Shown here piece after piece: positions 1-29,364 of a stretch of DNA of 29,364 nucleotides (positions within the stretch are counted from its first letter, which is position 1; the number at the start of each line of letters is the position of its first letter). The translations under genes were made by a program, and so were the position numbers. The stretch spans positions 1 to 29,364 of the IMG/VR virus record IMGVR_UViG_3300049211_000012; one strand, 5' to 3'. The notes under the pieces were generated by a model. That model had not been told where the DNA came from. It searched no databases and saw only the letters and a list, made by a program, of their open reading frames with translations. This stretch comes from a virus (lineage: Duplodnaviria > Caudoviricetes).

Positions 1-517
1 GGCCAGCGCCGCCCGTCTGGCCTGAGCCTGCGGAAGACGACAGGCCGTTGCAACCGCCGCCGCCGCCGCCGATATTGCCGTTGGAGTTCGCGCCGTTCTT
101 GCCGGCTCCGTCCGGACCGGCCGCTCCCCCACCCCCGCCGCCGCCCTGAGAGGTGGAGTTGCCGCCGTTGCCGCCGTTGTAGGCGTAGCTCGCGCCGGTG
201 GAGTTCGCGGCGAGGCCGCCGACGCCCCCGGTCGTGCCCGTCGGCTGCTTGCCGTAATCTGCCTCGACGAGGACCGTCGCGCCGCGCTTGATGCTGGTCT
301 TGGTGGTCCCGTTCTCGGTCCCGACCGTGATCGTCAGCGTCTCGCCGGGCGTGACGGCGATGCTGAGGTCGCCAGCCGCGGCGCCGGAGCCGCCGCCTGA
401 CCTCTGGTTGGTGGTCGAGCGGCCCCGCGCGCCATTGCCGAGGCAATGCCCCTCCAGCGTCGTGACGCCGGACGGGACGAGGAACGACCCCGATACGAGG
501 AAGAGTTGGGTCGTCAT
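1..517 (-). CDS. Glycine-rich fibre/adhesin protein, 3' end outside window
   Basis: Not in ORF track. ATG at 517 and open to the edge: MTTQLFLVSGSFLVPSGVTTLEGHCLGNGARG...VTPGETLTITVG...GGNGGNSTSQGGGGGGGAAG, typical of phage Gly-rich domains. Confidence 0.8.
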   Translation of the reverse strand, partial: MTTQLFLVSGSFLVPSGVTTLEGHCLGNGARGRSTTNQRSGGGSGAAAGDLSIAVTPGETLTITVGTENGTTKTSIKRGATVLVEADYGKQPTGTTGGVGGLAANSTGASYAYNGGNGGNSTSQGGGGGGGAAGPDGAGKNGANSNGNIGGGGGGCNGLSSSAGSGQTGGAG

Positions 518-538
518 GGCGAGCGGGTGGCGGGCGCC

Positions 539-712
539 TTAGAGTGCGCCCACCTTCTCGGCGATGCGCGCGTCGATCGCGGCTTCCTCGGCATCGCAGA
601 GATCGCGGAGCCGCCGAAGCGCCGCCTTGCGCACGGCCGCGTCCTCGTCATCGTGACGGGCGATGCTTTCGACGTGGCGCTGGGCGTAGCCGATTTTTTC
701 CGACAGGTTCAT
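539..712 (-). CDS. 57-aa helical hypothetical protein
   Basis: Not in ORF track. MNLSEKIGYAQRHVESIARHDDEDAAVRKAALRRLRDLCDAEEAAIDARIAEKVGAL fills the gap; starts 2 bp after the upstream stop. Confidence 0.7.
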   Translation of the reverse strand: MNLSEKIGYAQRHVESIARHDDEDAAVRKAALRRLRDLCDAEEAAIDARIAEKVGAL

Positions 713-714
713 GC

Positions 715-1137
715 TCAGTTGCCTTCGGTGATGTTGAAGGCGGTCACAGTGACCGCTTGGGCGTTGGCGATGTTCTTGTTGTCCAGCGTCATGTCCGTGC
801 TATCGGCGCTCTCGCCGGCCGTGAACTGCATGTGACTGGTGGTGCCGTCGCTGGCGTAGATGCGGCCGAAGGTGCAGTCCGTGCCCGCGCCCGCGCCAGA
901 CTGGCCGGTCAGCGTCCAAGTCCCGCTCTTGCCCTTCACGCCACTCGCGGCCGCGGACATGAAGTCGGACGGCAGCGTGCCTTCGGCGAGGAGCGTGTTG
1001 CCGGACAGAGCGGTGGTTTCGTTCGCCGGCGGCGTGCCGTTGTACAGCCGCAGGATCGGGGCCGTGCTGATCGTTGTCTCGATCGCGTCGAGCTTGGCGT
1101 TCCGCACAGTGTCGGACAGGAAAAAGCCAGAGGCCAT
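715..1137 (-). CDS. 140-aa virion structural protein, probable fibre/whisker subunit
   Basis: RNAKLDAI...LRLYNGTPP...LLAE...FGRIY..DG...V.VTAFNITEG pattern of small beta-rich phage fibre proteins; GAGGAAGG RBS. Confidence 0.7.
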   Translation of the reverse strand: MASGFFLSDTVRNAKLDAIETTISTAPILRLYNGTPPANETTALSGNTLLAEGTLPSDFMSAAASGVKGKSGTWTLTGQSGAGAGTDCTFGRIYASDGTTSHMQFTAGESADSTDMTLDNKNIANAQAVTVTAFNITEGN

Positions 1138-1194
1138 GGCGGGTCCTTCCTCGGCTCATCGCCGGACGGGTTTCAGGAGAGGGTCGAGGGGCGG

Positions 1195-2802
1195 CTAGAA
1201 GCCGTTGTGGTAGCGGAGCCAGGTGTCGATCTGGGCGCGCTGGGTGCTGTTCGGCGCGACCTTCACGCCGATGAACTCCGAGCACTTGCCGCCGAAGTTC
1301 GAGCCGTTCAGGGCCGAGCCGTTGCCGGAGGCGTCGGTCTGCGCCGTCGTGCCGATGACCATCGTCGCCAGGTCAGTCCCCGAGACCCCCCAGCGGGTCG
1401 GGCCCGCCACGGCGTTGGAGTTCTGCTGCACGTTGTTCTTGTAGGAGACGATGTTGGTCGCATCGAGCGTCGTCAGCAGCCGGTAGTTCGTCCCGGTGGT
1501 GATGTCGATATTCCCGCCAGCCCCAGCCAGTTGGAACGTGCGGAAGATGTCGGACGTGCTCGATCGGGCCATGACCGCCGCGCCGTTCGGGTCGGTGGTG
1601 TCGACCTTCGAGGCGTTGGAGGCGACGACGGAGATCAGCCGGCCGAAGCTGTCGGCGCCGGACGACATCTGGCAGACCGCCCAGAAGCCCATTGCGGCCG
1701 TGCCGCCGGTGGCGATCGCCTTGTTGCCGGTGATGAAGTAGTCGTCGACCGCATCGAAGGTGACGGACGGAAGCCCGTTCAGGCCGGCGGCCTCATAGGC
1801 CGGTGAGCCAGTCGGCGTGAGCGTGTAGCCGTTGCCGGACTGGTCGGGCCAAGAGGTCACGACGTTGGAGGTCTGGCTGAGCGCGTCGGCGCGATACCAG
1901 AAGACCAGATTGGAGCCGAAGATCGCGACCGGGTTCGGCGGGGCGGTGGCCTCGCCCGACAGGTCCGTCAGGCCGCAGCGCCACTCCTTGAAGATGACCT
2001 GCGTTTCGTAGGGCAGCGGGTCGTGGTACCAGCCGCCCTGACAGCGCGGACCTTGGGCGTCGTTATAACCCGTGGCGCCGGTGTAGCTGAAGAGCTGCGT
2101 GAGGCCGGCGCCCTGCCCCTCGTCGACCCAGCAGGTGTGCTCGCCGCCCGACGTGTAGTTCCAGATCGACTTGCAGAGGATCGTGTACTCACGGCCGCGC
2201 ACGAAGCTGCCGGTGGAGCCGAAGATGACATAGCCGGGGTCGTCGACCGTCGGGTTCTGGCTGGTGGTGCGTCCGCCGAACTCGATCCGGCTGGAACCGC
2301 CCTCGAAGACGTTGATCTGGAACGGCGACGGGCCCAGCGTGTCGCTGACGTCGGCGGTGTTCTTGTGCTGGAAGATCGCGTTGAAGCTGGCGCCCAGCGG
2401 CGGGCCCTTCGGCACCACGAACCGCAGGCGCATCCAGACCGGCGTGTCGAACGGCTGCGGGGTGAGCGAGACGATCTCGTTTCGGCTCACCGTGGCGGGG
2501 TTGTCACCGGCCGGGCCGATGTCCCCACTGCGCGTGGTCATCTGGATTGTCTTGCCGTCGGCCGAACGGCGCAGCACGTAGGCTTGGCAGCCCCGCGTGG
2601 CGTTCATGTTCGCCTGGACGTAGGTGTCGCCGTCGACGCGGACCGTGGGGACGAACCAGTTGGTCTTGTCGGGGCACGGGACGGGCAGCAGCGGGCTCGA
2701 TGAGACGACGGGGATCAGGGCGGTGGGGATGCCGCCGGCGACCGCAGGCGCAGCCGTCAGCAGGCCCGCGAGGGCCGCCAGGAAGGCAAGGAAGCGGCTC
2801 AT
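1195..2802 (-). CDS. Exported protein: signal peptide, polysaccharide-lyase-like jelly roll, LamG/ConA-like domain
   Basis: MSRFLAFLAALAGLLTAAPAVA signal; RNEI, IFQHK, CWVD, GATGY, GGWY motifs resemble the lyase fold; FWYRAD..VTSWPDQSGNG..GLNGLPSVTFD is LamG-like. Confidence 0.7.
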   Translation of the reverse strand: MSRFLAFLAALAGLLTAAPAVAGGIPTALIPVVSSSPLLPVPCPDKTNWFVPTVRVDGDTYVQANMNATRGCQAYVLRRSADGKTIQMTTRSGDIGPAGDNPATVSRNEIVSLTPQPFDTPVWMRLRFVVPKGPPLGASFNAIFQHKNTADVSDTLGPSPFQINVFEGGSSRIEFGGRTTSQNPTVDDPGYVIFGSTGSFVRGREYTILCKSIWNYTSGGEHTCWVDEGQGAGLTQLFSYTGATGYNDAQGPRCQGGWYHDPLPYETQVIFKEWRCGLTDLSGEATAPPNPVAIFGSNLVFWYRADALSQTSNVVTSWPDQSGNGYTLTPTGSPAYEAAGLNGLPSVTFDAVDDYFITGNKAIATGGTAAMGFWAVCQMSSGADSFGRLISVVASNASKVDTTDPNGAAVMARSSTSDIFRTFQLAGAGGNIDITTGTNYRLLTTLDATNIVSYKNNVQQNSNAVAGPTRWGVSGTDLATMVIGTTAQTDASGNGSALNGSNFGGKCSEFIGVKVAPNSTQRAQIDTWLRYHNGF

Positions 2803-3125
2803 GCGGCGTCACCCCCGCCAAGGCGCGCGCAGGCGTCAGCGGCGGCCTGAGCGGACGCAGCGGTCTTACTGGCGGCGCGGGCGGCGGTGCTGATGAGTTC
2901 CGGGCCGTCATCGCCCACCCAGCGCGCGGGCTGGGGCGCAGCGGCCGAGCCGGTCGCGTAGCCATCGGCGGACCAGGGAGCGGAGCGGCGAGCCTTGCGG
3001 ACGCGGTCGAAGTAAGCGTCAATCTCGGCTGGCGTGCTGAGGATTTCGCCAGTCCCGAGGGCGCTAGGCTGTGCGCGGAAAGCTGATCGCCGCGCGTACT
3101 TTCCGGCGTGGTAGGGTGTGCGCAT
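2799..3125 (-). CDS. 108-aa hypothetical protein carrying a tape-measure C-terminal-like motif
   Basis: ATG at 3125 (3' part of track ORF 2799..4397); fills the gap; stop overlaps next start (ATGA); GYATG..WVGDDGPEL. Confidence 0.55.
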   Translation of the reverse strand: MRTPYHAGKYARRSAFRAQPSALGTGEILSTPAEIDAYFDRVRKARRSAPWSADGYATGSAAAPQPARWVGDDGPELISTAARAASKTAASAQAAADACARLGGGDAA

Positions 3126-3136
3126 CTGACCAGCCG

Positions 3137-4423
3137 CTAGTTCGTCTGGATGAACTTGAGCCGGATCGTCAGCACTTCTGCCGACGTCGGCGTGTAGGCG
3201 TTCAGCACCTTGACCAAAGCCCGCAGGTTGGCCGTGCCCACCGCGGTGAACGGGCAGTTCAGGCCATCGCCCTGGAAGACGGAGTTGTTGGTGTCGCCGG
3301 TGGCCAGGGTGAAGCCGATCCGGCAGACCTGCTTGACCGCGTCCGCGTCGGAGGGGCTGAAGGCGGCGTTGTCGTTGATGGCGGTGACGGCCGAGTCGTA
3401 GATCACCACCTCGCCTTGAAGGTCGGTGGAGGCGTCGACGGAGCCGATGATGGTCGCGCCGGTGATGATGCCGGAGCCGCCGGAAATGCGAGCCGCCGAG
3501 GTGCAGGTCTCGCCGCCGGTCGTCGGCGCGGAGGTCGAGGTCGAGAGCGTGTCGTTCGCCGCGTAAACCGCGGTGTCCGACGGGCGGGTGATGGTGATGG
3601 TGCAGGTGCCGGCGAACCCGAAGGTGCCGCCGAGCGTGGCCGTGCCCGCAGGCAGCGCGGTGTCGATGGTGGCCGACGTCCATAGCCGGCCGGCGTTCAT
3701 CTGCAGGGTCTCGTAGTCGAGATCGGCGCCCGAGGTGTTGGCCGGAGTGGCGGTGCGGCGCGCCATCGCCAGCGTGCCGACATCGCCGTTGCCCGACGCC
3801 GCGTCCTCGGCGAACTGCGTCCCGCCGGAGCAGCCCGTGCCGCAGTTCACCCAGAGCCGGCCCAGCGCATCGGTGATCGGCGGCTGGTAGTCCCCATCCG
3901 TGCCGGCCGTCGCGGCTGCGCTGTCCTTGCGGACCGTCAGCGCCATGGTGCCGGTGTCGCCCGAGGCGTGGACCGCGTCCTCGTTGTACTGCGTGCCCCC
4001 GGAACAGCCGGAGCCGCAGTTCACCCACAGGCGTCCGGAACCGTCGGTGAGGAACGGCTGATAGTCGCCATCGGTCCCGGCTAGGGCGCTGGCAGTGTCC
4101 TTGCGAACCGAGAGACTGAAGGTTCCGACATCCGCCGTGACGTGCGCCGAATCCTCCGCGTAGTTGGAGGTGAGCCCAACCGTGCCGTTGATGTTGACGT
4201 TCGGCCGACCCGAGCTGTCCACCGACATGATCCGGTAGGCGGACCCGTCGTAGCCCTCCATGACGTGGCAGGGATGCTCGACCGCGCTCACCGTCTTCGT
4301 GCAGAAGGTGAAGTTCGAGCCGGAGGCGTTCTTTGAGGTCTGGTTGTCGGCCTGGGCCGGCGCGGCGAAGGCGAGCGCCACGCACGCAAACGCCCACGCT
4401 CCGAGGGACCGGAGGTGCTTCAT
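3137..4423 (-). CDS. Exported 428-aa repeat protein, probably virion-associated
   Basis: Signal peptide MKHLRSLGAWAFACVALAFAAPAQA; three ~58-aa repeats; GAAAGG RBS. Confidence 0.8.
   Translation of the reverse strand: MKHLRSLGAWAFACVALAFAAPAQADNQTSKNASGSNFTFCTKTVSAVEHPCHVMEGYDGSAYRIMSVDSSGRPNVNINGTVGLTSNYAEDSAHVTADVGTFSLSVRKDTASALAGTDGDYQPFLTDGSGRLWVNCGSGCSGGTQYNEDAVHASGDTGTMALTVRKDSAAATAGTDGDYQPPITDALGRLWVNCGTGCSGGTQFAEDAASGNGDVGTLAMARRTATPANTSGADLDYETLQMNAGRLWTSATIDTALPAGTATLGGTFGFAGTCTITITRPSDTAVYAANDTLSTSTSAPTTGGETCTSAARISGGSGIITGATIIGSVDASTDLQGEVVIYDSAVTAINDNAAFSPSDADAVKQVCRIGFTLATGDTNNSVFQGDGLNCPFTAVGTANLRALVKVLNAYTPTSAEVLTIRLKFIQTN
3673..4162 (-). repeat. About three intragenic tandem repeats with 174-bp (58-aa) period
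   Basis: ED.A..GD.GT....R....AGTDGDYQP..TD..GRLWVNCG.GCSGGTQ; cgcagttcaccca recurs at 3841 and 4015. Confidence 0.9.
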
Positions 4424-4490
4424 CAGATGATGCCTTTCGGGTGGTGGTCAGGCCGCGGCGAGCGCGGGCGTCAGGTCGGGCGCGGGCCCG

Positions 4491-5162
4491 TCAGAGGATC
4501 ACGTTGAACATCGGGTTCCCGTCCTCATCGAGGTTCGTGGAACCGAACGGCCCGCCAGGGCCAGCGCCGGCGCCGGTGCCGGAGTTCAGGAGTTCGAGCA
4601 CCACGACGCCGGGCGTCGATCCGCCGCTCGATGCGATGAAGTCGACGCCGTCGGTGTAGACGGCCGGCGACAGCAGGTCGTAGAGGGTCATGACGAAGCC
4701 GGCGCCGTTGGACGCGAATTGGCGCAGGGCCCCTCCCGTGGGCGTGGACAGCGAGGGCGTCGCGTTGCTGGTCAAGAACACCACCAGGCCGGAATGCCGC
4801 GCGTGCTTGACGAAGCCTGCGGCGGCCGCACCCTTGTCCGCATGTGTTCTGGGCTTGCGGTAGATGCCGAAGAGCCAGGGATAGGAGCCGCAGGTCAGGC
4901 CGGACGCGAGGTCCGCAGCCGACAGCCGCTTGCAGAGCGTCCGCACCGCGCCGGAACCGATCGTCCAGTTCCCATCGCCCCCGGAGATCGTCGCGCTGGA
5001 GGCTGGGCCGCAGCCGAAAGTGATGTAGTCGCCAACCTCCGCGCCGGAGAGGTTCAGCGAGGTGGTCTGGGCGGCTCCGTTCCGCTGGCCCCCGCCGACG
5101 TAGGTCGAGGGCAGGACGAAGGCGGCCCCCGTCAGCATCAGGGGCGGCGCAAAGGGGAACAT
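4491..5162 (-). CDS. Putative fibre tip / receptor-binding accessory protein
   Basis: MFPFAPPLM start, beta-rich, directly follows fibre gene. Confidence 0.6.
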   Translation of the reverse strand: MFPFAPPLMLTGAAFVLPSTYVGGGQRNGAAQTTSLNLSGAEVGDYITFGCGPASSATISGGDGNWTIGSGAVRTLCKRLSAADLASGLTCGSYPWLFGIYRKPRTHADKGAAAAGFVKHARHSGLVVFLTSNATPSLSTPTGGALRQFASNGAGFVMTLYDLLSPAVYTDGVDFIASSGGSTPGVVVLELLNSGTGAGAGPGGPFGSTNLDEDGNPMFNVIL

Positions 5163-5165
5163 CCG

Positions 5166-6053
5166 TCAGCCCTTGCGGTGGTTCGCGTGAATCTTGCCGG
5201 TGACCGAGGAGTAGGGCCCGGAGATGATGGTCACGGCGTTGGCGGTGGTGGTGATGTCGGGCGCGCCGGCGTCTCCCCAGGCGTCCCAGATACTGTCGAA
5301 CGTGATCACGTGCCCGCCCACCGCATCCATGATCAGCCAGATGGTGTAGACCATGCCGCTGCGGAGCACCGACGGCGCCGGCACGACCATGCCGCCAGTG
5401 ACATCGATGTAGATCGTGTAACCCTCGGTGAGCACCGGCCAAGCCGGCGAGGCCGAGTAGGTGACCAACTGATGGTCGGTCGCGCCGATCAGCGTCTCAG
5501 GGTCCAGGCTGACCCCGCCGGTGGCCGCATAGACGTCCGCCACGGCCGCGGCCGCCCGCCCCGCCTGGGTCGCCTTGGAGATCACCCAGTCGGCGCGGGT
5601 GGCGCCGAGGTTGGCGGTGGCGGCGTCGTCCATTTTGACGATCAGCGTGGTGCCGGAATAGCTGGTCACCCGGCCCGACATCCAGTGGGTGTCTGGGTTG
5701 GCGTCACTGGCGGCCAACAGGTACATGCCGTCGACGAAGGAGAGCGCTGCCCCGACGTTGTTGAAGGTCCGCGACGCGCTGGCGGTGATCGTCAGGCTGG
5801 TGGTCGAGGTCGTCTGCGTGCTGTCGGCGTCTTCGGCGGCGGAGGCAGAGGCGGCGGCCGCGGCGGCGGCGGCCGTGGCTGTTGCGGCGGCGGTCGAAGC
5901 CGTCGTCGCGTCCGAGTTCACCTGGGCGGCCGTCGAGTTGATCTCGGGCGGCAACGTCTCGGCGAGGTAGGGCAGCAGCGCGTCGGCCGCGGCGTCGAAG
6001 TTATCGGGGTCCTCAGTCGTCGGAACCGCGCCGGTGTAGAGCGTGACAGCCAT
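5166..6053 (-). CDS. Tail fibre protein
   Basis: PTTEDPDNFDAAADA N-terminus, Ala/Thr coiled segment, C-terminal G..YTIWLI.DA.GGH.ITF..W...AP.ITTTANAV fibre domain. Confidence 0.75.
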   Translation of the reverse strand: MAVTLYTGAVPTTEDPDNFDAAADALLPYLAETLPPEINSTAAQVNSDATTASTAAATATAAAAAAAASASAAEDADSTQTTSTTSLTITASASRTFNNVGAALSFVDGMYLLAASDANPDTHWMSGRVTSYSGTTLIVKMDDAATANLGATRADWVISKATQAGRAAAAVADVYAATGGVSLDPETLIGATDHQLVTYSASPAWPVLTEGYTIYIDVTGGMVVPAPSVLRSGMVYTIWLIMDAVGGHVITFDSIWDAWGDAGAPDITTTANAVTIISGPYSSVTGKIHANHRKG

Positions 6054-6057
6054 CGGT

Positions 6058-7149
6058 TCAGACCTCTTTGATCTCTAGGTCGAGGCTCGCGCTCTCGGGC
6101 TTGTCCAGGGTCGCGATGAACCGCGTGTGAGCCCCGATGCTCAGCAAGGGCTCGAAGTACCCGCTGTCGGCGTCGTCGATGCCGGACCACAGCGCGGGGA
6201 TCGCATTGAGCTGGCTGCGCACGTCCAGCACAGCCGGAAGGTTCGCCTTGGCGCACTCGACGTTGGCCTTGATCATCGGCACCATGCGGCGGCGAACCAT
6301 GGTGCTGTCGCCGAACTCGTCGTGCTCGATCGTCGAGAAGTTCTCGGCGTCGTTCTGCGTGTTGTGCAGGGTCTTGCCGAGATAGACGGAGCGCCCGATC
6401 AGCGCCGCGCCGCAGGAGACGTCGCCGCTCGCCCGCTCCAGCGTCAGCGAGATGACGCCGTCGCTGTAGAGCGGCAGGTCGAACCGCGCCTCGGCGGACT
6501 TGAAGCCGAAGGTGCCGAAGAAGTAGCCCGACCAGGTTGTGGTCCGGCGCCGGCTGAGGGTGATGGTCTGGCTGTAGATGGTGACGTCGTCGCGGGTCAC
6601 GTTGATGATCGCGCGGTCGGCTTGCAGCCCGGTCAGCCCGATGGTGTTCACCCGTCGGCCGGACGTGATGACCACGCTGAGCGGCGACGGCGAGACCGTC
6701 TTGGTGTTGCGCTTCAAGTCGAACATGCGCCAGGCGTTCGACGGGCGGACGAACCACTTGGTGCTGTCGGTCAGCGCGGCGCTGTTGCTGGCCTCCAGGC
6801 TCACATATTCGAGGTGGCTGGCCGCCACGAGGACGACGTCCCCGAGCCCGTAGGTCCCCGCACTCCACTCGACATAGGTCCGGCCGAGGAGCGTCCATTT
6901 CGTCGGCGAGCTCGCCGGCGTGTTGCCGATGTTGCCCGCCTCCAGCGAGACGTAGACGTCGCGCGCGGTTCCCGTGGCCACGCTGACCTGATCGTCGAGC
7001 GCGTAGGTGGCGCCTGCGGAATAGGCCGCCGGGGCGGCCTCCGGGACCGTCGTCGATGTCAGCATGTCCTCGTTGATCGACGCCAGCATCGGCTCGTCGG
7101 TGGACAGGGCGATCAGGTCGTCGACGTTGACCGACGGCGTGACGCGCAT
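6058..7149 (-). CDS. Distal/minor tail protein with two CBM5/12-like modules
   Basis: Start overlaps TMP stop; YSAGATYALDDQV..YVSL..N..P..KW and WSAGTYGLGDVV..YVSL..KW, then PSNAWRMFD. Confidence 0.7.
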   Translation of the reverse strand: MRVTPSVNVDDLIALSTDEPMLASINEDMLTSTTVPEAAPAAYSAGATYALDDQVSVATGTARDVYVSLEAGNIGNTPASSPTKWTLLGRTYVEWSAGTYGLGDVVLVAASHLEYVSLEASNSAALTDSTKWFVRPSNAWRMFDLKRNTKTVSPSPLSVVITSGRRVNTIGLTGLQADRAIINVTRDDVTIYSQTITLSRRRTTTWSGYFFGTFGFKSAEARFDLPLYSDGVISLTLERASGDVSCGAALIGRSVYLGKTLHNTQNDAENFSTIEHDEFGDSTMVRRRMVPMIKANVECAKANLPAVLDVRSQLNAIPALWSGIDDADSGYFEPLLSIGAHTRFIATLDKPESASLDLEIKEV

Positions 7150-10100
7150 CAGGCGGCCTCGGTCTTGAGGGTAACGGCGCCAGATTGCGCGGCCTTCAGC
7201 ACCGAGGCCGCGTCGCGGGTTTCCTTCACCGTCTGGCCGGTGTTCGCCACGAGGGTGCGTAGGAGTGCGTTCTGTTCGGCCAGGAGGGCGTTCTGGCGCT
7301 CCGTGGCCGCGTTGTCCCCGCCCCCGCCGATCATCCGCGCCGTGTCCTGGGCGTTCCAGATGCGCGAGGGGCCGGTGGCTTCGAGCTCGGGCCCGTCCTC
7401 GCCGACCAGCCGCAGGCCGCCGGAGTGCATCCCGCCGCCGGCGAAGCCTTGCGGGCGGCCTAAGAGGCTCAGCAGTCCGCTATCGCCGAGGCTGTCATAC
7501 CAGGCCTGATCGGCGGCGGCCGTGGGCGATGGAGCTCCGCCGAGCTGCAGCAGCCCATTCGCATCGGTCGGGAACTGCGCCGCACGCTGGAGCGCCTGAG
7601 CCTGCAACAGCGCCTTGATCGCATCCTCGATGCGCAACGCCGTCTTGTTGAGGATCCCGAACTGCTCGACGCTCTTGTCGAGGGCGTCGAGTTGCAGCTT
7701 GGCGACGTCGATCTGCGATTCCGCGGCTTTCAGCGCGTCCTCGGTCACCCGGCGGATGCGGGCGTTCTCCTTGGCCGCGGTGAGCGCATCGGGCGCCGTC
7801 TTGGCGATGCTGTCCCGGTAGGCGCTGGCGACGGACGTGAAGGCCTGCAGCGAGGCCTTGTCGCCTTGCGAGGCCAGGGCGCCGACGCGATCGAACTCCT
7901 TGCGCAGGCCAGATGGGGACAGGGCGTCCAGCTTCGAGGCGTCGTTGAACTGGCGCAAGTTGTCCGCCAGGCTCTCGAACTCGCTGATCGTCTGCCGGAT
8001 CGGCGCGGCGGCGGCTTCGTAGGCGTCGCGCAGGTCGCTGAGCGCGTCGTTCACGCCGCCCTGGCGGATCTGCAGCAGCAGCTCATTGCCGCGCGTGGCG
8101 GCCTCGACGCTGTCGCTGTAGCGTTTCATCACCTCGTCGAGCTGCAGGCCGCGGAGCTTTTCGAGGTCGACGTTCAGCCCGGCGAGTTGTTCGCTGGTCA
8201 GGTAGCCCGCGTCGGCGGCTTCCTGGAACGCCTTGGCCTGCGCATCGGCGGCGCGGTTGACCTGCAGGGTGTCGTAGTCCTGCGGCTTGGACAGGCGGAG
8301 GATTTCGTCTTGGAGCGACTGTCCGAACGTCTGCGCCTGCGCATAACCTTGCAGGGCGGCCGAGATGTCGTCGAAGCCTTTGCCGGCCGCGCGCATGTCT
8401 TCGACCAGTTTCTTCTGGGTGTCAGAAACGTAGGTCGCCCCGTCGAGCATGGCGCCCAGCGCGGCGTTCACCGCAGCGGTCGGGTCGCCAACCGCCGACG
8501 TGATGGTCTTGCCGCCCGTGGTGTAGATCTGGCTCTGGTCGCGCGAGCCGATCACCAGGCCGCGGATCGTGTCGCCCGCAGCAATGCCCGCAGCCTTCAG
8601 CGACGCCTCGATGTCCTTGATCGTGTCGCCGGCCGTCTTGGCCGCCTGCTCGGTCTCGCTGTCCCGACGGTCGCCGCTGAACTGGCCGCTGACCAGGTCG
8701 TAGCCGGCGCCCTTGTTGCTGGGCTTGCCGCTCAAGAGCTTGCCGAGGACGCCGAATTCGGAGCCGAAGATGGACTTGGACAGGGCCGCCAAGCCCGCAA
8801 ACTCGCCGAGCGACGAAGATGCGGAACCGAGGAATTTGCCGAGACCGCTTCCCGCCCCCAGGAGCCCGGAAATCTCCTTGAACGAGTCGGACAGGCCGCT
8901 CAGCGCTCCGGCGAAATCGTCCGCCTTGAACGCCCTCGACATGCTGGTGATGGCGCTGGCGAGGTCATTGTAGGCGTCGGCGACGCTCGCAGAGCGCTTG
9001 GCGATCTCCAGATCGGCGGCGTGCGTCGCCTTCATGGCGGCCAGTTGGGCCTCAAGGATCTGGACCTGTTCATCCGAGAGCTGCAGCTGTACTTGCTTGT
9101 TCAACTGTTGCTGGATGGCATCTTCGGCCAGATCCTGCTCGGCCTTCAGCGTTTTGGTGCCGGCGACGGCGCGTGCGTAGTCGCTACGTAGGAGCGAGTC
9201 CTGAGCTTTCGCGATATCGATCTGCGATTGCTGCTGGGCTTGGCGAACGTCCAGTTCCTGCTGCGCAGCGTCATGCATTTCGCGGTTATTCACCGCAATT
9301 TCCTGCACGATGGCCGTCAGGCCGACTTGGGCCTTCAATTGGCCGAGGTCGGCGAGCAGTTCCTTGCCCTTGATTTCTCCGATCTGCTTGCGGGTGATCT
9401 GGTCCTTCAGCGTCGCGATCTGACCGTCGTATTGGGCCTGCTTGGCAGCCGTTTCGAAGCCAAGGATCTGACGCTCGATGGCGGCCCGCTGATGGATGTC
9501 CTGCGTGACAGCCAAGATCGCCTGCAAGTGATCGCGTTGCGCCTGGGCGATCTCTTGGGCCAATCGCGCGGACTGCTCGTCGGATAGATCGCGCGGATCG
9601 CCCGGTCCTTTCGGTCCCTTCGGCGTCTTGTTCGGGTCCTTCGCCTGCTTATTCACATCCTCAAGAAAGTTCTTCGTCGCCTGCTTGCTTACGTCACGGC
9701 TGAACTGACCCAGCGCGTCGACCGTCCCATCCCGGCCCTTCAGGAAGCCGCGCTCAACCGCGCCGCCGACGTTATTGGCTGCGTTACTCGCAGCGCCAGC
9801 GTTGGGGTTGTTGATCCGGCCCAGGGTGACAGCTTTGATGTCCTTGACTGAGCCGGCCAACTGCTGCGCGGCAGGGCCAAGTAGTCCGATCTGGGCCGCT
9901 GTCCGGGCGGCGCCGATCAGCCCGTTAATCGCGGCGATGGTCTTGTTGACCATGTACTCGATGCCGATGATGACCGCGTTGGCGGTCGAGGTCATGATGT
10001 CGCCCATGACGGCCGGAAGGCTCTTCCAGATCGTCTTGATGCCCTCGTAGGCGCCGGTGAAGGCGCCCACAACAACCGCGACCTCGCGGATGGAGTTGGA

Positions 10101-11582
10101 AGCGAAGTCATCTAGCCAGGCGTTCACGTCCTTCCGCAACGCCTTCAGCGCGTCGCCCATCGGGCTTTCCATGATGTAGCGGCCAAGCACCTGGAAGGTC
10201 GCCTTCACGGTGTCGCCGAAGCCGATGGTCTGGTCCTTGACGCGCTTGAGCTGCTCCTCGGTGAGTTTTAGGCCCGCAACGAGGGCCTTTTCGTCGATGC
10301 CCTTGCTCACCTCGCGGTGGAACAGCGCCATCGCCGCAGCGGCGGCTCCAGCGACGATCAGGAACGGCGCCATCGCAGCGACAGCGGGCGCCAATGTCGC
10401 GGCCATGCCGGCAAGCGCTCCGCGCAGGCCGCCCGCCGACGCCGCCATCATGCCGAACACGCCGGCGATCTGGCTGCCCTGCTGGATCGCCACCAGCCAT
10501 AGCGCCTGGCCCGAGGCGAGGCTCACGCCGATGTCGGCGAACTGCGAGCCGAGGTTGCCGATCGCGAAGCCGTAGCCCTTCGCGCTCTTCGCTCCCCGGG
10601 TGTGGATCGCGTCCATGTCGTTCAGACCGCGGGCCGCGGCGGCGCTTCGCTGATCCAACCGGGCGACGGCGCTGGCGTAATCCGAGGCCGAGATCGCGCC
10701 CAGCTTGTAGAGGGCGGTGGCCTCCTGCATCTCGGCATTGAGCCGCTTCTGAGCGGCGTAGGTCGGATCTATCGAGCTCTTCAGAGCGTCGACCCGACTC
10801 TCAAGGGTAGCGACCGCAGCGGCTTGCTCCCGCGCAGCGGCGGTCGCCGCTGCGGACGCAATCTTGGCTGCGCCAGCTTCCTCCGCGGCCCTTTGCTGAG
10901 CCATGCGCATGCGGAACGCGAGTAGTTGTTGCCCAGACCGCTCGGCGTCGCGATCGGCGGCGGCTTGGGCGACGGCGGCGATCTTCGTGGCGGCGGCTTC
11001 CTCCGCAGATCGCTGGTTCGCCATGCGGACGCGGAATTGCAGGAGCTGCTGCGCGCTGCGCTCCACTTCGCGGTCTGCGGCGTTCTGCGCGGCAATGGCG
11101 ACTTTCGCAGCCGCGCTTTCCTCTGCGGCCCGCTGCTTGGCCATGCGCACCCGGAATGTGAACGCCTGCTGAGCACTGCGCTCGGATTCCCGATCCGCCG
11201 CCACCTGAGCGGCAAGGGCCGACTTCGCCGCAGCCGCGACGTCACGCTCGTAGGCCTTGGTCGCGGTGACCAATTCCCGCATCGCGGCGGCCTCAAGCAT
11301 CCGCTGATCGCGGAGGGCCTTCGATGCGGCCGTCATCGCTCGTGTCGAGCGTTCAGCTGTGCCTTGAGCGGTGGTGAGTTGAACCGTCCCAACGGCCGCT
11401 TGGCGCGTGGCGTCGGCGATCGTCGTGTAACCCTGTCGTGCGGCGGCTGTGGACGTGGCCCGGCGGCGGTCTGCGGCCTCGCTGCGGCCAACCGCTGCGG
11501 TGAGGCTGTCGAAGGCCTTCTCCGCAGACGTGAGTTGTGTTGCGTCGGCCTTGTAGACCAGGGAGACAATGTCGACCGACAT
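7149..11582 (-). CDS. Tail tape measure protein (1477 aa)
   Basis: Ala-rich helical; NLGSQFADIGVSLASGQ..AIQQGSQ motif; C-terminal GFAGGG..LVGEDGPEL; follows tail chaperones; GGGAGG RBS. Confidence 0.95.
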   Translation of the reverse strand: MSVDIVSLVYKADATQLTSAEKAFDSLTAAVGRSEAADRRRATSTAAARQGYTTIADATRQAAVGTVQLTTAQGTAERSTRAMTAASKALRDQRMLEAAAMRELVTATKAYERDVAAAAKSALAAQVAADRESERSAQQAFTFRVRMAKQRAAEESAAAKVAIAAQNAADREVERSAQQLLQFRVRMANQRSAEEAAATKIAAVAQAAADRDAERSGQQLLAFRMRMAQQRAAEEAGAAKIASAAATAAAREQAAAVATLESRVDALKSSIDPTYAAQKRLNAEMQEATALYKLGAISASDYASAVARLDQRSAAAARGLNDMDAIHTRGAKSAKGYGFAIGNLGSQFADIGVSLASGQALWLVAIQQGSQIAGVFGMMAASAGGLRGALAGMAATLAPAVAAMAPFLIVAGAAAAAMALFHREVSKGIDEKALVAGLKLTEEQLKRVKDQTIGFGDTVKATFQVLGRYIMESPMGDALKALRKDVNAWLDDFASNSIREVAVVVGAFTGAYEGIKTIWKSLPAVMGDIMTSTANAVIIGIEYMVNKTIAAINGLIGAARTAAQIGLLGPAAQQLAGSVKDIKAVTLGRINNPNAGAASNAANNVGGAVERGFLKGRDGTVDALGQFSRDVSKQATKNFLEDVNKQAKDPNKTPKGPKGPGDPRDLSDEQSARLAQEIAQAQRDHLQAILAVTQDIHQRAAIERQILGFETAAKQAQYDGQIATLKDQITRKQIGEIKGKELLADLGQLKAQVGLTAIVQEIAVNNREMHDAAQQELDVRQAQQQSQIDIAKAQDSLLRSDYARAVAGTKTLKAEQDLAEDAIQQQLNKQVQLQLSDEQVQILEAQLAAMKATHAADLEIAKRSASVADAYNDLASAITSMSRAFKADDFAGALSGLSDSFKEISGLLGAGSGLGKFLGSASSSLGEFAGLAALSKSIFGSEFGVLGKLLSGKPSNKGAGYDLVSGQFSGDRRDSETEQAAKTAGDTIKDIEASLKAAGIAAGDTIRGLVIGSRDQSQIYTTGGKTITSAVGDPTAAVNAALGAMLDGATYVSDTQKKLVEDMRAAGKGFDDISAALQGYAQAQTFGQSLQDEILRLSKPQDYDTLQVNRAADAQAKAFQEAADAGYLTSEQLAGLNVDLEKLRGLQLDEVMKRYSDSVEAATRGNELLLQIRQGGVNDALSDLRDAYEAAAAPIRQTISEFESLADNLRQFNDASKLDALSPSGLRKEFDRVGALASQGDKASLQAFTSVASAYRDSIAKTAPDALTAAKENARIRRVTEDALKAAESQIDVAKLQLDALDKSVEQFGILNKTALRIEDAIKALLQAQALQRAAQFPTDANGLLQLGGAPSPTAAADQAWYDSLGDSGLLSLLGRPQGFAGGGMHSGGLRLVGEDGPELEATGPSRIWNAQDTARMIGGGGDNAATERQNALLAEQNALLRTLVANTGQTVKETRDAASVLKAAQSGAVTLKTEAA
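10851..11210 (-). repeat. Three 120-bp (40-aa) tandem repeats in the tape measure N-terminus
   Basis: AQ.AADR..ERS.QQ...FR.RMA.QR.AEE three times; ccatgcg at 10901, 11021 and 11141. Confidence 0.9.
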
Positions 11583-11637
11583 GCGCGCCTCCCCTGTTTG
11601 AACCTGCTATGGTGCGCACCGGTCCGAAGGACGGCGC

Positions 11638-11898
11638 ATGGACGAAGACTTGACGGAAATTGAAGAGGCGTTCGCGACCACGCTGGCGCACACGACGATG
11701 ATCACGGCGCTGTTTTCGCTCCTTCAGGAGAAGGGCGTGCTCTCGCAGAACGACATCAATTCACTGATGGACACCGCCATCACCGGCGCGGAGAACGCGA
11801 TCCAGAACGGCGCCAGCCCGCGGCTGATGAACCGCACCCGGCAGATCTTGGAACAATCGGCCCGGAACCTGGGCGGGCCGCGTCGGCGGCGAAGTTAG
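11638..11898 (+). CDS. 86-aa hypothetical moron on the opposite strand
   Basis: AAGGA RBS; natural amphipathic helical sequence; fills the gap; stop overlaps the convergent gene by 4 bp. Confidence 0.7.
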   Translation: MDEDLTEIEEAFATTLAHTTMITALFSLLQEKGVLSQNDINSLMDTAITGAENAIQNGASPRLMNRTRQILEQSARNLGGPRRRRS

Positions 11899-12452
11899 AA
11901 GTTCACCGTCGGCTTTGGATTGGCCCGATCTTCCCGGTGTCGGTGGGTCACAAAGAGGAATTCGCCGTTGAGGGGGTCGTTCAACGAACGCTCCATCAGG
12001 ATCAGGTCACCTTCCGCAAAGCACCAGGTCGCCATCTCGGACGGGAAGGTCGCGCCGTAACCGTTTTGAAGTTGCGCCGTCGCCGTTCTGCATGGCTTCC
12101 CGTAGCGCTGCTCAAAGGCGACGCGGACCGTCGGAACGTCAGACCGGAACATCTCCCAAGAGAACTGCGTCAACCCACCGTCGTCGAATTTTAACGAGGA
12201 CCGCCTGGATTTCACCCCGGCGACACCCCCCTCCTTCAGCTTGTCGCTCAAGCCGCACCACGTCTCCGCGCCCCGCTCCTGATCGATTGCACTGCAGGCC
12301 GACACAAGGCCGGCCGCTTGCGCGTCGTTCAGGGACATGGCCGCGGTGAGAGCTTTGAACTGGAAAGGGGCCAAGGGGGCAGACTCTGCAGCCGCGACGC
12401 TGACCGCCGCCGCCGCAACCACAAGTCCCGTCACGATACCGATCACCCGCAT
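11895..12452 (-). CDS. Exported 185-aa moron protein
   Basis: Start placed at ATG 12452 (GGAGG RBS); signal peptide MRVIGIVTGLVVAAAAVSVAAA; four Cys. Confidence 0.7.
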   Translation of the reverse strand: MRVIGIVTGLVVAAAAVSVAAAESAPLAPFQFKALTAAMSLNDAQAAGLVSACSAIDQERGAETWCGLSDKLKEGGVAGVKSRRSSLKFDDGGLTQFSWEMFRSDVPTVRVAFEQRYGKPCRTATAQLQNGYGATFPSEMATWCFAEGDLILMERSLNDPLNGEFLFVTHRHREDRANPKPTVNF

Positions 12453-12504
12453 ACGCACCCTCCACCCAAGGGCCCGCACGCTAAGCGCGAATGCTGGCGA
12501 TCGT

Positions 12505-12882
12505 CTAGCCCTTCGGCTTCGGTTGGTTCGCCAGGGCGGCCGCCACATAGGCCGCATCGACGTTCAGGATCGCTCGGCGCTCCCAGGGATCAAGCCTGAC
12601 GCCCTCGTCCGCTTCCCATTGGGCGATTTCCAGCCGGGAGATGCGCGATGGGCCGAAGCCGTTGTTCTGTCGGGTCCCGTCGAGGTCGATGAAGTAGCCC
12701 CAGAGGTAGGCTGCGGCGCGGGGCATGTCAGGGACGGCCGCCAGTTCCGCCTCGTAGGCCGGATGACCCTGCCTAGCGCCCAGTTCCACGTGCTGGCGGC
12801 GCGTCCTGCCGTCCTCCATGACCCTGTTCAGGTCGAAGTGAACCTTGGCGTAGTTCAGGAGGTCTTCAGCAACCCCTGCATA
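12505..12882 (-). CDS. Tail assembly chaperone, C-terminal (gpT-like) frame reached by -1 frameshift
   Basis: YLWGYF..L...R.NGFGP..I...EI..W...L.PWE...I..VD motif; frame is open back to the slippery site. Confidence 0.85.
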   Translation of the reverse strand, partial: YAGVAEDLLNYAKVHFDLNRVMEDGRTRRQHVELGARQGHPAYEAELAAVPDMPRAAAYLWGYFIDLDGTRQNNGFGPSRISRLEIAQWEADEGVRLDPWERRAILNVDAAYVAAALANQPKPKG

Positions 12883-13289
12883 AAATTTGCCATGTTGTCG
12901 GAGTTGGTGACCACCTGCGTGCGCACGTCGGCGTTGTTGCTGCAGAGTTCCAACGCCAGATCCGCCGAGAACGTCTCGGTGATGCCCGTCCAGCCCACCA
13001 GGCGAAGCGCGGCGCTCCGGTTCGAATAGTCGATGTCCTCCTCAAAGGGCTGGAACACCGGCTCTTCCTTACGGCCGCCCGTCTTCGCCTTCATCTCGGC
13101 GACCGCGGCCCGCTTGCGCTGGCCGTTGACGAGTTCGGTCAGGGCGCTGGTGAGGCGCTTGGCCTGGCCGCCGATGACCAAGAAGGTGATGCCGGTCTCT
13201 TCGCCATCAAGCAGAAATGGGAACCCGAACTCGGCCTCGGACGCCTTCACGGCGTTGAGCTGCGACAGGGAGATGGTGGTCTTAGTCAT
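12855..13289 (-). CDS. Tail assembly chaperone (gpG-like)
   Basis: Lies between tail tube and TMP; LVGW.G motif; ends ...MANF at the slippery heptamer. Confidence 0.9.
   Translation of the reverse strand: MTKTTISLSQLNAVKASEAEFGFPFLLDGEETGITFLVIGGQAKRLTSALTELVNGQRKRAAVAEMKAKTGGRKEEPVFQPFEEDIDYSNRSAALRLVGWTGITETFSADLALELCSNNADVRTQVVTNSDNMANFMQGLLKTS
12882..12888 (-). other. Programmed -1 ribosomal frameshift site A AAT TTT
   Basis: X XXY YYZ heptamer in correct phase; -1 frame reads YAGVAEDLLNYAKVHFDLNRVMEDG into the downstream ORF. Confidence 0.85.
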
Positions 13290-13376
13290 GTGGAGTCCGC
13301 TTTCAAAAAGCGGCGCCGGAGATCAACCCGGGCCGTAAAGTTGGGGAGGAACGGTTTATCGTTGTGCGCTCGCGAC

Positions 13377-14594
13377 TTAGGCGGCGAGGCTGTCCTGCAT
13401 GGAGATGATCGCCTTCTCTGTCGCGATGCCGGAACCGCCGGTCGCCGGGATCTGCGCCGTGAACGGATAGGTGCGCTCAATCTCGACTTCGCCGTCGTTG
13501 GGCGCGTCGCCGAACACCTTGGCGGCGTTGATGACGAAGCTGACGAACTCGGCGGTCCCAGTAGTGTTGTCGGTCAGGACGATGATCACCGAGAACAGCG
13601 TCTGGGCGTCGTAAAGATCCTGGACCGCCGTGCCGCTGAACTTGGCAGTGAACGAGCCGCTGACCTTGATCTTCTTCTGGATGAGATCGGAGATCGTGTT
13701 CGATCCGGCCTCGGGCTTTCCGGGCTCGATGCCGCCGTCGATGGTGAGCTGGAACCCCGTGACGGGAGTGACGACGCCGTTGACGACAATGGCGGCGGTG
13801 GCCGCGGCGACCACGTTGCTGGTGGATTCGGCCGTGGGCGTGGTCAGAACCTGGGACGTGCCGCGGGTGCGTCCCAGTCCGGCGGTGCTGAATTCGACCC
13901 CGATGTTGCCGGTGGCGTCGATGTTGAGCGCCGCGCTGCCGATCTTCTCATCGGTCCACAGCTCGGATTTGGTGATGTCCGAATACCACTCCTCGAACGT
14001 GATATAGCCGTTCGTGTGGGCGGTGATGGGCGTCCAGATCTTCTTGCCCGGGAACGTCAGGGTGGAGCCGCTGATCGGCCCCTCGGCGGTCAGGGCGACG
14101 CCATTGACGGCGCGCACGAGAAGCACGGTGGCCGAATTGACGGCCAGGACCACGATGTTGTTGTTCAGGTTGCCGGCGGTGAACGAGCCGGCGGTGAACC
14201 GAAACACGTCGCCCGCCTTCACGCCGCCGGTCAGGAAGTCGCCAGCGGCCCTGGTGACGGTGAAGTTGACCCCGGAAGCGGCGATGGTGATGCCAGCGCC
14301 GGTGATGGCCGCCGTTGCGGCTGCAACCTTGCGCAGCAGGTTCTCGAACAGACCTTGGTAGGTGCCGGCGGACAGCAGGTCGGAGAGCTTACCGGTCGCC
14401 TTGCGAGGGCCCAGCGTTGCGCCTGTCCCTTGTTGCGCCGAGGTGATCTCATCGTTCTCGTAGGTGTCGCCGTCGAAAGTGAACATAGCGGTGCGGCGGC
14501 GCAGCAGTTGCCCGCCGGAGCCGGCTGCGGGGGTGCCGAGGGCGGACTGCGCTTTGTAGGCAAGGGTCTTCTTAATGCCCTGAGCATTCGTCAT
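13377..14594 (-). CDS. Major tail tube protein
   Basis: 405 aa, beta-rich; position after terminator gene; strong GAAAGGAAA RBS; KIKVSGSFTAKF. Confidence 0.9.
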   Translation of the reverse strand: MTNAQGIKKTLAYKAQSALGTPAAGSGGQLLRRRTAMFTFDGDTYENDEITSAQQGTGATLGPRKATGKLSDLLSAGTYQGLFENLLRKVAAATAAITGAGITIAASGVNFTVTRAAGDFLTGGVKAGDVFRFTAGSFTAGNLNNNIVVLAVNSATVLLVRAVNGVALTAEGPISGSTLTFPGKKIWTPITAHTNGYITFEEWYSDITKSELWTDEKIGSAALNIDATGNIGVEFSTAGLGRTRGTSQVLTTPTAESTSNVVAAATAAIVVNGVVTPVTGFQLTIDGGIEPGKPEAGSNTISDLIQKKIKVSGSFTAKFSGTAVQDLYDAQTLFSVIIVLTDNTTGTAEFVSFVINAAKVFGDAPNDGEVEIERTYPFTAQIPATGGSGIATEKAIISMQDSLAA

Positions 14595-14672
14595 GGCGGT
14601 TTCCTTTCAGGCAGGACGAAGGGCCCGAACGACAGGGCGTCGGGTTGGTGAGGATCTTCGGATGGGCGGCGG

Positions 14673-15080
14673 TCAGCCGGTCAGCTGGGCCTGGTATCGA
14701 ATGCGCACCGGCACGACCCATCTGTCGTCGGGATCGGTGAAGCCGGCCCCGATGTGCGGGGTGCGCGGAACGGTCGTGACGATGCCGCTATCGGTCATGT
14801 CGGTATTGCGCTTGAACCAGGCCTGCAGCGCGATCGCGCGCGCCATGGCGTTGGTGTCGCCGTCGAGGGGCGGGAAGATCAGGTTGACCTGCAAAACGCC
14901 ACGCTCGGAATAGTGCTGGCCGGTCTCCTGGTTCGCCGGTTCGGCCGGTATCAGGAACACCCGCTGATAGGCTTGGCCGGTCACGGGCTTGTAGGCCTCA
15001 TTGCCCCAGATTGTGACCAACGGACTGGCGATGGCGTCCAGTCTCGTCTTGAGCGCCGTTTTGACCGCAGCAAGGCTCAT
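14673..15080 (-). CDS. Tail terminator-like protein
   Basis: WGNE.Y.P, RGVLQVNL..P, F.R, VPVRIRY motifs; directly precedes tail tube. Confidence 0.8.
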   Translation of the reverse strand: MSLAAVKTALKTRLDAIASPLVTIWGNEAYKPVTGQAYQRVFLIPAEPANQETGQHYSERGVLQVNLIFPPLDGDTNAMARAIALQAWFKRNTDMTDSGIVTTVPRTPHIGAGFTDPDDRWVVPVRIRYQAQLTG

Positions 15081-15508
15081 TGCGCGGCCCTTCTCGCGGC
15101 ATCCTCAGAAATGTCAGGCGCCTCGATTTCGATGATCGGTAGGATACCCACCGGCGCCTGCGAGGAGTGGCCCCAGTTCAGGGCGTTGGCGTAGGGCAGC
15201 GAGTTCGCGTGGTAGAGCACCTTGCCCACCAGCTTCGGCGGCAAGGCCGACAGGCCGTTGACCTCTGTGATGTTGGTCGAAAGCGTCGTCGAGAAGTCGA
15301 TCTGATCGGCTGAGGCGTTCCAGTTCGAACGGAACGTGCCAGGGTGATAGTCGCGCGACGGCAAGCGCTGCCACAGTGCAGGATCGCCCACGGGCGACAG
15401 TTCGATCAATCGCTCGCCAACCTGCACGAAACCGCCTCGCACGGCCCGTTCGGTGCGATCCATGGCCTTCGCCTTGATCGCCTTCATCTGTTCGGCGGCG
15501 GACGGCAT
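15077..15508 (-). CDS. Neck / tail completion protein (HK97 gp10-like)
   Basis: SPVG.P..W, G.FRSNW, NSLPYA..L..GHS.QAP.G motifs. Confidence 0.8.
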   Translation of the reverse strand: MPSAAEQMKAIKAKAMDRTERAVRGGFVQVGERLIELSPVGDPALWQRLPSRDYHPGTFRSNWNASADQIDFSTTLSTNITEVNGLSALPPKLVGKVLYHANSLPYANALNWGHSSQAPVGILPIIEIEAPDISEDAARRAAQ

Positions 15509-15882
15509 CAGGCGGGGCGAAGCTGCAGTTGAAAAAGTATCGCCAATCCCGCCGGCGCCAGCAGATCACACCGCTTCACCCGCCAGATCGAGGCGTCGGC
15601 GAAGGTCAGCGTGGTCTCATCCACCACAGGCGCGGTCAGAGCCGTTGGCGGCGACATCAGCGTTCCGCTGGCGTTGAACTTCAGCGCCGAGAGCAGGAAC
15701 CGCTTGTCGCCGGACTTGATCAGGCTGCCGTCGATGGAGAACGCGGAATAGGCTTCCTCGACACCGGCGCCGTATTGGGTGGTCGCGCCCTTGGTCAGGG
15801 TGACCAGCTGGCCCTTCCCCCCGGCCGAGACGGGCGAGAGCATCCGGGCCGCTGTGGCGCGGGCGCGAACGTCGTAGTTCAT
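15508..15882 (-). CDS. Head closure / stopper protein
   Basis: Start placed at ATG 15882 (MNYD); IDGSLIKSGDKR and P....L.QLQLR motifs. Confidence 0.75.
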   Translation of the reverse strand: MNYDVRARATAARMLSPVSAGGKGQLVTLTKGATTQYGAGVEEAYSAFSIDGSLIKSGDKRFLLSALKFNASGTLMSPPTALTAPVVDETTLTFADASIWRVKRCDLLAPAGLAILFQLQLRPA

Positions 15883-15901
15883 CCCGCACCCCCGATAATT
15901 C

Positions 15902-15958
15902 CGTAGCATCTGCTACGATTTCGCTTGCATCATTCGCAGCGTTTGCTACGTTTAGCTC
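15902..15958 (+). promoter_or_regulatory. hicAB promoter with two palindromic operators
   Basis: TTGCAT (15925-30), 16 bp, TACGTT (15947-52); CGTAGCA-TC-TGCTACG at 15902-17 and CGCAGCG-TT-TGCTACG at 15935-50. Confidence 0.7.
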
Positions 15959-16165
15959 ATGAACGGCAAGCAATTCATCCGCCAAGCGCAGAAGTGGGCC
16001 AAGGCCCACGACGCGGAGACCCGTCTAGTGAAGTCCCGCGGCAAGGGCGGTCACCAGACCCTCTATGTCGGCAACCGCTGGACCACGGTGAAGACCGGCG
16101 AAATTGCTACCGGCCTGTTCAACGCGATGCTGAAGCAACTCGGCATCCCCAAAGAGGAGTTCTGA
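15959..16165 (+). CDS. hicA: HicA family toxin (mRNA interferase)
   Basis: 68 aa, basic, RGKGGH motif, ends MLKQLGI; precedes hicB. Confidence 0.92.
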   Translation: MNGKQFIRQAQKWAKAHDAETRLVKSRGKGGHQTLYVGNRWTTVKTGEIATGLFNAMLKQLGIPKEEF

Positions 16166-16167
16166 AG

Positions 16168-16596
16168 ATGCAAACCTGGGCGTATCCCGCGGTTGTCGTG
16201 GCCCATGGGCCAGATGACTTCGTCGTTACCTTTCCCGACGTTCCCGAGGCGATCACCGGGGGCGGCTCCCGCGCTGAGGCGCTTCTAAGCGCCGCCGACG
16301 CCCTGGAAGAGGCAATCCTCGGCTATATGGCCGATGGAGTGGCGATCCCCCTGCCCCGCGCCGCCCGCAAAGGCGAGGAACTTGTTGTTCTGGACCCCGT
16401 CACCGCAGCTCGCGCCGTGCTGGCTATCGCCATGAAGGCGGGGCGGGTTTCAAACACTGCCTTGGCGGCGAAGCTCGGCAAGAGCGAGGGGGCGATCCGC
16501 CGTCTTACTGACGGCGAGACCGGCGTTAAAATCGACACCGTTCTCCAGGCCCTGGCAGCCGTCGGAAAGCGCACCGCTCTGACCGAGGTCGCCTGA
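16168..16596 (+). CDS. hicB: HicB family antitoxin with C-terminal HTH
   Basis: Start at ATG 16168 (GAGGAG RBS); YP...FVVTFPDVPEAIT.G.S..EAL..A.DAL...IP.P; SNTALAAKLGKSEGAIRRL helix-turn-helix. Confidence 0.93.
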   Translation: MQTWAYPAVVVAHGPDDFVVTFPDVPEAITGGGSRAEALLSAADALEEAILGYMADGVAIPLPRAARKGEELVVLDPVTAARAVLAIAMKAGRVSNTALAAKLGKSEGAIRRLTDGETGVKIDTVLQALAAVGKRTALTEVA

Positions 16597-17598
16597 TCAC
16601 GCCGCGAGCCTCGCGGTCTTGGCCGAGACGCCGATGCGCACCCGGCACCGGCACCCCATGCCGAATGGCGGGTAGAGCGTCGGCCCGTCGGGCGTGAGGA
16701 ACATCTCGTCGATGCCGACCCCGTCCTTGTTCAGGGCTGGGATCAGCCGATGGGTCGGACGCACGCGACTATCGTTCATATGCACCCAGAACCTGCGGAC
16801 CTGGGTGGCGTCGATCACGCCGGCCGCGATGGCTTGGCCGGCAGCGGCGATCTGCGCCTGATGGAGCACCTTTGACGCTTCCATCTCGGCAATCTGGATA
16901 ACGCGCTGGCGCAGAGCTCTGTTGCGATACGCTCCGACCATGGCCTTGCGGGTTGCGGCCGGTAGTGGGGCCTTAGCCTCGATGGCCGCGCGCACCACAC
17001 GGTCGAACCTCGGTTCCCGTAGCGACCTCGTAAGCGCGCTGGCCTTCGGCACGCCCTCAAGGTCGGCTTCGTAGTTGCGCACCCAGGTCAGCTGGGCGCT
17101 GCTCAAGCCGACAAGGCCAGCCTCGCGACGCCCGGTGGCTGTATGGCGTCGCCCGATCAGGTCCAGCGCCGTCTCGCGTGGGCTGGCGCGATCCCTGACC
17201 GCCTGGACCAGCACGCTGCGAGCCATGGCCCTTTGGTCGTTGGCCACATCGCTGATCAGGCGGCCATTGTTCTCGCGCACCCAGGCGTCGACACTGTAGG
17301 CGCGAACATTGAAGGCGACGGGCGCCCCCGACTTGCGGACCCGATTGACGGTGAGCAGCGTGGTCGCTGCGCCAGCCACGAAGGCAGCGGTCAAGGCGGC
17401 GTCCAACGGGTGGAAGCGCTCTGGTCCCAAGCCGACTTCCTGCAGCGCGGCCTCGACGTCGCCGTTGCGGATTTCGGCCTCAAGCCGAGCGAGCACGACC
17501 TGGTCGCGGATGTCCTTCACGGCCCGCAGGAAGCTGTCCGTGACGGCTGGCTCCCATTGCGCGACGAGAGGGGCCAAGCCGTCTTCGGAGGCGATCAT
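16597..17598 (-). CDS. Minor head / head morphogenesis protein (Mu gpF, SPP1 gp7-like)
   Basis: RRFW....DSRVRPTH...F......YPP...CRC motif. Confidence 0.85.
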   Translation of the reverse strand: MIASEDGLAPLVAQWEPAVTDSFLRAVKDIRDQVVLARLEAEIRNGDVEAALQEVGLGPERFHPLDAALTAAFVAGAATTLLTVNRVRKSGAPVAFNVRAYSVDAWVRENNGRLISDVANDQRAMARSVLVQAVRDRASPRETALDLIGRRHTATGRREAGLVGLSSAQLTWVRNYEADLEGVPKASALTRSLREPRFDRVVRAAIEAKAPLPAATRKAMVGAYRNRALRQRVIQIAEMEASKVLHQAQIAAAGQAIAAGVIDATQVRRFWVHMNDSRVRPTHRLIPALNKDGVGIDEMFLTPDGPTLYPPFGMGCRCRVRIGVSAKTARLAA

Positions 17599-18116
17599 CA
17601 GCGTACAGCAGTGCCGCTGTACATCGAGCTGCTGGTCAGCAGCCCAGCCAGGGCCGCATCAATGGCGTCGAACGTCGCTCGGGTGTCGCCGCTGATGGCG
17701 TATTCGGTTTCGAGCGGGCCGACCTTCTCGCGCTTGATGACAGCGCCGCCCGCGGCCACATCCGGCTGCAGGCTCCCCGGGCTCACCAGCTCGCGATAGC
17801 TTGCCTCGTTCGCCGCGGCGATGATCTCGGCGGGGATGGTGATCGAGGGAACGTCCCAGCCCTCGGCATCCACGACGCCCGCCCTGGGCCACTGCATTGG
17901 CTGATCACGCCCCGAGACCCTGATCCCGGGGAAGCGGGCGCGGTACTCGCGGTCCAGCCAGGCGTTGCCCCTGCGGATGGCGGGGTCGATCTGGCTCGTT
18001 CCGTCATAAGCGGAGATGTCGTAGCCCATGGCCGCAGCCCAGGCGGTGAACACGGCGCGGCTGTTGTAGCAGTCGGCGCCGGCCACCACGGCGCCCGATT
18101 CCACAATCAAGGCCAT
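17598..18116 (-). CDS. Head-tail adaptor protein
   Basis: MALIVE.G....A..Y, G......Q...WPR, IP.EI..A..E, REKVGPLETEY motifs. Confidence 0.85.
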   Translation of the reverse strand: MALIVESGAVVAGADCYNSRAVFTAWAAAMGYDISAYDGTSQIDPAIRRGNAWLDREYRARFPGIRVSGRDQPMQWPRAGVVDAEGWDVPSITIPAEIIAAANEASYRELVSPGSLQPDVAAGGAVIKREKVGPLETEYAISGDTRATFDAIDAALAGLLTSSSMYSGTAVR

Positions 18117-18532
18117 CAGGAATTCCTCGCGTCAGGTTTCATCCGATGACCTCGAACGTCGAACCACGTTCGATAGAGGCTCTGAAAGATGGCCTGGACG
18201 GCATAGGCCTCCTGCTCCACGGCAGGGGCCTTCTCGTTCATATCCCTTCGGACCGCCTGCCAGACGTGAACGGCCTCATGCGCCAATAGCCCGGCGATCT
18301 GGATTCGCGAGACCCGCCTCGTTTCCTTGAACAGGCAGACGATCACGCAATCGCCGTGGAAGTGATGGGTATGGGCAGCGCCATGAGGCACATCCTCCAA
18401 CCCCCATCCCTTCTCTTTCAGGAAACGGTTCATCGCCCGTTTCGACAGCGCAAACCCGATGGCCGTCGGTTGCCATCCCTGGTCCAGCCAGAGCATTGAG
18501 CGGCCGGAGAGGTCTGGCGGGTCGTCACTCAC
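18116..18532 (-). CDS. 138-aa protein with zincin-like HExxH motif
   Basis: LLAHEAVH plus downstream EQEAY. Confidence 0.7.
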   Translation of the reverse strand: MSDDPPDLSGRSMLWLDQGWQPTAIGFALSKRAMNRFLKEKGWGLEDVPHGAAHTHHFHGDCVIVCLFKETRRVSRIQIAGLLAHEAVHVWQAVRRDMNEKAPAVEQEAYAVQAIFQSLYRTWFDVRGHRMKPDARNS

Positions 18533-18726
18533 TGGACCGTCACCGCATCGAAGCTGCTGATCAGGTCGCAGATCCAGAAGCCGCCAGCCCCACAGACGAA
18601 GCCGACCGCCTCGGCCGGGTTTTCGGTGTTGGCGCCGCCAGCGTCGAACAGGTCGGTGATCGGCACGGTGGTTCCGTCACTCAGCAGCGCCAGACGGGCC
18701 GAGACGTTGAGCGCCTGGACGTCCAC
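18529..18726 (-). CDS. 65-aa hypothetical protein
   Basis: GTG start, GAGG RBS, GTGA overlap with next gene. Confidence 0.6.
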   Translation of the reverse strand: MDVQALNVSARLALLSDGTTVPITDLFDAGGANTENPAEAVGFVCGAGGFWICDLISSFDAVTVQ

Positions 18727-18729
18727 GAT

Positions 18730-18849
18730 CTAACCCGCCTCGCCCAGCGCAGCCGCCAGGGCCTCAGCGTCCGGGTAGGTGAACGCCACGCCCAGCCAGT
18801 CGGCCATGAAGGCGCGGAGGCGCTCGATGCGAATTTCCCGCTCGGTCAC
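18730..18849 (-). CDS. 39-aa hypothetical protein
   Basis: Not in ORF track. MTEREIRIERLRAFMADWLGVAFTYPDAEALAAALGEAG exactly fills the gap. Confidence 0.5.
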   Translation of the reverse strand: MTEREIRIERLRAFMADWLGVAFTYPDAEALAAALGEAG

Positions 18850-18850
18850 C

Positions 18851-19246
18851 TCAGTGCTCCAGCGCTTCGAGGAACGCATCCGCACCTTTGGCGTCGATGT
18901 CCTCCGCGGCGCCGTGTTCCTTGGCCAGCTTCACCCGCTTGGTCCAATGGAGCCCGCGCCAGTTGGCGGGAGGGTCGCCAGGGCCAGGATCGGGAGACGG
19001 AGACGAGCCGCCCGGCCCGTCCTTGCCGTCGTGGTCGAACTTGGCGGGGTCAGCGCCGTTGAAGGCGCTCAGGGCCGCCATGGCGCTCGCGGGAGGCTCC
19101 GGCAGCGGCGGCGCGGCAAGGGCCGCAGTAATCGCCTCGCCCTCGTCCCAGTGCTGGTGCACGGCCGGGTCGAAGTTCGACGCGTTGATGATCCGCCAGC
19201 CGCGGGGGCCGTCGCGCTTCACCTTCACCGTGGGCAGTTCGGACAT
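18851..19246 (-). CDS. Capsid-associated accessory protein
   Basis: Follows major capsid; PTVKV...IIN.S.FDP..H N-terminus, DHDGKDG motif, small helical C-domain. Confidence 0.65.
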   Translation of the reverse strand: MSELPTVKVKRDGPRGWRIINASNFDPAVHQHWDEGEAITAALAAPPLPEPPASAMAALSAFNGADPAKFDHDGKDGPGGSSPSPDPGPGDPPANWRGLHWTKRVKLAKEHGAAEDIDAKGADAFLEALEH

Positions 19247-19264
19247 GTCTCGCTCCCAGGTAGG

Positions 19265-19292
19265 AAAGCGGCCGGGACCGAAGCCCCGGCCG
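19265..19292 (-). terminator. Terminator-like or stabilising hairpin after major capsid gene
   Basis: CGGCCGGGGC-TTCG-GTCCCGGCCG then CTTT; short U tract suggests partial termination. Confidence 0.6.
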
Positions 19293-19307
19293 TTACTGGT
19301 GGCCGGA

Positions 19308-20486
19308 TCAGCCCATCAGGGTGGCGATGTGCTCGTCCTTGATCGCCTTGGCGCCCCAGGCGAGGCGCACGTGGTAGACCAGCTGCATGAACTGGCGATA
19401 CACGGCAATCTCGAAGGCGATGCCCGACACGGGGTCGACCACGGTCATGACGTCGTCGGCCATGTCCATCGCCTTGCCGTCGGGGCCGATCGGCATCTGC
19501 GGCACGCGGGTGATCAACTGCACGGCCGACTTCGAGAAGGCCATGTTCGGCGTGTAGCTGTTGCCGATGGTCATCTCGACGCCGAGGGCGAGCGACGCCT
19601 TCAGGCCGGGGTTGTTCAACACGATGTCGCCGGAGGTCGCCACCAAGCCGGTGCCGACGCCGTAGATGTTCGTGTCGCCCGCGAAGGTCACGAGATCGCC
19701 GGCCTTGATGCCGGTGGTGTTCACCGTGCCGCCGTCGAGGGTGATGGTCGTCGCGCCCGCGGAATAGCCGGCAGTCAGGTTACAGTCGTAGCCGGTGCCG
19801 CCGCCCTTGGTGTGCACGCCAGCCGCGCCGGAGGCGTGGATGTCGAATCCTTCCAGGCGACCGATGATGCCCTCGCGCAGCATCTGGTCGGTGCCGGCTT
19901 CGTTGACCTTGAACAGGCCCGACTGCTTGCCGCGCAGGTTCTGCATCGTCGCGTTTGCGGCCACGAACTGCAGGTCAGACTGCGGAGCGCCGTTGTCGTC
20001 GAGGATGCGGCGAACCGCAGCCAGGTCGGACAGGTCGGCGGCGGTGGCGAACGGCGCGGTGCCGGCGGTGCCGAAGGCGCGGGAGGCGTTCGTATAGGTG
20101 GTGGTGAACAAGTCGACCTCGATGAGCCGGACCAGCTCCCGGAACGCCTGCACGAACTGGCCGCGCAGAATGCCGGCGTAGGAGCCTGCGTTCAGCAGGC
20201 CGCGCTGCTCTTCGCCGTTCCAGCGGATCGGAATGTGCTTCGACTTGTCGATGGTCATCGACACGTTGCCGATCGTTTGGTCGCCGGTGTTCGGCGCCGA
20301 GACGGCCGGGGTGTTGTCTGCCGCGGTCGCGGTGGGCGTGATCGGCACCAGGATCGACTGGTTCAGGGCCGCGCGTTCAGCCGAGGAGTTGCGGGTGACG
20401 GCGGGGATGAAGCCGACGAGCTCGCGGGACACGACGTCCAGCGCTTCGTAGATGGTCGGAGTCAGGGACGTGATCGTGTTTGCCAC
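19308..20486 (-). CDS. Major capsid protein, P22 coat-protein-like (HK97 fold)
   Basis: GTG start; ANT...L.P..Y.ALDVVSRELVGFIPAV; ends AWG.KAIK.EH.A.L.G; follows scaffold. Confidence 0.93.
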   Translation of the reverse strand: MANTITSLTPTIYEALDVVSRELVGFIPAVTRNSSAERAALNQSILVPITPTATAADNTPAVSAPNTGDQTIGNVSMTIDKSKHIPIRWNGEEQRGLLNAGSYAGILRGQFVQAFRELVRLIEVDLFTTTYTNASRAFGTAGTAPFATAADLSDLAAVRRILDDNGAPQSDLQFVAANATMQNLRGKQSGLFKVNEAGTDQMLREGIIGRLEGFDIHASGAAGVHTKGGGTGYDCNLTAGYSAGATTITLDGGTVNTTGIKAGDLVTFAGDTNIYGVGTGLVATSGDIVLNNPGLKASLALGVEMTIGNSYTPNMAFSKSAVQLITRVPQMPIGPDGKAMDMADDVMTVVDPVSGIAFEIAVYRQFMQLVYHVRLAWGAKAIKDEHIATLMG

Positions 20487-20494
20487 GGTGATGG

Positions 20495-20590
20495 CCTTTC
20501 ATGGATGGTGCAGGGAGGGGGAGCGGATGACCCGCAGGGGTTGGGGACTTGGGTCATCCGACCCGGGCGCCTCCGCCCATCCAGGCGTCG
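20495..20590 (-). promoter_or_regulatory. Capsid leader with two GGAU hairpins and complementary anti-sequences
   Basis: GCCT-GGAT-GGGC (20586-75) and GGGTC-GGAT-GACCC (20564-51); complements GGGTCATCCG (20533-24) and CCATCCA (20508-02). Confidence 0.55.
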
Positions 20591-20611
20591 GCCGAAGGTG
20601 TGCGGGCCTCT

Positions 20612-21412
20612 TCAGCCGTCGATGACGGCGAAGCCCTCTTTCATCTTGGCGGCGGCTCCGGCGGGGTCGCTGATCGCCAGCTTGTCGAACTCGGCGCGCG
20701 ATATGGTCTTGTTGCCCGATCCGCTGCCGCTGCTGCCTTGGGCGCCGGAACCTGACGCGCCGGAGCTCTTGAGGATGTGATCCTTGCTCGGATCGGCGCC
20801 GATCAGCACCTCCATCGACTCGTCGAAGTCGGCTGGCTGGCCTGGATTCGAGCGGCTGAATATCTTCGTGCCGTTGGCGTCGTAGGCGACAAGCTTGCCG
20901 TCTTCGCGCTTGTAATGTTTGCCGTAATAGGCCTCGGCGATTTTCGGCGTGAGGATGGTCTTCTCGGCGATCAACGGTGAGCGTGCGAAGTTGCCGCCGA
21001 TCACTTCGCGGTCTAAATCGGAAGCCAAGCCGTCGCGTTCGCCGGTGAGGACCTTGATCTCACCATCCTTGACCTTGATGATGTTCTGGTACTTGGCCTC
21101 GACCGCCGTTTCGACGCCTTTCTTGATCTCGTCGACCTTGCCGGCCGTGAGCAGTTCGCCCTGGCCAAGGCTGGAAACCGTCTCCAGCGCCTTGCGGGCC
21201 GCCTCGGGATCCTCGATGCCCTCGAAGGCCTTGAGCGCCGTCTCGGCCTTCTCCTTGGCTTCGCGGTGGGCTTTCGCCTCGCCGTTCAGCCGAGTGATGG
21301 TGCCGACGGTGGCGACTGCGTCGAACGGCGCTTCCTTGCCGTCCTCGTGGACGTAGACGGGCTTGTTGTCCTGCACGACCACATGGCCGGCGTCGTCGAG
21401 TTTGAGCTTCAT
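20612..21412 (-). CDS. Capsid scaffolding protein
   Basis: Start placed at ATG 21412 (MKLKLD..G.VVV.D.KPVYV..DGKE..FD); coiled coil, GSG linker, C-terminal helix. Confidence 0.85.
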   Translation of the reverse strand: MKLKLDDAGHVVVQDNKPVYVHEDGKEAPFDAVATVGTITRLNGEAKAHREAKEKAETALKAFEGIEDPEAARKALETVSSLGQGELLTAGKVDEIKKGVETAVEAKYQNIIKVKDGEIKVLTGERDGLASDLDREVIGGNFARSPLIAEKTILTPKIAEAYYGKHYKREDGKLVAYDANGTKIFSRSNPGQPADFDESMEVLIGADPSKDHILKSSGASGSGAQGSSGSGSGNKTISRAEFDKLAISDPAGAAAKMKEGFAVIDG

Positions 21413-21425
21413 GGTGGGGCTTTCT

Positions 21426-21491
21426 CCGGCATCCGCCGGCTGCAGGTGGAGCATCCGCTCCGAGGCGCTGCGCCCTATCCTGGGTCGCAGC
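21426..21491 (-). promoter_or_regulatory. Three GGAU-loop hairpins in the scaffold leader
   Basis: GCTGCGACCC-AGGATA-GGGCGCAGC, GGAGC-GGAT-GCTCC, CCGGC-GGAT-GCCGG; the last overlaps the GGAG RBS. Confidence 0.6.
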
Positions 21492-21504
21492 AGAAGGTGT
21501 TCCG

Positions 21505-21639
21505 GGACTTCCTGCGCTTCACCGGCTTTCGATGACGCCCTTGCTGGGGGCGCGGCCTCGGCCCGGTGGGGAGACGATCAGTGCAGGCATTGACGGTGGC
21601 GCCCGGAAGTCCGCCGTGAGGAGAAGCCGAGGCCTCACG
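21505..21639 (-). ncRNA. Candidate structured RNA (multibranch with possible pseudoknot)
   Basis: Four compatible helices plus a loop-distal 7-bp pairing found by eye; no family recognised. Confidence 0.3.
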
Positions 21640-21647
21640 AATAGGGT

Positions 21648-22199
21648 TTAGGAAGCGGCGCTCAGCCATTCCGGCGTCGGCGCGCCTAGCAGTTCCATCG
21701 ACCACCCGCTCATCGAGCGAGCCCGGTCCTTGAGGTAAGGCAGCGCCTCCAGCCAGCCGGCCCGGTGCGTCGGCGCGTGTGGGAAGCCGTGGCTGCTGTG
21801 GAAGTGCGGCAGGTCCAGCATCGGCACACCGCAGAAGACGATGCGCTCGAAGCCCAGGTCGAAGAGCGCGACCTTGCCGGCGAACAGGCCGGAGGAGCCG
21901 TTGTTGACCTGCCCCGGCAGGCGGAAGTCGGTGAACTGGACATCCTCGCGCCGGGTGGCGTGCGGCAGCCCCTCGTGGCCGTACATGGCCTTGTGGGGCG
22001 GCAGGCCGCGGGCCTCGCGCAGGGCGGACCAGACGCCGAACTCGTCACCGTGCAGCGTGGCCCAGCCGTCCAGCACGCCCGGGAACACAATGCCTATGTG
22101 ATTGCACGCGACAATCCCGTCCGGCTCAAACAGGTCAGTCGCCGCCTCGATGTCCGCCCACACGCATAAGGCGCCGCCGAGCACAAGGGCCGTGCGCAC
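21648..22199 (-). CDS. Sialyltransferase/Maf/MptE-like fold protein, putative glycosyltransferase
   Basis: ALVLGG, IVACN, W.TLH, SSGLFA..VAL..LGF.RIVFCGV pattern; abuts the portal stop. Confidence 0.55.
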   Translation of the reverse strand: MRTALVLGGALCVWADIEAATDLFEPDGIVACNHIGIVFPGVLDGWATLHGDEFGVWSALREARGLPPHKAMYGHEGLPHATRREDVQFTDFRLPGQVNNGSSGLFAGKVALFDLGFERIVFCGVPMLDLPHFHSSHGFPHAPTHRAGWLEALPYLKDRARSMSGWSMELLGAPTPEWLSAAS

Positions 22200-23684
22200 C
22201 TACGCTGCGGCCTGTTTCGGCTGGCCCGTGGCCGGGTCGATCTCCTGACCGGTCACCGGGTCAATCGTGACTTCCGGCTCCAGGCCTTCCATCTCCTCGG
22301 CGATCAGCTCCTCGTCGGCCTCGATGTCGAAGTCCGCCGCGAGAACGCCGAACCGCATCAGGCCCTCGATGTAGGCGCGGCGGGAGATTTCCTTGAGCTG
22401 CCGGGCCTTGTGCAGCGCGTCGATCGCCACCTGATTGGCCTCGCCGGCCATGAAGTCAGTGTTGACCACGACCTCGGCCATGGCGTCTTCGCGCAGCCAT
22501 AGCGCCGTGAACACCAGGGCCTGTTCCAGGCAGTCCTTCAGGCCAAGCGCCCAGGCCTCGACGGTGGAGTGCGCCTTGGCCGCCTCGACGCTGGTCGCGG
22601 TGGCGGTGACCGAGCCGGACTTCTGCGTCAGCGGCTGCATGCCGAGGCGGCGGATGTCGTCGATTCGGGCGGTTACGTCGTCGCGGATTTCGGTCAGCAC
22701 GGCGGGGTCGGGCTGGATGAAGTCCCAGTCCGTGGGCGAGCCCTCACTGCCGGGGGGCGCGAACAGGACCGCCTTGGGCCCGACGGTGATGACGCCGTCC
22801 TTCGGTTTGGCGAAGCCGACCGCCTTCAGCATCGGGTGGCCAGCGTAGGTCAGGATCTCTTCCTTGCGGCCGAGCGCGCGGTAGATCTCCATCTGCATGT
22901 CGGCGATGGCGGCCAGCGGCGGTCGGACGAACTGCGCCCCTTCCCGCTCCCCAGTCCAGAACAGGGCCAGCGGGACCACGCCCAAGGTCAGCATGCCCTC
23001 GGATTCGAGGACGTACTCCACCTTGCCGGCCGCATCCTTATCCTTGCGCCAGAGCTCCCACCTGTTGGGCTCCAGCACCCGGACGCGCTCGACCTCGGTT
23101 TCGCCGAAGCCGTCGCGCTCGATGGTGCATTCGCGGATGCGGACGTGGGTGACCACCTCCTTGCCGTCCACGAAGGCGGTGTAGAGCGCCAGGATGTCCT
23201 CGACGCGGATGCTCACCCAATAAGGCCTGGCCCCGGCCCGCTTCTCATCGGCGATGGTGCGCACGTCCGACATGGTCGGGAAGTCCACCAGGATCGCGTG
23301 GCAGCCCTTGGCGATGCCGTTGCGGAACGCGCCACGGGCGAACTGCGTGAGGTTGGCGCCCCGGGCGTCGATGTCCTCAGCCAGTTCCTTGATCCGCGGC
23401 GAGGCCCCGTCTACGAGCGAAACCTCCTTGCCGAAGGGCTTGGAGGCCAGGCTCTGGAGGATGTCGACGAACTCCGGCCGCCAGGGCGTCGCCATCAGGC
23501 GGCGGCGATATTCGGTCTCGCTGTAGTCCTTTTCCTCGGCCTTCAGCTTGGGCAGGTAGCGCTCGGCCGCCGCACGAACGGTGGCGGGGCCGGCGATGAT
23601 GTCGTCGATGAGCTGCCAGCCTGGGGACATGCGCTCATAGGCCGAGGAGGGCGTCCCGGCGTTCGGCTTCGTCGCGTCGGCCAA
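22200..23684 (-). CDS. Portal protein (DUF4055-like)
   Basis: Follows TerL; YLPK, EY..RL, ILVDFP, RPYWV, PPL..IA motifs; TTG start with GAGGAG RBS. Confidence 0.92.
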   Translation of the reverse strand: MADATKPNAGTPSSAYERMSPGWQLIDDIIAGPATVRAAAERYLPKLKAEEKDYSETEYRRRLMATPWRPEFVDILQSLASKPFGKEVSLVDGASPRIKELAEDIDARGANLTQFARGAFRNGIAKGCHAILVDFPTMSDVRTIADEKRAGARPYWVSIRVEDILALYTAFVDGKEVVTHVRIRECTIERDGFGETEVERVRVLEPNRWELWRKDKDAAGKVEYVLESEGMLTLGVVPLALFWTGEREGAQFVRPPLAAIADMQMEIYRALGRKEEILTYAGHPMLKAVGFAKPKDGVITVGPKAVLFAPPGSEGSPTDWDFIQPDPAVLTEIRDDVTARIDDIRRLGMQPLTQKSGSVTATATSVEAAKAHSTVEAWALGLKDCLEQALVFTALWLREDAMAEVVVNTDFMAGEANQVAIDALHKARQLKEISRRAYIEGLMRFGVLAADFDIEADEELIAEEMEGLEPEVTIDPVTGQEIDPATGQPKQAAA

Positions 23685-23694
23685 GGTGCGCTCC

Positions 23695-25329
23695 TCAGTA
23701 GAAGGCGGATTCGGCGACGGGGGCCTGGCGCTGCTCGGCGAACGTCAGCATCAGCGCGTCGGCATGGTCGGGGCTGGCGATGCCGCGGCGGCGCAGCGCG
23801 TCCTTCTTCTCGATCACGATCTTGCCCCGCTCGTTCTTCTCCCACTTGACCAGGGAGAGCTGAAGGTTGAGCGCGTCGCTCTGCTGATCGCCGGATGGGA
23901 GGGCGAGCAGGTCGGTGACCGGGTGCTCGATCCCGCCGTCCTTGCCCTCAAGGAACAGGACGTGTTCGTGGGTGCGCTGGAGCGCGGTGCGGCAGAGCCA
24001 CCAGATTTCGGCCTTGAGGTTGCCGAACATCTCCTCGGACGTGCGCTCGTCAGGCCAGCGCCGATTGCTCGGCGGCGTGCCGGTGTTGACCGGATAGATG
24101 GCGAGGCCCGCGACCTCGTTGTGCATCATCGTCGAGGCGACGCCGGCGCCGACGCCGGGCGCATCGAAGTTCACGGACGAGACGCCGGCCGCCTTGGCGA
24201 GCTCCAGGCCCCAGTGGGCGGTCCCGGTGGTGTCGGGCTCGCCGCGCGCCTTCGGCGGCAGGACCACGGGGCCCTTGCGCACGATGGCGACGGACTTGGC
24301 CTTGCCGGCCCCGACGTCGAGGCCAAGGGCGCCGTTGTTCGAGGGGCGCAGCCGAGGTTCAAGGTCCGCCAGCCGCTTGGCGCTCTCGACCCACAGGGCC
24401 GGGATGCAGATGCCCTCGACCGAGGCCGAATAGTCGATGTCGTATTCGCTGGCCCAGGTCGTCGGCTCGGAGAAGCTGGCCTGCTTGGTCTGCGCCCACT
24501 CGTCGGTCTTGCGCGGGTCGTCGCGCCAGTGCAGGCGGAACACCTGCCGCGGCTTCAGGATCGAATGGCGCTTGCGGGCGAACAGGTTGCCCATGCCGTT
24601 GACCGAGGAGACCCAGATCACGCAGTCGGTGTTGCCGGAGAGCGCGGCCTCGGTGGTCTCGGCGTTCGGCACGAAGGCCGCCTCGTCCAGCACATAGACG
24701 GTGGAGCGGCCGCCGCGGCCCATGTCCTCGCCGCCTTCGCCCGAGATGGTGGCGCCGGTCGCGGGGTTGCTGAGCCGCATGTAGTTGTCGTGCGTCGTCC
24801 AGCTGAACCCGACGGGCATCAACTCCGGCGGTTGCCGCCGCAGGATGATCCGCAGCTTGGCGAAGATGCTGTCGGGGTTGTCCTTCTTGTCGACGTAATC
24901 GACCTTGCGGGAGCCGAACGTGCCCTTGAAGCCGTCGAGGAACATCCACGCCCAGGCGCAGACGCCGGCGCACAGGTAGGTGGCCCCGACGTCGCGGGAC
25001 TTTTCGAGCAGGCCCTCTTCCTGGGCGATGATCTGACCGTAGAGCCAGCGCACCGCCTCGCGTTGACGAGGCCACAGGTTGAACTGGATGAAGGCGCCGC
25101 CGGGCTTGCCGATCAGGCGCGGGTCGTAGGTCCAGGCGTAGCGGTCGAACCAATGCAGCAGGCCGTCGAGACCGTTGGCGCAGCGGGCGCGCTCCTGATC
25201 CCAGCCGCCGGCTTCCGCCTCAACCCTGCGCTTCGTCAGCTCCGCTTGGATCTGCGATCGCAGCGCCTGCGCCTGTTCCCGGCTCAGCGACAACGCCGAG
25301 GACGTGTTCAAGGCGGCGGAGATCGTCAT
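23695..25329 (-). CDS. terL: Terminase large subunit (intact)
   Basis: F.LWPRQ, Walker A-like EKSRDVGAT, GRGGR, Walker B YVLDEAAF, nuclease GLDVG and SPDHADAL. Confidence 0.95.
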   Translation of the reverse strand: MTISAALNTSSALSLSREQAQALRSQIQAELTKRRVEAEAGGWDQERARCANGLDGLLHWFDRYAWTYDPRLIGKPGGAFIQFNLWPRQREAVRWLYGQIIAQEEGLLEKSRDVGATYLCAGVCAWAWMFLDGFKGTFGSRKVDYVDKKDNPDSIFAKLRIILRRQPPELMPVGFSWTTHDNYMRLSNPATGATISGEGGEDMGRGGRSTVYVLDEAAFVPNAETTEAALSGNTDCVIWVSSVNGMGNLFARKRHSILKPRQVFRLHWRDDPRKTDEWAQTKQASFSEPTTWASEYDIDYSASVEGICIPALWVESAKRLADLEPRLRPSNNGALGLDVGAGKAKSVAIVRKGPVVLPPKARGEPDTTGTAHWGLELAKAAGVSSVNFDAPGVGAGVASTMMHNEVAGLAIYPVNTGTPPSNRRWPDERTSEEMFGNLKAEIWWLCRTALQRTHEHVLFLEGKDGGIEHPVTDLLALPSGDQQSDALNLQLSLVKWEKNERGKIVIEKKDALRRRGIASPDHADALMLTFAEQRQAPVAESAFY

Positions 25330-25735
25330 CGCTCACCTTGCTGAGGTCCACGGTCTGGATCGGGCCGCCGCCCGGGCCGGTGTGCTCGTGCTGTTGCTTG
25401 TCGCCATAGACCTTCGGCGCCATGCGGCCGGCCGTCCACTTGTAGGCGTCGATCGCCACGCGAGCCCGGTCGACTTCGATCTTGCCGAGCAGCACGCCGC
25501 TGGCGACGTTGGTTACTTGGTCGCCGTAGTGCTCGCCGACCGCCTCGCGCGCGAGCACGTATTGGTCCCGAACTTGCGGGTTCACCTTCACGACCGCGAG
25601 CACGTGAGCATGGTTGACGCCCCGCTCACGACAGGCGGCGCGGAGCGACTTCGGCGGGTCTCCGGTCATCGCCTCAAAGATGGCGTCGAGGTCGGCCTCG
25701 TCGGGGCGACGCATGCCCTTCGGAGATTCGCTCAC
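25220..25735 (-). CDS. terS: Terminase small subunit (Sf6-like)
   Basis: SLRAAC HTH, QY..ARE, IDAYKW.A.RMAPKVYGDK, EHTGPGGGPI. Confidence 0.9.
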   Translation of the reverse strand: MSESPKGMRRPDEADLDAIFEAMTGDPPKSLRAACRERGVNHAHVLAVVKVNPQVRDQYVLAREAVGEHYGDQVTNVASGVLLGKIEVDRARVAIDAYKWTAGRMAPKVYGDKQQHEHTGPGGGPIQTVDLSKVSDDDLRRLEHVLGVVAEPGTGAGAAIADPSGADEAQG

Positions 25736-26980
25736 CTAAGCCGCCTTCGCCGCAAGCCGCCGCTCATCGGAGACTTCGCGGAACGTCTGGCCGGTGGCTT
25801 CGAGGGTGGCGGTGCGGCCGGTGAAGTCTTCGAACCGATGGACGATCACGTCGCAATAGGCGGGGTTGAGTTCCATTCCGTAACAGCGACGACCAGCTGA
25901 CTCTGCTGCGATCATGGTCGAGCCGCTGCCGAGAAACAGATCGAGCACCAGCTGGCCCGGTTGCGTACTGTTTCCGAGCGCACGCTCAGCCAGGGCGACC
26001 GGCTTTTGGGTCGGGTGGTAGTCGTTGCGCGGCGAGCGGTTGTGCTCCCAGAGCGTGACTTCGTTATTCGGTCCATGCCAGCGAGCGGACTTGCCGCGAC
26101 GGTGTCCATAGTAGCAGGGCTCGTGCTTGCCCTTGTAGTGGGCCGACGTCATGAACTGCGCGTGGTTCTTGGCCCAAATTATCTGGGCGACGATCTGGTA
26201 GCCTGCCGCAGCCGCAGCCGCAGCCGCAGCCGCAGCCGCAGCGTGGCCGTCTGCGTACCAGAGGTAAAGCGGCGCTTTGTCATCAGCCGCGAAGGATAGG
26301 TGGGGGAGCGCGCCGCCATAGATGTCGGTGCCGAGGTGGTCGCCTTTCAAGCGGTCGCGCTTCTTGGCTCCGCCGGTGTAGTCGACGCCGTAAGGCGGGT
26401 CGGTGAAAACCATCTGCGCCTGCTGGCCCGCCATGAGGGTGCGGACGTCCTCGGCCTTGGTGGAGTCGCCACATGCGAGCCGATGCCCGCCCATCAGCCA
26501 AACATCCCCCGTCACCGTGACAGGGTCTGCCGGCGCCTCGGGAACCTCGTCGGGATCGCCGTGCCCGCTGTTGGGCGGGTTCAGCAGCGCGTCCAGCTCA
26601 TCCGCATCGAAGCCGATCAGGTCGAGGTCGAAGCCTTCGGAGCCCAGCGCCTCGATCTCGGCGCGCAGTGCGTCCTCGTCCCAGGCGGCGTTCAGGGCCA
26701 GTTTGTTGTCGGCGATCACGTAGGCGCGGCGCTGGGCCGGCGTCAGATGATCCAACACCAGGACGGGCACGTCGGGCAGGCCGAGCGACTTCGCGGCGAG
26801 CACGCGGCCGTGGCCGGCGATGATCCCGCCGTCGGCGTCGATCAGCACCGGGTTGGTGAAGCCGAACTCGGTGATCGAGGCGGCGATCTGCGCCACCTGG
26901 GCGTCGCTGTGGGTCCGGCTGTTCCGCACATAGGGGATCAGCTCGGCCACCTTGCGAGTGGCGAGGTCGCTGGGGCGCAT
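25736..26980 (-). CDS. ParB-N domain fused to amino (N6A/N4C) DNA methyltransferase, beta class
   Basis: IIAGHGR ParB motif; TDPPY (motif IV) precedes HPTQKP and LDLFLGSG (motif I). Confidence 0.93.
   Translation of the reverse strand: MRPSDLATRKVAELIPYVRNSRTHSDAQVAQIAASITEFGFTNPVLIDADGGIIAGHGRVLAAKSLGLPDVPVLVLDHLTPAQRRAYVIADNKLALNAAWDEDALRAEIEALGSEGFDLDLIGFDADELDALLNPPNSGHGDPDEVPEAPADPVTVTGDVWLMGGHRLACGDSTKAEDVRTLMAGQQAQMVFTDPPYGVDYTGGAKKRDRLKGDHLGTDIYGGALPHLSFAADDKAPLYLWYADGHAAAAAAAAAAAAAGYQIVAQIIWAKNHAQFMTSAHYKGKHEPCYYGHRRGKSARWHGPNNEVTLWEHNRSPRNDYHPTQKPVALAERALGNSTQPGQLVLDLFLGSGSTMIAAESAGRRCYGMELNPAYCDVIVHRFEDFTGRTATLEATGQTFREVSDERRLAAKAA
26207..26242 (-). repeat. Perfect hexanucleotide repeat (GCTGCG)6 within a 13-Ala tract
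   Basis: Read directly; in frame inside the methyltransferase. Confidence 0.95.
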
Positions 26981-27004
26981 GGATCCTCAAGGGGATGGAG
27001 CACG

Positions 27005-27027
27005 AAAAAGGCCCCGCGAGGGGGCCT
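27005..27027 (-). terminator. Intrinsic terminator in leader of late cassette 2
   Basis: AGGCCCC-CTCGC-GGGGCCT followed by TTTT. Confidence 0.8.
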
Positions 27028-27060
27028 GCTGTGTGGCTTACGCACCACTGCGATGTGGCA

Positions 27061-27090
27061 GAAATACGCCCTTCGGCGTTACCGCGTCAA
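27061..27090 (-). promoter_or_regulatory. Putative late promoter 2
   Basis: TTGACG, 18 bp, TATTTC; terminator lies about 35 nt downstream. Confidence 0.6.
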
Positions 27091-27114
27091 TAGACTTGGC
27101 TGTGGCGGGCTGTC

Positions 27115-27555
27115 TCAGGTCAGGAATAGATCCGCACCACTGGATGGCCGTGCGGAAACGCTTTCGGCCTCGTCGGTCCAGTTGCCGATGATCCGGGCTT
27201 TCGACTTGATGCTGTCGAGGTTGTGTCGCAGGCCGGCGAAGGCGTAGCTGATGCGCCGGTTACGGGTGCGAATGTACTTTTCGCCGACGTCGAAATAGTC
27301 GGCCAGCCAGGCCACTGACCTGATCGCCGCCTTGATCTCCTCCATCGAGGATTCGTCGAGGCTGTTCAGGTGCTCGCGGCTGGCGAGGAACACGCCCTCG
27401 ACGCCAAGCTCGGCGAGCTGATAGATGCGCAGGGCAGACCGAAGCGCGAGGCCCCTCGTCTTCCCCGATCCGCGCCCGCCCTTGAAGACCCGCGTTCCCG
27501 CCGGCTTGGCGAAGTTGCGCGTGATCTTCGGGATTTCCTCAATCGTCGCTCGCAC
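27115..27555 (-). pseudogene. terL: Truncated PBSX-family terminase large subunit (N-terminal ATPase part only)
   Basis: Walker A GGRGSGKT, RE..NSL.ES, F.GL..N.DSIKS, Walker B WTDEAE, then about 12 unrelated residues and a stop; no nuclease domain. Confidence 0.85.
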
Positions 27556-27949
27556 CGGGCGACCTGAACTCGATGACTGTGGGTTTTGGGCTCATGGAGC
27601 CATCGCCCGACCTGTGATCCTGTTTGTCGATCACGAGGCCATTCAGCTTGGCGGCGTCCATCAGCGATGCGCGGGCCACGTTCAGCATCGCCGCTTCCTT
27701 GCTGATCTCCGCTACGTCGGCGATTTTCAGCAGGCGATCGGTGATGTCTGCGACAGTGATTTCGGCTCGGACGGCAGCCCGTCCCTGGATCTCGGCGACG
27801 CGCTCACAAATGTTCACATCAGCGGCGAGGCGGGCGGCGGCGCTCCGGCTCGGTCTGTAGCCAGCCTGAACATAGGCGTCGGCTTGGCTCAGGCCCTTCG
27901 CGAGTTCCTGCGCATAGCGTTCGTGCCGCGCGTTCTTGAGCGCTGGCAT
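27539..27949 (-). CDS. terS: Terminase small subunit, different family from 25220..25735
   Basis: L.N.RHE.YAQ..A.G.SQ..AY..AGY..S...AARL...I.ERV.E; overlaps the truncated terL start. Confidence 0.85.
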   Translation of the reverse strand: MPALKNARHERYAQELAKGLSQADAYVQAGYRPSRSAAARLAADVNICERVAEIQGRAAVRAEITVADITDRLLKIADVAEISKEAAMLNVARASLMDAAKLNGLVIDKQDHRSGDGSMSPKPTVIEFRSPGASDD

Positions 27950-27975
27950 TTGGCCTCGGGGATGTTGGGGAAATG

Positions 27976-28000
27976 AAAAACCCCGCCGGTTCGGGCGGGG
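27976..28000 (-). terminator. Intrinsic terminator in leader of late cassette 1
   Basis: CCCCGCC-CGAACC-GGCGGGG followed by TTTTT. Confidence 0.85.
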
Positions 28001-28032
28001 TCAGTGTGTCTCGCACGTCGCGAGTGCTGGCA

Positions 28033-28061
28033 CATTTGCCATGGTCTCGCTTAATCGTCAA
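28033..28061 (-). promoter_or_regulatory. Putative late promoter 1
   Basis: TTGACG, 16-17 bp, GCAAAT; homologous to promoter 2. Confidence 0.55.
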
Positions 28062-28085
28062 TGGGGTTGGTTGCGGCGTGTTGGC

Positions 28086-28271
28086 TCAGGTGATGATCAC
28101 GAAGCGCCGCGTCGGGTCCTGGTCGAAATACTCGCAATCGATCGCGTCACCCATCGTGGTTTCTGCGACGCGAAATATGTCGCAGGGCGACCCGTCTGCA
28201 TCGAACACGGCGAGCACTTCCATGCCCTGCGGCATCTCCTGCAGCGCCTTGATCAGCTCGGCCACGGTCAT
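28086..28271 (-). CDS. 61-aa hypothetical phage protein
   Basis: Start placed at ATG 28271: MTVAELIKALQEMPQGMEV, a common small phage protein N-terminus; ATGA overlap. Confidence 0.75.
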   Translation of the reverse strand: MTVAELIKALQEMPQGMEVLAVFDADGSPCDIFRVAETTMGDAIDCEYFDQDPTRRFVIIT

Positions 28272-28513
28272 GCCCGGCTCTTGGGTTCGGCCCAGCGCCA
28301 CAGCAACCAGCACCCCAAGCCGACCATGCAGACGAGGGTGGCCGCGGTTGAAACGACGGCCCAGGTCATGCCGATCTTGCCGGCCAGCCACAGGGTGAGC
28401 GGACCCTTCTCCGAGATCAGGCTCATGACGGCGAGGCATGGCGAGATCGTCAGGAACATCGTCCAGAGGTAAAGCGCCCTGCCGCGCCGACGCTCGCGAT
28501 CGGCCGCGGTCAT
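28268..28513 (-). CDS. 81-aa membrane protein with two hydrophobic segments
   Basis: Start placed at ATG 28513 (MTAADRERRRG); LYLWTMFLTISPCLAVMSLI and WAVVSTAATLVCMVGLGCWLLW. Confidence 0.6.
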   Translation of the reverse strand: MTAADRERRRGRALYLWTMFLTISPCLAVMSLISEKGPLTLWLAGKIGMTWAVVSTAATLVCMVGLGCWLLWRWAEPKSRA

Positions 28514-28578
28514 CTCCGCACGCGCTCCAGCTTTTTGCGCAGATCGGCTGGGATCGGCATGGTCAGGGCTCCCTGCGC

Positions 28579-28722
28579 TCAGTTCATCGGACCATAGCGG
28601 ACCGTGACTTCCATCGGCTCGCCAGCGGTCGTGTAGAGGTTGACCACTCGCACTCGAAACCGGAAGAGGCGGGCCAGGCGGAGGACGAGGCGGCCCCATC
28701 GTCCAGGGCGGACGGTGATCAT
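28579..28722 (-). CDS. 47-aa basic hypothetical protein
   Basis: Not in ORF track. ATGA overlap; MITVRPGRWGRLVLRLARLFRFRVRVVNLYTTAGEPMEVTVRYGPMN. Confidence 0.45.
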   Translation of the reverse strand: MITVRPGRWGRLVLRLARLFRFRVRVVNLYTTAGEPMEVTVRYGPMN

Positions 28723-29123
28723 CGGCGCCTCCGCTCGTCGATGCGCTCTTCCATGTAGACCGTTCTTCTCCCGTTGATCTTGGCGATGCAGCGGTAGGTG
28801 GCGGGCTGCGCATCGCGGTTGATCCTAAGCGCAACACCTTCAAAGCCCGGATAGCGAAGATGCCATTGGCAGCGCGTCCAAAAATCGGGGCCCGGGTCGC
28901 CGATCAAGAGGTGTCGAAGCTCAACCTTCGGGCAGGGCGCTCCTCGCGTAGGAGGCTTCCGCGTCACGATGCAAGTTGGCGGACCGATCACGACGCACCC
29001 ATCCCCGTCGCATGTGACCGAGTCGATGTGGCCGGCGGTGATCCCGCCTGTCTGGCCGACGGTGGTCACCGACTGCGCTGCGAGCGTGACAGCCGAGGCG
29101 GCGAGTAGTGCGGCAACGGTCAT
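28719..29123 (-). CDS. 134-aa Cys-rich hypothetical protein, possible signal peptide
   Basis: Start placed at ATG 29123 (ATGA overlap); MTVAALLAASAVTLAAQS; six Cys. Confidence 0.6.
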   Translation of the reverse strand: MTVAALLAASAVTLAAQSVTTVGQTGGITAGHIDSVTCDGDGCVVIGPPTCIVTRKPPTRGAPCPKVELRHLLIGDPGPDFWTRCQWHLRYPGFEGVALRINRDAQPATYRCIAKINGRRTVYMEERIDERRRR

Positions 29124-29335
29124 GTCTGAATGCCCGGCGGGCGCGGCAGTGGAACATGGGCGAGCATGAGCGCCGTAAACTCGTCGAGCGCCGCCGTGAA
29201 GCGCGGTTGGTCGCTGGGCCAGGCGAAGTGGAACAGCTCGCGGCTCTCTTCGCCATGCTCGGACCAAGTGAGCTCGATGAACCGGCTCCCCGGCCACGGG
29301 TCGTCGCCGTGGGTGACGCAGTGCAGCAGTTTCAC
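29120..29335 (-). CDS. 71-aa hypothetical protein
   Basis: GTG start with GGGGAAGG RBS; stop overlaps next start. Confidence 0.6.
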   Translation of the reverse strand: MKLLHCVTHGDDPWPGSRFIELTWSEHGEESRELFHFAWPSDQPRFTAALDEFTALMLAHVPLPRPPGIQT

Positions 29336-29364
29336 TTCACCTTCCCCTTCTTCAGCAGCGCCCC

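Follow-up and report, generated by a model that had tools for sequence, protein, structure and literature searches.

We describe here a twin GGAU-loop hairpin that recurs in the leaders of head genes of tailed phages and is, with near certainty, a real conserved RNA element. As judged from comparative sequence evidence, it very probably controls the translation of both the scaffold and the capsid genes. In the whole model that we propose, to which we assign a probability of about 45%, free scaffold protein would catch the hairpins in the course of transcription, repress its own translation and activate that of the coat protein. The window, that is the whole stretch of DNA analysed (29,364 nucleotides; positions 1 to 29,364 of IMG/VR record IMGVR_UViG_3300049211_000012), consists entirely of the head-tail module of a tailed phage, and the record holds nothing further. 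The module is on the minus strand, to which all features of the window given below belong.

The window and its head genes

The element sits in the 125-nt gap between the genes for the head scaffolding protein and the major capsid protein. The scaffold gene (20612..21412; 266 aa; phrog_784/phrog_206, DUF6651) encodes the candidate reader discussed below; a longer ORF from 21454 begins within a hairpin loop, and the ATG at 21412 was taken as the start. The capsid gene (19308..20486; 392 aa; phrog_283, PF11651 P22 coat) starts with GUG. Elsewhere in the window, a 183-aa ORF (21475-22199) has no Pfam or PHROG match, and the same interval also includes a structured-looking spacer of about 240 nt that leads from the portal gene to the scaffold leader. 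There are two terminase sets (27115-27949 and 23695-25735), in the order Terminase_2 small subunit, 146-aa Terminase_3 fragment, ParB-methyltransferase, Sf6-like small subunit and 544-aa large subunit, and the packaging module has possibly undergone a replacement event. At the distal tail end, a 535-aa ORF (1195-2802) shows weak similarity to a polysaccharide lyase, with an E of 2e-4 that falls short of the cut-off.

A conserved RNA family

Homologous loci were fetched by capsid (80), by scaffold (80) and from genomes (17), and twin GGAU hairpins recur in them upstream of both capsid and scaffold genes. The 137 instances found were reduced to 69 non-redundant ones and then to an alignment of 67, from which L005, L131 and an overlapping pair from the window were dropped and to which the capsid copy of the window was added. 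The stems vary with their pairing kept, the loops being nearly invariant; stem covariation reached 0.604 against 0.204 in shuffled alignments, a value attained by 0/500 shuffles (67 sequences, preselected for pairing). G-U pairs favour the mRNA strand and far outnumber C-A pairs, although some C-A closing pairs are present. Matches to the element number 202 on the plus strand versus 9 on the minus strand. Nearly invariant loops on variable stems are what would be expected of a protein site, and the element is likely a protein-binding translational operator.

Since the aligned set had been chosen for pairing, a non-circular test was run with a sequence pattern that fixes two pairs only. By the estimate of the search tool, about 1600 IMG/VR stretches match this pattern; 114 distinct matches were sampled, 57 of them upstream of scaffold or capsid genes. 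Both hairpins fold in 57/57 of the latter versus 6/57 of the matches located elsewhere, the six being mostly at contig ends. Among the downstream ORFs scanned, 40/41 are scaffold or capsid genes, with three capsid families represented, and the 41st is a scaffold gene with a miscalled start. The capsid family switches while the scaffold family remains as neighbour.

The model matches 28 of 30 whole phage records, with one or two copies in each and three in a single record. The third copy in that record (L631:1183-1266, minus strand; G044) precedes the gene of a major tail protein (phrog_158), and 5 bp complementary to hairpin 1 lie directly before the RBS. In the window, only the two leaders are matched: the next model match has E=0.46, no further copy is convincing, and visual inspection of the sequence before nine other genes, among them those of the tail tube and small terminase, showed no GGAU twin hairpin. 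A capsid-leader copy is present at E<=0.01 in 42/80 capsid-anchored loci (not dereplicated, and some used in training). Some scaffolds of the DUF6651 (phrog_784/206) family occur without any element, and many capsid-anchored loci that lack it have a short gap or a hairpin of terminator-like appearance. In L087-L101, L009, L018, L048-L061 and others, a terminator-like GC hairpin followed by a U run replaces the element before the capsid RBS. Some capsid ORFs carry 25-70 extra, partly hydrophobic N-terminal residues ahead of the start shared with their homologues (L004, L019, L021, L048, L184, L187, L221, L231).

Rfam 15 gave 0 matches in the window at the gathering score, and the three matches found at E<=10 in 20400-20700 are all at chance level. 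No description of the element was found in literature searches, most subscription papers being beyond their reach. A survey of 10,006 candidate RNAs includes DNAVirus_7287, a 103-nt candidate upstream of P22 coat genes in gut viruses that carries a terminator flag (PMC10690425); the twin GGAU element may be among those candidates.

Two exclusive folds in the capsid leader

Hairpin 1 of the capsid leader (20569..20592) has a 3-bp basal stem, a GA/GA internal loop and a 5-bp upper stem that carries the GGAU loop (20582-20579); its core GCCU-GGAU-GGGC occupies 20586-20575. Hairpin 2 (20551..20564; GGGUC-GGAU-GACCC) has a 5-bp stem and its GGAU loop at 20559-20556, and the model match over the hairpins spans 20548-20596. 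Each hairpin has a perfect complement downstream. For hairpin 2, CGGAUGACCC (20560-20551) is perfectly complementary to GGGUCAUCCG (20533-20524), the mostly locus-specific inner anti-sequence (20524..20533), which thereby forms a 10-bp complement of the loop and 3' strand. For hairpin 1, UGGAUGG (20583-20577) is perfectly complementary to CCAUCCA (20508-20502), the core of an outer anti-sequence (20502..20520) that pairs with the loop and 3' strand and is conserved and covarying. Between the outer helix and the Shine-Dalgarno-like GAAAGG of the capsid gene (20495..20500), which lies 8 nt before the GUG start at 20486, there is a single U (20501). The preliminary description had reported two GGAU hairpins with perfect downstream complements, nested pairings and an outer helix ending 1 nt before GAAAGG, all of which proved correct base for base; of the extent of the element, it had recognized the two hairpins and overlooked that hairpin 1 extends further at its base (20592-20569).

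That the two folds are mutually exclusive, as also claimed there, agrees with predicted folding: the closed nested fold is the minimum free energy structure of the leader (-61.8 kcal/mol) and is incompatible with both hairpins, which when locked yield -44.8 kcal/mol. The closed fold is therefore favoured by 17 kcal/mol in the window, the family median being 8.4. The folding z-score of this leader is -1.91, with 8/200 shuffles equally stable. In the window, the inner 10-bp complement exceeds shuffled spacers (p=0.005). The outer one, taken in the window alone, does not, on account of the C-rich spacer: probes of 11 and 14 nt gave p=0.075 and p=0.40, respectively. Family-wide, the significance of the two is reversed. 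The anti-helix stops short of the RBS core and is predicted to block the region just upstream, so that inhibition would act on the upstream ribosome footprint. The capsid GUG is predicted to be paired in both folds. When successive prefixes of the leader are folded, the hairpins appear first and the closed fold follows once the anti-sequences have been made. A terminator-like run is absent from this leader.

The closed fold across capsid leaders

Conservation of the switch was assessed in 45 non-redundant capsid leaders, drawn from 75 motif-bearing ones. The RBS-proximal 15 nt pair with hairpin 1 more strongly than shuffled sequences do (-10.4 versus -7.7 kcal/mol, p=3e-5), the proximal spacer beats the distal one in the 30 spacers that are long enough (p=0.003), and YYAUC/YCAUY is present in 23/45 leaders (shuffled mean 7.9, maximum 14). 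Hairpin 1 also prefers its own spacer, with an own-partner advantage of -1.44 kcal/mol versus -0.09+-0.22 in composition-matched shuffles (kinship ignored); hairpin 2 has no such advantage in the 45 leaders. The anti-hairpin-2 helix is significant in only 4/45 leaders, the window included, and the inner 10-bp helix was rejected as a family-wide feature. Covariation across homologous leaders, which the preliminary description had put forward as a check, is thus found between hairpin 1 and the outer anti-sequence, and the conservation it had anticipated for both anti-sequences holds for the outer one (45 leaders) and fails for the inner one (4/45).

With both hairpins locked, opening the region from -20 to +13 is predicted to be 5.0 kcal/mol cheaper (1.55 for shuffled spacers); the gain exceeds that of the leader's own shuffles in 40/45 leaders and amounts in the window to 9.9 versus -0.3 kcal/mol. 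The closed fold is probably functional as an OFF state. The inhibitory fold that had been postulated is thus supported by the gain in access when the hairpins are held, but not by burial of the RBS core, which the anti-helix leaves free. It had further been suggested that a protein binding GGAU loops would open this fold and activate capsid translation. The conserved loops and the predicted gain in access are consistent with this idea, whereas opening the fold once formed would cost 17 kcal/mol in the window, more than an ordinary binding energy. Because of this stability, the hairpins would more plausibly be captured during transcription, ahead of the closed fold, than be released by reopening it.

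Opposite geometry in the scaffold leader

The element had initially been placed in the capsid leader only; a second copy, then missed, precedes the scaffold gene (21494-21426). It comprises a twin GGAU hairpin (21445..21494; loops 21480-21477 and 21456-21453) and a third GGAU hairpin (21426..21439) that overlaps GGAG, abuts GAAAG and ends 13 nt before the ATG at 21412. At least one GGAU hairpin is present in 81 of 96 non-redundant scaffold leaders, and in 73 of these 81 the AUG lies within 20 nt of the end of the last one, an operator position inside the initiation region, as would be expected of autoregulation of the P22 type. In capsid leaders, the end of hairpin 2 is separated from the start codon by 32-78 nt. 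Given this opposite geometry, a bound protein would block the scaffold gene yet free the capsid gene.

Where genes are inserted upstream, the element remains with the capsid start (L074, L084, L221, L231). Because such insertions part the scaffold stop from the element, translational coupling to this stop was not retained as an explanation. The ORFs inserted in the scaffold-capsid gap of L074 and L084 and in the scaffold leader of L027 look HNH-endonuclease-like by eye, and the L027 insertion falls between two leader copies.

The scaffold protein as candidate reader

The constant neighbour of the element is the scaffold family, and we lean, by a narrow margin over even odds, towards the phage's own scaffold protein as the reader of the GGAU hairpins. 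In its predicted structure, a small beta module precedes a helix (32-61) with conserved N43, E45, H49 and R50; the heptad pattern of this helix suggests that the protein probably acts as a coiled-coil dimer. Whether loops are GGAA or GGAU tracks scaffold columns 41, 38 and 35, which rank at the top of 266 (p ~1e-6 to 5e-4, not corrected for the tree; loops could be scored for 94 of the 104 scaffolds), with column 15 also ranking in one test. In a set of 133 scaffolds, leaders with only GGAA loops accompany 12/32 non-R41 scaffolds versus 2/101 R41 scaffolds, the other 20/32 non-R41 scaffolds retaining GGAU loops. A scan of 120 loci for the GGAA pattern recovered two scaffolds, both without R41, and a GAA-loop scan recovered no scaffold locus in the 120 loci fetched. 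L103 and L154, which are apart on the tree, combine an altered helix with GAA loops on both gene sides. In both leaders of L103 and L154 and in the scaffold leaders of L039 and L040, loops of variant sequence (GAAY; UGAU/AGAU) coincide with changes in helix residues 43-49.

After tree correction, loop-scaffold covariation (p=2e-6 uncorrected) is not significant (median p 0.06 with 7 and 9 independent pairs), the tree-independent pairs standing at 4.7 versus 0.0 among the 7 and at 4.9 versus 0.1 among the 9. The leader lies about 150 nt from codons 35-41, and recombination could link leader and helix because of this proximity. Structural comparisons of the scaffold were uninformative: a sequence search of the structure database gave a best E=0.059, Foldseek returned nothing at E<=0.001, VIA found generic helices only (best Z 5.8 and 3.5), and the ESM Atlas gave unnamed clusters only. 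Foldseek matches to a ribosomal protein (E ~1, rmsd ~10) were too weak to be counted as evidence. RNA runs yielded short contigs of low depth only and were uninformative on expression.

Proposed mechanism and alternative explanations

Without ligand, the anti-sequence would invade the exposed loop and form a long helix, predicted to lie across the ribosome footprint. With free scaffold present, probably as a coiled-coil dimer, helix residues 35-50 would bind the loops during transcription; the toehold would be masked and the capsid initiation region would stay open. In the scaffold leader, where the last hairpin falls within the ribosome footprint, such binding would have a repressive effect. 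Coat would be made while unassembled scaffold is present, and scaffold once coat has consumed it. The pairing of the GUG in both predicted folds counts against the whole model, and a balance between scaffold and coat accounts less easily for the copy upstream of a tail-tube gene.

The same switch might have another reader, either a host CsrA/RsmA-like factor or a phage portal, coat or late regulator. We regard this as unlikely, yet as the most serious of the alternatives: GGA in hairpin loops is a CsrA signature, CsrA can act both as repressor and as activator (PMC11479628), the scaffold covariation loses significance once tree-corrected, and the early/regulatory region is absent from the window. 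Nevertheless, an A stands two bases ahead of GGA in only 5/134 loops, 7/10 motif-bearing host genomes (some incomplete) lack CsrA, CsrA and Com occur in 1/30 and 2/30 phage records versus 28 with the motif, and it is the capsid family that changes while the scaffold family stays constant. Scaffold might also tether to head-gene mRNA so as to nucleate procapsids co-translationally, the alternative fold being secondary; the placement and covariation data fit this equally, but it does not require a covarying anti-sequence at the RBS, and we consider it distinctly improbable.

Terminator-like hairpins adjoin the element in L006, L011, L027, L045 and L122, as might be expected if the hairpins set mRNA fate (nuclease protection, processing or terminator read-through). 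The leader in the window lacks a terminator-like run, however, terminators lie mostly upstream of the element and hence on the wrong side for antitermination, and the anti-sequence is fixed beside the RBS and the element keeps to the start codon where genes have been inserted, all of which makes this reading improbable. A ligand-free kinetic timer, in which the hairpins form first, permit a burst of ribosome loading and then refold shut, agrees with the order seen in prefix folding; it is slightly less probable still, as it leaves unexplained the loop-protein covariation and the nearly invariant loops of scaffold leaders, which have no RBS-proximal partner among those tested. Lastly, the modest folding z-score in the window and the C-A closing pairs would suit a DNA-level palindrome or chance, a reading made very improbable by pairing that is kept while stems vary, by the excess of G-U over C-A and by the contrasts in strand (202 versus 9 matches) and folding (57/57 versus 6/57).

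Under the preferred reading, regulation by the scaffold itself, this protein would be a sequence-specific RNA regulator that affects two neighbouring genes in opposite ways, acting through one GGAU operator and a helix-to-loop code, a proposal that we put forward tentatively. If true, it would repress its own mRNA and license translation of the coat (in some phages the tail tube), a widespread stoichiometry checkpoint of head assembly in which coat production would be matched to scaffold supply. How scaffold and coat are balanced in tailed phages is a long-standing question, of which P22 autoregulation is the classic case. With its short and defined operator, its conserved OFF fold, its naturally occurring loop variants and a candidate reader for which individual residues can be named, the element makes this balance testable.

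Comparison with known systems

Wyckoff and Casjens reportedly described in 1985 that the P22 scaffold limits its own synthesis. According to a later study, this limitation by gp8 operates via its N-terminus (10.1101/2022.12.13.520362). Self-limitation by the scaffold is shared with the model proposed here, which differs in the scaffold family (phrog_784/DUF6651), in a defined, repeated GGAU operator and in a further copy so placed that it would activate the coat gene; neither an operator in P22 nor activation of its coat gene was described in the portions of the literature examined. In phage Mu, mom translation is activated by Com, which binds a hairpin next to an inhibitory fold (PMC6483171). 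The hairpin beside an inhibitory fold and the proposed activation by a phage protein are shared, whereas in Mu the reader, Com, is a dedicated zinc finger, the start codon is buried by the mom TIS and the RNA motif is another one. Membership in the Com/mom system was rejected: PF10122 was found in 2/30 phage records and had no match among the 30 window proteins scanned.

CsrA/RsmA represses glgC and activates ymdA, one reader whose outcome depends on geometry (PMC11479628). The targets share GGA in hairpin loops with the present element, in which it is invariant in both loops of the 67 sequences (a set selected for GGAY). Membership was rejected on the A(N)GGA consensus, an A preceding GGA by two bases in 5/67 and 0/67 loops; moreover, 4-5 bp stems here close a GGAU tetraloop, and the hosts are often without CsrA, which is present in 3/10 motif-bearing host genomes (some incomplete; 15/17 genomes submitted to the scan) and 1/30 phage records. 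ANTAR targets regulate translation through two tandem stem-loops near the RBS or start codon, with A1 and G4 needed in the loops (PMC8164766). Tandem stem-loops near the RBS or start codon with a linker of 2-25 nt are found here as well, but the hexaloop rule fails, position 1 being A in 3/134 loops (mostly C/U) and position 4 always A. TwoAYGGAY (RF01731), as described in 10.64898/2026.09.22.753630, has two GGAY-loop hairpins with AYGGAY on a shared basal stem and is multicopy in chromosomes. Two hairpins with GGAY loops are shared, whereas the present element is tied to head genes and occurs once or twice in a phage, with three copies in a single record; its loops are not AYGGAY, RF01731 was unmatched, and membership was rejected. 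By analogy, the twin GGAU element thus resembles P22 autoregulation joined to an activation switch of the Com or CsrA type, while standing outside all the families tested.
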